From: an uncultured Gammaproteobacteria bacterium
GTDB lineage: Bacteria > Patescibacteriota > Microgenomatia > UBA8517
Reading direction: 5' to 3'
Length of the DNA: 64,000 bases
NCBI GenBank assembly: GCA_964488535.1
Contig: CAZAUT010000004.1
Span: 3,409-67,408 of the forward strand
Below are positions 1 through 64,000 of the stretch, one piece after another. Position numbers and translations under genes: made by a program. The notes below the pieces were generated by a model. The model saw only the letters and a list, made by a program, of their open reading frames with translations. It did no database searches and was not told the origin of the DNA. The first letter of the stretch is position 1, and every line of letters starts with the position of its first letter.

Positions 1-1
1 T

Positions 2-112
2 CCTACACCCAATCAGAATGCATCCGAATTGCCGTCGGCAGGAATTTCTTTCCCAACAATAATAACGATTTCAATCGGAATTATCTTTCTTCTCCCGATG
101 CTTATTATTTAG
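2..112 (+). CDS. 3' end of an upstream gene (partial; hydrophobic C-terminus ...ISIGIIFLLPMLII*)
   Basis: Open frame from the window edge to TAG at 110-112. Only 36 codons are visible and no family can be assigned. Confidence 0.2.
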   Translation, partial: PTPNQNASELPSAGISFPTIITISIGIIFLLPMLII

Positions 113-202
113 GCCTACTTCTCTTTTGTTTATTTAATTTTTTACTTATTTCTTATCCCTTTTGACAAAGTCTAAAGTTCTGTTAATTGGTATACTGTTT
201 TA

Positions 203-1861
203 ATGGTCAATTGTAAAAAGTTTAAGCAAAATTTTGCTTTCCTTGCGATACTTTTTCTCGGTATTGTTTTACGTTTTTATAAACTCGATTGGGGAGACGG
301 ACATTTTTATAATCCGGACGAGTATCACATAGTTGCTGCCGTTTCACGGCTCGAAGACGGTGGAATATTTTCCAATCCCAAACTTTTTTCCTACGGATCG
401 TTTACCGTTTACCTTATATATTTTACACACGTAATAATTACTTTCCTTATAAAAACAGGGCCTTTTAATATTTTTGTTATTGGGAGAATTTTGGCAGCTC
501 TTTTTTCCGTTCTTACCATTTTCAATGTTTATTTTATTTCAAAAAAAATATTCGCCGGTAAGAGTCCTCCGGCTTTAATTAGTGCACTTATCACAGCCTT
601 AACGCCGGGACTTATTCAACAGGCGCATTTTTTGACACCCGAGTCTTTTATGACCTTTTGGATAACCTTGTCTTGCTACTTTTTAATAAAATATTCCGCT
701 AAGCAAAGATTTCTTGATTTGATATTTTGCGCAGCAAGCATCGGTATTGCTGGGGGGACAAAGATCTCGTCGTTTGCCGTTCTTCCTTTGATATTGTCTG
801 TTATCATTCTTACTAACATCAAAAGAGGGGGGGCTCTTAAAAATCTTCGAAGCATGATTTTGTTTTCCGTAATCACTTTTATATTTTTCTTTTCCTCCTT
901 CCCCTACGCGATACTTGATTACGAAAATTTTAAAGGTACAACGCGCTACGAAAGCTCTCTTTCGTTCGGAAAACAAAAAGTTTTTTATACAAGAAGTTTT
1001 GAGGACACTACCCCCTTCGTTTTCCAAATGACAAAAATATATCCATATTCTTTGGGCGGGGTTTTGACCGTTTCTTCGTTCGTGGGACTATTATTTATAA
1101 TTGTTTCCGTTTTCACTAACAAAAAGCGACGCGGGGTGTTCATAATTCTAACCGGCTATTTCCTATCGTATTTTGTATTCAATTCGCTTCTTTATACCAA
1201 GTGGACACGTTTTGTCCACCCCACAATTCCCTTTTTGGTAATCTTTACATTCACCGGAATTCACGTCTTTTCGCGATATTTTAAAAACGACATTTTGAGA
1301 AATAGAACCAAAATAATTCTCTGGGGTTTGGTTACTATTCCAACTTTGGTTTGGGGGTTAATGTATTTTAATATTTATACTAATACTGACGTTAGAACTA
1401 CGGCAACAGAGTGGATAAATAAAAACATTCACAGAAGTAGTTTAATTCTTACTGAAACAGGCAACACCTTGGAAGTTCCTTTGTCGGGGGGTTACAAAAT
1501 AATCCCTTTTGATTTTTACAATCTCGACATAAATCCACAACTTTATTACAAATTGTTGGATCATATCGGTAATAGCGATTATTTCATTATCCAAAGCAGG
1601 AGGATTTATAAAAACCACGATAGTCAAAAGTTTCCGCTGGTTTATAATTTCTATAATTCCCTATTTTCAGGAAAGTTGGGATTTGAAGAAATTGCAAGTT
1701 TTAACTCCTACCCATCGTTGGAAATCGATAGTTGGAAATTTTCAATTCCTGACGAAGTCGCCGAGGAAACTTGGACTGTTTTCGACCATCCTGTTATAAA
1801 AATATATCGGAAGGTTAAATCCTATCCTAACAGTTATTATGTTGAGCTTCTTAAACGATAG
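203..1861 (+). CDS. GT-C fold membrane glycosyltransferase, GT39/PMT_2 (ArnT/PMT-like) paralog 1
   Basis: 552 aa and polytopic. The N-terminal luminal-loop motif YKLDWGDGHFYNPDEYHIVAAV (DE-type acidic motif) is typical of polyprenyl-phosphate-sugar dependent GT39/GT83 enzymes. It is paralogous to the 2003-3844 ORF. Confidence 0.6.
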   Translation: MVNCKKFKQNFAFLAILFLGIVLRFYKLDWGDGHFYNPDEYHIVAAVSRLEDGGIFSNPKLFSYGSFTVYLIYFTHVIITFLIKTGPFNIFVIGRILAALFSVLTIFNVYFISKKIFAGKSPPALISALITALTPGLIQQAHFLTPESFMTFWITLSCYFLIKYSAKQRFLDLIFCAASIGIAGGTKISSFAVLPLILSVIILTNIKRGGALKNLRSMILFSVITFIFFFSSFPYAILDYENFKGTTRYESSLSFGKQKVFYTRSFEDTTPFVFQMTKIYPYSLGGVLTVSSFVGLLFIIVSVFTNKKRRGVFIILTGYFLSYFVFNSLLYTKWTRFVHPTIPFLVIFTFTGIHVFSRYFKNDILRNRTKIILWGLVTIPTLVWGLMYFNIYTNTDVRTTATEWINKNIHRSSLILTETGNTLEVPLSGGYKIIPFDFYNLDINPQLYYKLLDHIGNSDYFIIQSRRIYKNHDSQKFPLVYNFYNSLFSGKLGFEEIASFNSYPSLEIDSWKFSIPDEVAEETWTVFDHPVIKIYRKVKSYPNSYYVELLKR

Positions 1862-1894
1862 TGCAGTTAAAATAATCACATGTTTTGTGAATTA

Positions 1895-1995
1895 TTGTCA
1901 TTCTGACTCCCGTTTGGCGGGGAAGAATCTCCCTACAAACGAGATCCTTCGTTTCAGTAAATTCAGCTTGGTTTCACTCAGGATGACGAAGGGGG
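1895..1995. repeat. MITE-like element with imperfect terminal inverted repeats (TTGTCATTCTGACTC ... CACTCAGGATGACGAA)
   Basis: About 100-bp intergenic element between two GT39 paralogs. The TGTCATTCTG terminus recurs in reverse complement at 27075 and 34757, and a related TGTCATTCCC terminus at 2557, 2640 and 36208. Confidence 0.4.
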
Positions 1996-2002
1996 TCTAA
2001 AT

Positions 2003-3844
2003 ATGAAAGTTTTTAACAAGATCATTCTTCTTTTTATTCTTTTCTTTGCTCTTGCGCTTCGTGTTTATGGGATCAATTGGGACCAAAATCAACACCTTCA
2101 TCCTGACGAGAGGTTTTTGACAATGACAACGGGTGCCATGGTTTGGCCGGAAACATTAGCCGAGTATTTAAGTCCTTCCGTTTCAAAACTAAATCCGTAT
2201 AACACAGGCACGATGTTTTATGTTTATGGAACACTTCCGACAACGATAGTCAAATATTTTTCCCGGTTCGAGTGGTTCGATGTCTTTCAATACAACAACA
2301 TTGCTCTAACCGGAAGATTGATCTCTGCGATCTTTGATATTGGGGTAGTTTACCTGATTTACTTGATCGCTAAAAATATATTTAACCAAAAGACCGGACT
2401 TTTGGCAGCGTTTTTATACTCCATATCGGTTCTCCCTATTCAGCTTTCCCACTTTTTTGCGGTTGATACGTTTTTGAACTTTTTCCTTGTTCTGTCTTTT
2501 TATTTTCTGGTTAAACTGTTAGATATTGCTTCGATTAAAAAAACATTGTCATTCCCGACTCGATCGGGAATCCATATGGAAAATATTTTTATTGATTCCC
2601 ACTTTTCCACCAGAGGCGGACTGTCGCGTGGGAATGACAGTGCTTGGTTCTATTCAGTGTTATTGAGCTTATCTTTCGGCGCCGCCCTTGCATGTAAGAT
2701 CTCCGCCCTGTATTTTCTCCCCGTAATTCTCTTGGGGTACCTTTTCTATTTCCTGAAGTTTCGCCCCCACCTACATACTACATACTATATACTATATACT
2801 GCTTTCTACCTGCTGCTTATTGCCTGCTTCGCGAGTGCGGCTTTCCGCATCCTTGATCCCCACGTTTTTACAGGCGGTCTTTTCCCGCCAAAAATAAGTC
2901 CGCAGTTTGTTCAAAACATTGAGTCGCTAAAGTCAATGGGGGTTAAGGGTTCAACTTTTCCTCCCGCAATCCAGTGGAACAACATAACTCCCATCATCTT
3001 TCCTTTAAAAAACATCGTTCTTTGGGGTTTGGGATTACCGTTGGGAGTTTTATCGGTTGTTGCAGTTATATACAAAATGATTGAAATGTTTATCGGTTTC
3101 TTTAAAGAGAATAATTTAAAAAGTTTCTATAATAATTTATTAGTAAAAGAATTTAATAGTGTGTTAATCCTCTTTTGGGTTCTCTTTCTTTTTTTCTACC
3201 AAGCCGTTCAACCAACCCCTTCCATGCGCTACTTCCTACCAATTTACCCTTTCGTTACCATTCTCTCCGCGCGTTTTTCCGAAAAATATTTGTTCCCAAA
3301 ATTTATTACTTCCCGCATACTACGTACTACATTCTACATACTACTGCTCTTATATCCCCTCTCCTTCCTCTATATTTACTCCCGTACCCATTCCCGCGTT
3401 TCGGCTTCTGAGTGGATTTATCAAAACATTCCGACCGGTTCCACTCTGTCTTGTGATGCATGGGATGATTGTCTGCCTTTGTCATTGGGAAAGGGACAAG
3501 TTATAAACCAATACAAAATTCTAACTTTGGAACCGTTCGTTCCCGACAGTATTGAAAAGGTAGGCAAATTTGAAAGCCAGTTAAAAGAGATTGATTATCT
3601 GATCTTTACCTCAAACCGCGCGTGGGGATCAATCCCCAAATGGCCGGAAAAATTCCCGTATATGGTCAAATTTTATGAAGACCTTTTTGCCGGAAAGTTT
3701 AACTTTGAAAAAGTTGCCGAAATAACATCTTACCCGACCATTCCGATACTGAACATTCCAATCCCCGACCAATCGTCGGAGGAAGCATTCACCGTCTACG
3801 ACCACCCGAAAGTGTTGATTTATAAAAACACCCAAAATAACTAG
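2003..3844 (+). CDS. GT-C fold membrane glycosyltransferase, GT39/PMT_2-like paralog 2 (carries in-frame repeat insertions)
   Basis: 613 aa. The N-terminal RVYGINWDQNQHLHPDERFLTMT motif is parallel to paralog 1. Relative to paralog 1 it has about 30 extra residues (TLSFPTRSGIHMENIFIDSHFSTRGGLSRGNDS), encoded exactly by an inverted-repeat element at 2557-2650. Confidence 0.6.
   Translation: MKVFNKIILLFILFFALALRVYGINWDQNQHLHPDERFLTMTTGAMVWPETLAEYLSPSVSKLNPYNTGTMFYVYGTLPTTIVKYFSRFEWFDVFQYNNIALTGRLISAIFDIGVVYLIYLIAKNIFNQKTGLLAAFLYSISVLPIQLSHFFAVDTFLNFFLVLSFYFLVKLLDIASIKKTLSFPTRSGIHMENIFIDSHFSTRGGLSRGNDSAWFYSVLLSLSFGAALACKISALYFLPVILLGYLFYFLKFRPHLHTTYYILYTAFYLLLIACFASAAFRILDPHVFTGGLFPPKISPQFVQNIESLKSMGVKGSTFPPAIQWNNITPIIFPLKNIVLWGLGLPLGVLSVVAVIYKMIEMFIGFFKENNLKSFYNNLLVKEFNSVLILFWVLFLFFYQAVQPTPSMRYFLPIYPFVTILSARFSEKYLFPKFITSRILRTTFYILLLLYPLSFLYIYSRTHSRVSASEWIYQNIPTGSTLSCDAWDDCLPLSLGKGQVINQYKILTLEPFVPDSIEKVGKFESQLKEIDYLIFTSNRAWGSIPKWPEKFPYMVKFYEDLFAGKFNFEKVAEITSYPTIPILNIPIPDQSSEEAFTVYDHPKVLIYKNTQNN
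2557..2650. repeat. MITE-like inverted-repeat element (TGTCATTCCCGAC ... GTGGGAATGACAG) inserted in-frame in a GT39 gene
   Basis: Termini are reverse complements of each other. The internal ACTCGATCGGGAAT also occurs at 36190-36207. The element is absent from the paralogous position in ORF 203-1861. Confidence 0.5.
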
Positions 3845-3846
3845 TG

Positions 3847-5352
3847 TTATTTAATATACATTGCCGTAAACACGTTCCACCCGCCTTCTGAATAAGTTAC
3901 AATTTTCTCTCCCGGAAAACATTTTTGATATATGTCGATCGTAGTTTTGTCGTTCGGATTAAAAATATATACAACGTTTCTCTCTTGAGGATCACATACG
4001 TTGTTGGCAAACCGACCGTCAATAATGTTTTCTCTACCCTCTTTATTTTTCAAATCATAATATATTGCTTTCGGTTCGGGCTGTCCCCATTCACCCCAGC
4101 AACAAGAGGTAAGACCAAGTTTCGTGTCTTTAGGTAGAAAGTCGATATAGTCCGAAATTATTTTCCCAAATGCAACATTTCTGTTTGGCAAATTTCGCGG
4201 ATACAAGACAAAATATTTATATAAATTCAGGGATGCAATGGCGGCAATTGTACAAATAAGAAACACTTTCTTGGTCCCCTTGTTACTAATTTTTTTGTAA
4301 AAGAAATAAATTCCCGAGGCAATAAATAAGTAGACAAAAGGGATCACTCCGATGGTCCTGCCGTTGTTCGGTGTCTCACGCAAATAAATACTCGGGGAAC
4401 AGGACGGGATGATTATAATAAAAAAAGTAATTATCATAAGCAGAAGCATTTTCTTGTCTTTTTTTAGCCAATAATAAAGCCCCACCATTAGGAAAACACT
4501 GCTTATAATATCAATATGTGTGGTGTTGGAAACGTTGGTTCTGAATCCCTCTTCCCCCTTAAAATGAAACATCCCCAGAGTTCTGACAACTCTAATTCCC
4601 ATTTTTTTATACGTATCAACCTGAAGAAATTGTTGTACTTTGGGTACCTTTGATCCCACATAACCGGTTGAAAAATTGTCTTTTTGAATATTGTAAACAC
4701 GAAAAATAATCAGAGTTGCCGGTAGAAACGCCAATACACAAAAGACCGCCATTTTATATTTCTTTTTAAATACAAGCCAAAGTAGTAATAATAACGGTAA
4801 GACAAATGTTTGAGGATATGTAAACAACCCCATGGAGGAAAAAAACACACCCGCTAACAAATACCGTAAGTCATTATTTTTTGTAAATTTTTCTGCAAAA
4901 AAGATCGTTGCGGACACAAGAAGAGGGATTGCAATTTGTGAATTTCCGACACGCGCCCAAACAATTGTCCAAAAAGAAATTGAGGATATTAGTGCCGTTA
5001 ACAAAGCAATTTTTTGTCCTGCCAATTTCTTTGCTGAAAGATATGTAAAATAAACCCCCAACCCACCAACCAAAACCGAAGCAATTTTATAGTGTATGTA
5101 ATTCTGTCCAATTACCAAAATTAGCGGAGCTACTAAGTAATGATAAAAAGGCCCTGCACTCAATGAAAAGCCCCATGGCCAATGACCGTCAATAATTCGA
5201 CTGACGTATTCATGAAGTATCGAAATATCCCCAAACCATTCACCCGGAATTTCATTTAGTTTAAAAAGGGCTGATATTAAATACCCGAATAATATCAATT
5301 GGATTGGATATTTAACCACAGTTTTTTTAATTATTGTACAAGCACGTGGCAT
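3847..5352 (-). CDS. GT-C family membrane glycosyltransferase (ArnT/PMT_2-like) paralog 3
   Basis: 501 aa with about 11 predicted transmembrane segments. The N-terminal region (GDISILHEY...YHYLVAPLILVIG) resembles the 4-amino-4-deoxy-L-arabinose transferase / PMT_2 fold. Assignment is by similarity pattern only. Confidence 0.5.
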   Translation of the reverse strand: MPRACTIIKKTVVKYPIQLILFGYLISALFKLNEIPGEWFGDISILHEYVSRIIDGHWPWGFSLSAGPFYHYLVAPLILVIGQNYIHYKIASVLVGGLGVYFTYLSAKKLAGQKIALLTALISSISFWTIVWARVGNSQIAIPLLVSATIFFAEKFTKNNDLRYLLAGVFFSSMGLFTYPQTFVLPLLLLLWLVFKKKYKMAVFCVLAFLPATLIIFRVYNIQKDNFSTGYVGSKVPKVQQFLQVDTYKKMGIRVVRTLGMFHFKGEEGFRTNVSNTTHIDIISSVFLMVGLYYWLKKDKKMLLLMIITFFIIIIPSCSPSIYLRETPNNGRTIGVIPFVYLFIASGIYFFYKKISNKGTKKVFLICTIAAIASLNLYKYFVLYPRNLPNRNVAFGKIISDYIDFLPKDTKLGLTSCCWGEWGQPEPKAIYYDLKNKEGRENIIDGRFANNVCDPQERNVVYIFNPNDKTTIDIYQKCFPGEKIVTYSEGGWNVFTAMYIK

Positions 5353-5400
5353 CAGATTAAATTTTAACCGTTTCTTGAAGAAGAAATCATCTTCTGAATA

Positions 5401-6162
5401 TTATTTCTTTTCAAGAACAAAAAACACCGCAGAGGAACCAACAACCGAACTATTGTATTTTTGTAAATATTTATAAAGCAGATTTTCGACCATAGTGAAG
5501 CGCTGCGGGAAAATAATCCACTTCTTCATTAGTTTATAACTGATCAGGGAATCGATAGATAGATAATGAAACAGTTCTATCAATCGAGATGTCTTCTTGT
5601 CGATATACCCGATCTTGTTTATTGTCGAAAATCCCGCTTTGTTAAACTCCTCCTCCCACTGCTTTCCAGACAGCAAATTAGGGTGTCTTTGAATTTTTCT
5701 CATCCAATCCAAGTATTTTTTCCCGAATATTTTTCCACCAAGTAAGTGTTCGTTCCACCTATCGGTCATGACACTTAAATAAAACTTACCGCCACTTTTT
5801 GTAACTCTACCTAATTCTTTCAAAACTTTTCCCAAACCCTCAACGTGCTCCATTACACAATTTGAAATTACCGTAGAAAAAGTCCCGTTTTTAAACGGAA
5901 GCTTAATACCGTCATACAAGTACACCTTTTTATAAATCCCGGATCTTTTTGCATCCAATAACACTTTCCCGTCAATGTCCACTCCCGCCTCAATTTTTTT
6001 CTTTTCAAAAAGAGTTTTGGCAAAAAAACCGTCCCCGCATCCAAAATCCAGAACCGGTTTTTTGAAAGGCATCAAGTTATGAAAAAGTTGAAGCTCATGC
6101 GGTCTGATAAAGCTATAAAACAGCGGTCGATTATAAAGATACGCTTTTAAAAATATTTTCAT
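5401..6162 (-). CDS. class I SAM-dependent methyltransferase
   Basis: Motif I LDFGCGDGFF plus VISNCVMEHVEGL (Methyltransf_11/25-like). Confidence 0.7.
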   Translation of the reverse strand: MKIFLKAYLYNRPLFYSFIRPHELQLFHNLMPFKKPVLDFGCGDGFFAKTLFEKKKIEAGVDIDGKVLLDAKRSGIYKKVYLYDGIKLPFKNGTFSTVISNCVMEHVEGLGKVLKELGRVTKSGGKFYLSVMTDRWNEHLLGGKIFGKKYLDWMRKIQRHPNLLSGKQWEEEFNKAGFSTINKIGYIDKKTSRLIELFHYLSIDSLISYKLMKKWIIFPQRFTMVENLLYKYLQKYNSSVVGSSAVFFVLEKK

Positions 6163-6195
6163 ATTTCTAAGACAACTCTGTTAATTCAACAGCAC

Positions 6196-6951
6196 CTATT
6201 TTTTAACAAAATAACGATAAAACACCCACCCTTTACCTGAATCATTATCGCGTTTAGTATTCAATATAATCGCCCCCTTTTGCAGTAAAAAATCTTCAAC
6301 CACTTGTCTTTTAATTCCATACATACCAAACCTATCAACCTTTTTTCCCATTAGATATCTCAAAACTCCAGAAAATCCTTCTCCGCGCAAGATGTTTAGA
6401 AATCTTTCCGGTATAATTCTTATCAGAAAACCTTTTATATTCCACGTCGGAGTACTTGGCAAATTAAACACCAACACCCCATTTTTTTTGAGGACCCTAA
6501 AAAGTTCGCTAATATAATTAAGGGAGTATTTTTGGGGGATATGTTGAAGAGTTTTATTACTATAGATAAAATCGAATGTATTGCTTCTGAAGATATTAAG
6601 ATTGTTCTCGTTGTTTAATATATATTCAACATCTTTATTCTGTTTCAACTTTTCTGCAAGTTTCACCATTGAAGTTGCTGCATCGACTCCAGTGGTATGT
6701 TTAAAATGTTTTGATAATGCTTGAGTTAAACGCCCAACTCCACATCCAAAATCCAATGCTTTGTCTCGTGAAAAAAATATTTTACTTCTTTCTAATTCAT
6801 TCAGAAGTTTTTTTACTTCCAATTCACCTTCTCTAAAAAAGTCACTCCTTTTCCACTTTCCATCTTTTTTATCATGATCCGTCAAAACCGCCCAAAACGG
6901 GTCGTGTTTGCCTAAATTATTCCAGTATTTGGTATTTGTTTTAAGGTTCAT
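6196..6951 (-). CDS. class I SAM-dependent methyltransferase
   Basis: Motif I ALDFGCGVGRLT, acidic residue after beta2, and VLVFNLP post-I motif. Confidence 0.7.
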   Translation of the reverse strand: MNLKTNTKYWNNLGKHDPFWAVLTDHDKKDGKWKRSDFFREGELEVKKLLNELERSKIFFSRDKALDFGCGVGRLTQALSKHFKHTTGVDAATSMVKLAEKLKQNKDVEYILNNENNLNIFRSNTFDFIYSNKTLQHIPQKYSLNYISELFRVLKKNGVLVFNLPSTPTWNIKGFLIRIIPERFLNILRGEGFSGVLRYLMGKKVDRFGMYGIKRQVVEDFLLQKGAIILNTKRDNDSGKGWVFYRYFVKK

Positions 6952-6952
6952 G

Positions 6953-8059
6953 TTATTTTAACAATTCGAGATACTTACTTTGGTTGTTGAATAAATCAAT
7001 GATTAATTTATTATTCTTAACATATCGTCTCTTATTCGTTAATATTTTTACTATCGCTTTCGCCAAATCTTTTACATTATTGATGGTAACAACTATTCCC
7101 ATCTTTGTCTGTTTGACTGGGATTCTTACTCCTGGTAAGTCGGTAACCACAACCGGGCACCCCTTTGCCATTGCCTCTATTTGAACCATTCCGAACGACT
7201 CCTGTCTTTCAACAGATGGCAAAACCAAAACGTCAATCTCTTTGTAAAACCCAAAGAGTTCTTCATCGGTTAATTTACCAAGTTCGATAATATATTTTTT
7301 GTACTTTTTAAGCAGCCCTTCAATTTCACCCACTTGGCTTCCGCCAATAATATCGCTTTTTGGTCCGACAAGAAATATTTTAAAATCGGGTAACTTTTCT
7401 TTTAAATATTTGGCTGATTCCAGCAAATACCCCACTCCTTTTTCTTTCGAAATTCTTCCTACATATCCTATCTTATATTTTATATTTTTATATTTATTTA
7501 AAACCTTGCTTTTTGCTTTTTTGACAACAACCGGAGGATATATAAAAGCAAGTTTCTTTTTAAAAAGCCCCAAAAACCACGAGTTGTCGGCGTAATCCTG
7601 GGAATTGGTCACGATCTTATCCGCCAAGAGACAAGTAATGAAATTACTCAAATAAACAAGTGTTGTACTTATAATATTTAGAACCCCCTTCCAAAAGGAA
7701 AGATCGCAATGGTAAGTTACAATAATTTTTTTCCTTAACACCCGCGCAATAATTGCCGTAACAAATCCTTCAAATTGCGGCAGATGAATGTTAACAACGT
7801 CTGCGTGTTTTACGGCATTAATAGCTTCCATAAAATAGGTTGGCATCAAAACTCCCCTTCCAATCGCAATCGGCGACCATACTCGATGTACTGTTACCCT
7901 GCCGCACTCTTCTTCTTTTTGAAGATTATTTTGGTGTCTTGAAGTTAAAATTAATACACCATGGTTTTTTGACGCAAAATATTCTGATAGATTCTTAACG
8001 TAATTCGTCAGTCCGCTGACGTTTGGAAGATAGTAGCTTAGAGTTATTAGAATATTCAT
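6953..8059 (-). CDS. glycosyltransferase family 4 (GT-B, retaining)
   Basis: C-terminal EX7E-type region ...VLVLPSVERQESFGMVQIEAMAKGCPVVVTDLPG. The 3' end is 2 bp from the upstream methyltransferase. Confidence 0.8.
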   Translation of the reverse strand: MNILITLSYYLPNVSGLTNYVKNLSEYFASKNHGVLILTSRHQNNLQKEEECGRVTVHRVWSPIAIGRGVLMPTYFMEAINAVKHADVVNIHLPQFEGFVTAIIARVLRKKIIVTYHCDLSFWKGVLNIISTTLVYLSNFITCLLADKIVTNSQDYADNSWFLGLFKKKLAFIYPPVVVKKAKSKVLNKYKNIKYKIGYVGRISKEKGVGYLLESAKYLKEKLPDFKIFLVGPKSDIIGGSQVGEIEGLLKKYKKYIIELGKLTDEELFGFYKEIDVLVLPSVERQESFGMVQIEAMAKGCPVVVTDLPGVRIPVKQTKMGIVVTINNVKDLAKAIVKILTNKRRYVKNNKLIIDLFNNQSKYLELLK

Positions 8060-8667
8060 TTTCCATCAAAATAACTTTTATTGTCCGAAACATATACCAA
8101 ATCAACATTTTTCACTTTCTTTTTTAAATTATTCAAAAGGGGTTTGTCATCGTCAATAAATACTTTCAGTTTCAATTTTTTTATCATCCTCTCTTTATAA
8201 ATATGCGGTTGCTCGTTATTCATATTGATATAAATGTGTTTAAAAAACTTTCTCATTTTGTAAAACTTAAACCACTCTTTTGTCCTTTCGTCTAAAAATG
8301 AATATCGGGAAGAAACAACAAACAGTTCGTATTTATTGCTTTTATAAAGTTCCTTAATAAGCTTGATATTTTTTCTTATTGGATGTCTGAAAAGTGGGTT
8401 GTGACTAATAATCCTTACGGATATTTCAAAGGCGGTTTTCGGGTAACGGTAGGAAAGACGGTGGTCAACCTTCTCCCGTACCAATTTTTCCATCAAAGAT
8501 TGGGGAACAAAAAATGGTTTACCGATAACAACTCCGTCAAGATCAAAACCGATTCTAATTTTTTTTCCGGTTGACATTGTCCTCCTGTAAAAATACATTA
8601 ACAAATGTAATAATTCAAATACGTACCAAATAAGTACCAATTTCAAATATATACCAATAAATACCAA
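8056..8667 (-). CDS. HAD-superfamily hydrolase-like protein
   Basis: N-terminal IRIGFDLDGVV (DxDG(T/V) nucleophile motif). There is a 4-bp overlap with the GT4 gene. Confidence 0.45.
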   Translation of the reverse strand: MVFIGIYLKLVLIWYVFELLHLLMYFYRRTMSTGKKIRIGFDLDGVVIGKPFFVPQSLMEKLVREKVDHRLSYRYPKTAFEISVRIISHNPLFRHPIRKNIKLIKELYKSNKYELFVVSSRYSFLDERTKEWFKFYKMRKFFKHIYINMNNEQPHIYKERMIKKLKLKVFIDDDKPLLNNLKKKVKNVDLVYVSDNKSYFDGK

Positions 8668-8773
8668 TTCCCAATTGGAAATTGGTGATCATTGGTGAAC
8701 ATTTGTATTTATTTGTATTTATTGAAAATTTAGCAAATCACTGACAGTGTATTAATTTTGCTATACAGTCATT

Positions 8774-10813
8774 ATGTTCATAAACGATTTATCTTATATT
8801 CTAAAATGGTGGTTTGTAATACTCTCGATCGGGATTATTTTTTTTCCCATAACATGGCTGATTTTTAAAAAATTCTTCGGACTCGGATACGCACTCGGTA
8901 AAACCCTAGGGATAGTTCTTATTTCTTACCTGGTATTTCTTCTTTCCATTCTTAAGATTGCGCCATTCACTCCCTTTTCCCTATATTCCTGTATTCTTAT
9001 ATTCTTGTTTTTAAACGGCTTTATCTTTTACAAAAACCGTGGCTCTATCGTAAAAGACCTCAAAAGCAATATCTTCAAAATAATTGTCCAGGAGACACTT
9101 TTTGCCGGAGGATTACTGCTCTGGTCATACGTCAGAGCCCACCAACCCGAAATTCGCGGACTGGAAAAATTTATGGATTACGGATTTATAAATTCCATCC
9201 TGAGGGGTGAAACGCTTCCGCCTCAGGACATGTGGGCAGCCGGACACACCATTAATTACTATTGGTTCGGACATTTTGTAACGGCAGTATTAACAACACT
9301 TTCAAATATCCCCTCGGAAATTACATACAATCTCATGATTGCTTCAATCATGGGTCTGACAATTTCTTCGGCGTTTGTAATTTCTTCAACCCTCATTCAA
9401 AGAGTCTCTAAAGTTCCCGGACAAAAGCTCGTTTATGTTGCAGGTATTGTTTCGGCCCTTGTACTTACGTTCGGCGGTAATTTTCACACACCCTTTTACG
9501 TACTTAAAAACGGATCGGACAGGTATTGGTATCCCGATGCAACCAGATTTATAGGCTATAATCCGGAAACCAACGATAAAACCATTCACGAATTTCCTAT
9601 GTATTCTTTTGTCGTCTCAGACCTCCACGGGCATCTTCTGAACCTTCCTTTTGTCCTTCTTTTTTTAGCATCGGCCTTTGCCGTTGTCGATTACAAAAGA
9701 AACAATGCTTTTGAGTTCAATAGACTTTTGATCCCCGGCTTTCTTCTTGGAACAATGTTTATGACATCAACGTGGGATTTCGGCAACTATCTCTTGGCTT
9801 TTGGTTTTATTCTTTTGTACTCTTCTCTAAATGAGAATAAATTTAAAATCCCGGTGACACTTTGGCAAGTGGGTAAAACCATGGTTTATACCATTGCGAT
9901 TGGTGTTGTCGTCTCCCTTCCGTTTATTTTCAATTTTGAATCGATTGCCGAGGGTGTCAGATTTGTGCATAGCCGAACACCTGTGTGGCAGCTTTTGATT
10001 CTGTGGGGTTTTCCCTTACTTCTTTCGGTCATCTTTGTAACGGTTGTAAAAAAACTGGGAAAAAAACTCCCGCCGTCCGACTTGTTTATTCTATCGTTAC
10101 TTACGACTTCATTTTTTCTGATTTTTCTGCCTGAACTGATATATCTCAAGGACATCTATGCAGCAACTCATTACAGGGCAAACACGATGTTTAAACTTAC
10201 TTATCAGGCATTCGTTATGAGCTACCTTTCCGCTGGATATATCATTACCAGACAAGTATCGCTTGAGACGGACAAATATGTAAAACGGCTGTCAATTATT
10301 TTCTGGGCAGTCGTCTTATACTCAATATTGATGTATGCAGATATTTCGACAGGTGCATATTACGGCAAGCTTAAAAACTATCGGGGCCTTGACGGTATCG
10401 CCTGGGTCCAGAACCAATACCCGGAGTACTATGAAACAATTAACTGGTTAAAGATCAACGCCCCAAAAGGTTCCGTATTGCTCGAGGCACCGGGGGATTC
10501 ATATTCCGACCAGAATATAGTTTCGTCATATACCGGTATACCGACGGTTTCCGGGTGGTACGTTCATGAATGGCTCTGGCGTGGCAGCTCCGAATTTCCG
10601 CAAAAACGGGTTATGGACATCAGCAATATTTATCAGGCGCAAAACGCTCAAACGGCCCAGAATCTGCTAAATAAATACAATGTCACTTATGTTATTGTTG
10701 GAGCCTTTGAAAAGGATCGTTTTCCCTCGATTAACGAAGCTGTAATCAAAGAAATCGCCCTGCCCGTTTTCCAATCGGGAACGACAACGGTGTATAAATT
10801 GAATAATGAATAA
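8774..10813 (+). CDS. large polytopic membrane protein, DUF2298 / Chlor_Arch_YYY-type (putative oligosaccharyl/glycosyl transferase-like)
   Basis: 679 aa with about 14 transmembrane segments followed by a soluble C-terminal domain (…SGWYVHEWLWRGS…NVTYVIVG). The architecture resembles archaeal/Chloroflexi YYY-domain proteins. Confidence 0.45.
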   Translation: MFINDLSYILKWWFVILSIGIIFFPITWLIFKKFFGLGYALGKTLGIVLISYLVFLLSILKIAPFTPFSLYSCILIFLFLNGFIFYKNRGSIVKDLKSNIFKIIVQETLFAGGLLLWSYVRAHQPEIRGLEKFMDYGFINSILRGETLPPQDMWAAGHTINYYWFGHFVTAVLTTLSNIPSEITYNLMIASIMGLTISSAFVISSTLIQRVSKVPGQKLVYVAGIVSALVLTFGGNFHTPFYVLKNGSDRYWYPDATRFIGYNPETNDKTIHEFPMYSFVVSDLHGHLLNLPFVLLFLASAFAVVDYKRNNAFEFNRLLIPGFLLGTMFMTSTWDFGNYLLAFGFILLYSSLNENKFKIPVTLWQVGKTMVYTIAIGVVVSLPFIFNFESIAEGVRFVHSRTPVWQLLILWGFPLLLSVIFVTVVKKLGKKLPPSDLFILSLLTTSFFLIFLPELIYLKDIYAATHYRANTMFKLTYQAFVMSYLSAGYIITRQVSLETDKYVKRLSIIFWAVVLYSILMYADISTGAYYGKLKNYRGLDGIAWVQNQYPEYYETINWLKINAPKGSVLLEAPGDSYSDQNIVSSYTGIPTVSGWYVHEWLWRGSSEFPQKRVMDISNIYQAQNAQTAQNLLNKYNVTYVIVGAFEKDRFPSINEAVIKEIALPVFQSGTTTVYKLNNE

Positions 10814-10946
10814 TGAATTATGGGGAATGGAAATCCCATACCCCGTACCTCATACTTCATACCCCACCTTCAAATGTATAACGTATAATGTATAACGTAT
10901 TACATCCTGAATATCTCGTACTACGTATTGCGTATTTCGTAAAAAT

Positions 10947-12926
10947 ATGGACAACATACTGAATGGGTTAAACAAACAACAAACAGAGGCGGTGATCTAC
11001 TCCGGCGAATCGCTTCTTGTATTGGCTGGCGCCGGAAGCGGAAAGACCAAAGTACTGACGCATAGGGCAGCTTATATGATCACACAAAACATGGCCGGTC
11101 CGGAGAACCTTTTGCTTCTTACTTTCACAAATAAAGCTGCAAATGAAATGAAGGAGCGCATTAACGGGTTACTTACGGCCTATCACGCCCTGTCTGTTGC
11201 CGGTCAGCCGTTTGCCGGCACCTTTCACTCCTTTTGTGCCCGAATACTGCGAATCGACGGTGAATGGATCGGGGTTCCCCGGGATTTCTTGATTTACGAC
11301 GACAGCGATCAGAAAACCCTTATAAGCCAAATTATCAAAGAATTGGGTCTTCCGAAGGAGTATTACAATCCGGGTTCCATCGCATCACAAATATCCGAAG
11401 CAAAAACCATGATGCTTTCTCCCCTTGAATACGCCGAAGTATCTTACTCAAGAGAAAAGGAAAAAATATTCAAAATTTATAACGAATACGAAAAAGCGTT
11501 AAAAAAAGCGGGAGCGCTTGACTTTGACGATCTGCTTTTACGCTGTGTAACTCTTTTATCCGAAAGTAAACCGGTTTTGGGTAAATGGCAAAAACGTTTG
11601 ACACATATTTTTGTTGACGAATGGCAGGATACAAATATCGCTCAATATAAATTGACGAACCTCCTTGTCGGAAAGAGAAAAAACCTAACAGCCGTCGGTG
11701 ATTTTTCTCAATCGATTTACAGCTGGAGAGGGGCAGATTATAAAAACCTTAATAAATTAAAAAAAGATTACCCCAATATAAAAGTAATTAACCTTGAGCA
11801 AAATTACCGCTCAACGCAGGTGATTTTAGACGCTGCAAATTGTGTTATCAAAAGAAACACCTCCCACCCCGTCCTGTCTCTCTGGACAGACAAAAAGGGC
11901 GGGGAAAAAATTACTCTCTATCGGGCAAGAAATGAACTTGACGAGGCGGATTATGTAGTTGATCAAGTAAATAAGTTAATTGGGGAATTAGACAAAAATA
12001 AAAACTCAATCAACCGGTTAACTAATCAACTTTCCTACTCCGATGTTGCTGTCCTCTACCGAACCAATGCCCAATCGCGTGTTTTGGAAGAAGCGCTTCT
12101 TCACGCCGGAATTCCTTACGTTCTCGTGGGTGGTGTGAGGTTTTATGAAAGACGCGAAGTCAAAGACGTCTTGGCATTTTTGCGGGTATTGGCTAACCCT
12201 AAAGATTCCGTTTCAAGAAATCGAATTGAGAAATTGGGAGTCAGAAGATTGGAAAAGTTTAAGGAACTTGCTAATAGCTTGCGGTCTACGGACAACAGCA
12301 AGAAGACTAAGGAAACGTCGGATAAATTTACCACCCTTGAACTTCTCGATGCTATCCTTCAAAACACCGACTATCTTTCAAAATACAAAGCCGAAACGGA
12401 AGAAAATCAAGCCCGCCTTGAAAACATAAAAGAACTGCGCTCCGTCGCCATGGAATTTCCCGACTTATATGAATTTCTTGAAAATGTAGCGTTAAAAGAG
12501 GCCGGGCCATCCTTCCCGCAATTAAATCGGGTCTCTGCGGAAAAGCCCCCGGACAATAAAAATTGTGTAACACTCATGACTCTCCACGCTGCCAAAGGTT
12601 TGGAGTTTTCCATTGTCTTCATTGTTGGTATGGAAGAAGGACTGTTTCCTCACTCAAGAAGCTTGTTCGAGACGTCTCAACTCGAAGAGGAAAGACGTCT
12701 TTGTTATGTTGGAATTACCCGTGCAAAAGAAAAACTGTACCTAACATACGCGGGCAGACGTCTGTTTTTCGGCCAAAAATCCTCCAACCCCCCAAGCAGG
12801 TTCATCATCGACATTCCAGAAGAACTTCTCGATGGATCGGAAACCCCTCTACGAAGTTTTATTAGAGATAATCCGTTTTTAGACAATGGTGACCTTGGCG
12901 ATTTTGATGACGATATTAATTTTTAA
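10947..12926 (+). CDS. ATP-dependent DNA helicase, PcrA/UvrD family (SF1)
   Basis: Motif I AGAGSGKT, Ia TFTNKAANEM, II VDEWQDTN, III GDFSQSIYSWRGA, IV VAVLYRTNAQSR, V/VI TLHAAKGLEF...VGITRAKEKLYL. Confidence 0.85.
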   Translation: MDNILNGLNKQQTEAVIYSGESLLVLAGAGSGKTKVLTHRAAYMITQNMAGPENLLLLTFTNKAANEMKERINGLLTAYHALSVAGQPFAGTFHSFCARILRIDGEWIGVPRDFLIYDDSDQKTLISQIIKELGLPKEYYNPGSIASQISEAKTMMLSPLEYAEVSYSREKEKIFKIYNEYEKALKKAGALDFDDLLLRCVTLLSESKPVLGKWQKRLTHIFVDEWQDTNIAQYKLTNLLVGKRKNLTAVGDFSQSIYSWRGADYKNLNKLKKDYPNIKVINLEQNYRSTQVILDAANCVIKRNTSHPVLSLWTDKKGGEKITLYRARNELDEADYVVDQVNKLIGELDKNKNSINRLTNQLSYSDVAVLYRTNAQSRVLEEALLHAGIPYVLVGGVRFYERREVKDVLAFLRVLANPKDSVSRNRIEKLGVRRLEKFKELANSLRSTDNSKKTKETSDKFTTLELLDAILQNTDYLSKYKAETEENQARLENIKELRSVAMEFPDLYEFLENVALKEAGPSFPQLNRVSAEKPPDNKNCVTLMTLHAAKGLEFSIVFIVGMEEGLFPHSRSLFETSQLEEERRLCYVGITRAKEKLYLTYAGRRLFFGQKSSNPPSRFIIDIPEELLDGSETPLRSFIRDNPFLDNGDLGDFDDDINF

Positions 12927-13103
12927 GTTCTTTAATCCCTATATCGCTTAACTTTCTTAACCGATGCTTTCTCCCACTCCATACCCGCAGAATCCGTTAT
13001 TATTCCACATCACTGATTTCCGGTACTTTTTATTTGCCGATTCACCAATATTTAGCATGTTCTTGCACACCAAATTCTAATTTGATACAATTTGGTCAAA
13101 TTT

Positions 13104-13352
13104 ATGGTTGAACCGATAATAGATGCACAACAGAACAAAGAGAGTGCAATACGAGACCAGGGTAAATCAATGGGGTTAGAAGGAGAAGAATTAGAAAAAT
13201 TTCTTCAAGGTGAGCTTAGAAAGGAAGATCTTGGTATTCCTAGAATTGGTAAAACCCCTTGCCATGAACCCATAACACCTGAAAACCTAGTCCGGGATCC
13301 TCAAGAGGGTCTTTATATTAGACCAACGAAAAGAAAATCTGGTAAACCCTAA
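13104..13352 (+). CDS. hypothetical small charged protein
   Basis: ORF only. ATG at 13104 is in-frame with the TTG at 13092. TTGCAC-N17-TACAAT lies immediately upstream. No recognisable domain. Confidence 0.25.
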   Translation: MVEPIIDAQQNKESAIRDQGKSMGLEGEELEKFLQGELRKEDLGIPRIGKTPCHEPITPENLVRDPQEGLYIRPTKRKSGKP

Positions 13353-13492
13353 AAGGACTAGTTGAAGCTTAACAAGAAGCCGTATCTTAAACTGCTATCT
13401 TTTTGAACTGATTTGTCAATCTCCCAAACAAACAGAAATACCAATATCAAACCTGAATATTCTTTAATTGTTAAATCTCTATATAATGAATC

Positions 13493-14590
13493 ATGAGTTT
13501 TCGTCTTGTAGAAAATTCCGAAAAAGAATCGTTCAACAAAAAGGCAGTACACCCCCTCCAATCATGGGAATGGGGGAATTTTAGAAAAGAAAGCGGCAAC
13601 GGTGTTATCAGATTTGTAAACGCACATAAAAAAACAATTATTGAATCGTACACGCTTCTTACACACAAATTACCCGTATCTAAATATAAAATCGGCACAC
13701 TTATCAAGTGTCCCAAACCTACAAAAGAACTTTTTCCATACCTTAAAAAATTGGCGAAGGAAAATAATTTGATTTTTATCAAACTCGAGCCGAATGTAAC
13801 AATAAACTCAAAACTCAAAAGTCAAAACTCAAAGTTACAACTAAAAACTAAAAACGATTGGGGCGAATTTTTACAAAATAGTGGTTGCATAAAAGGAAAG
13901 ACGCTTTTTACCCCGACATCTTTCTGGATAGATCTTGCGAAATCGGAGGATGAACTTCTTAAATCCTTCTCCTCAAAAACCCGCTATAACATCCGATTGG
14001 CGCAAAAACACGGAGTTACCGTAACAAGTGATTCTTCCGACAAAGCATTTGAAAAATATCTGGAACTGACTTTTGAAACCGCAGAAAGACAGGGTTTTTT
14101 TGCCCACACCGAGAAATACCACAGGTTGATGTGGAAGCACCTGGGTGAAAACCAAAAACCAAAAATCCCCGAAGGAGAACAAGTTCCCTACGGGGCAGGC
14201 AAAAATCAAATAGCATATCTTCTGACGGCTACCTACAATAAAGAAGTAATTACTACCTGGATATTGTTTGTCTGGAAGGATTTTCTGTATTACCCTTACG
14301 GAGCCAGTAGTGATAAGTATAGAAACGTCATGGCTAATAATTTAATCATGTGGGAAGCGATAAAATTTGGGAAAAAAATGGGTTTAAAGACTTTTGATCT
14401 ATGGGGAAGAGAGGAAGGAAAGGGTTTTACAAAATTTAAGGAAGGTTACAATCCGCAAGTAGTGGAATTTTTAGGCAGTTGGGATTTTGTTGCCAATAAA
14501 CCGTTATATTATCTTTACCGCGGAATCGAATATTTAAGATGGCAAGTCTTAAAATTTCCATCAAAAATTAAACAAAGATTGAGAATATGA
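13493..14590 (+). CDS. FemAB-family aminoacyltransferase-like protein (peptidoglycan bridge formation family, GNAT fold)
   Basis: 365 aa. An N-terminal segment HPLQSWEWGNF and a C-terminal region IAYLLTATYNKEVI...LYYPYGASSD are typical of FemABX. An in-frame AAACTCAAAAG repeat block lies at 13803-13858. Confidence 0.5.
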   Translation: MSFRLVENSEKESFNKKAVHPLQSWEWGNFRKESGNGVIRFVNAHKKTIIESYTLLTHKLPVSKYKIGTLIKCPKPTKELFPYLKKLAKENNLIFIKLEPNVTINSKLKSQNSKLQLKTKNDWGEFLQNSGCIKGKTLFTPTSFWIDLAKSEDELLKSFSSKTRYNIRLAQKHGVTVTSDSSDKAFEKYLELTFETAERQGFFAHTEKYHRLMWKHLGENQKPKIPEGEQVPYGAGKNQIAYLLTATYNKEVITTWILFVWKDFLYYPYGASSDKYRNVMANNLIMWEAIKFGKKMGLKTFDLWGREEGKGFTKFKEGYNPQVVEFLGSWDFVANKPLYYLYRGIEYLRWQVLKFPSKIKQRLRI

Positions 14591-14850
14591 GAGTGATAGA
14601 AAAGAAAACTTGGCCGGAATTGTTTAAAAAGGTCAAGAGTAGAAAAAAGAATTTTGATGTGAGACTTTCCGATTTTAAATGTTTACCGGGAGATGTTTTG
14701 GTTTTGAAAGAATGGGACCCCGATACAAATAATTACACAGGAAGAGTGGTAAGGCGGAAAATTAAATTTATATTAAAATCCAAAGATATTGAAAAATTTT
14801 GGAGCAAGAAAGAAATCAAAAAACATGGGTTTGTTATAATGGGGTTTTGA
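14587..14850 (+). CDS. DUF3850/ASCH-like small protein
   Basis: 87 aa (FDVRLSDFK...GDVLVLKEWD). ATGA overlap with the upstream gene. Confidence 0.4.
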   Translation: MRVIEKKTWPELFKKVKSRKKNFDVRLSDFKCLPGDVLVLKEWDPDTNNYTGRVVRRKIKFILKSKDIEKFWSKKEIKKHGFVIMGF

Positions 14851-14851
14851 T

Positions 14852-15511
14852 ATGCACGGATTTAAAAGATTTCAGGGATTATTTATCATTATCGCAGTAG
14901 TAGTTTTCGTCAACATATTAAGTTACTATTTTCCAAAGGAAGAGGTGGAAGAGTTAATTGGGAATGCGGGAATTTTAGCCCCGATCGTTTACATTTTCTT
15001 TCATTTGTTAACATATATTTTTGCCCCTTTAAGCGGAACCTCAGTTACCGCAATTGGTTTTTTTCTTTTTGGTGAAACCGTTGTCATTTACTCTTATATT
15101 ACCGTACTTCTGTCGTCTGCGATCAATTTTTACATAGCACGAAGATGGGGAATTAAAGTTGTTAACGGTCTTGTTGGGAAAGAGGCTCTAAACAAATATA
15201 TTGGATTTGTAGATGATCATGGATACACAATGCTTACCCTTTCGAGAATATTTTTGCATGGTTTTTCTGATATTACTTCCTACTTTGCAGGACTTTCGAA
15301 AATGAAATTCCTGCCATATTTTTTAATAAGTGTTATCGCTACAATACCGGGAACAATTCTTCTGTACTTTATTTCCAGATTTTCAAAATCAACCCTCGAA
15401 TATGTTGTTTACAGCTTTTTATTTGCATCCATATTTTTTCCGATATTCATTCTTTTCAAATCAATGATTTTTAAAAAGAAACCGGTTGAGCACAATAGTT
15501 CAGTAGACTGA
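14852..15511 (+). CDS. TVP38/TMEM64 (DedA/SNARE-associated) family membrane protein
   Basis: 219 aa with the conserved ...FAPLSGTSVTAIGFFLFGE...FYIARRWG core. Confidence 0.6.
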   Translation: MHGFKRFQGLFIIIAVVVFVNILSYYFPKEEVEELIGNAGILAPIVYIFFHLLTYIFAPLSGTSVTAIGFFLFGETVVIYSYITVLLSSAINFYIARRWGIKVVNGLVGKEALNKYIGFVDDHGYTMLTLSRIFLHGFSDITSYFAGLSKMKFLPYFLISVIATIPGTILLYFISRFSKSTLEYVVYSFLFASIFFPIFILFKSMIFKKKPVEHNSSVD

Positions 15512-15558
15512 ACTACATGACTAAACATTTACACCATATATTGTTATAATTCACAAAC

Positions 15559-16131
15559 ATGATTGAAATTGTTTTTGAATCACATTCAACAACTGTCGAC
15601 AACGAAGCACATCTTTCCTCGGGACATTTTGATGTCGGGCTTTCGAAGCTTGGTGTTAAACAATCGCAAGAATTGGGAGAGCGATATAAAAACACAAATT
15701 TCGATGTGATCTTTTGTTCTGACCTCCAAAGAAGCTATAAAACCGCTGAAATTGGATTTGGAAATAAGTATCCGATCATTCGCGATAAACGGCTCCGTGA
15801 GTGTGATTATGGCGACCTTACACAAAAACCAAGCAGCATTGTAGACGGGGAAAAATTAAAAAGGATAAAAATCCCCTTTCCGAATGGGGAAAGTTATGAT
15901 GACTGCGCAAAAAGAATAAAGGAGTTTTTGGAAGATTTATTAAAGGACTACGAAGGTAAAACCGTCATGATTGTCGGACACCGCGCGACACAATACGGAC
16001 TTGAACACTGGATTAAAGGAATTCCTTTGAAGGAAATTATTGCAACTCCATGGAAATGGCAACCCGGTTGGACTTATCAATTTTCGGGGTTTGCCTCTTC
16101 ACGTCTTCCCAACTCCAAAGCGTTTATGTGA
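15559..16131 (+). CDS. histidine phosphatase (phosphoglycerate mutase-like) family protein
   Basis: N-terminal ESHSTT catalytic-His motif and VIFCSDLQRSYKTAEI. Confidence 0.55.
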   Translation: MIEIVFESHSTTVDNEAHLSSGHFDVGLSKLGVKQSQELGERYKNTNFDVIFCSDLQRSYKTAEIGFGNKYPIIRDKRLRECDYGDLTQKPSSIVDGEKLKRIKIPFPNGESYDDCAKRIKEFLEDLLKDYEGKTVMIVGHRATQYGLEHWIKGIPLKEIIATPWKWQPGWTYQFSGFASSRLPNSKAFM

Positions 16132-16461
16132 TTAAAAACTTACCTTATTGAGTTTATTATTATTTTCAATTTTTCCCGTTTTCGTGTCGTATTCGGCATT
16201 TTCCCAATCCGAACATCTTCTTACTAGTGCCAAACAATGCCTACTAAGAACAAAACGCCTTACGGGACCTGTCCAATAAAAATCGCCCTTGGCAATCCGC
16301 AAGGGATCAATTCCTGTTGTTTGTGCTATATGGTATAAAGTGCAGGGTTTCCCGCTATCCGCTACAGGACAATTATTTTCCTGACATCTTTTTAATTTGG
16401 TGCCCCAATTTATCAGCCAATCGGCAAATCTGTTTACGTGTATTTCAGCCATAATTGTCAA
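16132..16461 (-). CDS. hypothetical Cys-rich protein
   Basis: 109 aa. Its 5' end overlaps the NUDIX gene by 4 bp, consistent with an operon with the helicase-nuclease. Confidence 0.35.
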   Translation of the reverse strand: MTIMAEIHVNRFADWLINWGTKLKRCQENNCPVADSGKPCTLYHIAQTTGIDPLRIAKGDFYWTGPVRRFVLSRHCLALVRRCSDWENAEYDTKTGKIENNNKLNKVSF

Positions 16462-16937
16462 ACAGATTCGTTGAGTAATCGTTTTATCTTTTCCATGTTT
16501 TCCTCAATCAATTCTCTTTGTTCCGGCCAGAACATGGAGGGTAATTTGTTAATATCAAACCATTCCAATTGTAAATTACCTTCATCCGGCTGGAGATTTT
16601 GTTTTCCTGAAACATCACCTGTAACAAATAAAAAATAATGCGCAATTTTCCAATCTGTCTTTTTAAAGGAAAATCTTTCCTTAACTCCAAGTTTGCAAAT
16701 CATCTTTATATTTTGAAGTCCCGTTTCTTCGCAAATTTCTCTAATTGCAGTATTCTTAATCGTCTCCCCCCGTTCACGCGTACCTTTTGGAAGCACGTAG
16801 TCCTTATATTTGTCCGTTTTAAGAAGGGCAATTTTTAACTTTGCCCGATCTTTTCTAATTACTATTCCACCCGCAGTGGTAGAAACTGGAAAGTTAGAAT
16901 CGTTAGGTTTTATATACCAGCTTTTATCAATTTTCAT
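16458..16937 (-). CDS. NUDIX hydrolase
   Basis: Nudix box PKGTRERGETIKNTAIREICEETG. Start placed at MKIDKSW (ATG at 16935-16937), which overlaps the stop of the upstream helicase. The longer annotated ORF N-terminus lies inside the helicase gene. Confidence 0.7.
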   Translation of the reverse strand: MKIDKSWYIKPNDSNFPVSTTAGGIVIRKDRAKLKIALLKTDKYKDYVLPKGTRERGETIKNTAIREICEETGLQNIKMICKLGVKERFSFKKTDWKIAHYFLFVTGDVSGKQNLQPDEGNLQLEWFDINKLPSMFWPEQRELIEENMEKIKRLLNESV

Positions 16938-19900
16938 CCGTGTTACAGAATAACTTATACTCACAATTTTTACAAAGCATGTTGCCGGAGCATTTGAAAT
17001 CGCTTCCCTCAATTTGCTTTTTATAATCCAATATTTCTGCTTTTGCTTTTTCGATTTGTTCATAGGTCCTTGTTGTTGTAACAATTTTTGGCGTGTCAAA
17101 GTAATATAACGAAAGTTTAATATGATCCGGTTTTTGGTTAAAAGGATATTCGGGAATCGTCGACGCTGCCATTGCATAAATACACAGCTGCAAATCGGTG
17201 TCTGCTTCTTTTTGTGAAATCGGATTCGCGCCGGTTTTATAATCAATAATATGAATTCCGTTTCCGTCTTTATCTACCCTATCGATTTTCCCACCTACTT
17301 TTAATCCGGATAAATTTACAATAAACGGCTGTTCTGTTTGAATCGGCAATATTTTGGGGTTAAAAAGATTTTCAAGATAGTGTTTCAGAAACTTTTTAAT
17401 TTTCTCATAAGATCGTGTTTCATGAGCTTTACTTGTATATCCGTCTGATATCCATTTTTCTTCCAAAATTTTGTGCATCAACTCAAGTGTCGGCTTTTCC
17501 CCCGCTTTTACATCATCGTAAAACTTCTTCATAACTTGATGAAATGTGTTTCCAAAGCTTTGTGATGAGGTTGGGGGGGTCGGAAGTTTATAAATATAAT
17601 GCAACTTATAATGAAGCGGGCATATTCGGAAGGTCTCAATTTGAGAATAAGAAAGAAAATCTACATGAATAGGTAGGTGGTGGTTGGTTGTTGGTAGTTG
17701 GGACGGCTCGGTAGGCTCGTAATCCATGAAGCTAAGTTGTTCGCTCCGTTCTACATTCTTCATACTACCTTCTACACTTGTTCCAAGCGCTTCCCCCACA
17801 AACGGCGAAAGTTTCTTCTCCCTTTTTCCTTCTCCGTAATAATCAGCTGCGGTTAAATAAAGCCGCTCTTTTGCCCGAGTCATTCCGACATAAAAAAGCC
17901 GTCTTTCCTCCTGAATGTGATAGTCACCTTTCGGCAAGACTTCCTTGATAAGTTCGTCAGGGATAGGGATCTGCTCTCTTCTTTCGGTTGTGGGAAATCT
18001 TTGTCCTACAAGATTGATGAGAAATACGACTGGAAATTCTAAACCCTTGGAAGAATGAACCGTCAATATGTTTACTGCATTGACATCTCCCCAATCAGTG
18101 TCAGATGCCAGGGGTGACTCACCAAGTTCACTTGCAAGGTCTATCCAGTCAACAACGGCACGAACAGTTGCGTCTTCGTGTTCAACCTCGTAAGTTTTCA
18201 GTTTGTCAAAAAACTTGGAAATGTTTTTTGCCCGTCTTTCCGCCAGCGGTGTATCGGGGGAAAGAAGTTTTAAAATAAGCCCCGTGTCGTTTAGAAAATT
18301 ATAAAGAAGCTGTCCCGCCGGTTCTTTGTTTATTAATTTTTGTTGATCGCTGATTACTTTTAATAACTTGTTTAATTTTTCTCTTGTTTCGTCCGAAACG
18401 AAAATGTCGTTATTCTTTTCCAATGCCTCGAAAAGTGATAGATTTTTATACTTTGCGTAATTTGTTATCTTGATTAAATCTCGGGCGGGAATATCAAAAT
18501 ATTCTATTGAAAGTAAACGATACATCGACACCGAATCGTCAAAGTCATACAGAACTTTAAGGAATGAAATGAGATCCACTATTTCAGGCTGTTTGAAAAG
18601 CCGTCCGGGACCCAAGAATTGGTAAGGAATTCCGTGTCTGGACATGGCGCGCATGAAGGGCTCGGCGTGGTTATTGGCACGAACCAATATCGCGATGTCG
18701 CGATAATTTAGTTGATTAGTCAATTGAGTTAATTGGTTGATTGAGTTTTTTTCTTGTTTTCCTTGGTCAACTCTGTCAACTGGACTAACTAGTTCACTTA
18801 CTGTTTTTGCCACTGCTTCCGCTTCGTTTTCAACCCGGTCAAGATGTAAAAATTTAACCCGTTCATCAACTACGTCCGAATATTTAACTTGTGAAACCAA
18901 TTTCTTATTGATCTTTTCAACCACTTCCAACCGGTCAGGATTATTGTACTGGATCAACTTATATGACTTATCCAATATTTCCTGATCCGAACGGTAGTTT
19001 TTGGTTAATGTAATAACTTTTGCTTTCGGATAGTATTTTCGAAAGTACAAAGCATTAGAAACTGCAGCCCCACGGAAGCGATAAATGCTTTGGTCATCAT
19101 CTAAAACGACAGTAATATTTCCCTCCGGGGTCGGAGACCCCTCTTTCCGAGTCAGAGACTTCTCCAAGTCGGCGACCAGGTCGGAGACCTCTTTTCCCGC
19201 CAGCAATTTCACTAATTCGTTTTGCGAAATGTTGGTGTCCTGAAACTCATCAACCAAAATATATTTGAATTTATTTTGATATTCTTTCAGCACATTCGGG
19301 CGCTTACGAAATAGTTCCAAAGTTTTTACAATCAGATCCCCAAAATCCATCACCCCTTCTTTGGTTTTCAATTCATCATATGTTTTATACGCTCCCGCCA
19401 ACTCCTTCCATTTTTGCAGTTCAATCTCTTCATCCTTCGCCTCGCCGAAGTCCCGCTCGGTGGGACGAAGGCGGGGTTTTTCTTTTTTAATTTTTGACTT
19501 TTCATTTTGATTTTTGCTTGCCCCTCGAAGCCCTGCTGAGCGGGGCGAAGTGGGGAGTTTTAAGTTTACCCAATCAAGGTATTGATTGGGTAAAATATCC
19601 TCATCCTGCAACCTTGAAAAATGAGTCAGCATCCCGTCAATAAATTTCGTAGGGTTTCCTAAAGGACGGAAATATTCAAGTTCAAATTTGAAAAGATTTT
19701 TTCTGAAAAACTGGATCGATTCGGCTTGGGTGTTTAACTTGTATTTCGGATTAAGTCCGATATGAACTGCTTCGTTTTTTAAAATTCTATCGCAAAAGGA
19801 GTGAAAGGTGGAAATCCACATTTGCGTGTACCCCAAAGGAAGTGCAACATCAATTCGCTCCTGCATTTCGGCAGCTGCTTTTTCGGTGAAAGTCAGAGCC

Positions 19901-20064
19901 AAAATTTCCGGCGGCTTGGCAAGTTTTTTTTCAATCAGAAATTTTACCCGCTCGGTAATGACCGTCGTCTTCCCCGTCCCGGCACCTGCAATAATCATTA
20001 AGGGACCATTTTTATATTCAACTGCTTTCTTTTGTTCCTCGTTTAACTTTCTATCACCCGACAT
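16927..20064 (-). CDS. UvrD-family SF1 helicase fused to a C-terminal PD-(D/E)XK (Cas4/AddB-like, Cys-cluster) nuclease; AddA/RecB-like
   Basis: 1045 aa. Helicase motifs AGAGTGKT, TFTEKAAAEM, VDEFQDTN, GDDDQSIYRFRGA, IAILVRAN, TVHSSKGLEF and GMTRAKERLYL. The C-terminus has IIDYKTG plus CSGNMLCKNCEYKLFC (nuclease with 4-Cys cluster). It contains several in-frame GC-rich repeat insertions. Confidence 0.75.
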   Translation of the reverse strand: MSGDRKLNEEQKKAVEYKNGPLMIIAGAGTGKTTVITERVKFLIEKKLAKPPEILALTFTEKAAAEMQERIDVALPLGYTQMWISTFHSFCDRILKNEAVHIGLNPKYKLNTQAESIQFFRKNLFKFELEYFRPLGNPTKFIDGMLTHFSRLQDEDILPNQYLDWVNLKLPTSPRSAGLRGASKNQNEKSKIKKEKPRLRPTERDFGEAKDEEIELQKWKELAGAYKTYDELKTKEGVMDFGDLIVKTLELFRKRPNVLKEYQNKFKYILVDEFQDTNISQNELVKLLAGKEVSDLVADLEKSLTRKEGSPTPEGNITVVLDDDQSIYRFRGAAVSNALYFRKYYPKAKVITLTKNYRSDQEILDKSYKLIQYNNPDRLEVVEKINKKLVSQVKYSDVVDERVKFLHLDRVENEAEAVAKTVSELVSPVDRVDQGKQEKNSINQLTQLTNQLNYRDIAILVRANNHAEPFMRAMSRHGIPYQFLGPGRLFKQPEIVDLISFLKVLYDFDDSVSMYRLLSIEYFDIPARDLIKITNYAKYKNLSLFEALEKNNDIFVSDETREKLNKLLKVISDQQKLINKEPAGQLLYNFLNDTGLILKLLSPDTPLAERRAKNISKFFDKLKTYEVEHEDATVRAVVDWIDLASELGESPLASDTDWGDVNAVNILTVHSSKGLEFPVVFLINLVGQRFPTTERREQIPIPDELIKEVLPKGDYHIQEERRLFYVGMTRAKERLYLTAADYYGEGKREKKLSPFVGEALGTSVEGSMKNVERSEQLSFMDYEPTEPSQLPTTNHHLPIHVDFLSYSQIETFRICPLHYKLHYIYKLPTPPTSSQSFGNTFHQVMKKFYDDVKAGEKPTLELMHKILEEKWISDGYTSKAHETRSYEKIKKFLKHYLENLFNPKILPIQTEQPFIVNLSGLKVGGKIDRVDKDGNGIHIIDYKTGANPISQKEADTDLQLCIYAMAASTIPEYPFNQKPDHIKLSLYYFDTPKIVTTTRTYEQIEKAKAEILDYKKQIEGSDFKCSGNMLCKNCEYKLFCNTDEN

Positions 20065-20118
20065 ATTTTTCCAATTTTAACACGATACTCGCAAGAATGT
20101 GTCCCAAGAAGCGCTTAA

Positions 20119-20691
20119 TTATTTTTTGTAGCTTAATAACAATTTCGTTAGTATTTTATTCTTTTTCTTGTATCCATACTCTATTAATTTTTTCGCACTG
20201 TTAATTTTCAACTTTTTAAATCTCTTGTCCAAATACTCCAAATCCCATTTAATTGCATCAGGAACTTTCGTACCTTTCGCTCCGGCTATCATAAATGAAC
20301 GAATTAAACCAAGATCCGAAAATGCAGCCATTTCGTCGGCAGTATTAATAATTATTTCGTCTTCCGGTTTCGCCGGTCTGTTTATGCTTTCTATTAACCT
20401 CCCAACATCTTCAATCTTATCTTTCGGAAATTCTTTCATTTTTGAAAGAATACTTTTAGTAATTTTTGCCCCGTCTTTTCCCTCCCTTTCATTATCGGAA
20501 TAATTTGATGCGTCATGAAATAGGGCAGCAGCAAATAAAACATCCGTATCGTGCCTTTTTTCTTGCCCTGAAATTAGAAGTTTTACATTCTCCAAAACCT
20601 CCAATGCGTGGCCGTAGCAATGAAAGCGTGTGTTTCCCTGAAGTATTTCCTTCGCCTTTTTCTTTAATACTTCCTCCAATATCTTATCCAT
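20119..20691 (-). CDS. HD-domain phosphohydrolase
   Basis: HD motif region FHCYGHALEV...LFAAALFHDASN. Confidence 0.6.
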   Translation of the reverse strand: MDKILEEVLKKKAKEILQGNTRFHCYGHALEVLENVKLLISGQEKRHDTDVLFAAALFHDASNYSDNEREGKDGAKITKSILSKMKEFPKDKIEDVGRLIESINRPAKPEDEIIINTADEMAAFSDLGLIRSFMIAGAKGTKVPDAIKWDLEYLDKRFKKLKINSAKKLIEYGYKKKNKILTKLLLSYKK

Positions 20692-20731
20692 GTTTAAATT
20701 AATTTATTGTTAATTTATCAACCTTACTTTA

Positions 20732-20755
20732 GTGCCGTAGTATAGACTACGGCAC
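20732..20755. repeat. perfect 24-nt palindrome GTGCCGTAGTATAGACTACGGCAC (REP/terminator-like), copy 1
   Basis: 10-bp stem with 4-nt loop. Identical or near-identical copies occur at 21330-21353 and 33615-38, with a split copy at 21871-21973. Confidence 0.7.
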
Positions 20756-20771
20756 CGTGTTATATTTATAT

Positions 20772-21311
20772 TCAAATATTTCCCAATACCTTTTTATATA
20801 TCTTATATCCATTCATTTCATCTTTATATTTTATCCCGTCAAAATACTTATCTTTTAAACGCAATATTTCCAACTTGGCGGATTGTTTCTTTCGCAAAAG
20901 TGCAGATACTACATTGGTCATTCTAATTGACTCTATATTTATATCAGATGTATACCATACATCAAATTTCCACCGATATTTCTTACTGTAATAAACCAAC
21001 TCCCAATAAAATCCTCTCATCTTATTTGGAGGGTCGTGTTCAGTCCAATCGACAAATCCTACAGTTTGAAAATAACCTGAATCTAAAAATTGCTTTGTTG
21101 TTACAATCGCGTTTTCCTTTGTGCAGGTTTCACTTTGGACAAAAACGTCAATGTCGGGACGATAAAGCAAGTCAAGCGCATAACTTCCCACACAAGTAAC
21201 GTTGCCCAAGCTTTTTAATATAGAGTATATTTTCGTTTGGGTAATTACGTAATCAGCGTCCTTTCGCAAGTCCTCGGATCTTTTAAGTAATTCTTGTGTA
21301 GAAAGTGTCAT
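20772..21311 (-). CDS. nucleotidyltransferase (Pol-beta superfamily minimal NTase) domain protein
   Basis: VGSYALDLLYRPDIDVFV matches the GS-x9-13-DxD NTase signature. It is flanked on both sides by the 24-nt palindrome. Confidence 0.5.
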   Translation of the reverse strand: MTLSTQELLKRSEDLRKDADYVITQTKIYSILKSLGNVTCVGSYALDLLYRPDIDVFVQSETCTKENAIVTTKQFLDSGYFQTVGFVDWTEHDPPNKMRGFYWELVYYSKKYRWKFDVWYTSDINIESIRMTNVVSALLRKKQSAKLEILRLKDKYFDGIKYKDEMNGYKIYKKVLGNI

Positions 21312-21329
21312 TTTAATATATTGTGTTTA

Positions 21330-21353
21330 GTGCCGTAGTATAGACTACGGCAC
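21330..21353. repeat. 24-nt palindrome copy 2
   Basis: Exact GTGCCGTAGTATAGACTACGGCAC. Confidence 0.7.
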
Positions 21354-21375
21354 TAAGATTTATAAATATTATTTC

Positions 21376-21786
21376 CTATCTTATTACATCCTTGCGTTTA
21401 AAACCGGTGTATTCTTTTTTCTTAAAAATCATTTTTGCTCCGCCTGTTTTTCTATAAGCTCTTTTCTTGTATTCATAATCAATCTTCTCTTCTCTTTTGC
21501 CTATCAACTGAAAACAAAGCGGGTTGTCTTTCAGAGATTTTTCTACCGTCACAACAGTATGTTTTCCTACTTTCAAAATATCCATAATCTCATCGTAGGT
21601 AAGACCTTCATCCAAAGCCCCCGCAATCAAAATTCTTCTACCGATCTTCATTCTTTCGTCTGAAGTTAATATCCCATTTATTATTTCCTCAACTTCATTC
21701 CCGTCTTTTGCTGCCAAAAAAGCAGAACGGAGTTTGTTGAGTGCCTCAAAAATATCTTCTTTGGTTAAGAACTTGTACCTTCTCAT
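21376..21786 (-). CDS. small HTH protein, TrpR/YerC-like
   Basis: 136 aa. Central ...SDERMKIGRRILIAGALDEGLTYDEIMDILKVGKHTVVTV resembles the TrpR-type HTH fold. Weak call. Confidence 0.3.
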   Translation of the reverse strand: MRRYKFLTKEDIFEALNKLRSAFLAAKDGNEVEEIINGILTSDERMKIGRRILIAGALDEGLTYDEIMDILKVGKHTVVTVEKSLKDNPLCFQLIGKREEKIDYEYKKRAYRKTGGAKMIFKKKEYTGFKRKDVIR

Positions 21787-21870
21787 GCTTTTCCTTTTAA
21801 GGAAACTATTTTAAGTATAATTGTTTTTAAATTGTAGCAATATTATGCAATTTTATCTTACACAATTCCG

Positions 21871-21973
21871 GTGCCGTAGTCTCTAACCGATTTCAAAACA
21901 GCGAGTTAATTATTTAACGAACTAAGTTTTGAATTTGGTTATACAAATTGCATTAATTTCTATACTACGGCAC
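21871..21973. repeat. split copy of the palindromic element (GTGCCGTAGTCT | 77-nt insert | ATACTACGGCAC)
   Basis: The two half-sites match the 33615-type variant and are separated by a 77-nt AT-rich insert. Confidence 0.5.
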
Positions 21974-22069
21974 TAAAATAATACCTTTATTATTTTTGAA
22001 ACGAAATGGAAACATCTAAAGTTTCGTAATATAAATATATTTTTAAAATATATATTTAATAATTGAGGT

Positions 22070-23449
22070 TTATTTGTTCACAACTATCGTCTTAATTTGG
22101 CAAAATTCCTGCATCCCAATTTTACCGTATTCGCGCCCCATTCCCGAATTTTTATACCCCCCAAAGGGACACTCCGGTTTAAAAAAGTTGTCGGTGTTAA
22201 CCGCAACAACACCCGCCTGAATTTCTTTTGCAATTCTTTCACCCTTTTTTAAATCTCTTGTGTATATCTCTGCCGATAATCCATACTCTGTCTTATTCGC
22301 GTAATATATTGCTTCTTCCTCATTTTCAAAAGGCATGATCGAAATAACGGGACCGAAAACTTCCTCTTTCATCACCTTCATGTCAAAATTCACGTTTGTC
22401 AAAATTGTCGGTTCGAAATAATTTCCTTTTGATAGATCTTTATGGGCAGGACGTTTACCTCCGATTAAAACGTTCGCTCCCTTTGTAGTTGCATCTTTAA
22501 CCTGCGACTCCAAGGTGTCCAGTTGTTTTCTGTTAACTAACGGTCCTATTTGCGTTTGCTCGTCTATCGGATTTCCAAGTATGGCTTCTTTTACCTTTAC
22601 GGCAAACACTTTCAAAAATTTATCAAGCAATGGTTTTTCTACAAATAACCTTTTAATTGCCGTACAAACCTGTCCGCAATTTAAATATCTTGCCCAAAAT
22701 AAATTGTCTGCAGCGTTTTTAATGTCAGCATCGGCAAACACAATACCCGGACTACTTCCTCCCATTTCAAGAATACTTTTTATAAGTTTCTTTCCCGACT
22801 TTTCAAATATCTCCTGGCCTACCTTTGTGCTGCCGGTAAACCATACCAAATCAATCGATTGTTCAATCAACGCGGCTCCCACATCACCTGCGCCGACAAT
22901 TATATTAACCACCCCTTTCGGAATACCTGTTTGATTTAATAAATCCATGGCATATTTTTGAGAAAGGGTAGTATATTCTGAAGGTTTAACTACCGCTGTG
23001 TTTCCGGCAATTAACGCAGGAATAGCGCCTGAATTGACCATAGATAATGGGAAATTCCAAGGAGCAACAACGGCGCACACTCCATACGGTTCATAAGCAA
23101 TTTTGTAATGTTCATTCTTGTTTTTTAACAAATCTTCACCTGCCAAATGATTCGTAGCGTTTTTTATGTAATAATCCAAAAACGGTAATTCCCACGTTAC
23201 ATCGTCCAATGCCTGACCAATCGGCTTTCCCATTTCCAATGTAATCAAGCGAGCCAATTTATTTTTATTTTTATCCAAAAGCGCTCGGTATTTTTTTACA
23301 AAACTCACTCTCTCGTCCAGTGAGAGATGTTTCCATTTTGGATATGTTTTCCTGGCTGTCTCAACAGCTTTAACCACTTCTTTCTTTGTTGATATGTTTG
23401 TCATGCCAACAACCGATTGGTCATGAGGGTTAATGGATTTTAATTTCAT
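22070..23449 (-). CDS. NAD(P)-dependent aldehyde dehydrogenase family protein
   Basis: ALDH Cys active-site region CGQVCTAIKRLFV, Glu site EMGGSSP and FTGSTKVGQEI. Confidence 0.85.
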   Translation of the reverse strand: MKLKSINPHDQSVVGMTNISTKKEVVKAVETARKTYPKWKHLSLDERVSFVKKYRALLDKNKNKLARLITLEMGKPIGQALDDVTWELPFLDYYIKNATNHLAGEDLLKNKNEHYKIAYEPYGVCAVVAPWNFPLSMVNSGAIPALIAGNTAVVKPSEYTTLSQKYAMDLLNQTGIPKGVVNIIVGAGDVGAALIEQSIDLVWFTGSTKVGQEIFEKSGKKLIKSILEMGGSSPGIVFADADIKNAADNLFWARYLNCGQVCTAIKRLFVEKPLLDKFLKVFAVKVKEAILGNPIDEQTQIGPLVNRKQLDTLESQVKDATTKGANVLIGGKRPAHKDLSKGNYFEPTILTNVNFDMKVMKEEVFGPVISIMPFENEEEAIYYANKTEYGLSAEIYTRDLKKGERIAKEIQAGVVAVNTDNFFKPECPFGGYKNSGMGREYGKIGMQEFCQIKTIVVNK

Positions 23450-23474
23450 AATTACGTTTAATATAAATTATATT

Positions 23475-24101
23475 TTACTTTCCCCAAAGTTGTTCAGTAA
23501 TCAATTTGACCAGTAGAGGAAATTTCTTGTATTGTTGATTAAATTTAACAGAACCCATGTGACCTTCTTCGTTGATAATTAATGTTCCACCAAGTTTGTC
23601 AAACATTTTTCTACCTTGTCGGTCATTGCAACCCCAAGGGTCGTTAGCCGCATTGATAAAAACAAACTGTTTGCAATTGGCTTTTATCTTTTTCCAATCA
23701 TATTTGTCTTGTAAGAAGTTTTCTTGCCAATTGTTTATAGATTTGTCGTTGGTTGATGGTTCTATTAATCCCGCCACCATTATCGCCAGTTTAATTTTAA
23801 CTTTTATATTTTCAAGAGTACTTAATATAAAAGGCACTCCTGCCGAATGCCCAACCATTACGGTTTCTTTATTAAATTCTCCGTTTTTTAAAACATATGG
23901 TAATGTATTTTTAAGATTTGGGTTGTCATTGTCAGGCAACTGCGGCAACCAAACAGAGTACCCCCCCCGCTCGAGCTCTTTTTTCAAATAGGGTAACCAG
24001 AACGAACTTTGTGTCTCACCTGCGCCTTGTAAAATAATGGCGTTTTTCATTATTTGGAGTGTATCAAATGTTTGACTAATAATCCCATGTAAAAAATACA
24101 A
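23475..24101 (-). CDS. alpha/beta serine hydrolase (YdeN/RBBP9-like)
   Basis: GHSAG nucleophile elbow. The real start is probably the internal MKNAIILQGAG (about 24050). Confidence 0.5.
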   Translation of the reverse strand: MYFLHGIISQTFDTLQIMKNAIILQGAGETQSSFWLPYLKKELERGGYSVWLPQLPDNDNPNLKNTLPYVLKNGEFNKETVMVGHSAGVPFILSTLENIKVKIKLAIMVAGLIEPSTNDKSINNWQENFLQDKYDWKKIKANCKQFVFINAANDPWGCNDRQGRKMFDKLGGTLIINEEGHMGSVKFNQQYKKFPLLVKLITEQLWGK

Positions 24102-24115
24102 AATTCATATTTAAA

Positions 24116-24907
24116 TTATTTTGCTTTGACAAAACAATATCCCGAGGAAATTGTTTTATATCCAATTTTAGAATAAAACGTTTCGTTTTTAGAGTGCAAT
24201 TCTGTTGCCAAAAATGTTATTGTATTACCACTTTCAACAGATTCCTTTGTAAGAAACAAAGAAATTAATTTTCCAAAACCCACACCACGCATTTTGGGTA
24301 CACTAGTAATTCCAGCTAAATAACCAACTTTATTTTGCCTCAATAAAATTCCACACGCGACAAAATCTCCTTTATAGTTTACTAAATACGCTTCAATTCT
24401 GTCGTTCAAAGACGGATTGTTAAGCGCGTCTTCCCTAGCTTTCAAAAAACCCTCACTTGACCAACCGCCATATGGATTATCGTCTGATTTCTCACCTGAA
24501 TACCCTTCATTAAAAGTCTTGGAAAATTTACCCATCAAACTTTTATTCTTTCCCACTTTTACAATACGGGTGTTTTCTAGAAGAACTACTTCAGAAACGC
24601 TTCCTTCATGTAACATCCAACAATCCGAAAAGCTAATTTTGTACCCATGTTTATTGAGTATTTGTGCGATATCTATGTTCGGTTTTTTATCAGGAAAATA
24701 CAATGCTGGAACCCTTTTTCTACCCAACATAACCTTCTCAATTTCCTGTAAATTTATATCAAAGTTGTTACGCTTAATTATTAATGCATGATTATTATAT
24801 TCATCAATTATGTAATTGGATAAATAAACATATCCCCACCCAATATCAATTTTTTCTTGAAAAAAGATGTCCATATTTAATTGATAAAAATATTTAACTA
24901 AATTCAT
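24116..24907 (-). CDS. GNAT-family N-acetyltransferase
   Basis: C-terminal acetyl-CoA binding motif MRGVGFGKLI. Confidence 0.5.
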   Translation of the reverse strand: MNLVKYFYQLNMDIFFQEKIDIGWGYVYLSNYIIDEYNNHALIIKRNNFDINLQEIEKVMLGRKRVPALYFPDKKPNIDIAQILNKHGYKISFSDCWMLHEGSVSEVVLLENTRIVKVGKNKSLMGKFSKTFNEGYSGEKSDDNPYGGWSSEGFLKAREDALNNPSLNDRIEAYLVNYKGDFVACGILLRQNKVGYLAGITSVPKMRGVGFGKLISLFLTKESVESGNTITFLATELHSKNETFYSKIGYKTISSGYCFVKAK

Positions 24908-24991
24908 ATTTTAATATATTAAATGTTGTGGGACTTTCCAAAGTACCATGTAAAATTATAAAGTTCGCGATACGGAGATCCTGAAATAAAT

Positions 24992-25954
24992 TCAGGATGA
25001 CAATATTTTTGTTTCTTTTTCGCTTTTTCCTTCTAAATTTCTGGTTGAGGAGATTTTTTGGCCGAGTGCGGTAAAAACGGATAAAACGTCGCTCATCATA
25101 TTGTGGGCATTGGTTAGGTGTTTTTGCAAAACCGATAAGCCCCCGCCGACTTTTTCATAATCCTTCTGAATTGCCCGAAGGGAAGAGAGAATTTCTTTTG
25201 CCTGTTTTTCAATTTTCTGTCCTTCAAAACTCATAAGTATCGCTTTCATATATGCATAAAAAGTGGTGGGGGAGACGGGGAGTACTCTTTTTGCTCCGGC
25301 ATAGTCAAAAAGTGTTTGGTTATTCACTACTTCGTAGTAAACCGCCTCGCTTGGAATATACATCAGCGCATAATCAATTGTCCCTTCCTCGGTCAAAATA
25401 TATTTTCTACCTATATCGTCAATGTGTTTTTTGACATCCGACTCAAACAACTTGTTGTATGACTTTCTTTCCTCGTCGTTTTCGGCTTTGCTTATTTTCC
25501 TGAAATTCTCCATCGGAAATTTTGAATCAACAGGGATAATTCCGGCTGAAGTTTTGATGGCTGCATCAACTTTCTCCCCGCTTTTGAATATATACTGCAG
25601 ATTAAAGGATTCTTTGGGTAAGTACTGTTTTAAAAGTTCGTTCAAAACCTGTTCTCCAATATTTCCCCGCAATTTTGGGTTTTTCAAAAAGTCCTGAAGC
25701 TCGCGCATTCCCCGCCCGATCTCGCTCATCTCCCCAATATTTTTCTGGACACTTCCTATCACTCTTGCTGCGTTATCAAGACGTTCGTTAAAAGCCTTTC
25801 CCTGAGCGTCAAGGCGGGTATTGGTGGTTTTCAGATATTCCAAAATTTCCGAAGATGGTCTTTGTTTATCTGCAAGATCATTGAGGCGTTTGTTTATAAA
25901 AAACAAGACAGTAATGAAGCCAACGATAATTAGTAATATATAAAATAATTCCAT
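24992..25954 (-). CDS. rmuC: DNA recombination protein RmuC-family
   Basis: N-terminal transmembrane segment plus coiled-coil and conserved C-terminal RmuC core (...FDYAGAKRVLPVSPTTFYAYMKAI...). Confidence 0.65.
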   Translation of the reverse strand: MELFYILLIIVGFITVLFFINKRLNDLADKQRPSSEILEYLKTTNTRLDAQGKAFNERLDNAARVIGSVQKNIGEMSEIGRGMRELQDFLKNPKLRGNIGEQVLNELLKQYLPKESFNLQYIFKSGEKVDAAIKTSAGIIPVDSKFPMENFRKISKAENDEERKSYNKLFESDVKKHIDDIGRKYILTEEGTIDYALMYIPSEAVYYEVVNNQTLFDYAGAKRVLPVSPTTFYAYMKAILMSFEGQKIEKQAKEILSSLRAIQKDYEKVGGGLSVLQKHLTNAHNMMSDVLSVFTALGQKISSTRNLEGKSEKETKILSS

Positions 25955-26084
25955 AATATAATGCTAATCTACCAATAATTACTAATTCAACGAATACCTA
26001 CTAATCTTATATCATATTATTGGCAGGTATAAGTAGCATTGATTCAAATTCGTAGATTGGCATTTTATATATTAAAATAAACAG

Positions 26085-26435
26085 ATGAGGCGGCAAAAAA
26101 TCGCTAAGCGACAAAAAGAGGTAAAGTTGCGCAAAAATATCCTTCCGTCTGCAGTTATCACGATTCTTCTGTGGATAGCAGTTGCCACAATAGTATTTTT
26201 TGTTGACCCCAGCAAAACAGGTGCCGTTGTTGTTTTTATTACTACACTCTTTTTTACTCTATTTTTTACTCTATCAATATTATTTGTCAGTTCAAAAAGA
26301 GGGTTAATTGCAGCGTCGGGGTTAGGAATATTTATAATATTGCGATACTTTGGACTTGGAAATATTTTAAACTTTTTTCTTATTGCAGGGATTTGTATTG
26401 CCGTCGGGATATATACAGATAAGAAGAATGTATGA
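26085..26435 (+). CDS. hypothetical small membrane protein (3 transmembrane segments)
   Basis: ORF plus hydrophobicity only. Confidence 0.35.
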   Translation: MRRQKIAKRQKEVKLRKNILPSAVITILLWIAVATIVFFVDPSKTGAVVVFITTLFFTLFFTLSILFVSSKRGLIAASGLGIFIILRYFGLGNILNFFLIAGICIAVGIYTDKKNV

Positions 26436-26512
26436 AGTATGAAGTATGAAGTATGAAGTATGAAGTATAACGTATTAAGTATAACGTATTAAGTATAATG
26501 TATAAGATACGC
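26434..26512. repeat. tandem repeats (GTATGAA)x4 then (GTATAACGTATTAA)x2
   Basis: Direct reading of the sequence. It lies immediately upstream of the GT87-like gene. Confidence 0.8.
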
Positions 26513-26522
26513 AGGAAGAACA

Positions 26523-27806
26523 ATGAACAATAAAGGGGTCTTGTTTACAATTCTTTTTCTCATCAACATTGTCCTTTTTGCAAAACTTAAATTTTTTATC
26601 CCCCAACTTTTTGGGGGTGCTAACCTAATTGATTTTCAGGCTTACTACCGATTGGCAAAAGATCTTATAATCGGCACTAACCCCTATGCGGTTTCTTATA
26701 TGCAAACACTTGGACCTCCGAGCGTGTTATTTTATTTTCTACCTTTTTCAATATTTAATTACCCAACCGCAAAGTTTCTATTCACTATAATTAATGTTAT
26801 TTGTGGGTTCGCAATGTGCCTTGTGTTGGCAAAATATTTTTTTCGAAACACCCACCGTCCGAGGAGTGCTTCGCACACCTCGGAGGTGAAAACGCCAAAT
26901 TTATACAAAATAAATATATTTTTGATGCTCACGCTTCTTTTTTTCTCCTCTTTTCCTGTCAGATTTTCGATAGAAAACGGACAACCGAATTTGGTAATTT
27001 GTTACTTGGTTGGTTTGTTAATTTGTAGTAAAAAAGGCAGATTCTGGACAAGACGGGTACCGTATGGTAACCCGTCAAGTCAGAATGACGACTCTACGAA
27101 AGTTCCCTACATTCTTGCATCTATTATTATTCTGAAAACAAATTATATTATTTCACTGGTATCGCTTCTTAAGAAGAATAAGCAATTGGTAATTATCACT
27201 TTTCTTTCCATTCTCTGTATTCTTATATTCTTATTCCCCATAATTAATCCCTCCCTATACACTTACTACCTAGGCCACAAAATAGGTAATTTATTTCCGT
27301 CGGTAAGCAGTTCCACACAACTTAATTATTATAACCAATCAATTCCAGCAAGGTTAAATTTCTTGGGATTAGGAAACGTTTCAATAATGCTTTACGCAGT
27401 GGTAATTATATTTATTCTTTGGATAGTTTATAAATCTCAAAATTTACTTCTCGGAATTATATCCTCAATCATTCTTTCTCCTGTTTCGTGGCAGCACTAC
27501 TACGCCGTTTTGTTTCCAATATTTGTTTTGTGTTTTGTAACCATTTTTTGCAGCAAGAAGATCCTGAAACCTCGTCAAGCGCGGTTGGCGCAAGTTCAGG
27601 ATGACAGACGACGGAAAATAAATCTTGTTCTGGTTTTAACATCTTTCTTTTTTTGGTGGATTGAGTTTCCGTTTCTTCACAACGCCCCCGTAAACTTTTT
27701 TACCGCAATCTTTTCATCACACCATCTGATATCTGCTTTTATATTGTTCTTGGTAATATATAAAAATTTGTTTCGCCCACATTCAGCTTCAAATGATGTA
27801 AAATAG
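26523..27806 (+). CDS. polytopic membrane protein, GT87/DUF2029-like (polyprenyl-phosphate-mannose dependent glycosyltransferase fold)
   Basis: N-terminal LIDFQAYYRLAKDLIIGTNPY resembles the DUF2029 signature. It contains an in-frame dispersed-repeat insertion at 27059-27091 (encoding RRVPYGNPSSQNDDS). Confidence 0.45.
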   Translation: MNNKGVLFTILFLINIVLFAKLKFFIPQLFGGANLIDFQAYYRLAKDLIIGTNPYAVSYMQTLGPPSVLFYFLPFSIFNYPTAKFLFTIINVICGFAMCLVLAKYFFRNTHRPRSASHTSEVKTPNLYKINIFLMLTLLFFSSFPVRFSIENGQPNLVICYLVGLLICSKKGRFWTRRVPYGNPSSQNDDSTKVPYILASIIILKTNYIISLVSLLKKNKQLVIITFLSILCILIFLFPIINPSLYTYYLGHKIGNLFPSVSSSTQLNYYNQSIPARLNFLGLGNVSIMLYAVVIIFILWIVYKSQNLLLGIISSIILSPVSWQHYYAVLFPIFVLCFVTIFCSKKILKPRQARLAQVQDDRRRKINLVLVLTSFFFWWIEFPFLHNAPVNFFTAIFSSHHLISAFILFLVIYKNLFRPHSASNDVK

Positions 27807-27811
27807 GGTTA

Positions 27812-29251
27812 ATGACAAAGAATAATTATTACATAACAACCACACTGCCATACGTAAATTCTGACCCGCATATCGGGTTTGCGTTGGAAATCGTACAGGC
27901 GGACGTTTTGGCACAATATCACAAGTTGCTTGGAGATAATGTTGTCTTTAATTACGGTACAGACGAACACGGAGTCAAAGTCTATAACAAGGCGCTCGAA
28001 GAAAATATTGATCCGCAAAAATATTGCGACAAGCTTGCGAAGACGTTCAAGTCTCTAAAAACCCACCTAAATCTTTCGTCAACAAATTTTATAAGGACAA
28101 CCGACCCGCACCATATCAAAGCGGCACAGGAATTTTGGAGACTGTGTGATAAAAACGGAGATATTTACAAAAAAAATTACAAAACAAAATATTGTGTTGG
28201 GTGCGAACTTGAAAAGACAGATTCGGAACTTGTTGACGGGAAATGCCCGATTCACCCAAACCGCGATATTGAAATAAGAGAAGAAGAAAATTATTTTTTC
28301 CGCTTTTCCAAATACCAAAAAGTGCTGCTTGATCTTTATAAAAGCAATCCCGATTTTGTAATCCCCTCAAATCGTCAAAAAGAAATTGCAACTTTCGTTA
28401 AAGACGGATTGCAGGATTTTTCAATTTCGCGCCTGAAAGAAAAAATGCCGTGGGGGATTCCCGTCCCAAACGATCCGGAACACGTTATGTATGTCTGGTT
28501 TGATGCTTTGATCAACTACATTTCAACTCTCGGATGGCCGGAAAACGAAAAAGGGTTAAATGATTATTGGCCGGCTATTCAGGTTGCCGGAAAAGACAAC
28601 CTCAGACCGCAATCAGCAATGTGGCAAGCGATGCTGGCATCGGCAAACCTTCCTTTTTCAAAACAAATTTTTATCCATGGATTTATGACGCTTAACGGGC
28701 AAAAGATAAGTAAAAGTCTGGGAAACACAATAGACCCGATAGAACTTGTAAAAAAATACGGGACCGACGCCGTGCGATATTATTTACTTGCCAAAATTCA
28801 TCCGTTTGAAGATTCGGATTTTACTTATGAAAAATTTGAGGATGTTTATAATTCGGACCTTGCAAACGGGTTGGGAAATTTGGTAGCGAGAGTTTCCAAA
28901 ATGGCGGAAAACATGGGGTTGATTGTTGAACCTTCCGATAAATTGGATGTTGGAAAAGGTGTCGGAGATGCGATTGAAAATTTCAGGTTTGACAACGCCC
29001 TCTTCTTTATTTGGGAAAAAATCGCAAAATTAGACGGAAAAATAAATGAGGTAAAACCGTGGGAGTATAAACAAAAAGAAAGAAATTTAGAGGAAATTAA
29101 AGGGTTTTTACGAGATGAAGCGATATTGCAAATTCGTGAGATCGCAATTTTATTAAAACCATTTCTTCCGGAAACGTCCGATAAAATTGAGAAACAATTT
29201 GAGGGGACAAAAATAAAATCGGGAGAGGCATTATTCCCCCGCCTTCACTAA
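27812..29251 (+). CDS. metG: methionine--tRNA ligase (minimal form)
   Basis: Class I HIGH region PYVNSDPHIGFA, connective motif NYGTDEHGVKV, KISKSLGN (KMSKS). Confidence 0.85.
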   Translation: MTKNNYYITTTLPYVNSDPHIGFALEIVQADVLAQYHKLLGDNVVFNYGTDEHGVKVYNKALEENIDPQKYCDKLAKTFKSLKTHLNLSSTNFIRTTDPHHIKAAQEFWRLCDKNGDIYKKNYKTKYCVGCELEKTDSELVDGKCPIHPNRDIEIREEENYFFRFSKYQKVLLDLYKSNPDFVIPSNRQKEIATFVKDGLQDFSISRLKEKMPWGIPVPNDPEHVMYVWFDALINYISTLGWPENEKGLNDYWPAIQVAGKDNLRPQSAMWQAMLASANLPFSKQIFIHGFMTLNGQKISKSLGNTIDPIELVKKYGTDAVRYYLLAKIHPFEDSDFTYEKFEDVYNSDLANGLGNLVARVSKMAENMGLIVEPSDKLDVGKGVGDAIENFRFDNALFFIWEKIAKLDGKINEVKPWEYKQKERNLEEIKGFLRDEAILQIREIAILLKPFLPETSDKIEKQFEGTKIKSGEALFPRLH

Positions 29252-29402
29252 AGTTTCGGCGGGAAAGTAAGAATTTAGTAGTATGTAGAATGTAGTATGT
29301 AGAATGCGTATAACTTTCGTTCCATACTACTTGCTAGCTACTACTTTCTACAATGTTTAAATCCTACGTCTTGAAGCATGACCCAACTTCGCCAAGGCTA
29401 CG

Positions 29403-30917
29403 ATGGGCGAGACAGGTTTATTATGTATGCGTAATTTTATCTTAAAACACGAACGGTCTGTCCAGAGAATGCTGGAAATCCTTCCCGGCTTGGTATCGTG
29501 GAATATAATTTTATTTCCCTATTGGGGAATATTTGTTATACCCAACACCGTCGCCTATTTTGTCCTTGCATACAACGTCTACTGGTTTTACCAATCGGCA
29601 ACGATCGCAATTACTTCATACATTTCCCACATCAGAATTCAGGCCTCTATGATCTATAAATGGGAAGAGGATATAAAATCATTCCCGGATTACAAAAGGG
29701 TACACAATATAATAATTATCAGTACCTATAAAGAACCTCTTCATACACTGTCCCGAACCATCCAATCAGTAGCCGATCAAACTCTTTCAAAAAAACAAAT
29801 TAGTATAGTTCTTGCAATGGAGGAGAAAGAGACCGAAGAAGAGAGGACAAAGAAGATCCAGACGTTAAACTTACAATTTAAAAAAACATTTGCAAATTTT
29901 TTTGTAACCGTTCACAAACTTACAGCGGGGGAGGTTGTGGGTAAGGCGTCGAATGAAAGATGCGCTGCAATGTGGGTCAAAAAAGAACTGGTCGACAGAA
30001 GAAAAATGGACATGAACTATATAACGATTACAAGCTGCGACGCCGACCATGTCTACCACCCAAACCACTTTGCCTGTCTTACTTATAAATTTCTTGATAA
30101 TCCGAAACGTCATTTAATGTTCTGGCAGCCTGCAATCATGTTTTATAACAACATTTGGGAATTGCCCGCCATAACCCGGGTCCCGAACACTTTAGGCTCA
30201 ATTTGGAACCTTTCCCAATTACCCCGCAAGGACCGTCTTATTAACCAACAAAACTACTCCCTTTCTCTAACTCTTTTACACCAGGCAGGATACTGGGATG
30301 CCGACAAAATTCCTGAAGATTGGGGAATATTTTTCAAAGCATATTTCAAAAACAGGGGAGAAGTAGAGGTTGAACCACTATATCTCCCGGTAAAAGTCGA
30401 CGCTGCTCAGTCCACCACCCTTATCAAAACTTTGAAAAACCAATACGAACAGTATAAACGTTGGGCGTGGGGAGTATCTGACGATCCATGGATCATACGA
30501 CAATATCTGACCAATCCGGATATTCCGTTTTGGAGTCGAACTATGAGATTAATTACGGTTATGTGGGCACACTTTTTATGGCCGGTTAATTGGTTTATTA
30601 TCACAATCGGATTAACTCTTCCTTCAATTATTAACCCTGCTTTCGGACGCACTACTTTGGGTTATATGGTTCCCAAAATTTCATCTTTTATATTAACCGT
30701 AGCTTTACTTTTTTTGGTAGTAATGATTATTTTTGACAATATCTATAAGCCAAAAAGACCTTCTCATTTTCCTCTCTGGAGGGCGTTATTAACACCTTTG
30801 GAATACGTTTTGATGCCTGTTGCAGGATTCTTTTTTTCCGCCCTCCCCGGACTTGATGCACATACAAGGCTGATGCTGGGAAAATATCTTGAGTACAGGG
30901 TAACGGAGAAAGTGTAG
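29403..30917 (+). CDS. GT2-family membrane glycosyltransferase
   Basis: GT-A core with ISTYKEP...VLAMEE, DxD-type ITSCDADHVY, flanked by N- and C-terminal transmembrane segments. Confidence 0.55.
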   Translation: MGETGLLCMRNFILKHERSVQRMLEILPGLVSWNIILFPYWGIFVIPNTVAYFVLAYNVYWFYQSATIAITSYISHIRIQASMIYKWEEDIKSFPDYKRVHNIIIISTYKEPLHTLSRTIQSVADQTLSKKQISIVLAMEEKETEEERTKKIQTLNLQFKKTFANFFVTVHKLTAGEVVGKASNERCAAMWVKKELVDRRKMDMNYITITSCDADHVYHPNHFACLTYKFLDNPKRHLMFWQPAIMFYNNIWELPAITRVPNTLGSIWNLSQLPRKDRLINQQNYSLSLTLLHQAGYWDADKIPEDWGIFFKAYFKNRGEVEVEPLYLPVKVDAAQSTTLIKTLKNQYEQYKRWAWGVSDDPWIIRQYLTNPDIPFWSRTMRLITVMWAHFLWPVNWFIITIGLTLPSIINPAFGRTTLGYMVPKISSFILTVALLFLVVMIIFDNIYKPKRPSHFPLWRALLTPLEYVLMPVAGFFFSALPGLDAHTRLMLGKYLEYRVTEKV

Positions 30918-31355
30918 GTAAGTTTTGGGTTACTTGGTTACTTAGTAGATTTGAAAATGGTTGATTGAAATTCGAAAATGGTTATGGACATTAGATATTT
31001 GAAAATAGTGAACACAACTTTCCATTTTCCATTTTCTATTACTAATTTCTAATTTCCTTCAACTAATTTCTATTTAATGTTTCAGGTTTTGTTATTAGAA
31101 ATTAATGATTTTTCCCACTCCTCCCCTACCATTTTCTAAAAAAATATATCCTGTAGTATGTGCCTAGGAATTTGTAGATAATTTATCAGGCACAATATTG
31201 CCATGCCGAGTTTGACTCGGTGCGACAACCCCCAACAAAAACATTTTCTATTTCCTAATTTTCAATTTACCATTTATTTTCAATTTAAAAATTGGTCAAT
31301 AAACAAATCGTTCCAATATAGAAAATCAGAAAACTGACAATTGTTACGTATGTAC

Positions 31356-31934
31356 TTATTTTCCTACAGTGAATCCCTTCGAATTACCGTATCTTATAAA
31401 TCCCTCAATATCCAAGGTTGTGTTTTTAATTATGCAATCCTGAAATCCGGTTCCTGAAATATTGGCTCCGGAAAAATCAGTATCCGTAAGATTGCATCTT
31501 TCAAACACTCCCCTTTCCAAATTGCTTCCTCCAAATGAAACTCCCGAAAGGTCGCAGAAAACAAATAAACTATTTTCAAGTTTGGAATTTTCAAATTTAC
31601 AATTCTTCAGATCCATTTTTTTTCTTTCCCCTACCCGACCGTTTTTCATTTTCTGAAAAATCGCGTTAACCAAAATAGTTCCCGAAAAATCACAATTTTT
31701 AATATCCGCATCGCCAAAATCTAGGTTTGATAAGTTGCTTTCCGGAAAAACGCATCCCGAAAAACTCACTATTTCAAGTACACTTCCCCTAAAATCACAA
31801 TCCCTAAATTCACAATTTGTAAAATTGGAAAATCGGAAGACGAGATTGTTGAACTTGCAGTGAAGAAACTTCACATCCTCAAAATCGTTCCCCTGAATTT
31901 CATTTTCTGTGAATATTTTGTGTTTATAGTTCAT
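31356..31934 (-). CDS. pentapeptide-repeat protein
   Basis: Consecutive A(D/N)LxX pentapeptides (CKFNNLVFRFSNFTNCEFRDCDFRGSVLEIVSFSGCVFPESNLSNLDFGDADIKNCDF...). Confidence 0.8.
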   Translation of the reverse strand: MNYKHKIFTENEIQGNDFEDVKFLHCKFNNLVFRFSNFTNCEFRDCDFRGSVLEIVSFSGCVFPESNLSNLDFGDADIKNCDFSGTILVNAIFQKMKNGRVGERKKMDLKNCKFENSKLENSLFVFCDLSGVSFGGSNLERGVFERCNLTDTDFSGANISGTGFQDCIIKNTTLDIEGFIRYGNSKGFTVGK

Positions 31935-32431
31935 ATAACCCGAGAATCATACGCCCAATGAAGAAGGGCTTGGCGCTGACGTTTCCGGCAAGTCAAATCC
32001 CGCGAGCGGCAATTTTTTTTAATTTGAGCAACGTGGCGTTTCATTTGTTTCCAGCGTTTAACTTGTCTCTCATCATCAAGTGTTCGTCGCCCTATAAAAT
32101 ACCGGCAGTACCATTGAAACCAACCCCTTGGATCCTGCGAATTGATCCAACCTTTTTTCTGCCAAACTTTCAGGGGTTGGCTCGCATCAACCTCAAAATA
32201 GTTTATTTTTGGATTTTTACCTTCGGGAGACAGTTTTGCTTTTACAAACCAACTTTTTGGAAATTCGGATCTGCAATCCGTCATATATTTCCCGCCAAAG
32301 ACACCAAGTTCCAACATTTCCTTTGGAGTTAATTCCGGTTTAAAATCGGGCTCAAAATTTTTCCCCATCGGCTGGGTAAGATAATACCGATATCCTTTCT
32401 GCATTTTGTCATTTACCACAACCACCTTCAT
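31931..32431 (-). CDS. conserved hypothetical protein (Trp/Arg-rich; no family recognised)
   Basis: 166 aa. The 4-bp overlap with the pentapeptide-repeat gene suggests translational coupling. Confidence 0.35.
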   Translation of the reverse strand: MKVVVVNDKMQKGYRYYLTQPMGKNFEPDFKPELTPKEMLELGVFGGKYMTDCRSEFPKSWFVKAKLSPEGKNPKINYFEVDASQPLKVWQKKGWINSQDPRGWFQWYCRYFIGRRTLDDERQVKRWKQMKRHVAQIKKNCRSRDLTCRKRQRQALLHWAYDSRVI

Positions 32432-32494
32432 GTTTTGTTTAAAATTTTAGGAGCTAACCCCCAACCTCTATTCATTATCGCAACATGGTGCATT

Positions 32495-32884
32495 TTATTT
32501 TTTATATGTAGTTTTGTGAGGGTTTAACACCAAGGGGTAGACATCAAACGCCACCTCTTCATACGGATGAACTTTATTTACTGCTTTTATAATTTTCTTC
32601 AGATCCTTTTTGTAACACACTGTTTCTATTCTTTCCTCAACCACCTCTTCGTACTTGCCGATCTTTCCAATTGTCGGATGAGCGGACGGAAGAGGTATAT
32701 ACCTACCGACCCCCTTGACAGAAAAACTACAGTGGGAATAGTCACCAATTAACCCCGCACCTGTATCCCCCATCGCTTTTCTTACAACATCCGCGTGTGC
32801 TTCGGGGACAAAAACAACAATTTTTACAACATCTGTTTGCATGGCTTTCCAATATGATACTACAATTGTAGTATAGATTCCCAC
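32495..32884 (-). CDS. small PII/NIF3-insert-like domain protein (HPYEE(V/P)A motif)
   Basis: KIVVFVPEAHADVVRKAM...GAGLIGDYSHCSF...VHPYEEVAFDVYPL resembles the NIF3/YqfO-family C-terminal half. Weak call. Confidence 0.3.
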   Translation of the reverse strand: MGIYTTIVVSYWKAMQTDVVKIVVFVPEAHADVVRKAMGDTGAGLIGDYSHCSFSVKGVGRYIPLPSAHPTIGKIGKYEEVVEERIETVCYKKDLKKIIKAVNKVHPYEEVAFDVYPLVLNPHKTTYKK

Positions 32885-32935
32885 AGCTTAAACCGTGGTC
32901 TTCTTAAACTAATGATAAAGATATAATATATTTCC

Positions 32936-33598
32936 ATGACACAAAAAATTATTTTTTTTGTAATTGTTTCTGTCGCCACATTTCTACCTTATAAGTGTTC
33001 AAGAAGTTTTTTTTCCAAAATGAAAAACTGGACATTGTCTTTGTTGTTGTCTTTTTGGTTTTTATTTTGGTCAGCCATCTTATTTCTAAAAGGATTCAGT
33101 TACTTCCGATTAGCAGTTGATCTTTTTGTAATATTGTTTGCAGTTACAATTACTTTTATTTGGATCATTTTCCCAATTCTTGTAAGAAAGTTCGGCAGGG
33201 CTCCGGCAAAACTTTTAAACAATCCTGCAAATAAACAATGGAACATGTTGAGGTTTGATCCAAAGTTCACTTCAATTAAATATTTTGAGGTGCTTACCCA
33301 GGAGATGGTGTTTTTGTTTTTATATTTTGTTTTATTAAAAAATGTTTCGCAAGATCACAGGGTATTGTTCTTTGCTTCCACCGTTGCCTTTTTCCACTTA
33401 GGTAACTTCTTTACGATGCACACAAAATGGGTATTATTTTATTTCTTGCTAAGCATTCCAATGGGGTTAATTTGGGGAATTCTTCTTGAAAAAGGAATGG
33501 TGTTAATAACATTCGGACTGCATCTACTTTTCTATTTGATCTTTAACGCTTACTTTTGGCTAGTAAAATCAGACAAATATCGTGATTCTACATCATAA
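32936..33598 (+). CDS. hypothetical polytopic membrane protein
   Basis: ORF plus 6-7 hydrophobic segments. Confidence 0.35.
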   Translation: MTQKIIFFVIVSVATFLPYKCSRSFFSKMKNWTLSLLLSFWFLFWSAILFLKGFSYFRLAVDLFVILFAVTITFIWIIFPILVRKFGRAPAKLLNNPANKQWNMLRFDPKFTSIKYFEVLTQEMVFLFLYFVLLKNVSQDHRVLFFASTVAFFHLGNFFTMHTKWVLFYFLLSIPMGLIWGILLEKGMVLITFGLHLLFYLIFNAYFWLVKSDKYRDSTS

Positions 33599-33614
33599 GA
33601 CATAATTATTTTAG

Positions 33615-33638
33615 TGCCGTAGTCTATACTACGGCACC
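33615..33638. repeat. 24-nt palindrome copy 4 (GTGCCGTAGTCTATACTACGGCAC variant)
   Basis: Lies between convergent genes, so it is terminator-like. Confidence 0.7.
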
Positions 33639-33642
33639 GGAA

Positions 33643-34335
33643 TTAATATTCATTAACAACGACTTTTCTGTCGACGTATACTAAATTTTTACTATTTACT
33701 ACTTCCTCCATTTCATCAAAGGTTGCAAAAACGTTCTTTAATCCGCGATACTTTTTTTCGTCCATCCAAATATTTTTCCCTTCGGGAACAACTTCCTTAA
33801 ATTCTCCTTTTGTATTTTTAACAAGGTAAACCCAGAAATATTTATCTTCCAAAAACCTTCCGTCTTTGTGAATGTGATGGTAATGAACAATACCTTTTAA
33901 TTCAAAATCCCCCGTCAACCCCGTTTCCTCTAAAAACTCTCTCTTTGCGCAATCCATGGGGTTTTCTCCCCATCGGATCTTTCCGCTATGGGAACCATAC
34001 CAACCGTAAAAGGGTTCTTTCAACCTTTGGTGCATAAGATACTCTTTCTTTCCGCCTTTAACCCTTAGCGCATGAATTGCAACCGCAACTTTTGCCTGTC
34101 TTTCAAGCTTCAAGGCATCAGTGTCCATTCGATTGGCAAATTCTTTTCCCTCGTCCGTCAGGGAATAGTAACTCCCCTCTTTTTTCACCAAGCCCTCTTT
34201 GATCAAATGTTTCAAATGGAAAGTGAAGTGGTCATTTGTTATATCTAACTTATTTAAGTCGCGGAACCTTGCGCGAGGAATGAAAAGAAGTTCTTTTAGT
34301 ATTGAAATTTGAAATTCGTGAATTTTAAGTTCCAT
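33643..34335 (-). CDS. NUDIX hydrolase with N-terminal winged-helix domain
   Basis: N-terminal wHTH (ISILKELLFIPRARFRDLNK...HLIKEGLV) plus Nudix box GKIRWGENPMDCAKREFLEETG. Confidence 0.6.
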   Translation of the reverse strand: MELKIHEFQISILKELLFIPRARFRDLNKLDITNDHFTFHLKHLIKEGLVKKEGSYYSLTDEGKEFANRMDTDALKLERQAKVAVAIHALRVKGGKKEYLMHQRLKEPFYGWYGSHSGKIRWGENPMDCAKREFLEETGLTGDFELKGIVHYHHIHKDGRFLEDKYFWVYLVKNTKGEFKEVVPEGKNIWMDEKKYRGLKNVFATFDEMEEVVNSKNLVYVDRKVVVNEY

Positions 34336-34340
34336 AATTG

Positions 34341-34625
34341 TTAATCTTCTGGGTTTAATAGCAATCCAATCTCCCTTTTAACTCTTATTCTTTCTTCTTT
34401 CGGCAAATCCTTTATCACGTCCAATGCTGACCACTGCAGCGGCTGACCGATATCTTCATATCCATCGAATTCCATTTTTGTACCAAGTTTAAAATCGGAA
34501 ATAATTTTCAGGGCAGCCGGTGATAATTGCGTTTCCTGTATTCTTTCAGGCATTGTCCGATTATCCAACAGGATCCGGTTTGTGTCTAGTAAAGCCGACT
34601 TTACCAAATATACAGCCACAGGCAT
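34341..34625 (-). CDS. hypothetical protein
   Basis: ORF only. Confidence 0.25.
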   Translation of the reverse strand: MPVAVYLVKSALLDTNRILLDNRTMPERIQETQLSPAALKIISDFKLGTKMEFDGYEDIGQPLQWSALDVIKDLPKEERIRVKREIGLLLNPED

Positions 34626-34742
34626 GAGACTGTGGGTTGACTATACTTGTGTCAGTGATACAGTGCACGGTAGCAAAACAGCAATAAAGGTTTTACGGAT
34701 TTGATAACAAATTGACTACGGATTCTACGTAAACGGTTGGTA

Positions 34743-34770
34743 TATGGTAACCCGTCAAGCCAGAATGACA
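34743..34770. repeat. dispersed repeat TATGGTAACCCGTCAAGCCAGAATGAC
   Basis: 27 of 28 nt identical to 27061-27088, where it lies inside a CDS. Confidence 0.6.
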
Positions 34771-34830
34771 AATGGAATCGGGGTGTGTAAGTCCTGCAAT
34801 AGTTAAAGTGCCTAAATTAAACAGGGAAAA

Positions 34831-35200
34831 CTATTTTGAAATCACTTCATTTGTAGGAATAATGCGGGAGCGGGTTTTTGAGTCCTGCGGAAAACCGGTT
34901 ATCAACAAATACCCTTGCCAACACCCTTTGGGAGGTACCATACGATGCCTCCCTTCGCAAATCTGAAGTTCCAAATGAGTCGTGTCAACCAATTTCGGCT
35001 CGTTCTTTACTTCGTAAATCCGATATTCCCCCTTCGCCAACTTCTGGTCGGTCTTGTGAGAGCGATGGGTTGTAACAAGCATTTCGCCAATTCTTTTCGT
35101 GAATACCCAAACAAAACTTTTCCCATCAAGGGTCAGAATCTTGGTGTCGTTTCTTGTTTCGACAAGCGAGTATTGGCCGGACTTTATTAATTTAATCATT
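34831..35200 (-). CDS. hypothetical protein
   Basis: ORF, with start placed at MIKLIKSG. No family recognised. Confidence 0.25.
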
Positions 35201-35261
35201 GTTAAATGGTTATATTGCCGTATTACTAAACGAGCGACAACCCTATCACCCGATTGGCCCA

Positions 35262-35440
35262 ATTAACCTAAATGGTACTTAAATCCTAAATCCTAAACTC
35301 TAAATCCTAAACAATACTTAATTTCAAATGTTTAAAACATTGTAATTTTGGATTTTGAATTTAATTAGAATTTAGAAATTAGAAATTAGTAATTTTTCCT
35401 AATATCCCAGTATCGTAATATCCTAATATCTTTCTTTTCC
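35262..35440. repeat. AT-rich tandem repeat tract (AAATCCTAAATCCTAAACTCTAAATCCTAAAC ... GAAATTAGAAATTAGTAAT ... TAATATCC repeats)
   Basis: Direct reading. GAAATTAGAAATTAGTAA recurs as its reverse complement at 31036-31060. Confidence 0.7.
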
Positions 35441-35441
35441 C

Positions 35442-35897
35442 CTACATTCCCCCATCTCTTAATCCCGTACATCTCCAGTTAATTTCTGCCTCAAGGTTGT
35501 CAACAAAAACGACACAAGCCGGGTTACACCCTTCTTTCTCTTCAATCGGGATAAAATCGATCCACCAGGTTCCTGTAGAATTATTGCAAAAATGGTTTGC
35601 TTCCAGTTTTCCGTCCATACATTTTGATTCGGCAATTTTCACAGCATCTTCATATACCATTTTATTTCCGGTCGGTGAATAACAAATACTTGTGTCCGCA
35701 AGGTCCTTTTCCGTATCTTCAACCGGATTTGGGTTACATCCGGTAACCGGCATCGGAGAATATGGATTTCCGTGTTTTATCCATGAACCGTTTTCACATA
35801 TCCAACCATCCTCGTTCCCTCCAAAGAGAAGACGGACGGTAACCAAACCGGCAACAACAATAATGGAAATTATCAACAAAGCAAGTATCTTCTTCAT
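35442..35897 (-). CDS. secreted Cys-rich small protein (signal peptide MKKILALLIISIIVVAG)
   Basis: Start placed at the internal MKKIL. The longer ORF N-terminus overlaps a GC-rich hairpin repeat. 12 Cys residues. Confidence 0.35.
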   Translation of the reverse strand: MKKILALLIISIIVVAGLVTVRLLFGGNEDGWICENGSWIKHGNPYSPMPVTGCNPNPVEDTEKDLADTSICYSPTGNKMVYEDAVKIAESKCMDGKLEANHFCNNSTGTWWIDFIPIEEKEGCNPACVVFVDNLEAEINWRCTGLRDGGM

Positions 35898-36251
35898 AAT
35901 ACAAGTATAAATAATAAACAGAAAACAGTAAACCCTCCTTCGTCCCGCCGTGCAGGACTTCGGGCGGATAAGGCAATAAACAGTAAATAAGAAACCTGAA
36001 GACAATACCTTTCCACAGCCAAAGCCTAGTGCCATACCATTTCAAACGCTTCGCGTTCGGATTGTCTGGTTCGGTCCTGCCTGCAGACAGGTCATCCCCC
36101 GCCAAGCAGTGGTTTTCTTGATCTAACGATATGCAAGAAGCACAAAACAGAAACGGAATTTGCTGCACCGGTTTCGCACTTTGTCACCAAACTCGATCGG
36201 GAATGACAGGGTGGTATTTCTGCGCAAACACGAAGCTGGTAATATTTCTTT

Positions 36252-37196
36252 TCAAGAAAGAGATTGGTAATACTCAATTGTTTTTTGGAGGCCTTCGTCG
36301 AGGGATACTTTTGGTTCCCAATTAAGAACCTCTTTTGCCTTTGAGATGTCGGGGCGTCTTTTAGTCGGGTCGTCTTTTGGAAGGGGCTTATAAACTATTT
36401 TCGATTTACTGCCGGTCAATTTTCGAATTTTATTTGCGAGCTCCATTACGGTATATTCTCCCGGATTTCCTAAATTAAACACTTCCCCGTTTGTATTTTT
36501 CTCAAGCATTGCCTTATATATCCCTTCAATAAGGTCGGATACATAGCAAAAAGATCTTGTTTGCTCCCCTTTCCCATAAACCGTCAATGGTTCTCCTGAG
36601 AGAGCTTGATTGATAAAATTACTAACCACTCTCCCGTCATCTTTTTGCATACGGGGACCGTAGGTATTAAAAATTCTGATAACCCGCGCATCGAGGTTGT
36701 ATTTATGAATGAAAATATATACAAGAGTTTCGGCAAAACGTTTTGCTTCGTCGTAACAGGAACGTACACCGAAAGTGTTAACGTTTCCCCAATAACTTTC
36801 TTTTTGCGGATGCTCCAGCGGGTCGCCGTAAATTTCGGAAGTTGACGCCAATAAAAACTTGGCTTTATTTTTTACTGCCAGTTTCAATAAATTGTATGTT
36901 CCGACGGAATTTGTAAGGGCTGTTTCTTCGGGGTGGTTTTGATAGTCAACCGGGGAAGCGGGAGAAGCAAGGTGAAATAAAAAGGTAAAAGAGTGAAAGG
37001 GTAAAAGAGTAAAAGGACGGGAAACATCGGCTTTAATGTACTTGAAGTTTTTATTTTTTAACAGGTGTTCGATGTTTTTTTCAGAGCCGGTAAGAAAATT
37101 GTCGAGGCAGATTACGTGGTACCCCCTCTCGAGTAAATATTCGCAAAGATGGCTGCCTAAAAAACCCGCACCACCTGTAACTAACACCCTTTTCAT
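36252..37196 (-). CDS. UDP-glucuronate decarboxylase (UDP-xylose synthase)-like NAD-dependent epimerase/dehydratase
   Basis: GGAGFLGSH Rossmann motif, [19 protein letters not shown] (YxxxK). Strongest similarity pattern is to the UXS/ArnA-decarboxylase subfamily. There is an in-frame TCTTTTAC repeat insertion near HLASPASP. Confidence 0.75.
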
Positions 37197-37549
37197 ACCC
37201 TACCATTATATGACAAACATTTTTTACCGCCACAGGTAAAGGTGTTAATAAATTATCAAATTATCAAATAATTAAATAATTGAGGGGGTTGGGGGTTCCA
37301 CGCACCAGTAATTTTTTACTGCTTTCCATACTACATGATACATTCTACTTGCTGCCTGACGCTTGTTTACTGTTTACTACTTACTGTTTATACTTAAATT
37401 ATGATTAATACAGTATTTAATGAGTCCATATGGGGTCCCGCCACATTTTCGCACTCGGCTTTAACAATTCTGTTCGAATACGCCTCGTGCCAAAATTATT
37501 GGCGGGCGAACTGAACATCAGGTTTTTACTATACTAAATTCATACTGTT

Positions 37550-38923
37550 ATGGAGACTGTATTTACAGAGTCAATTTGGGGGGATGAAGGATTTTCGGCA
37601 ATTTTGTCAATGAAATCAATTCCGGAGATAATTAAAATTATCTCCCGCGACACCTCTCCCCCTTTATACAACATCACCGAACATTTGGCGTTCCAATATT
37701 TTGGAGTAAATGAAATAACCATACGCGGTTTGTCATTATTTTACTTTCTTCTGTGTCTTCTTTTTGTATATTTGATCACCTCCATGATCTGGAGTAGAAA
37801 AACAGGACTTTTTGCTGTGGTCGCAACAGCACTCAACCCCTTCTTTTTCATTTACGCTTTTGAGGGGCGGATGTATTCAATTTTAGCCCTCGGGGTAACG
37901 GCTTCAATGTATTTTTTCCTGCGGATCTTTTCATTTAAAGGCAAACAGATCGTAAATTATATCGGTTACGTTTTTTTTACGCTCTGGGCAATATATTCAC
38001 ACCATTTTGCTTTTTTTGCCCTTGCTGTTCAGGGGGTTTGGATCATAAAAGAATATTTTTCGGGAAAAAGAAAAACAGCTTTCGGGGTGGTTAAGTCGCT
38101 TGTTGTTGTTGCAGTTCTTTACGCTCCATGGCTCATACCACTGTATAACCAGATGACAATGGTCAAAGGCGGATTCTGGCTTGGTACGCCGACTTTAAAC
38201 GACCTCAAGGTCTTGATTTACGACTACCTCGGACAAGGAATAAAACTTATCAATTTCAATATTCCCGCGCTTAATATGAAAATTTATGAAATCGCCCCTT
38301 ATTTGGTATTTGCAACACTGCTTACCCGAAGGTGGTGGAAAAGTATTGAAAAAACGCTCTTTTTTCTGCTTTGGTTCTTTCTTCCGATCCTGATCACTTG
38401 GGGAATATCGCAAAAGTTTACATCGATATTTTTTAACCGTTATCTTTTATATTCCATACCGGCAGCAATGATAATTTTCGCATCATGCAGAAGCAAAATA
38501 TCTTTTGTTCCCCTTTTTGTGACATTGGCAGTATTTCTTATAATTGACGTCAATTATTTTCTCACTCCCAAAAAGCTTCCCTTCAGACAGATGTCAGAGT
38601 ATGTCAAGGAAACCCTCTCGCCCGGGGATTATCTTATAAATTGGAATTCTTCCGCCCACCATATTTGGGAGACAAAGTTTTACGGTATTCCCGCGCCTCT
38701 TTATATTCCCGGAGATGGGGAACTTCCCTATTATGTCGGAACGGCCTTAATGGAGGAGTCCGATATCATAAGAGAGATTCCGAAAGGAACAGTGAGGGTT
38801 GGAGTTGTCACAAGCGGATCCTTGGACGAAGTGCAACTTTCCGGATATTCTCTATCGGATAAAATGGAGATGGGGAATTTGAAAGTGGGATGGTTTACAA
38901 AGGCACTAGGCACTAGTTACTAG
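37550..38923 (+). CDS. GT-C membrane glycosyltransferase (GT39/PMT_2-like) paralog 4
   Basis: 457 aa and polytopic. N-terminal loop ...GDEGFSAILSMKS... with ArnT-like topology. Weak similarity. Confidence 0.45.
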   Translation: METVFTESIWGDEGFSAILSMKSIPEIIKIISRDTSPPLYNITEHLAFQYFGVNEITIRGLSLFYFLLCLLFVYLITSMIWSRKTGLFAVVATALNPFFFIYAFEGRMYSILALGVTASMYFFLRIFSFKGKQIVNYIGYVFFTLWAIYSHHFAFFALAVQGVWIIKEYFSGKRKTAFGVVKSLVVVAVLYAPWLIPLYNQMTMVKGGFWLGTPTLNDLKVLIYDYLGQGIKLINFNIPALNMKIYEIAPYLVFATLLTRRWWKSIEKTLFFLLWFFLPILITWGISQKFTSIFFNRYLLYSIPAAMIIFASCRSKISFVPLFVTLAVFLIIDVNYFLTPKKLPFRQMSEYVKETLSPGDYLINWNSSAHHIWETKFYGIPAPLYIPGDGELPYYVGTALMEESDIIREIPKGTVRVGVVTSGSLDEVQLSGYSLSDKMEMGNLKVGWFTKALGTSY

Positions 38924-38934
38924 GCACTAGAGAT

Positions 38935-39035
38935 AGAACATAACTCAAAACTTAAAACTCAAAAGTCAAAACTACAACTTAAAACTTAAAGGTTTTTATC
39001 TTTGAGCTTTCGTTTTGAACTTTGAACTTTGAGTT
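38935..39035. repeat. long imperfect hairpin built from AAACTCAAAAG-type units (terminator-like)
   Basis: Left arm AACTCAAAAGTCAAAACTACAACTTAAAACTT, right arm reverse-complementary. A 20-nt exact match (AAAACTCAAAAGTCAAAACT) occurs at 13812, inside a CDS. Confidence 0.6.
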
Positions 39036-40586
39036 TTGAACTGGAGAGTTTGCCGCCGAAAACAGATTCATTTTATTTATTATATGCACTATATCAAACA
39101 AATAAGCAATTTATTCCACATCCCCACCTGGTTATTTGTCGTTTTGGTAGGTGTAGTAATTTTCCGTATTCCTACCCTTTTTGAACCGTATTCGTATGGG
39201 GATGAAACAATTTATTTGACACTGGGACAAGGAATAAGGCGGGGGGTAATCTTGTACAAAGACCTGCACGACAACAAACCACCTCTTCTTTATCTTACTG
39301 CTGCCATTGCCGGAAATATTTTTTGGTTCAAAGTAGTACTTCTGACAACCTCACTTCTTACAGTCACATTGTTTTGGAAATTTACGGAAAAATTATATCC
39401 AAATATAAAACAATTTCCCATGATATCGACAGTTGTATTCGCGGTTTTAACTACCTTTTCCTTCATGGAAGGAGGCGTTGCAAATGCGGAAAATTTCATG
39501 ATTCTTCCGACTCTACTCGCCTTTTATATTTTACTTAACAGGGGCAATACTTACAAAAATATCTTTATTTCAGGGGTACTTTTGTCTATATCCACCCTTT
39601 ATAAAGTTCCTGCGATTTTTGATGTTCCTGCGATAATTTTTTATTGGCTTCTTTTTGTAAAATTCACAAAAAAAGATTTGTCTGCCTTGGCCAAAAAGAC
39701 GGGCGTATTGCTTTTGGGGATCGCCACCCCTATTGCCTTAACGTTTTTTTACTACACCCTAAAGGGGGCTTTCTATGAATATTTGGTCGCGGGATACTTA
39801 CAAAACTTCGGCTATCTGTCAAGTTGGAGACCGGACGACAAAACAGAGCCGTTTCTGGTTAAAAACGCCCCGCTTCTGATAAGGGCAGGAATAGTGTTTA
39901 TAATCAACGCCTGTCTTTTTACTCTTCGAAAAAAAGTTGATAAAAAATTTCTTTTTCTTGTTTCGTGGATCACATTTGCCGGATTTGCCATAACACTTTC
40001 CGAAAGGCCGTACCCTCACTACCTTTTGCAGGCAGCTTCACCAATATCTTCTGTTTTTGCACTTCTTTTTACGAGCGTTTCTATGGTCCAGGTTTATTCT
40101 GTTTTGGTCTTGACAATATTTTTCTTTATTCCGATGCATTACCGTTTTTGGCATTACAGAACAAGCTCATATTTGGGAAACTTCATCAGTTTTGCTGTTG
40201 GTAAAACAAATAAAAGTGAGTATTTTGATACTTTCGGCGGGAGAACAAGAGCCAATTACGAAATTGCGGGAATAATATCGCGAATGACAGATAAAAACGA
40301 TCGCATTTTTGTCTGGGAGGACTCGGCACAGGTGTATGCAATATCAGGCCGTCTCCCGGCAATTAAATACACATCGGGATACCATATCACCGATTTTTCA
40401 ACAATAGAAGCCGAAATTTCAAATTTGCAAAAGAACCCGCCGAAAGTTGTCGTAATTTTTCCCTCATCCAATCCCCCACCTGAATTAAACGCTTTTGTAA
40501 AAGGCAGTTACATTCTTTACAAAGAAACAGCGAACTACCAAATATTCAAATACGCTGGAGAATATTCAAGATTTATTATTGAATAA
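39036..40586 (+). CDS. GT-C membrane glycosyltransferase (ArnT/GT39/GT83-like) paralog 5
   Basis: 516 aa. Loop motif PTLFEPYSYGDETIYLTLGQ...DNKPPLLY (DE motif) after transmembrane segment 1. The real start is possibly the internal MHYIKQ. Confidence 0.5.
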   Translation: MNWRVCRRKQIHFIYYMHYIKQISNLFHIPTWLFVVLVGVVIFRIPTLFEPYSYGDETIYLTLGQGIRRGVILYKDLHDNKPPLLYLTAAIAGNIFWFKVVLLTTSLLTVTLFWKFTEKLYPNIKQFPMISTVVFAVLTTFSFMEGGVANAENFMILPTLLAFYILLNRGNTYKNIFISGVLLSISTLYKVPAIFDVPAIIFYWLLFVKFTKKDLSALAKKTGVLLLGIATPIALTFFYYTLKGAFYEYLVAGYLQNFGYLSSWRPDDKTEPFLVKNAPLLIRAGIVFIINACLFTLRKKVDKKFLFLVSWITFAGFAITLSERPYPHYLLQAASPISSVFALLFTSVSMVQVYSVLVLTIFFFIPMHYRFWHYRTSSYLGNFISFAVGKTNKSEYFDTFGGRTRANYEIAGIISRMTDKNDRIFVWEDSAQVYAISGRLPAIKYTSGYHITDFSTIEAEISNLQKNPPKVVVIFPSSNPPPELNAFVKGSYILYKETANYQIFKYAGEYSRFIIE

Positions 40587-40789
40587 TGACACGTTTCTTG
40601 CGTAAGGTTTTCTGCTTTCTTATTACTTTTGACAAAGGATGCTTGTTGCCGATAACGGATCCTCTGAATTTCTTTCACATATGACCAATCTGCAAACAAA
40701 AAGGTCTTTTTCTTTAAGCTTGGAGTTATAATGACAATCTTTCAAAAAGGAAAGAAAAGAAAGTGTGGGCGTGGTAAAATCAAGTTAAT

Positions 40790-41203
40790 ATGAAAAAGGG
40801 AAAAAAAATAAAATCGGTAAAAATGAAAGTTGCCGGGAAGCCTTTTTCGCTTGAACTGAAGAAAAAACTGCAGGCAAAGTCCATCCCTTTTCTTTACCCG
40901 GTAATGGCAGTTATTGCACTAAATATTATTCTGATAATTTTTATTGTTTTATCTTTGGACAAGTTGCCGCCCGAGGTTCCATTATATTACGGCCTTCCCA
41001 GAGGCGAACAGCAGCTTGCGTCTCCAGTCGAACTAATTCTCCCGCTTGCAATATCCAGCGTCTTTATTGGAATAAATGTTATGACTTCCCTTTTCATCAA
41101 ACCCGTTTATATAAAAAATATTCTTTCGGTAAGCGGTGTATTTTTCTCCGTAATGGCGATAATTACCGTTGTCAGAATAATAATGGTCGTATTGGGAGTT
41201 TAA
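40790..41203 (+). CDS. hypothetical small membrane protein
   Basis: ORF plus 3 transmembrane segments. Confidence 0.3.
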   Translation: MKKGKKIKSVKMKVAGKPFSLELKKKLQAKSIPFLYPVMAVIALNIILIIFIVLSLDKLPPEVPLYYGLPRGEQQLASPVELILPLAISSVFIGINVMTSLFIKPVYIKNILSVSGVFFSVMAIITVVRIIMVVLGV

Positions 41204-41252
41204 ACATTAATTTAATACATTACGATCCATTTAAATATCCTGCGTTCTGTAT

Positions 41253-42353
41253 TTGCAGACAGTGTCGGGAAATTTATTTGTTATGAATATTTTTGAACAT
41301 ATCATACTTCCTTTCTTGGTACCGTTTCTCCTGTCTTATTGGATAACTCCATCTGTAATCAGATTTGCAGAAAAAGCGGGTATTATTGATGACCCGTCAA
41401 AAAACAAACATCCGAAAGTAATTCACACCCGCCCTACCCCGAGAGGTGGTGGAATCGCTGTCTTTTGGTCAACTTTTATTGGTATTTTAATCTTTCTTCC
41501 TTTAGACAGGCATGTTGCTGCAATACTTATAGGGGCAGCCATATTAACTTTGATGGGGTTTTTGGATGACAAATATAATATTAACCCCTATCTCAGAATA
41601 GGTATTCAGTTTGCAGCTGCGGCCATACCAATCGCTTCAGGCATCGGAATTGGCTTTCTCTCCAACCCTCTGGGGGGTGGCATAATCGACCTTGCCAATC
41701 CGTATTTTTCGATTAATATTTTTGGTGTTTCGAAAAATATTTGGTTTGCAGGCGATGTTTTTGCTCTTTTTTGGATAGTTATACTGATGAATTTTCTTAA
41801 CATGGGAGCTAAAGGTGTTGACGGACAGCTACCCGGTGTTGCCGGCGTTGCTGCACTATCGATTTCCGCGCTTTCTTTAAGATTTTCTGCCGACATTACC
41901 GAATGGCCTGTTATCATTTTGTCTTTAATTGTTGCCGGGGCCTTTTTTGGCTTTTTGCCGTATAACGCATTTCCGCAAAGAATAATGCCTTCATTTTCCG
42001 GATCGAATCTGGCAGGATATTATCTTGGAATACTTTCAATTCTTTCTACTACCAAAGTCGGAACCCTGTTGATCGTTTTAGGAATTCCTTTGATTGATAC
42101 GGGCTACACCATTGTCCGCCGGATGGCTTCGGGAAAATCCCCTGTCTGGGGAGACAGAGGACATTTGCACCACAAACTACTGGATCTGGGGTTGTCTAAA
42201 AAACAAGTCTCTTATTTTTACTGGATATCTTCGGGGCTTCTTGGTATTTTTTCGATATTTCTTACCAGTACTTACAAATTGTATACTGTTATCGGACTGG
42301 TTGCCTTATTGGGAGGATTTTTTATAATTTATTCGAAAAAATCACGCACGTAG
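41253..42353 (+). CDS. polyprenyl-phosphate N-acetylhexosamine-1-phosphate transferase (WecA/MraY family, Glycos_transf_4)
   Basis: Conserved DDxxD-like GFLDDKYNINP, NFLNMGAKGVDGQLPGVAGVAA and PxxxxG motifs, about 10 transmembrane segments. Confidence 0.75.
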   Translation: MQTVSGNLFVMNIFEHIILPFLVPFLLSYWITPSVIRFAEKAGIIDDPSKNKHPKVIHTRPTPRGGGIAVFWSTFIGILIFLPLDRHVAAILIGAAILTLMGFLDDKYNINPYLRIGIQFAAAAIPIASGIGIGFLSNPLGGGIIDLANPYFSINIFGVSKNIWFAGDVFALFWIVILMNFLNMGAKGVDGQLPGVAGVAALSISALSLRFSADITEWPVIILSLIVAGAFFGFLPYNAFPQRIMPSFSGSNLAGYYLGILSILSTTKVGTLLIVLGIPLIDTGYTIVRRMASGKSPVWGDRGHLHHKLLDLGLSKKQVSYFYWISSGLLGIFSIFLTSTYKLYTVIGLVALLGGFFIIYSKKSRT

Positions 42354-42427
42354 ACATTGAGAACGTTTAACATCACGGCGGGGACCCTTTCAGGCAAACG
42401 GTAAAAATCAAGAAAAACAACGCCAAT

Positions 42428-43357
42428 ATGACCAATATTCTAATACAGATGATCCGCATCACAAGACCTGTTCACTGGATTAAGAACCTTTCATTATTCG
42501 CAGCAATCTTTTTTACATCCAAACTCTTTGAACCCAGACTCTTAAATACCGTCTCGATGGCCTTTTTATCCTTCAATTTTGTGACTTCCGCTTCCTATAT
42601 TCTCAACGACATAATTGATGCCGAAAAGGACAGAAACCATCCTGTGAAAAAAAACCGCCCTATCGCTTCCGGAAAACTGCCTGTTTATATTGCTGCAGTG
42701 GAAGGACTGTTTCTTTTGCTTCTTGCTTTCGTTTTTTCATATAAACTTAATTTCCTTTTTCACCTCTCGCTCACTGCGTATGTCGTTCTGCAAATATTGT
42801 ATAGCACTGTACTCAAAAATATTTCCATACTCGACATCCTTACAATTGCTTTTGGTTTTGTTATAAGAATATATGCCGGAGCTTTTGTCATTAATGCTCA
42901 CCTGTCGGTTTGGTTTCTGCTTTGTGTTATCTCGGCTGCACTCTTTCTGGCAGCAGGCAAAAGAAGATCAGAACTGAACATAACGGAATCCATCGGCGGT
43001 ACTACCAGAAAGGCTCTTTCAAAGTACAGCCGGGAACTTCTCAATTCGTATGTAACAATGTTCGGTAACGCCGCCTGGCTTTCGTGGGCTTTATTTTCTT
43101 TCTTTGAATCTCCCAGGGCTTCACTTGGGATATGGCTTTTTCTGGCAGAGATATCCAAAACAACAACAATCGATAAAATATTGATGTCGACTATCCCGAT
43201 TGCCATCTATGGGATTATGAGGTATGAAAGCATAATCTTCGAAGGAAAAAGCGAAGCTCCGGAAAAGATACTTATCGCGGATAGAGGACTGATGATTTCG
43301 ATCTTTCTCTGGCTGGGGATAGTTTATTGGGTATTTTATGTAGCGGTAGTCCCCTAA
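42428..43357 (+). CDS. UbiA-family prenyltransferase, decaprenyl-phosphate phosphoribosyltransferase (DPPR synthase)-like
   Basis: NDIIDAEKDRNHPVKKNRPIASG matches the NDxxDxxxDRxHPxKxxRPIAxG motif of the Rv3806c-type branch. 9 transmembrane segments. Confidence 0.65.
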   Translation: MTNILIQMIRITRPVHWIKNLSLFAAIFFTSKLFEPRLLNTVSMAFLSFNFVTSASYILNDIIDAEKDRNHPVKKNRPIASGKLPVYIAAVEGLFLLLLAFVFSYKLNFLFHLSLTAYVVLQILYSTVLKNISILDILTIAFGFVIRIYAGAFVINAHLSVWFLLCVISAALFLAAGKRRSELNITESIGGTTRKALSKYSRELLNSYVTMFGNAAWLSWALFSFFESPRASLGIWLFLAEISKTTTIDKILMSTIPIAIYGIMRYESIIFEGKSEAPEKILIADRGLMISIFLWLGIVYWVFYVAVVP

Positions 43358-43369
43358 GATGCCTCTAGG

Positions 43370-44239
43370 TTAATTTGTCAACTTTCCTGCCTGCGAAGCC
43401 GAAGATGTTGACGTTTTCTCGACTACTTTTGCATATTGGCTTGTGATCCATCCGATAACGTCTTTTTTAAGGCTGATCTTAAACCAGTCTCCATCCTTGT
43501 CCTCTTCAAGCAAAGAATATTCCTCTCCCGGTTTTACCTGACCAATCTCTTTCGCTGAAGATGAAGCGCTTTCTCTTACTCTTAAAAAACCAGTCGGGGT
43601 TGAAAGAATTTTTACAATTTTTTCTACCGGTTTTTGTTCTTCTTTGATAACCTGCGGTTTAGCCTCTTCTTTCGAAAGTTTTACAATGGCGATTAATTTT
43701 AAACCTTTCTTAACATCAACTTTTATTGAACGTTCTTTATAACCATTAAGGGAAAGTCTCAGGATGTTTTCCCCTAAAGATACGGAGCCTGAGGTGTAGG
43801 GTGTGGTTCCGACGCTGACGGAATTAATTTCCGTTTTAACATTATCCGGATCTGTTACGATCATAATGCCAACCGAATCGTCCGACGACAACTTCTCGAA
43901 AGACAGAATTTCTCCCTCTGTTTGGTCTTCGTTTAATCCGAAATATCTTCTCACCACAGTTTCGACACCGGAAACAAGATTAATTTTTTCCTCAAAAGCC
44001 GGAAGCGGTTCCCCGAAAGTATCGGGTATAAGCCTGAGCGTAAACTCTCCCGGTTTTCTTATCGATGAGTAGGGAGTTCTCCCCACCTCTTCACCGTTGA
44101 TATAAACGGTGGATGCAGGACTTGTTTCCACCAAAAGACCTCCCGCTTTCGGAGTAACAAAGTTAAATACCGCGAGGATAACGCCCGTAACGGCAAAGAC
44201 TACTAAAAGCATGCTGAAAACCAATCTCGTCCTGTTCAT
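43370..44239 (-). CDS. membrane-anchored PEGA-domain / SH3b-domain protein
   Basis: N-terminal transmembrane segment, two PEGA-like repeats (PASTVYINGEEVGRTPY; VSVGTTPYTSG) and C-terminal SH3b-like DGDWFKISLKKDVIGWI. Confidence 0.45.
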   Translation of the reverse strand: MNRTRLVFSMLLVVFAVTGVILAVFNFVTPKAGGLLVETSPASTVYINGEEVGRTPYSSIRKPGEFTLRLIPDTFGEPLPAFEEKINLVSGVETVVRRYFGLNEDQTEGEILSFEKLSSDDSVGIMIVTDPDNVKTEINSVSVGTTPYTSGSVSLGENILRLSLNGYKERSIKVDVKKGLKLIAIVKLSKEEAKPQVIKEEQKPVEKIVKILSTPTGFLRVRESASSSAKEIGQVKPGEEYSLLEEDKDGDWFKISLKKDVIGWITSQYAKVVEKTSTSSASQAGKLTN

Positions 44240-44394
44240 TCTATAGGGTATTCTTAAATATTAAATCAAGACTATAAGTTAGTACACTACTGCTAACCGA
44301 GGATTGTATCAAAGAAACTGAGGCTTGACAACACAAAACGATATCTATAATATATTTTAGCACTCGGATAACGTAAGTGCTAATGCACTTACTA

Positions 44395-44480
44395 GGGTAA
44401 AAGAGTAAAAAGGTAAAAGAGTAAAAGTTTAAAAATAATATTTTTACCTTTTCACCCTCTCGCTCTTTTACTCTGAGAGT
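44395..44480. repeat. hairpin of GTAAAAGAG units (GGTAAAAGAGTAAAAAGGTAAAAGAGTAAAAG ... CTCTTTTACTC)
   Basis: Inverted arms. The unit recurs at 36966-37010, inside the UXS-like CDS. Confidence 0.6.
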
Positions 44481-44610
44481 TTTGGGGTTTGCCCTTCCAA
44501 AGCTCGATATTAAAAAAAATAATATTTTAAGGTTAATTAATATAATTGGACCCTCCTACGCATAAGCAAAGCTTAAGATTGGATCAAAAAGCTACGGAGG
44601 GCGAAGGGGG

Positions 44611-45024
44611 GTGATACATATGGCCGATTTAGTAAAACGTGATCCTTTCAGAAGCTTGTTTTCTTTTCCACGCTGGATGGACGATTTTGATGATCTGTCT
44701 TTTTCCGCTCAGCGCGGTCTTAAGGTCCATGAAACAGACAAAGACATTGTTGTCGAAGCCGTTGTTGCCGGAGTTCCGGCGGGCGACGTTGATATAAACG
44801 TTGACGACGGCGTCTTGACAATAAAGGCCGAAAGGTCGGAGGAAACTAAAAAGAAGGGTCTGTATAAATCATCGTCTTATCAGTATTACTACACATGCGC
44901 CCTTTCGGGTGGTGCTTGGGACAAGGCTGATGCGGATTTTGAAGACGGAGTTGTGACAATCACCATTCCAAAAACAGAAGCTGCAAAACCGAGAAAAATT
45001 ACAGTAAAGGCGAAGGGAAAATAA
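44611..45024 (+). CDS. small heat-shock protein (Hsp20/alpha-crystallin)
   Basis: ACD core: GLKVHETDKDIVVEAVVAGV...GVLTIKAE...GVVTITIPK. Confidence 0.8.
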   Translation: MIHMADLVKRDPFRSLFSFPRWMDDFDDLSFSAQRGLKVHETDKDIVVEAVVAGVPAGDVDINVDDGVLTIKAERSEETKKKGLYKSSSYQYYYTCALSGGAWDKADADFEDGVVTITIPKTEAAKPRKITVKAKGK

Positions 45025-45309
45025 CAAGATATTAAGATACTAAGATATTGAGATATTAAGATATCGGGCGAAAGCGAAAAGGTAAGAGTTGTATGTAGAA
45101 AAGGTAGAAATGGTAAAAAAGTATCCAGAACTGGAAAGTGGTTAATGGGCAAAAGAAAGTAGTTAAAGAAATTAGAAAATTGAAAACAAATTTCTAATTT
45201 CCTTTTTCAATTACTGTTTTCAAATTTCCAACAACATTTTTCGTTGAAAAACTCCACCCATGCGGTGGGGTTTTTCATTTGGTTAAAGATAATGTAAAAT
45301 ATACTCCGT

Positions 45310-45383
45310 GGCCGGATGGTGAAGTGGCCTAACACGACGGTCTGCAAAACCGTTACTCGCGGGTTCAACTCCCGCTCCGGCCT
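45310..45383 (+). tRNA. tRNA-Cys (GCA)
   Basis: Hand-folded. Acceptor GGCCGGA/TCCGGCC, anticodon stem ACGGT/ACCGT with loop CTGCAAA (anticodon GCA), T-arm GCGGG-TTCAACT-CCCGC, discriminator T. CCA is not encoded. Confidence 0.75.
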
Positions 45384-45495
45384 CAAGAAATTTATCTTAC
45401 TTCTTTATTTTTTACTCTTTGAAGAGAATCAAGAGTGTTGTTTTCAAATTTTTCTTCTCCTACCATACCAATAGTAATTATAATAGTCTATCCCT

Positions 45496-45711
45496 TTATT
45501 CCAATTCGTCCCTCAACTTCTCTCCTTCAAACGGAAGTTTGAACATTGGGGCAAGAAGGCAGACATCAAAAAGAGCTGTAAAAAACGGCAAAAGGCCGAT
45601 TACAACAAGAACAGGTGAAACAAAAAGTCCCATCGCCGTTATCAACGAACCGCCCAAAAAACGAACTGTTCTTCCGTCGCCTGACGCCATGTACTTAAGA
45701 ATTTTTTTCAT
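45496..45711 (-). CDS. hypothetical small membrane protein
   Basis: 71 aa with one hydrophobic segment. Preferred over the overlapping low-complexity plus-strand ORF. Confidence 0.3.
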   Translation of the reverse strand: MKKILKYMASGDGRTVRFLGGSLITAMGLFVSPVLVVIGLLPFFTALFDVCLLAPMFKLPFEGEKLRDELE

Positions 45712-46042
45712 ATTCCTCTTCTCTATTAATAACGAATGTTCGGTGTGTTTACAGATCGCACTTAATTTACGATGGAACCAATGGACCTAAAGTTTAATAT
45801 ATAGTTTATTCAAAATACAGAGCTGAAAACGGTAAGACACGGTTATATTAAGTTGTCCCTTTTATTGACCTCGTCGAAATGTTTGCGTATATTCCAAAAC
45901 CATGTAGGCTGTGTACAACCAGACAACCCGCGTATTCTAATCTCATTGTCCATAATGCGAAACTGTTTCACTCAGGAAGTCAAAAAAAATCAAAAAACCT
46001 ATGTTTCACCCTTTGAATCCCGCCGTGGTGTCTAATTTCAAC

Positions 46043-46100
46043 CAGAGCATCTAAGTCGTCTTAAAAAGACAACTCCGCCTCTGGTCTTTTTGTAAAGCGT
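46043..46100 (+). terminator. rho-independent terminator-like hairpin (ACCAGAG...CTCTGGT followed by CTTTTTG)
   Basis: 7-bp outer stem with an internal sub-stem, then a T-run. Confidence 0.4.
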
Positions 46101-46294
46101 GAAATTTGCTTTTTGGCATTTCACAGAGTATAATGGCGGTATCTCGCAGCATATGCGGGATTTTTTGTTGAGTAGACCGGTATGTCATTTGAGAATACCG
46201 TCTTAACAATTCCGTCGGGTTTTTACCCGACATTCTGTTTATTCAAGCATCTTAAGGAAGAGTTATAAACGGAAATCTCCCCAAAGAAGGAATT

Positions 46295-47020
46295 TTGGGG
46301 ACTATGATAAAAGTTACTCTAAATCTCCCTGCCAAGCGAAGGTTGGAACTTGTAGTGATAAGAAGCCGTTTGGCTAACCAAGAAACACCCCTGTTTCCGA
46401 ATTTCGGGGAAGTTTTGCGTTTTCGAAAAGGAAGTAAGCTCTCAAGAATCTTCAGGCATATTTTTGAAAACAAGAAGATTCAAAAAGTACTCGGAATAAA
46501 TTTAGCTATCACTTTCCTGACCACATCTTTAATGCAATTTCCAAAAGAAAACACTTTCGATAACACATATGAGGTCACAACCCAGGCACCGTTCGTTATA
46601 GAGACGGTGTCCAGTGTCCGTTATCCTCTTGATAAGATAAGCATTACACAAGGGTATAAAATGTTTCACCCGGGTATCGATTTCGACGGTATAACTGGCG
46701 ATCCGGTATACCCAATTATGAACGGAAAAGTCCTGGCAATAAACTACTCGAAATATGCATACGGCAATGCTGTTTTGATTAATCACGGAAGTGAAATTAC
46801 TTCTTTATACGCCCATTTATCCAAAATCAATGTCGTTGCAAACCAGGAGGTCGATACGCATACGATTATTGGAGAAATGGGGGCAACAGGGCGTTCATTC
46901 GGAGACCATCTGCATTTGGAAATTAGGGACAGCGGAAATCCCATTAATCCAATGAGCATACTTCCAAAAAACAACCAGCGGTATGAAAGACAAGAAATAT
47001 TGGCAACGGCTGTTCGGTGA
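46295..47020 (+). CDS. M23-family metallopeptidase (LytM-like)
   Basis: HxxxD HPGIDFDG, and HLHLEIR (HxH). Confidence 0.85.
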   Translation: MGTMIKVTLNLPAKRRLELVVIRSRLANQETPLFPNFGEVLRFRKGSKLSRIFRHIFENKKIQKVLGINLAITFLTTSLMQFPKENTFDNTYEVTTQAPFVIETVSSVRYPLDKISITQGYKMFHPGIDFDGITGDPVYPIMNGKVLAINYSKYAYGNAVLINHGSEITSLYAHLSKINVVANQEVDTHTIIGEMGATGRSFGDHLHLEIRDSGNPINPMSILPKNNQRYERQEILATAVR

Positions 47021-47183
47021 CAAAAATACCACACATTTTGATGTTTGACAAATATCGAATGCACCAAGTCTTTGTATACAACCTCTTAAATTGTAAATTT
47101 ATCTTTCACTAAACATACTTATTCTCAAATGCTTTGTTATTATTCAACAAGTGTGTTGACTTGTTTTTACCTTGGTGTACACA

Positions 47184-47621
47184 TCAACCGTCTAAACTCT
47201 TCCAGATATACCAAGAGGCAACTGTTCTGTAAGGCTTCCAGCAAAGGGAGAATTTAACCAATTTGTCACCCTCCAATTTCTTTACTGTTATCTTTTGCAC
47301 ACCCTTTTTTATACCCAAATCCCCGGCCGGAAACACATCTGCTCTTCCCAAAGTAAACATCATAAACATATGTGCCGTCCATTCCCCTATCCCCTTAACT
47401 TTAGTGAGTTCCTTCACAACTTCTTCATCCGACATGTTGTTGAGTTTTATTGTTTTAAAATTCCCGTTTTTAACTTTTTCAGCCAAGTCCTTAATACACG
47501 ACACTTTCCCCCAAGACATTCCACAGCTTCTCAACTCTTCATTTGACAATGACAAAACTTTATCCGGTGTTATTGTTCCCTTAAATTTACTTTTAAATCT
47601 CATAAAAATTACCCCCGCCAC
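47184..47621 (-). CDS. HhH-GPD base-excision glycosylase domain protein (AlkA-like, short)
   Basis: HhH-GPD motif VKGIGEWTAHMFMMFTLGRADVFPAGDLG. Confidence 0.55.
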   Translation of the reverse strand: MAGVIFMRFKSKFKGTITPDKVLSLSNEELRSCGMSWGKVSCIKDLAEKVKNGNFKTIKLNNMSDEEVVKELTKVKGIGEWTAHMFMMFTLGRADVFPAGDLGIKKGVQKITVKKLEGDKLVKFSLCWKPYRTVASWYIWKSLDG

Positions 47622-47893
47622 CCTTCCCGAAAGCTGTTACCCGACAATTTCTCTGATAATACTCAAAAAGTAATCTTAATGTTTTCTGGGGCGAATGTCA
47701 CAGTGTCCGTACTTTTGGATTAGCGGTGCAATATATTTGTCTTTTGACAGAAACTTCTCGACATCCTCCCACATAAGGAAATGATAAATAAGCGAAAAGA
47801 TATAAGCAATAAGCGACAGATTATGAGGATCTATAGGAGTTTAAGGGAGTTAAAGATACAATGTGTTTAGAAATTAGGAATTAGAAATTGAGG

Positions 47894-49525
47894 TTAGTAG
47901 TCCATTCCGCCCATACCGCCTGGAGGCATACCTGTTGGAGGAGATTTTTCTTCGGGTAGATCGGCAACCAAACCTTCTGTCGTCAAAACCATCATGGCAA
48001 CAGAGGCAGCGTTTTGCAAAGCCGAACGCGTAACTTTCAAAGGATCTAGAATTCCAAATCCCGTCATTGACCCGAATTCGCCGGTTAGTGCATTGTATCC
48101 GTAATCCGTATCTTTGGCGTCGAGAATTTTTCTGAGAACGTACCCGTCGTCTTCGCCCGCATTTCGTGCAAGCATTCTCACTGGCATTTCCAACGCACTT
48201 TTTACTATTTCGATACCTACTTTTTCGTCATCGTTAGTGCTTTTGAGTGAATCAAGCACTTTAATTGCCTTAATTAACGCTATTCCTCCGCCGGGAAGGA
48301 TCCCTTCCTCAACGGCTGCTTTTGTAGCTCCAACGGCGTCTTTAACTCTTTCCTTCTTGTCGTTTAATTCAACCTCGGTTGCAGCACCTACGTTGATTTG
48401 AGCAACACCTCCCGACAGTTTTGCCAGCCGCTCTTCCAGTTTTTCTCTGTCAAAGTCCGAATCTGTTTCGGAAATTTGCCTTTTGATCAGTGCAATTCTG
48501 GCTTTAATTTGCGCCTGTTCTCCTTTTCCTCCGATTATTCTCGCATTGTCTTTGTCCGCCCATACTTTGTCTGCACGACCAAGGTCGGTTACCTCCAAAT
48601 TCTCAAAAGTTCTTCCTGTGTCTTCGCTCAAAACCGTTCCGCCCGTCAGAACCGCAATGTCTTCAAGCATTTCTTTTCTCCTATCACCAAACCCCGGAGC
48701 TTTGATCGCAAGTACATTAAACGTTCCCTTTAATTTATTGACAACCAAAGTGGCCAAAGCTTCGCCTTCAACCTCGTCTGCAATGATAACCAAGGTTTTT
48801 GATACTTTTACAAACTTTTCAAGAAAAGGCAAAAGATCCTGAACAGAGGAAATTTTCTTGTCTGTTAAGAGAATATAGGGGTTATCAATTTCTGCTTCCA
48901 TTTTTTCCGGGTTGGTGACGAAGTATGCAGATACGTATCCGCGGTCAAATTCCATCCCCTCTTTGTATTCAATATCTATAGTCATACCCTTACCCTCCTC
49001 GACCGTAACAACTCCGTCACGACCTACTTTGTCGAGCGCCTCGGCTATGGTTGCGCCTATCGTTGTGTCACCGGCAGAAATAGTTGCCACCTGGGTTATT
49101 TCCTCTTTATTCTTAATGGGTTTGGCAATTTTCTTGAGCTCGGAAACGACAGATTCAACCGCCTTTTCAATGCCTTTTTTAACGATCATCGGATTTGCAC
49201 CTGCCGTAATATTTTTCATTCCGGCTGAAGTTATTGCTTGGGCAAGAAGAGTCGCTGTTGTTGTCCCGTCACCCGCTACGTCGTTGGTTTTGCTGGCTGC
49301 CTCTTTCACAAGCTGCGCTCCCATGTTTTCAAACGGATCCTTAAGTTCAATATCTTTGGCAACGGTGACTCCATCATGTACAATGTTTGGCGCACCCCAC
49401 TTTTTGTCCAGAGCAATATTTCTTCCTTTCGGGCCAAGAGTTGTAACGACTGCTTTTGCCACAATATCAATTCCTTTTAACAAGGACTGTCTTGCGTCGT
49501 CTGAAAATTTTAGTTGCTTGCTCAT
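47894..49525 (-). CDS. groEL: chaperonin GroEL
   Basis: [12 protein letters not shown]...GPKGRNIAL...ATISAGD...C-terminal GGMGGMDY. Start placed at MSKQLKF. Confidence 0.95.
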
Positions 49526-49529
49526 AAAA

Positions 49530-49847
49530 TTACGCTGTAACAACGGCGAGGATGTCTTCGTACTTTGAAAACAGATATTCCACTCCGTCAATCTTTACTT
49601 CGTTTCCACCCCACTTTTTGTAAATTACAACATCGCCTGTTTTTGCGGGGGCCTTTCTTTTTGTTCCATTATCCAATATTTCGTCTTCTCCGACAGCCAA
49701 TACTTTTCCTTTTTGCGGTTTTTCGTTTGCCGAGTCGGGAAGGTAAATTCCTGAAGAAGTTTGTGTTTGGGCTTCCATGGGCAAGATTACCAAATATCCG
49801 GGAGCCGGTTGAAGATTTATTTTGTTTGATGCTTTTGCTGTTTTCAT
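49530..49847 (-). CDS. groES: co-chaperonin GroES
   Basis: Lies immediately upstream of groEL. Mobile-loop and roof motifs IYLPDSA...GKVLAVGE...[11 protein letters not shown]. Confidence 0.9.
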
Positions 49848-50085
49848 ATAATTAGCATTCTGTCTTTGCGAGTGCTATTTTATAGAAGGGGCTAAAAGGT
49901 TGTCAAGAGGGAAAATTGTAAGGAAATCTGTCGGACGTAAATTAAGTGTAGGTAATTTTTTAAAAATTTGGAGGGCAGATATGTGTCTTATGTGTTATAC
50001 GCGGTGTTTAGGACAAGGCGACATGTGTTTTCGTCTCCCCATATATCCCGTTGTTCGCATCTCGTATTCTTTGTTGCGGATTGCC

Positions 50086-51555
50086 TTATTTACTGACACC
50101 ATAAGGTGAAAGCCCTGTTCTTATTTCTGAAGAGAGATTTTTCAAGGTTTTTACATAATCCGTCCCTCCGCCTTTGGACAATCCATCTATAACTTTTTTG
50201 TACGCAGCGTTCACAACGCTGTTAATCCCTTTTTCTCCGTCATACGTTTTGTCGGCCAAGTACCACGACGACGCTACGGGTGCTAAAGCAATTATTGAAC
50301 CATAATATCTGTCGTTAATTAACTTATCCTTATAAAATATCTTTGCAGAAGCCGGAGGAACGAGCCCGATGTCCTTATAATATTGCGACATTTTGTCAAA
50401 GGTGTCGTTTTGTGATAAATATATAAGAAAGCTCCACGCGAGTTCCCTGTCTTTCGATTTGTTTGATACAGCTCTTGCCCAGTATGTTGCATATGATACG
50501 TCGGGTTCGCTTGGATCGTCCTTTCTGACCTGAGGTAGCAAAACAGAGCGAAACTTCAGCGACGGATTAATCTCCTTTATTTTGTTAACTTCCCTTCCGG
50601 GAGCAAAATACATTGCAACCTTTCCTTCCGCGAACGCCGTTGTGGAATCCGGAAGTGTATTGTCCCAGGTCTTATGGTTTCTGAAAAATTCGGTGAACGT
50701 CTTCATCGCTTCGTTCGAATTAGATCCGGAGGGAGAAAAGAGATCCGACTTGTTTTGGAGCATAAGAAGAGCCACAATCTCCTGCCAATAATCAACGTTG
50801 TCGGTTAAGCCCATTGACGATCCGGACTGCAATATTGTACTTTTGCTGTCCCGTGTTGTTAAATTAATCGCTGTTTCAACAAATTGATCCCAGGTTCTTG
50901 GGTGAATGCTTGCAGATCTTAAAAATATATCGTCGTTTATGAAAAGTGTTATTGCGTCGAACTCGGAAGGCAGAGCAACAATCCCCTCCGGAGTTGCAAG
51001 ATCCTTTGTAATAACAGGATAATATTCTTTTATAAAAGAATCTTTGCTGTAAGCATTTTCCGTCAAAACATCCATATATTTATACATTGCAGGTTTCCAG
51101 CTGTTATGAATGGAAAAGATATCCGGCCCCCTTCCCTCTTTCAGTGAATTTGTAAGCCTTTCACCAAAATCGGTCTCTGATTGGGTTATTAGAGTAATTT
51201 TTGCTCCGGGATTTCCGGCAACATATTCATCGATGAGTTTTTGCATCACAGCCTCATTCCCTCCAAGCTCCCACCATACAATTTCACCCTTTTTCTGGCT
51301 GGTTGGATTTTTGGAAAAAGGGTTATTTTTCAGAAAAATATACGCCAGGGGAATGAGTAAAACTATCAATGAAAAAAAAGGTATAAATTTCTTGTATATT
51401 TTACCGAAGGAAAATTTCGGACGGGGACGGTAAATAAACTCTTCATGTTTCTGAAGGGGTGGCACAGAGCCTTCCGGCGGAGTGTGCGACACTGCGGAAG
51501 CTGTTCCCAAAGGCTCGCTTTTGTTCTGATTTAATGTAGAATTTGAATTATCCAT
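50086..51555 (-). CDS. membrane-anchored extracellular solute-binding protein (SBP_bac_1-like)
   Basis: N-terminal low-complexity region plus transmembrane segment, then a periplasmic-binding-protein type II-like region (GEIVWWELGG...ITLITQSETDFGERL...). No adjacent permease or ATPase genes. Confidence 0.5.
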   Translation of the reverse strand: MDNSNSTLNQNKSEPLGTASAVSHTPPEGSVPPLQKHEEFIYRPRPKFSFGKIYKKFIPFFSLIVLLIPLAYIFLKNNPFSKNPTSQKKGEIVWWELGGNEAVMQKLIDEYVAGNPGAKITLITQSETDFGERLTNSLKEGRGPDIFSIHNSWKPAMYKYMDVLTENAYSKDSFIKEYYPVITKDLATPEGIVALPSEFDAITLFINDDIFLRSASIHPRTWDQFVETAINLTTRDSKSTILQSGSSMGLTDNVDYWQEIVALLMLQNKSDLFSPSGSNSNEAMKTFTEFFRNHKTWDNTLPDSTTAFAEGKVAMYFAPGREVNKIKEINPSLKFRSVLLPQVRKDDPSEPDVSYATYWARAVSNKSKDRELAWSFLIYLSQNDTFDKMSQYYKDIGLVPPASAKIFYKDKLINDRYYGSIIALAPVASSWYLADKTYDGEKGINSVVNAAYKKVIDGLSKGGGTDYVKTLKNLSSEIRTGLSPYGVSK

Positions 51556-51706
51556 ACTTGTTCACATCAATGTTAACATAAGATGAATAAAAGAGGGAAG
51601 ATGGCAAGACGTATGGAAAGAAACAAAGATGCCGTAGCGTTGCCGGGAAAGCAATGTTTTTGTTAATTGTCCTTTATCGGGCATTGTGTACTAAGTTAAA
51701 GAAAAT

Positions 51707-53491
51707 ATGAATTCGAAATTAAACGAAAAACCAATTATTCATCAGGCGACTATTATGAAAACAAGAACAGCGTCGTCTTTTATTTTTACTGTTTCGACAT
51801 TGTTTATCTTGTTGGTCGTTGTTTCGATTACTTCCATCGAGCTGTTTTATAGGACGAAATACAAAAACGTCATTTCACCCAATGTGTCATTCTGGGGACA
51901 AGATGTATCAGGGTATTCTTACGTTGAGTTTTTGCCGTTTATTGAATACCCCGAACGGATGACAATTAATGTAGCTATAAATTCGGACAGCTATCCTCTC
52001 TCCTTAAACGATATATATTACTCCGTTAAGACTGATGAAAATTGGGCGAATATATATGTTCAAAAAAAAGATTATCTGAAAAATCCCTTAAGTATATCCG
52101 TATCTGCAATCGGTCGCTTTCTTTACATTAATCCCATTTTGTCATACGATAAAACTGCTTTATATAACGAAATTGATAAAATATCTTCAATTGCATTCGG
52201 CGACACGGTGTTTGAAGAAATTGTTCTGAAAGAAGGAAGCGTGTCCTTTACCCAAGGAAAAGACGGCCATGTCCTCGACAAGAAACTTTTTGAGGAACGT
52301 TTTCTTGAAAGTATATATGACAAAAGTTACGCTTTTAGCATGGTTCCAACGCCGGTCAATTCAAAAATGTCGGATGAAAAAAAACACGCGGCAGCTCTTG
52401 TTGCCAAATCTCTTACCGGAAAATCGATAAAGATTATCTTTGAAAATAAGGAATATGAAATCTTAGACACAGCGCTTGTCGCAACGCTTAACGATAACCA
52501 GGTCAATGGAGAAAAATATATAAATGAAATTTTAAATAAAATTTCGGACAATTTTAACCGTCCGGCAAAAGATTCTGTCTTTGTCTTCGAAAACGGCCGG
52601 GTAACTGAGTTTACCCCGTCGGAAACCGGAATAAAAGTTATAATACCCCAACTAAAAAATACAGTTTTGACAACAAGAGATGTTCTTTCTGCATCCGATA
52701 AAAAAAGTGTCGTTATCGATCTTCCTTATGTCAAAGACGAACCAAAAGTTTCAACCGAAAATATAAATAATTACGGTATTAAGGAAAAAATCGGGTCCGG
52801 AATTTCATATTTCAGAGGCTCAATACCGTCAAGAATTCATAATATACGCCTTGCCTCTTCAAAATTTAACGGCGTAATGATCGCGCCAAACGAAACGGTT
52901 TCTTTTAATCAAACACTGGGGGACGTTTCCAAAGTTACGGGCTATCAGCAGGCGTATATAATAAAGGACGGGCAAACAATCCTTGGGGACGGTGGCGGTG
53001 TTTGCCAGGTATCAACAACTTTTTTCCGCGCAGCGCTAAACGCCGGCTTAGCAATTACAGAAAGGCGCGGTCATTCTTACAGAGTTTCTTATTACGAACA
53101 ATCGTCCCCGCCCGGGATTGACGCAACGGTTTTTGATCCATCTACAGATCTCAAAATTCTTAATAATACAGACAACCATATTTTGATTCAAACGTTCTTG
53201 GATGAAAAAGGCAACTCTTTGATATTTGATCTATATGGAACAAAAGACGGAAGAACGGTTTCTATGTCGAAACCCGTAGTCAAAGACCAGGTTTCTCCGC
53301 CCGAAGATCTTTATATTGACGATCCGACTCTTTCTGTCGGAACGGTCAAACAAATTGACTATAAAGCCTGGGGTGCAAAAGTATATTTTAATTACAAAGT
53401 TGAAAAAGAAGGCACCGTAATTTTTGAGAAAATTTTCTACACAACCTATCAGCCGTGGCAAGCGAAATATTTAAAAGGGACTGGAGTTTAA
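51707..53491 (+). CDS. VanW-family protein
   Basis: C-terminal VanW core ...GYQQAYIIKDGQTILGDGGGVCQVSTTFFRAALNAGL...ERRGHSYRVSYYE. N-terminal transmembrane anchor. Confidence 0.65.
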   Translation: MNSKLNEKPIIHQATIMKTRTASSFIFTVSTLFILLVVVSITSIELFYRTKYKNVISPNVSFWGQDVSGYSYVEFLPFIEYPERMTINVAINSDSYPLSLNDIYYSVKTDENWANIYVQKKDYLKNPLSISVSAIGRFLYINPILSYDKTALYNEIDKISSIAFGDTVFEEIVLKEGSVSFTQGKDGHVLDKKLFEERFLESIYDKSYAFSMVPTPVNSKMSDEKKHAAALVAKSLTGKSIKIIFENKEYEILDTALVATLNDNQVNGEKYINEILNKISDNFNRPAKDSVFVFENGRVTEFTPSETGIKVIIPQLKNTVLTTRDVLSASDKKSVVIDLPYVKDEPKVSTENINNYGIKEKIGSGISYFRGSIPSRIHNIRLASSKFNGVMIAPNETVSFNQTLGDVSKVTGYQQAYIIKDGQTILGDGGGVCQVSTTFFRAALNAGLAITERRGHSYRVSYYEQSSPPGIDATVFDPSTDLKILNNTDNHILIQTFLDEKGNSLIFDLYGTKDGRTVSMSKPVVKDQVSPPEDLYIDDPTLSVGTVKQIDYKAWGAKVYFNYKVEKEGTVIFEKIFYTTYQPWQAKYLKGTGV

Positions 53492-53622
53492 ATATTTCAC
53501 TCAGGCACGCTCTACGTGTCAAGCGAGGTTTTAAAAAGGAATTGGGACGCAACTATCAAGATGAATAAGTTAAATAAGTTAACTAAGTGACTAAGTAACC
53601 AACCAAGCAACTATTAACCCCC

Positions 53623-54705
53623 TTGCGTTATAATATCCTCATGCGTACAGTAAAAATAAAAGATGTTGTCGTCGACGACGTTGTTGATGTACTAAAAAAA
53701 GGCGGGTTGATAATTTATCCGACGGAAACATTGTACGGCGCCGGTGTTGACGCAACAAATCCTGATTCTGTTAGAAAACTCAATTCATTCAAAAAAAGAC
53801 CCGCCGGCAAACCCTATTCCGTTGCCGTATCGGACATTAAAATGGCAGGGGAATATGTGGAAATCAACCGCACGGCAAGAAACATATATAAGTCGTTTCT
53901 TCCAGGACCTGTAACGGTAATATCAAAAGGAAAGGGTGCCGTGGCCAAGGGCGTTGAATCCGAAACAGGAACGTTAGGCATCAGAATACCTGACCATAAA
54001 TTAATCACTTCTATTATCAAAAAATTCGGCAGGCCGATTACGGCAACATCGGCAAACGCAAGTTATAAAAAACGTCCGTATAAAATATCAGACATTTTGG
54101 AAAATATCACAATACGGCAAATAAATTTGATAGATCTTGTAATCGATGCGGGAGAGCTTGCTCTTAATGATCCATCAACGGTAATCGATACAACCGGCGA
54201 CGATCTTACAACCCTTCGGCAGGGGAAAATATTTTTTTCAAAAGGCAATCAAATAATGTCCCGGTCTGATAATGACACAAAAAATTTTGCAAAAGAACTT
54301 TGGCAAAAATACCAGAAGTTCCAAAACACAAGGGCAATCATTTTTGCACTGACGGGAGAAATGGGTGCCGGAAAAACAATCTTTACAAAAGGTTTGGCAA
54401 AAGCCATGGACATTAATGAAATTATTACATCACCGACTTTTAATCTGCAAAACGCTTACCGGTCAAGTGTAACGGGCAACAGGTTGTTGCACATCGACAC
54501 TTGGCGAATTTCGGAACCGTCAGAAATTAATGATTTGGATTTTGTCAAAAGTATTTCCGACAGGTCGGTTGTTGCAATCGAATGGGCCGACAAAATTGTT
54601 GACGAAATTAAAAGACATAAAGAAGACGCTGTAATTATTTGGGTGAAAATTGAGTTTTGTAAAAAAGAGAATGAAAGAAAGATTGGATGGAAGGTAGCCA
54701 ATTAG
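53623..54705 (+). CDS. TsaC/Sua5/YrdC - TsaE fusion protein (t6A tRNA modification)
   Basis: N-terminal YrdC fold (IIYPTETLYGAGVDATN...KPYSVAVSD). C-terminal TsaE/YjeE P-loop ALTGEMGAGKTIFTKG plus SPTFNL and HIDTWR. Confidence 0.7.
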   Translation: MRYNILMRTVKIKDVVVDDVVDVLKKGGLIIYPTETLYGAGVDATNPDSVRKLNSFKKRPAGKPYSVAVSDIKMAGEYVEINRTARNIYKSFLPGPVTVISKGKGAVAKGVESETGTLGIRIPDHKLITSIIKKFGRPITATSANASYKKRPYKISDILENITIRQINLIDLVIDAGELALNDPSTVIDTTGDDLTTLRQGKIFFSKGNQIMSRSDNDTKNFAKELWQKYQKFQNTRAIIFALTGEMGAGKTIFTKGLAKAMDINEIITSPTFNLQNAYRSSVTGNRLLHIDTWRISEPSEINDLDFVKSISDRSVVAIEWADKIVDEIKRHKEDAVIIWVKIEFCKKENERKIGWKVAN

Positions 54706-54738
54706 ACCAATTGGTTCAATTTGACCAATTAGACAAAT

Positions 54739-55944
54739 ATGACAAACACAAACCCCGTTATTTTATCAATCGACACATCTTGTGATGAAACTTCTGCAGC
54801 CGTTACGGACGGATTGACCGTTTTATCAAATGTTGTCTGGTCGCAATCAAAAATTCACGCAAAATTTGGCGGGGTCGTCCCTTCGGAAACAAGACGTCAA
54901 CATGAAAGAAAAATTTTTTGGGTCGTCGATAAAGCCGTAAATACGGCGAATATTACGTATCATAAAATTGATGCCTTTTCCGTCACCGTCGGGCCGGGAC
55001 TCGCAATTGCGTTAGGTGTCGGAATAAATTATGCAAAAAAGTTGGCTGAAAAATATTCCAAACCATTAATCGCAGTAAATCACCTTGAGGGACATCTTTT
55101 TTCAGCATTAGCTGAAAAAAGAAAACATGAAACAGAAAACAATAAACCCTCCTTCATCCCGCTAAGCGGGACATCGGGTGGGCAAAGCAATAAGCGAGGG
55201 GTGGAAAATATTCAAGACATAATTAGCAATTTTTCCGACATACTACATACTACACACTATACACTACCCGGGTTTCCTTCCTTCGGTATAGTTGTTTCAG
55301 GCGGAAACACACTTCTTGTTTTGATCAAAAAAATCGGAAAATACGAAGTGCTTGCGCAAACGTTGGATGACGCTTTGGGAGAATCGCTTGACAAATCGGC
55401 CCGGCTTTTAGGGCTGGGTTACCCCGGAGGTGCTGTTTTGGAAAAATTTGCACTGCTTGGAGACCCCCACGTGTTCAAACTTCCAATACCTATGTTGGGG
55501 CGTGAACACGAAGGTTATTACAGTTACTCGGGAATCAAAACCGCATTTTCCCGACTTTACAATTCTCTTTTGCTAAGTAACAAAGTAACCAAAAATACAA
55601 TCTACAATCTGGCCGCCTCCTACCAAAATGTTGCCTTTACACATTTTTTCAGAGTTTCTGAAAAAACAATTTCTGCCGCTATCCCGATATACAATATACA
55701 AAATACAAAATACTTATTTGTGGGTGGTGGCGTTGCGGCAAACGTTGAATTTCGAAAAAGGGTTCGGGTCATGTGCAAAAAACTTGGTCTTACTCCCCTA
55801 TTTCCTTACTCCAAAAAACTGTACGGGGACAACGCGGCGATGATTGGCGTGGTTGCGTATTTTAAATATTTAAAGAAGGAGTTTATAAAACCAGATAAAA
55901 TTGACCGCTTGCCTAATTTTAAGATTGGGGAAGGATTGTGTTAA
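54739..55944 (+). CDS. tsaD: tRNA N6-adenosine threonylcarbamoyltransferase TsaD (Kae1/Gcp)
   Basis: ILSIDTSCDETSAAV, HLEGHL, VVSGGNT and GVAANV motifs. It has an insertion of about 45 aa between HLEGHL and the VSGG motif, which coincides with a GC-rich hairpin repeat and a TACTACA microsatellite. Confidence 0.8.
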   Translation: MTNTNPVILSIDTSCDETSAAVTDGLTVLSNVVWSQSKIHAKFGGVVPSETRRQHERKIFWVVDKAVNTANITYHKIDAFSVTVGPGLAIALGVGINYAKKLAEKYSKPLIAVNHLEGHLFSALAEKRKHETENNKPSFIPLSGTSGGQSNKRGVENIQDIISNFSDILHTTHYTLPGFPSFGIVVSGGNTLLVLIKKIGKYEVLAQTLDDALGESLDKSARLLGLGYPGGAVLEKFALLGDPHVFKLPIPMLGREHEGYYSYSGIKTAFSRLYNSLLLSNKVTKNTIYNLAASYQNVAFTHFFRVSEKTISAAIPIYNIQNTKYLFVGGGVAANVEFRKRVRVMCKKLGLTPLFPYSKKLYGDNAAMIGVVAYFKYLKKEFIKPDKIDRLPNFKIGEGLC

Positions 55945-56306
55945 TAAATTAATTTCAGTGAACTTCTCAACATCCTCTGACATCTTGTAGGGTTTACTTT
56001 TCTTTCTTCCACCATCCTCCAAAATTCACTAAGGTCTGTAATTCCTTCGTACGTAAGAGTTGTGTCAATGTTAATTTCACCTGGGACAGTAAAGGCTTCT
56101 CTGTATCCCGATTTGGCCCTTTTAAGTTTAATGTGTATATTTTTTTCTTTTAAGCTTCTGTCGCGAGAAACCAATATTGCTGCCGCAAGCGTACTGGAAT
56201 GAAATTCTCCTTCAATCTTATTTTCTTTCATAATTTTCCCTATAATACTCTCTCTCTGCAAAATGCAAATTGAGGTGGTAAAATACGAAAATTGACAGTG
56301 TATCAA
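55941..56306 (-). CDS. hypothetical protein
   Basis: ORF only. Its 3' end overlaps the tsaD stop. Confidence 0.25.
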   Translation of the reverse strand: MIHCQFSYFTTSICILQRESIIGKIMKENKIEGEFHSSTLAAAILVSRDRSLKEKNIHIKLKRAKSGYREAFTVPGEINIDTTLTYEGITDLSEFWRMVEERKVNPTRCQRMLRSSLKLIY

Positions 56307-56341
56307 GTATCATGTATCAAGTATCATGAAATTATTACGTT

Positions 56342-58660
56342 ATGGATAAAACATACAACCCCAAAGAACATGAAAAAAAGATTTATGAGATGTGGGAAAC
56401 GTCAAACGTCTTTAGTCCAAAAATTCCTTTGGAGAAAAAGGCCCTCCGGGTCGGAGACCCTCCGGGTCGGAGACCGTTCACAATAATTCTCCCCCTTCCC
56501 AACGCAAACGACCCAATGCATATGGGGCATGCTCTTTTTACAATCCAGGACATAATGATCCGCTACCACAGGATGCTTGGCGACCCAACGCTTTGGCTAC
56601 CCGGTGGAGACCACGCGGGAATTGAAACACAGTTTGTTTTTGAAAAACATTTGAAAGAAGAAGGAAAATCGCGATTTGATTTTGACCGCGAAACGCTTTA
56701 TAAAAAAATAAAAGAATATTCCGACAAGAACAAAGACCTTAATAAAAACCAGATGAAACTCCTTGGTTTTTCCATGGATTGGAGCCGGTATCATTATTCC
56801 CTTGAGCCGGAAATTGTCGAAAAAGTTCTTGCTACGTTTCGAAAACTTCATGACGACGGACTTGTATACAGGGGTGAACGGATTGTTAATTACTGCACTT
56901 TCTGCGGAACCGCTTTTTCGGAGCTTGAAGTTGAATATAAAGAAAAAGACGACTTTTTATACTTCCTTGATTATAAAAGTATAAAAATAGCAACAACCCG
57001 AACCGAAACAATATTTGCCGATGTCGCCGTTGCCTTCAACCCCAAAGACAAAAGATATCAAGGGTTGATAGGTAAAACCGCCACGATTCCCTTGATAGAT
57101 ATTAAGATCCCAATAATCTCCGATGATAATATCGATATCAAATTCGGAACCGGAGCTCTTAAGGTAACTCCCGCCCACGATCCGTTGGATTTTGAGATCG
57201 GAGTCAAAAACAGCCTTAAAACAATAAGTATCATCCAAACCAACGGACAATTGTCCGATAACCCACGGGTCCCCCAGGAATTGCGCGGTCTTTATGTTAA
57301 CCAAGCAAGAGAGAAAACACTGGAACTTCTAACCAAAGCGGGAGCTCTAATCAAAAAGGAACCCCTAAAACACTCCGTCGGGACTTGTTATAAATGCGGT
57401 CGGACAATAGAACCTCTGGTAATACCGCAATGGTTTGTTAAAACAAAACCGCTTGCAAAACCCGCAATAGATGCCATCAAAAAAGGCAAAACGAAAATAT
57501 TTCCGAAGAAACGATTTGAAAAACTGTATTTCGACTGGATGGAAAATATCCGCGACTGGAATATCAGCCGGCAAATTGTGTGGGGTCCCAGAATTCCCGT
57601 TTGGTATTGTTTGGAGTGTAATCCCGATATTCAAATTAATTTTATTGATAAAAACAAATCTGTAGTTTTCGGATCTTATAAAGATCTGGTAAATAATTAC
57701 AGTTTTGAAATTATAGCCAACGGATTACAGACAATAAGCGCGCCAAAAGATGCCAACTATCATTTGAGTGATAATAATTGTCCCAGGTGTGGCTCCGCCC
57801 ACGTCTTACAGGAAACGGACACGTTTGACACCTGGTTTCTTAGCGGACAGTGGCCCCTCACCACGCTCGGGATAAACGTCAACAGCCCTGAGAATAGCTC
57901 GCCTGATTTTAAGTATTTTTACCCAACTTCTGTTCTTGATACCTTGTGGGATATCTTGTTTTTCTGGGTTGGCAGAATGATGATGCTTGGAATTTATCTG
58001 ACAGGGAAAGCGCCGTTTGATGTTGTACACATTCATTCAAGGGTTGTTGATAAATTCGGAAAGAAGATGAGCAAAAGCAAAGGAAATGTTGTTGACCCGA
58101 TAACCGTTGTTAACCAGCATGGCGCCGACGCTCTTCGCTGGGCTTTGGTTGTTGGGATAGCACCTGCATCCGACATTGCGATAAGCGATGAAAAAATAAT
58201 CGGGGCAAGAAATTTCGCAAACAAGCTTTGGAACATGTCGCGATTTATCAATATGAAACTACAAGATTCGGGGATTAAATCCTACGACAATCTCCCCTCT
58301 TACGAAGACAATAATAAGGATTTAAATAGCGACGATAAAAAAATTATCAAAAAATTAAAAGCAATTATAAAAACGGTTACGGAAAATATTGAAGGGTATA
58401 AATTCGGTTTGGCCGCTGAAAAACTTTACGGGTTTGTGTGGCACGACTTTGCTGATTCTTACATTGAATCGACAAAAGAGCGTCTTGCAAGTTGTGACAA
58501 AACTCCTTTAATTGTTTTACGGCACGTCTTATACAACAGCCTTAAACTTCTTCATCCCTTCATGCCCTTTGTAACGGAGGCAATTTGGCAGGAGATGAAC
58601 GATCAGAGGAAACATTCTGACAAGATGTTGATAGAATCGAAATGGCCGGAAATAAAATAG
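56342..58660 (+). CDS. valS: valine--tRNA ligase (compact form)
   Basis: HMGHA (HIGH), TLWLPGGDHAGIETQ, TTRTETIFADVAVAFNPKDKRY, KMSKSKGN. There is a GC-rich 16-nt tandem duplication at 56443-56476. Confidence 0.8.
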   Translation: MDKTYNPKEHEKKIYEMWETSNVFSPKIPLEKKALRVGDPPGRRPFTIILPLPNANDPMHMGHALFTIQDIMIRYHRMLGDPTLWLPGGDHAGIETQFVFEKHLKEEGKSRFDFDRETLYKKIKEYSDKNKDLNKNQMKLLGFSMDWSRYHYSLEPEIVEKVLATFRKLHDDGLVYRGERIVNYCTFCGTAFSELEVEYKEKDDFLYFLDYKSIKIATTRTETIFADVAVAFNPKDKRYQGLIGKTATIPLIDIKIPIISDDNIDIKFGTGALKVTPAHDPLDFEIGVKNSLKTISIIQTNGQLSDNPRVPQELRGLYVNQAREKTLELLTKAGALIKKEPLKHSVGTCYKCGRTIEPLVIPQWFVKTKPLAKPAIDAIKKGKTKIFPKKRFEKLYFDWMENIRDWNISRQIVWGPRIPVWYCLECNPDIQINFIDKNKSVVFGSYKDLVNNYSFEIIANGLQTISAPKDANYHLSDNNCPRCGSAHVLQETDTFDTWFLSGQWPLTTLGINVNSPENSSPDFKYFYPTSVLDTLWDILFFWVGRMMMLGIYLTGKAPFDVVHIHSRVVDKFGKKMSKSKGNVVDPITVVNQHGADALRWALVVGIAPASDIAISDEKIIGARNFANKLWNMSRFINMKLQDSGIKSYDNLPSYEDNNKDLNSDDKKIIKKLKAIIKTVTENIEGYKFGLAAEKLYGFVWHDFADSYIESTKERLASCDKTPLIVLRHVLYNSLKLLHPFMPFVTEAIWQEMNDQRKHSDKMLIESKWPEIK

Positions 58661-58715
58661 ATATTAGGATATTAAGATACAAGGATATTAGGATATAAAG
58701 ACATTGGGAGAAAAA

Positions 58716-59402
58716 CTATTCTTTCTTTTCGTCTTCTGAAGATTCTTCTTTCGCCGCCTCTCCCTCTGCCGGTTTTTCACCTTCACCTTCCGCGGGAGCA
58801 GTTTCACCTTCGGCGGATTCGGTAGGGGCAACCTCAACGGGTTCTTCTTTCTGAAGTTCTATTTTTACAACGATTTCGTCCGGGTCGTTGGCAATTGTAA
58901 GTTTGTTCTTGTCATATTTCAAATCTTTTATCGCCAAACTCTGATCCGCCTCCGTAAGTCCTTCAACGTCGACATTAATTTTATCAATTAGATCTCCGGG
59001 CAGCGCCTCGACTTCTACTTCATCAATATATGAAACAAGCGTCCCAAGTCCTTGTTTTTCTGCCGGCGCTGTCCCTGTAATTTCTAAAGGAATGTTCGCA
59101 GTAACCTTTTTTTTCAAATCAATCTTGAAAAAATCAACATGAATCGGTGTCAATTCAATGGGGTCGTTCTGGATATTATGAATCAGAACAGGATAGACAT
59201 CTTTTCCAACCAAGAGCTCTACAACCGATGTTTCACCTGCTTTTTCGTATGCTTTTCTAAACTCCTTTGCATCAAGCGTAAGGGAGACGCTTTTAATATC
59301 CGGTCCGTAAACGTTGGCCGGCAGTTTCCCCGCTTTTCGCAAACGCTTAACTTTTCTTCCAACATCTTCTCTTTTTTCTGCGGAAATTGAAATTTTATTC
59401 AT
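58716..59402 (-). CDS. rplY: 50S ribosomal protein L25 (Ctc/general stress form) with acidic C-terminal tail
   Basis: ...GKLPANVYG...ETSVVELLVGKDVYPVLIHNIQ...IHVDFFK... followed by a Glu/Ala/Pro-rich tail. Start placed at MNKISISAEKR. Confidence 0.75.
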   Translation of the reverse strand: MNKISISAEKREDVGRKVKRLRKAGKLPANVYGPDIKSVSLTLDAKEFRKAYEKAGETSVVELLVGKDVYPVLIHNIQNDPIELTPIHVDFFKIDLKKKVTANIPLEITGTAPAEKQGLGTLVSYIDEVEVEALPGDLIDKINVDVEGLTEADQSLAIKDLKYDKNKLTIANDPDEIVVKIELQKEEPVEVAPTESAEGETAPAEGEGEKPAEGEAAKEESSEDEKKE

Positions 59403-59736
59403 ATTTTTCCAACAAGTAGGAATTATATCTTTTATGTAACACGTCTGCAATACTTAATACGAGACGTGTGATACGAAAAACGAAACATGGATAACGAAAA
59501 TTGCTGTAAAGAAATTTGAAAACAGCAACAGAGATTAGGTATTGAAAAACACCGTTTACGAAATTCAATTTCCAGTTTTTCCATTACCAATTTCAAATTT
59601 CCCTCAACCAATTTCTGTTTACCGTCTGCTGTTTGTTGTTTTCCATTCCTCCCGACATCCCGGTATCGTAATGTCACAACATCTATCCTTTTTTTCAGGT
59701 GAAGTTGGAACTTTATAAACTGTCGGTACATGAAAT

Positions 59737-60156
59737 TCAGATCTTTTCATCAAGTGTTTTGTTAACTAAAGCATCCGCTTCTCTGTTTTTTTCCCGAGGT
59801 ATATAAGTAAATGAAGTTTTGATTCCCAACCCTTTCAATATTGAAAATATTTTTGAAGAAATATTTTTTAGTTTCTCGTTTTTAATTTTATATTCTCCGT
59901 TAAGCTGTTTAACCACAAGTTCGGAATCGATAAAAAATTCGGCCTGAATATAAAGGTTTTTGTTTTTTGACAGCCAATCAAGAGCCATCAAAACGGCAAA
60001 GTATTCCGCGACGTTGTTGGTCGTTCTTTCAAAGAAATAGCCATGTTCAAAAACAGCTTTACCGTCAACGAGGACTACAAAGGCTGAGGCTCCCGGACCG
60101 GGGTTACCTCTTGAACCGCCGTCTGTAAATATTTCTGCGTTTTTTTGGAGAATCAT
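59737..60156 (-). CDS. rnhA: ribonuclease HI
   Basis: IFTDGGSRGNPGPGA...NNVAEYFAVLMAL...DSELVVKQ. Start placed at the internal MILQKN to avoid overlap with jag. Confidence 0.7.
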   Translation of the reverse strand: MILQKNAEIFTDGGSRGNPGPGASAFVVLVDGKAVFEHGYFFERTTNNVAEYFAVLMALDWLSKNKNLYIQAEFFIDSELVVKQLNGEYKIKNEKLKNISSKIFSILKGLGIKTSFTYIPREKNREADALVNKTLDEKI

Positions 60157-60160
60157 GTGG

Positions 60161-60637
60161 TCACTTTTTTGAAACGACAAGGTATCTGTCCGCGCCATCA
60201 CCTACCGATTCGGTACGAAGATCTTCTTCTTTGGATAAAGTCAAATGCACTGCTCTTCTTTGAGAAGGCGTAAGGTTGTATAAATTTTGTGCCTGTCCCG
60301 TTTCTCTAACCCTTTCGGCTGTCTGTAAGGCAATCTGAGACATTCTGTCGGTTTCTTTTTGGCGAAAATCGTTAACATTAACAACCACCCTCAGCCACTC
60401 GCCGAGGTTCTGCCGGACAATTTGATTGATAATAATCTGAAAAGCGTTTATAGTGTCCCCTCTTTTGCCAATTAAAAGACCTGCTGCATCACCCGCGTTA
60501 ACATCAAGCAGATAAACTTCGTTTTCTTTATCAAAAGATACTTTTTGAGAAACCTCAACACCCACGGCAGTAAAAAGTTTTTTGGCAACGTCCAGCACCG
60601 TCTCTTCTTTTGAAATCTTGGCTTTCCGGTTTGTCAT
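60161..60637 (-). CDS. Jag/KhpB (KH plus R3H RNA-binding protein)
   Basis: KH LIGKRGDTINAFQ, and R3H LTPSQRRAVHLTL...VGDGADRYLVV. Confidence 0.7.
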   Translation of the reverse strand: MTNRKAKISKEETVLDVAKKLFTAVGVEVSQKVSFDKENEVYLLDVNAGDAAGLLIGKRGDTINAFQIIINQIVRQNLGEWLRVVVNVNDFRQKETDRMSQIALQTAERVRETGQAQNLYNLTPSQRRAVHLTLSKEEDLRTESVGDGADRYLVVSKK

Positions 60638-61551
60638 TCTGAGGGTGATTTTAACAGATTATACTTTGTTAGGAAAGGGGTTAATCCTCCCCATCCGGAA
60701 GAACGAACCTGCGAATATGCTTGGGTTAAAGAAAAGATGAGCCAGTATAACGCCAGCCCCGAAGGAAATTGGTATCCTATCACCAAAGTCATTAACGGAA
60801 ATGTGTATATCATGCTTTTTTGCATGGTAACCTGCATGTCATCGATTTCACTTTTCGTCTTTCTGGCGATTTTTTCTTCTGCCTTTACCACGGGTGCTGT
60901 AATTTTTGCCGAAATGAATTGCGTCAGTGCTGCAAGCAAGAGTAGGGGTCCCGGAACAGCAAAAGGCAAAAGGGATAATTTGACGGTGTCGGGTGTTTTA
61001 ACATCAAATATCCAAAATTTCGTATTTATTTCCTCTCCCGGAGCAAAACGAAGGGGTTCGTATACAAGCGCGTTAAATTTCTCTACCGAATTAACGTCCG
61101 GGTAAAGAGTTTTGGAAAAAACGTTAAAAAAAGCAATGAGAATTATTATTTGTAAAAGATATGGAAGACAGCCGGAACTTGGGTTTATGTTATTTTGTTT
61201 GTAAAGATCGGCTTGTGCCTGCGCAAGTTTGATTTTATCTCCTTTGTGTTTTTCCTTAATTTTTGAGAGCGCGGGTGCGAGGTCCTTCATTTTTTTCATT
61301 GACTCGGTATACGGCTTTGTTAAGGGGTTAAGAATAAAACGCAAAAAGAGGGTAAAAAATATTATTGCCAAGCCCATATTGTTTCCCATTGCCCTGTAAA
61401 AAAGAATCAGACCGCTGGCAAGGGGCTGCAGCAACAACACTTCAAAAATATTCATGACTTTTGTAATTGTATGGCTAAGATCGGCATTACTCAAGGGGGA
61501 AGTTAAATTTCCAATAAGTACACTGAGTTCGCACGTTGTCATTACCAACAC
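60634..61551 (-). CDS. yidC: membrane protein insertase YidC (short form)
   Basis: ...GCLPYLLQIIILIAFFNVF... Likely true start is the internal MNIFEV (about 61455). Confidence 0.8.
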   Translation of the reverse strand: MLVMTTCELSVLIGNLTSPLSNADLSHTITKVMNIFEVLLLQPLASGLILFYRAMGNNMGLAIIFFTLFLRFILNPLTKPYTESMKKMKDLAPALSKIKEKHKGDKIKLAQAQADLYKQNNINPSSGCLPYLLQIIILIAFFNVFSKTLYPDVNSVEKFNALVYEPLRFAPGEEINTKFWIFDVKTPDTVKLSLLPFAVPGPLLLLAALTQFISAKITAPVVKAEEKIARKTKSEIDDMQVTMQKSMIYTFPLMTLVIGYQFPSGLALYWLIFSLTQAYSQVRSSGWGGLTPFLTKYNLLKSPSE

Positions 61552-61669
61552 GATTTGGAATCTTTGATAAAATCTTAAGCTCTGCTTATGTGCGGAAATT
61601 CATTTATATAGATTCCCGCATTAGGGGGATGACAAGATAGAATTTCTGTATAAACGCACTGCTCGTGGT

Positions 61670-61912
61670 TCACACAGGATATTTCCGAGAGTGTTTTGAG
61701 AGCGGGTTGCAGCGTAGTATTCTTACCAGCGACAATGCACATCCTTTTACAATTCCATGTTTCTCAAATGCTTGTTTGCTATATTCGGAGCAGGTTGGTT
61801 CAAATCTACACCCTCCTCCAAACAGAGTTACAAAAACGGGGGAAACAAACGTTTTATAAACGTTTAAGGTAAAACTACTTTTCTTCGCGGGGGATTTTTT
61901 TGTCATAAACAT
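61670..61912 (-). CDS. yidD: membrane protein insertion efficiency factor YidD
   Basis: [19 protein letters not shown]...RILRCNP signature. Confidence 0.75.
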
Positions 61913-62237
61913 GACTATCGATAAAACGTTCGACCTCTTTCATGATTTCGGAAACAGGAACTCTTTCCACCGCCGGCTTGATCAAAAAAACAAGATCGAT
62001 TCCGTCATTAACTTTCTTCCAGTTTCTCCTTAAAACATCGCGAAAAGCTCTTCTTGCTCTGTTTCGGTGTACGGAAAGCTTTGATACTTTGTTTGAAATA
62101 ATTATTCCAAAACGGGGATTGCCGATGTTTTCCCTGTGCCTGACCAAAACACCAAAACTATCGCTTTGATACAGCTTTCCGACATCTTTAAGTTTACCAA
62201 ATGCTTTTCTGGAAAGTGTAAACCTTGTTGCAAACAT
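61875..62237 (-). CDS. rnpA: ribonuclease P protein component
   Basis: [15 protein letters not shown] motif. Start placed at [11 protein letters not shown] (ATG 62235-62237), because the longer annotated N-terminus overlaps rpmH in another frame. Confidence 0.7.
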
Positions 62238-62253
62238 ACGCTCATTGAAGACG

Positions 62254-62397
62254 CTACGATATTGTAACTCTTTTTCTGTGAACAAGTTTCCGCCTTTTGA
62301 TAATTTTTCTGCCCTTTTGGGTTGAATTTCTTCTCCTGAAGCCAAGCTTTTTAACTCTCTTCTTTTTTGACGGCTGATATGTTCGTTTTGTGGACAT
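62254..62397 (-). CDS. rpmH: 50S ribosomal protein L34
   Basis: Not in the ORF track. Hand-translated as MSTKRTYQPSKKKRVKKLGFRRRNSTQKGRKIIKRRKLVHRKRVTIS*, which matches the L34 consensus (MKRTYQPS...HGFR.RM.T..GR.VL.RRR.KGR..L). It sits in the canonical position upstream of rnpA. Confidence 0.85.
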   Translation of the reverse strand: MSTKRTYQPSKKKRVKKLGFRRRNSTQKGRKIIKRRKLVHRKRVTIS

Positions 62398-62642
62398 ACT
62401 CGTATTATATTAGAAAAATCTTCACAAATAAATACCAATTTTTCTCCGAGCCGGAGGCAAATGTCACCAATGCCTAATTGGGGATTTGTATTTATTTGGT
62501 AATTGGTGTTCATTTGTATTTATTTACTGGTGTTTCGCCCTTTTTTGGGGTTGACTAATTGTGGATAACTTTATATTAGTATCTTTGTAGGGATAAGATA
62601 TTTTCTTGGTATTTACACTGCTCCAGTTCTTACTGCAATCAT
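62398..62642. promoter_or_regulatory. putative oriC / dnaA promoter region with DnaA box TGTGGATAA (62560-62568)
   Basis: Divergent rpmH/dnaA intergenic region. It has one perfect DnaA box and AT-rich repeats (ATTTGTATTTATTT x3). TTGACT-N16-ATATTA overlaps the box. Confidence 0.45.
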
Positions 62643-64000
62643 ATGGAAAGTATTGATAAAGACAAACTATGGAAAGACGTGTGCGAAAATCTTAAGTTAA
62701 GTGTCTCTTCAGCCGTGTTTCAAACCTGGTTTTTACATACTCACATTGCCGAAATATCCAATTCAAACGGGCGTCACGCCGTCGATGTTGGGTGTCCGAC
62801 TATGTTCGTAAGAACTACTATCGAAACCAGGTATTTCGGAATGATCCAGGATGCTCTCAGCGGTTTTCTCAAGTCGCCTGTCGATCTTATTTTTTCCGTT
62901 AAGCAAAAAAACGACATCCCTTCTTCTTCGGTTGCCGTACCTCTGTTTGAAAAACAAGCCCCCGACAGCGAAAAATTAAATATGGCGCTCTCGCGCTCGC
63001 GTCTACGCCCAACCTTTACGTTCAAAAATTTCGCCGTGTCCTCTTCTAATCAGATGGCTTGGGCTGCAGCCGAAGCTGTCTCTAAAAATCCGGGTGGGGC
63101 CTACAACCCGCTATTTATTTACGGAGGTGTTGGAATTGGAAAAACACATCTCATGAGTGCGGTGGGGCATGTGGTACTTGAGAAAAATACCGATGCAAAA
63201 ATTTACTTCTGTACAGGTGAGGAATTCACCAATGACATCGTCGAGGGTATAAGAAACAAAACAACTCAAAGCTTCAGAAACAAGTACCGTAAACTCGATC
63301 TTTTAATGATTGACGATATTCAATTTATCGCAGGAAAGGATTCTGTTCAGGAAGAGTTTTTTCATACATTTAACGCATTGGTCGGTGAATCTTCCCAGGT
63401 TGTACTGACATCCGACAGACCTCCTTCTGAAATTCAAAGACTGGAAGAACGTCTCAGGAGCCGTTTTGAAGCCGGTCTTATTGTTGACATTGCACCACCC
63501 GACTTTGAGCTTCGGTGTGCCATTCTCGAAATTAAAGCCAGGCAAAGAGGTGTTAATATACCTACCAACTTGGTTCATATGATCGCCGGAAATATTGATA
63601 CACCAAGGAAAATAGAAGGTTTTTTAATTAAACTAATGTCGCGTATGTCGCTTAATAATGTCCAACTCACTGAAGATCTTGTTGAAAGTATTATCGAAAA
63701 GGGTGAGAATGTTCTTCAAACAAAACAAAAGGTCTCCCCGGAAGACGCCGTAGGTGCGATATTAAAATATTATTCACTTGGGAAAAAGCAGCTTCTTGGA
63801 AGTTGCCGGGCAAAACAATACTCTCAGCCGAGACAGATACTGATGTATCTTCTCCGAACTCAACTTTCACTTCCGTATGAAGAAGTAGGAAGGTTTGTAG
63901 GAAGAGATCATTCGACGGTTATGCACGCTGTGGAAAAGATTGCACAAATGGCTTCGGAGAATGTGCAAATCCGTGAGGATATCCAGAGGATAAAAAGCTC
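62643..64000 (+). CDS. dnaA: chromosomal replication initiator DnaA (partial; continues past the window end)
   Basis: Not in the ORF track (no stop in the window). Hand-translated: Walker A GGVGIGKTHLM, Walker B LLMIDDIQF, sensor SDRPP, domain IV GRDHSTVMHAVEKI. Confidence 0.9.
   Translation, partial: MESIDKDKLWKDVCENLKLSVSSAVFQTWFLHTHIAEISNSNGRHAVDVGCPTMFVRTTIETRYFGMIQDALSGFLKSPVDLIFSVKQKNDIPSSSVAVPLFEKQAPDSEKLNMALSRSRLRPTFTFKNFAVSSSNQMAWAAAEAVSKNPGGAYNPLFIYGGVGIGKTHLMSAVGHVVLEKNTDAKIYFCTGEEFTNDIVEGIRNKTTQSFRNKYRKLDLLMIDDIQFIAGKDSVQEEFFHTFNALVGESSQVVLTSDRPPSEIQRLEERLRSRFEAGLIVDIAPPDFELRCAILEIKARQRGVNIPTNLVHMIAGNIDTPRKIEGFLIKLMSRMSLNNVQLTEDLVESIIEKGENVLQTKQKVSPEDAVGAILKYYSLGKKQLLGSCRAKQYSQPRQILMYLLRTQLSLPYEEVGRFVGRDHSTVMHAVEKIAQMASENVQIREDIQRIKS

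What the first reader, a model, noticed from the sequence alone, without database searches (positions are those of the whole stretch)
55150..55267. Insertion of about 45 aa in the essential tsaD gene that coincides with a GC-rich hairpin repeat plus a TACTACA microsatellite
Canonical TsaD has about 12 residues between the HLEGHL metal-binding motif and the FPF..LVSGGHT motif. Here the gap is about 55 residues (…FSALAEKRKHETENNKPSFIPLSGTSGGQSNKRGVENIQDIISNFSDILHTTHYTLPG…). The DNA for this segment contains the GC hairpin CCTTCATCCCGCTAAGCGGGACATCGGGTGGG (family shared with 35937 and 19446). It also contains CATACTACATACTACACACTATACACTAC, a microsatellite also found at 2771, 3314, 29263 and 37321.
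Basis: partly seen in the sequence, partly recalled or inferred. Interest (0 to 1): 0.65.

Follow-up and report, generated by a model that had tools for sequence, protein, structure and literature searches.

The report
Repeat-built loop inserted in tsaD
An otherwise intact tRNA-modification gene (tsaD) of a small-genome candidate-phylum bacterium carries about 48 extra, probably floppy, amino acids. They are encoded by the same GC-rich hairpin repeat and 7-base stutter repeats that fill this genome's spacers, a bacterial "selfish DNA inside a gene" case of a kind already known from Rickettsia.

Summary
tsaD (54739..55944, +) has a 150-nt in-frame insert (55123..55272, aa 129-178) exactly at the crossover between its two subdomains. 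The segment from HxEGH to SGGNT is 67 aa, against a mode of 24 in 117 relatives.

The insert is modular:
- a heptamer array;
- a two-tier GC hairpin (55147-55182) inside a 71-nt copy, 80% identical, of intergenic DNA at 35909-35979;
- a spacer;
- a TACTACA-type heptamer array.

AlphaFold2 keeps a confident TsaD fold (TM 0.90-0.92 to solved TsaDs), and the catalytic H-H-D residues are present. Insert residues 133-164 have pLDDT below 50.

Orthologs carry different repeats at the same loop: another hairpin type, or only heptamers. The site is therefore a permissive hot spot.

The hairpin core (GTCCCGC-N3-GCGGGAC flanked by GAA/GAA) is REP-like and widespread in metagenomes. It sits in frame in Dus, Rho, MiaB-like, AlaRS, glycosyltransferase and UvrD-like genes, nearly always in one orientation.

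Best reading: a tolerated, translated insertion of dispersed palindromic and microsatellite DNA. This is functionally analogous to Rickettsia RPEs, intragenic REPs and yeast mitochondrial GC clusters. I rate it a new member of a known kind, of moderate interest.

The parts
54739..55944 (+). tsaD coding sequence (401 aa), intact, with H115/H119/D364 metal ligands
   Evidence: AF2 model mean pLDDT 89.6; Foldseek TM 0.90-0.92 (target-normalised) to solved TsaD structures
55123..55272 (+). In-frame insert (aa 129-178) at the crossover from the N- to the C-terminal ASKHA subdomain
   Evidence: Gap in the PDB alignments. Loop length 67 against mode 24 in relatives. Open only in the tsaD frame. Residues 133-164 have pLDDT below 50.
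55114..55141 (+). Degenerate heptamer array (GAAAACA, about 4 copies) forming the 5' edge of the insert
   Evidence: TRF; part of repeat D9
55123..55193 (+). 71-nt dispersed-repeat copy (heptamer flank + hairpin + GCAATAA flank), 80% identical to intergenic 35909-35979
   Evidence: the repeat finder D9; alignment; blastn E=1e-8 for the 33-nt core
55147..55182 (-). Two-tier GC hairpin. Read on the - strand: CCCACC-GAU-GUCCCGC-UUA-GCGGGAU-GAA-GGAGGG, followed by a T-rich tail. REP-like. Antisense to tsaD in this orientation.
   Evidence: Folds of -20.2 (- strand) and -18.5 (+ strand) kcal/mol; canonical-architecture scan; family members elsewhere
55194..55234 (+). Spacer with no significant repeat match in the window (encodes ..KRGVENIQDIISNFS..)
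   Evidence: No significant intra-window match. Weakly predicted helix at residues 159-171, block-mean pLDDT about 50-70.
55235..55267 (+). Heptamer array (TACTACA/ACACACT type, about 4.3 copies) forming the 3' edge of the insert
   Evidence: the repeat finder D4 and I16; TRF; related TACCAAC/CCAACC arrays at the same place in orthologs
55689..55713 (+). Second, smaller heptamer array (ATACAAA x3.6) inside tsaD. It encodes IPIYNIQNTKY, 4 aa longer than A. aeolicus TsaD, and is shared with the closest orthologs.
35909..35979 (-). Intergenic paralogue of the 71-nt repeat (hairpin 35933-35968), just upstream of the - strand gene that starts at 35897
   Evidence: The longer ORF extension that would span it is implausible.
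19440..19555 (+). Two further hairpins of the same architecture (19440-19476 and 19521-19555), separated by a TTTTTGA heptamer array. They lie in frame inside the - strand UvrD/PcrA-nuclease gene and antisense to it.
   Evidence: The region is extra relative to PcrA.

Best explanation
The 150-nt segment is a translated, in-frame insertion of this genome's own dispersed non-coding repeat DNA. It consists of a REP-like two-tier GC hairpin with its flanks, bracketed by degenerate 7-nt tandem arrays. It sits at the structurally permissive crossover between the two subdomains of TsaD.

Shown:
- The insert boundaries coincide with the repeat boundaries.
- A 71-nt paralogue lies in an intergenic region.
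- The frame is open and the catalytic residues are kept.
- The rest of the protein models as a normal TsaD, with the insert as a low-confidence loop.
- Orthologs carry other repeats at the same loop.
- The same hairpin is in frame in other housekeeping genes elsewhere.

Inferred:
- The hairpin unit arrived by copying from another locus. The route could be transposition of a REP-like element or template switching or recombination at the hairpin.
- The heptamer arrays grew by replication slippage.
- Selection kept only variants that are a multiple of three, stop-free, in the tolerated orientation and in a loop that does not disturb catalysis or complex formation.
- The peptide itself has no specific function. 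It is a passenger, and possibly raw material for later evolution.
For: - Insert limits from the PDB alignments match the start of repeat D9 (55123) and the end of the heptamer array (55267).
- The D9 paralogue is 80% identical over 71 nt, with blastn E=1e-8 for its core.
- Period-7/8 arrays are a real genomic feature: 33 arrays of at least 25 nt, against 0.15 in Markov simulations. They are roughly 8-fold denser in intergenic DNA but also occur inside ORFs.
- AF2: mean pLDDT 89.6, residues 133-164 below 50, flanks above 90. TM 0.90-0.92 to solved TsaDs.
- H115, H119 and D364 are invariant in the alignments. They align to the A. aeolicus motifs HLEGH and DNA, whose His111/His115/Asp296 bind the metal (PMC11648230).
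- Ortholog DNA: L001 has AAATCAA heptamers, a different GC hairpin and TACCAAC heptamers. L002 and L003 have AATTTCC x4.5 and no hairpin.
- Loop length ranges from 18 to 72 aa in 117 relatives.
- The same hairpin is in frame in Dus, GT4/GT1, Rho, MiaB-like and AlaRS genes, in L012 Dus and an L020 ORF I read as PolA-like, and in the window's UvrD-like gene.
- Intragenic REPs and RPEs are documented elsewhere (PMC3733652; PMC10969869).
Against: - No mobility machinery was found. There are no TIRs or target-site duplications at the insert edges, and no RAYT gene was examined.
- Only two copies of the full 71-nt unit are visible, and only 64 kb of the genome is available.
- No close relative is available (nearest TsaD 66-69% identical), so there is no empty-site allele and the insertion cannot be dated.
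- Neutrality is inferred from disorder prediction and lack of conservation. It was not measured.
- All four window hairpins carry one G.U pair and a T-rich tail in the orientation antisense to their host genes. This hints at some strand-specific constraint that a purely neutral model does not predict.
Confidence: 0.7

Rival explanations
1. RNA- or DNA-level function. On the antisense strand the hairpin with its T-rich tail acts as a terminator, insulator or RNA-processing site. It would stop or trim antisense transcripts coming from the convergent - strand ORF (55941..56306), which overlaps the tsaD stop codon. The coding loop would then be the price paid for that function.
For: - In all four window copies the hairpin folds better on the strand that carries the T-rich tail: -20.2 vs -18.5, -17.8 vs -14.6, -28.3 vs -20.3 and -23.2 vs -15.4 kcal/mol.
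- Each copy has exactly one G.U pair on that strand, which is an A.C mismatch on the other.
- All three intragenic window copies are antisense to their host gene.
- The convergent ORF has no predicted terminator of its own between 54600 and 56400.
Against: - The hairpin lies about 770 nt beyond the end of the convergent ORF.
- The simple terminator scan does not call it.
- In the wider family there are no T-runs, and intergenic copies lie downstream of genes mostly in the opposite (CCTTCG) orientation: 26 against 11.
- Orthologous tsaD genes lack a hairpin of this type at the site.
- The convergent ORF has no family hit, so it is unconfirmed as a gene.
Confidence: 0.12
2. Protein-level adaptation. 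The enlarged loop is a lineage-specific functional module of TsaD, for example a docking site for the fused TsaC-TsaE protein encoded just upstream, or for tRNA.
For: - The loop immediately follows the HxxxH metal-binding motif and lies between the subdomains that form the active site.
- Enlarged loops recur in several relatives.
- The tsaC-tsaE fusion is conserved next to tsaD.
Against: - The inserts of different orthologs share no conserved sequence and are low-complexity, repeat-encoded peptides.
- Most relatives have a short loop (mode 24).
- The insert is predicted to be disordered.
- The same hairpin-encoded peptide (PSFVPxxGTSAGK) appears in unrelated enzymes.
Confidence: 0.1
3. Assembly artefact. 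The segment would be a chimeric join through dispersed repeats, or a mis-assembled intergenic fragment.
For: The sequence comes from a single metagenome assembly, with one member and one contig in the protein cluster. The insert consists of repeated DNA, on which assemblers are error-prone.
Against: - Both halves of tsaD are in the same frame on either side of a stop-free 150 nt, with synteny continuing on both sides.
- The repeat copy is only 80% identical to its paralogue, so it is not a collapsed identical repeat.
- Independent assemblies of four orthologs from ENA, Logan and JGI show repeat-built inserts at the same loop.
Confidence: 0.04
4. An intervening sequence that is not part of the mature protein: an intron-like RNA, an intein, or a translationally bypassed segment like the GC-rich 'byps' of yeast mitochondria.
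For: A GC-rich hairpin element inside an AT-rich coding region resembles bypassed elements. This is a recollection only.
Against: - The segment is a multiple of three with no stop in frame, so removal is not needed.
- No Rfam intron or other RNA family matches, even at E<=10.
- 48 aa is too short for an intein, and no intein motifs are present.
- Orthologs with entirely different inserts are also in frame.
Confidence: 0.02

Closest known systems
Intragenic REP elements ('REP-decorated proteins'; GTAG-/CGTC-tagged palindromic repeats; Di Nocera et al. 2013, PMC3733652)
   Same: - A short GC-rich imperfect palindrome (7-bp stem, 3-nt loop) with a conserved unpaired tetranucleotide next to the stem. 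This is G(T/A)AG here: of 119 metagenome members, 38 have GTAG and 41 have GAAG.
- G.T pairs in the stems.
- Dispersed copies, both extragenic and in frame inside known genes.
- The paper lists UvrD/Rep helicase and DNA polymerase I among the host genes, and these types recur here.
   Different: - The window copies carry GAAG or GATG, not GTAG.
- There is a second, co-varying outer stem separated from the inner stem by a symmetric GAA/GAA internal loop.
- 3 of the 4 window copies are intragenic.
- The host lineage is a candidate-phylum (Patescibacteria-like) genome, which my two literature searches found no paper linking to REP elements.
- No RAYT association is known.
- Here the element is combined with 7-nt tandem arrays.
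Rickettsia palindromic elements (RPE; Ogata et al. 2000 and 2002, as summarised in PMC10969869)
   Same: Palindromic repeats of about 100-150 bp inserted in frame into unrelated housekeeping genes of a reduced genome. They add a peptide judged compatible with the fold and function of the host protein. The insert here is 150 nt.
   Different: - Sequence relationship to the RPE families was not tested.
- The insert here is a composite (hairpin plus microsatellites), not one long palindrome.
- The encoded peptide is conserved only over the 13 or so residues specified by the hairpin.
GC clusters of yeast mitochondrial DNA (in var1/rps3 and rRNA genes; PMC4464245)
   Same: An AT-rich genome whose spacers hold short repeats and mobile GC-rich palindromic clusters. 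The clusters also sit in frame in a protein gene and inside rRNA genes, changing product size. Here one family member lies inside a 23S rRNA gene (L043).
   Different: Organellar against bacterial genome, with unrelated sequences. The var1 variation is a documented within-species polymorphism, whereas no population data exist here.
MITEs (Correia, ERIC, BOX, RUP, SPRITE and others)
   Same: Small non-autonomous repeats that can form in-frame fusions with host ORFs and can act as terminators or RNA elements.
   Different: No terminal inverted repeats or target-site duplications are visible at the edges of the 71-nt unit or of the whole insert.

Membership tests
TsaD/Kae1/Qri7 (PF00814), the host gene | Sequence membership and two-subdomain ASKHA fold | tested here: met
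   PF00814 precomputed. phmmer E=5.7e-56 to 8iey TsaD. AF2 model TM 0.90-0.92 (target-normalised) and rmsd 2.3-2.9 A to solved TsaDs.
TsaD/Kae1/Qri7 (PF00814), the host gene | H-H-D metal-binding motif (His111/His115/Asp296 in A. aeolicus) | tested here: met
   H115, H119 and D364 are invariant in 30- and 120-sequence alignments and align to the HLEGH and DNA motifs of 8iey. Residue roles are taken from PMC11648230.
REP elements (GTAG-tagged) | Short (20-40 bp) GC-rich imperfect palindrome with a 6-13 bp stem and a 2-3 nt loop | tested here: met
   7-bp inner stem and 3-nt loop in all 4 window copies. Criteria from PMC3733652.
REP elements (GTAG-tagged) | Conserved terminal GTAG tetranucleotide (degenerate forms such as GYAG and GTRG are allowed) | tested here: inconclusive
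   Window copies read GAAG (three) and GATG (tsaD). Of 119 metagenome members, 38 have GTAG and 41 have GAAG. GAAG is not among the degenerate forms listed in the paper.
REP elements (GTAG-tagged) | High copy number, dispersed, predominantly extragenic and downstream of genes | tested here: inconclusive
   4 copies in 64 kb, 3 of them intragenic; the rest of the genome is not available. In the wider set most copies are intergenic and downstream of genes.
REP elements (GTAG-tagged) | Association with a RAYT (IS200/IS605-like Y1) transposase gene flanked by the repeats | not tested
   The window's ORFs were not all scanned, and only 64 kb of the genome is held. The genome is not among the GTDB representatives that were scanned.
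Rickettsia palindromic elements (RPE) | In-frame insertion into unrelated housekeeping ORFs, adding a peptide compatible with the fold | tested here: met
   tsaD; UvrD-like gene; Dus, Rho, MiaB-like, AlaRS and GT4 genes elsewhere
Rickettsia palindromic elements (RPE) | Sequence homology to one of the described RPE families | not tested
I claim only that the insert works like an RPE, not that it is one.
MITE | Terminal inverted repeats and target-site duplication | tested here: not met
   No TIR or TSD is visible at the edges of the 71-nt unit or of the 150-nt insert when aligned with the paralogue.
Intron, intein or translational bypass element | The segment is removed from the RNA or protein, or skipped: an interrupted frame or stop codons, splicing motifs, or a structured intron RNA | tested here: not met
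   Open frame and a multiple of three. No Rfam match at gathering score or at E<=10. 48 aa without intein motifs.
Intrinsic terminator | GC-rich stem directly followed by a U-run | tested here: inconclusive
   The consensus scan finds none between 54600 and 56400. On the - strand the two-tier hairpin is followed by TTTATTGTTTTCTGTTT. The wider family lacks T-runs.

The most novel reading that the evidence does not exclude
One REP-like two-tier hairpin family is defined by an outer stem, GAA, GTCCCGC-N3-GCGGGAC, GAA and the returning outer stem. In candidate-phylum (Patescibacteria) genomes it colonises not only spacers but also, in a single orientation and with a preferred reading frame (PSFVPxxGTSAGK), the permissive loops of many housekeeping genes and even rRNA genes. 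Hosts seen so far are TsaD, Dus, Rho, MiaB, AlaRS, UvrD and PolA. Together with the 7-8-nt tandem arrays, this family would be a general and so far undescribed source of the lineage-specific protein and rRNA insertions typical of these organisms. The strict orientation would reflect either an RNA-level activity or a strand-specific insertion mechanism.
Probability: 0.25. Interest if true: 0.6.

Novelty: new member of a known kind. Interest (0 to 1): 0.4.

Why it matters
- It gives a concrete, sequence-level origin for one of the unexplained insertions seen in conserved proteins of candidate-phylum bacteria. The extra loop is recognisably built from the genome's own spacer repeats.
- It shows that the phenomenon described for Rickettsia RPEs, intragenic REPs and mitochondrial GC clusters also operates in this lineage, and in a near-universal tRNA-modification enzyme.
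- For annotation and alignment work, such loops should be masked as repeat-derived rather than read as functional domains.
- The heptamer arrays are potential frameshift-prone sites inside an important gene.
- The broad distribution of the hairpin core and its orientation bias are worth a dedicated census.

Tried and rejected
- **Rfam.** The whole window at gathering score gave only tRNA-Cys. The insert region at E<=10 and the region 35880-36300 at E<=1 gave nothing meaningful.
- **Terminator and promoter scan of 54600-56400.** No terminator was called.
- **Genome-contig scan for AAACCCTCCTTCNTCCCGC.** The window's own genome is not in that collection. Most of the 26 hits look like chance matches in GC-rich genomes, and only L012 and L020 are family members.
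- **Ungapped pairing count for the outer stem.** The excess was only weak (5.13 against 4.76 pairs of 10) because bulges shift the register. I replaced it with a comparison of native and chimeric flanks, which gave -23.84 against -21.71 kcal/mol.
- **Hairpin as a generic intrinsic terminator.** I tested this on the metagenome set and it was not supported. There are no T-runs, and intergenic copies mostly follow genes in the CCTTCG orientation.
- **Replication-strand explanation for orientation.** GC skew is mostly negative, with no clear switch, across the window, yet the copies are split 2 (+) and 2 (-).
- **The long ORF 35442..36035.** It would make the fourth copy intragenic, but its N-terminal extension is implausible.
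- **valS type-B repeat as an insertion.** This could not be settled, because the segment partly aligns to T. thermophilus ValRS.
- **Peptide census with the search for homologous proteins.** I did not repeat it with an artificial query.
- **Literature search.** No paper linked REP-type repeats with Patescibacteria or the Candidate Phyla Radiation.
Full report
**1. What is at the site**

The ORF 54739..55944 (+, 401 aa) is TsaD. Pfam PF00814 is precomputed for it, and phmmer against solved structures gives E=5.7e-56 to A. aeolicus TsaD. It follows a tsaC(Sua5/YrdC)-tsaE fusion gene (53623..54705). The same gene order is seen in two relatives.

The PDB alignments break cleanly. Query residues 9-128 align to chain residues 4-124 of 8iey, and 179-397 to 127-328. 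Residues 129-178, nt 55123..55272, are therefore extra.

The stretch between HLEGHL and FPSF is 58 residues. In 117 relatives the HxEGH-to-SGGNT segment has mode 24, median 27 and range 18-72. The window's is 67, the second longest.

**2. What the insert is made of**

The insert is modular.

- **Left edge.** A degenerate GAAAACA heptamer array lies at 55114-55141.
- **Copied unit.** From 55123, the first insert codon, to 55193 runs a 71-nt segment that is 80% identical to intergenic DNA at 35909-35979 (alignment). Its 33-nt core gives blastn E=1e-8 within the window.
- **Hairpin.** Inside that segment is a GC hairpin at 55147-55182.
- **Spacer.** A 41-nt spacer follows, with no significant repeat match in the window.
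- **Right edge.** A TACTACA/ACACACT heptamer array at 55235-55267 is related to arrays at 2770, 3312 and 29278 (inverted), and more weakly to 37324.

The insert has no stop codon in the tsaD frame and 2-4 stops in each of the other five frames. 4.8% of composition-matched shuffles are open.

A second, smaller heptamer array (ATACAAA, 55689-55713) encodes IPIYNIQNTKY further down the gene. It is shared with the closest orthologs.

Arrays of period 7-8 are a strong genomic feature. The window has 52 TRF rows, 33 of them at least 25 nt long, against 4.2 rows and 0.15 long arrays in first-order Markov simulations. They are about 8-fold denser in the 14% of the window that is intergenic, but they also occur inside ORFs.

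**3. The hairpin family**

A scan for the architecture GAA/GWW, 7-bp stem, 3-nt loop, 7-bp stem, GAA finds exactly four copies in the window:

| Position (strand) | Location |
|---|---|
| 55175 (-) | inside tsaD |
| 35961 (-) | intergenic |
| 19447 (+) | in frame inside the - strand UvrD/PcrA-nuclease gene |
| 19527 (+) | in frame inside the same gene |

All four copies fold as an outer stem, a symmetric 3x3 GAA/GAA (GAU/GAA in tsaD) internal loop, the inner stem GUCCCGC/GCGGGAC and a triloop. Each folds better on the strand that carries a T-rich tail. Each has one G.U pair on that strand.

The family is not in Rfam.

A scan of representative genomes found members in a Patescibacteria contig and a Gottesmanbacteria contig (L012, L020). 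By my reading of the flanking translations, these sit inside Dus-like and PolA-like ORFs.

Most hits continue with TTC/TAC-GG, which the pattern did not require.

Native flanks stabilise the fold by about 2 kcal/mol relative to chimeric flanks (-23.84 against -21.71; sd of means 0.17). The outer stems therefore co-vary.

With its G(T/A)AG tetranucleotide next to a short GC stem, and with G.T pairs in the stem, the element resembles GTAG-tagged REP elements (PMC3733652). The window copies, however, read GAAG or GATG, and no RAYT link was examined.

**4. The same thing in other genes**

In low-GC metagenome loci, 7 of 8 long ORFs that span the hairpin have the CCTTCG strand as their sense strand. 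Pfam identifies the hosts as Dus, a GT4/GT1 glycosyltransferase, Rho, a MiaB-like radical-SAM enzyme and AlaRS.

The favoured reading frame gives PSFVPxxGT(S/T)AGK. The tsaD copy reads PSFIPLSGTSGGQ. A second frame gives LRPAxRD.

In the window's UvrD-like protein, the two hairpins lie in a region that has about 54 residues more than PcrA. A further 22-residue insert just before motif II carries a different GC repeat, CCCTCCGGGGTCGGAGAC.

Di Nocera et al. reported intragenic REPs preferentially in replication and repair genes, including UvrD/Rep helicase and DNA polymerase I.

**5. Orthologs**

The closest TsaDs are 62-69% identical, and their loop lengths vary widely. Their DNA shows the following at this loop:

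- **L001:** AAATCAA x3, then a different GC repeat (CCCTCCGGGTCAGAGACCCTCATGGGTCGGAGAC, the type also found in the window's valS and UvrD-like genes), then TACCAAC-type heptamers.
- **L002 and L003:** AATTTCC x4.5 and CCAACC-type repeats, with no hairpin.

All are in frame. The loop is therefore a recurrent landing and expansion site. The C-terminal microsatellite part (..SDILHTTHYTLPG against ..SYQPPTSNNQPLT and ..SQPPATNYQLPT) is probably older and shared, while the N-terminal parts were acquired independently. These independent assemblies argue against an artefact.

**6. Effect on the protein**

AlphaFold2 with a 120-sequence alignment gives mean pLDDT 89.6 and pTM 0.86. Residues 133-164 are below 50, a weak helix is predicted at 159-171, and the flanking blocks are above 90.

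Foldseek matches solved TsaD/YgjD structures with target-normalised TM 0.90-0.92 and rmsd 2.3-2.9 A.

The metal ligands H115, H119 and D364 are invariant. They align to the motifs that hold His111, His115 and Asp296 in A. aeolicus.

The insert follows the HxxxH helix and precedes the first strand of the C-terminal subdomain. It is thus a loop-out at the subdomain crossover. According to PMC11648230, the TsaB interface uses helices alpha2 and alpha3 of TsaD.

**7. Mechanism and rivals**

My preferred explanation (0.7) is a translated, tolerated passenger. A REP-like hairpin unit was copied into the loop together with its flanks. Heptamer arrays then expanded by slippage. Selection retained only in-frame, stop-free, orientation-compatible versions.

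Four rivals remain:

- **Antisense RNA-level role, terminator or insulator (0.12).** It is suggested by the T-tails and G.U pairs, and by the convergent ORF that overlaps the tsaD stop codon. It is weakened by the 770-nt distance, the negative terminator scan and the family-wide orientation data.
- **Functional protein loop (0.1).** It is weakened by the lack of conservation and by the predicted disorder.
- **Assembly artefact (0.04).**
- **Removed or bypassed intervening sequence (0.02).**

**8. Novelty**

In-frame palindromic repeats in housekeeping genes are known from three systems:

- Rickettsia RPEs;
- intragenic REPs;
- yeast mitochondrial GC clusters in var1 and rRNA genes.

This is a new member of that kind, in a lineage and a gene where my searches found no report. 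It has a composite hairpin-plus-heptamer build and a hot-spot loop.

The wider pattern is the part that could repay a dedicated study. It consists of one hairpin core across many phyla, a strict sense-strand orientation in ORFs, a preferred reading frame, and a copy inside a 23S rRNA gene.

Noticed in passing
whole window, e.g. 26430-26505, 35280-35430, 38942-39042, 45026-45064, 58660-58696: Many of the intergenic regions contain degenerate tandem arrays of period 7 or 8, each with its own unit. The window has 52 TRF rows against 4.2 in Markov simulations, sharply peaked at periods 7 and 8. What generates them and what they do are unknown.
   Followed up: partly
window 16927-20064 (-), especially 19120-19190 and 19440-19555; also 17672-17776 and 18708-18747: The UvrD/PcrA-helicase + PD-(D/E)XK nuclease fusion gene carries several repeat-built in-frame inserts. 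Two are type-A hairpins read in two different frames (PTSPRSAGLRGAS and PRLRPTERDFGEAK). One is a 22-aa insert just before helicase motif II that carries a type-B GC repeat. There are also heptamer/octamer-encoded stretches such as NSINQLTQLTNQLN.
   Followed up: partly
window 56442-56475 (valS N-terminus); 19120-19151; L001 about 1140-1175: A second GC repeat family (CCCTCCGGGTCGGAGA, tandem x2 in valS, encoding LRVGDPPGRRP) also occurs in the UvrD-like gene and in the tsaD loop of a relative from another metagenome. Whether the valS copy is an insertion could not be settled.
   Followed up: partly
L043 1872-1893 (Ga0315280_10003929, GC 0.37): The same hairpin core lies inside a 23S rRNA gene, in a stretch that does not align to the Rfam LSU model (near model positions 2420-2520). 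This is a REP-like hairpin within an rRNA insertion or intervening sequence. In L125 a copy sits in the tRNA-23S spacer.
   Followed up: partly
window 53623-54705 (+): A fusion of TsaC (Sua5/YciO/YrdC domain) and TsaE in one ORF lies directly upstream of tsaD. The same fusion and gene order occur in relatives L002 and L003.
   Followed up: no
L053, L072, L118, L137, L043 (metagenome loci): A sub-family has a second upstream hairpin (GAAGAGAACTTCGTTCTCTTC-type) followed by ACCTTCGTCCCGC-N3-GCGGGACTCGGT. In some of these loci (e.g. L053, L072) it sits immediately before a start codon (..GGTCTATGAAAAAA..), which suggests a two-hairpin module in 5' leaders.
   Followed up: no
window 35894-35933 and 37365-37404: A 40-nt inverted pair (83% complementary) joins the heptamer-rich leader of the - strand gene starting at 35897 with an intergenic stretch upstream of the + strand gene at 37550. 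Both end in ..ATTATGA. This may be a shared promoter or leader module.
   Followed up: no
window 36000-36250: About 250 nt of relatively GC-rich sequence lies between the intergenic hairpin and the gene 36252..37196 (-). It has no convincing ORF and no Rfam match at E<=1. It may be an unannotated RNA or a degraded gene.
   Followed up: partly
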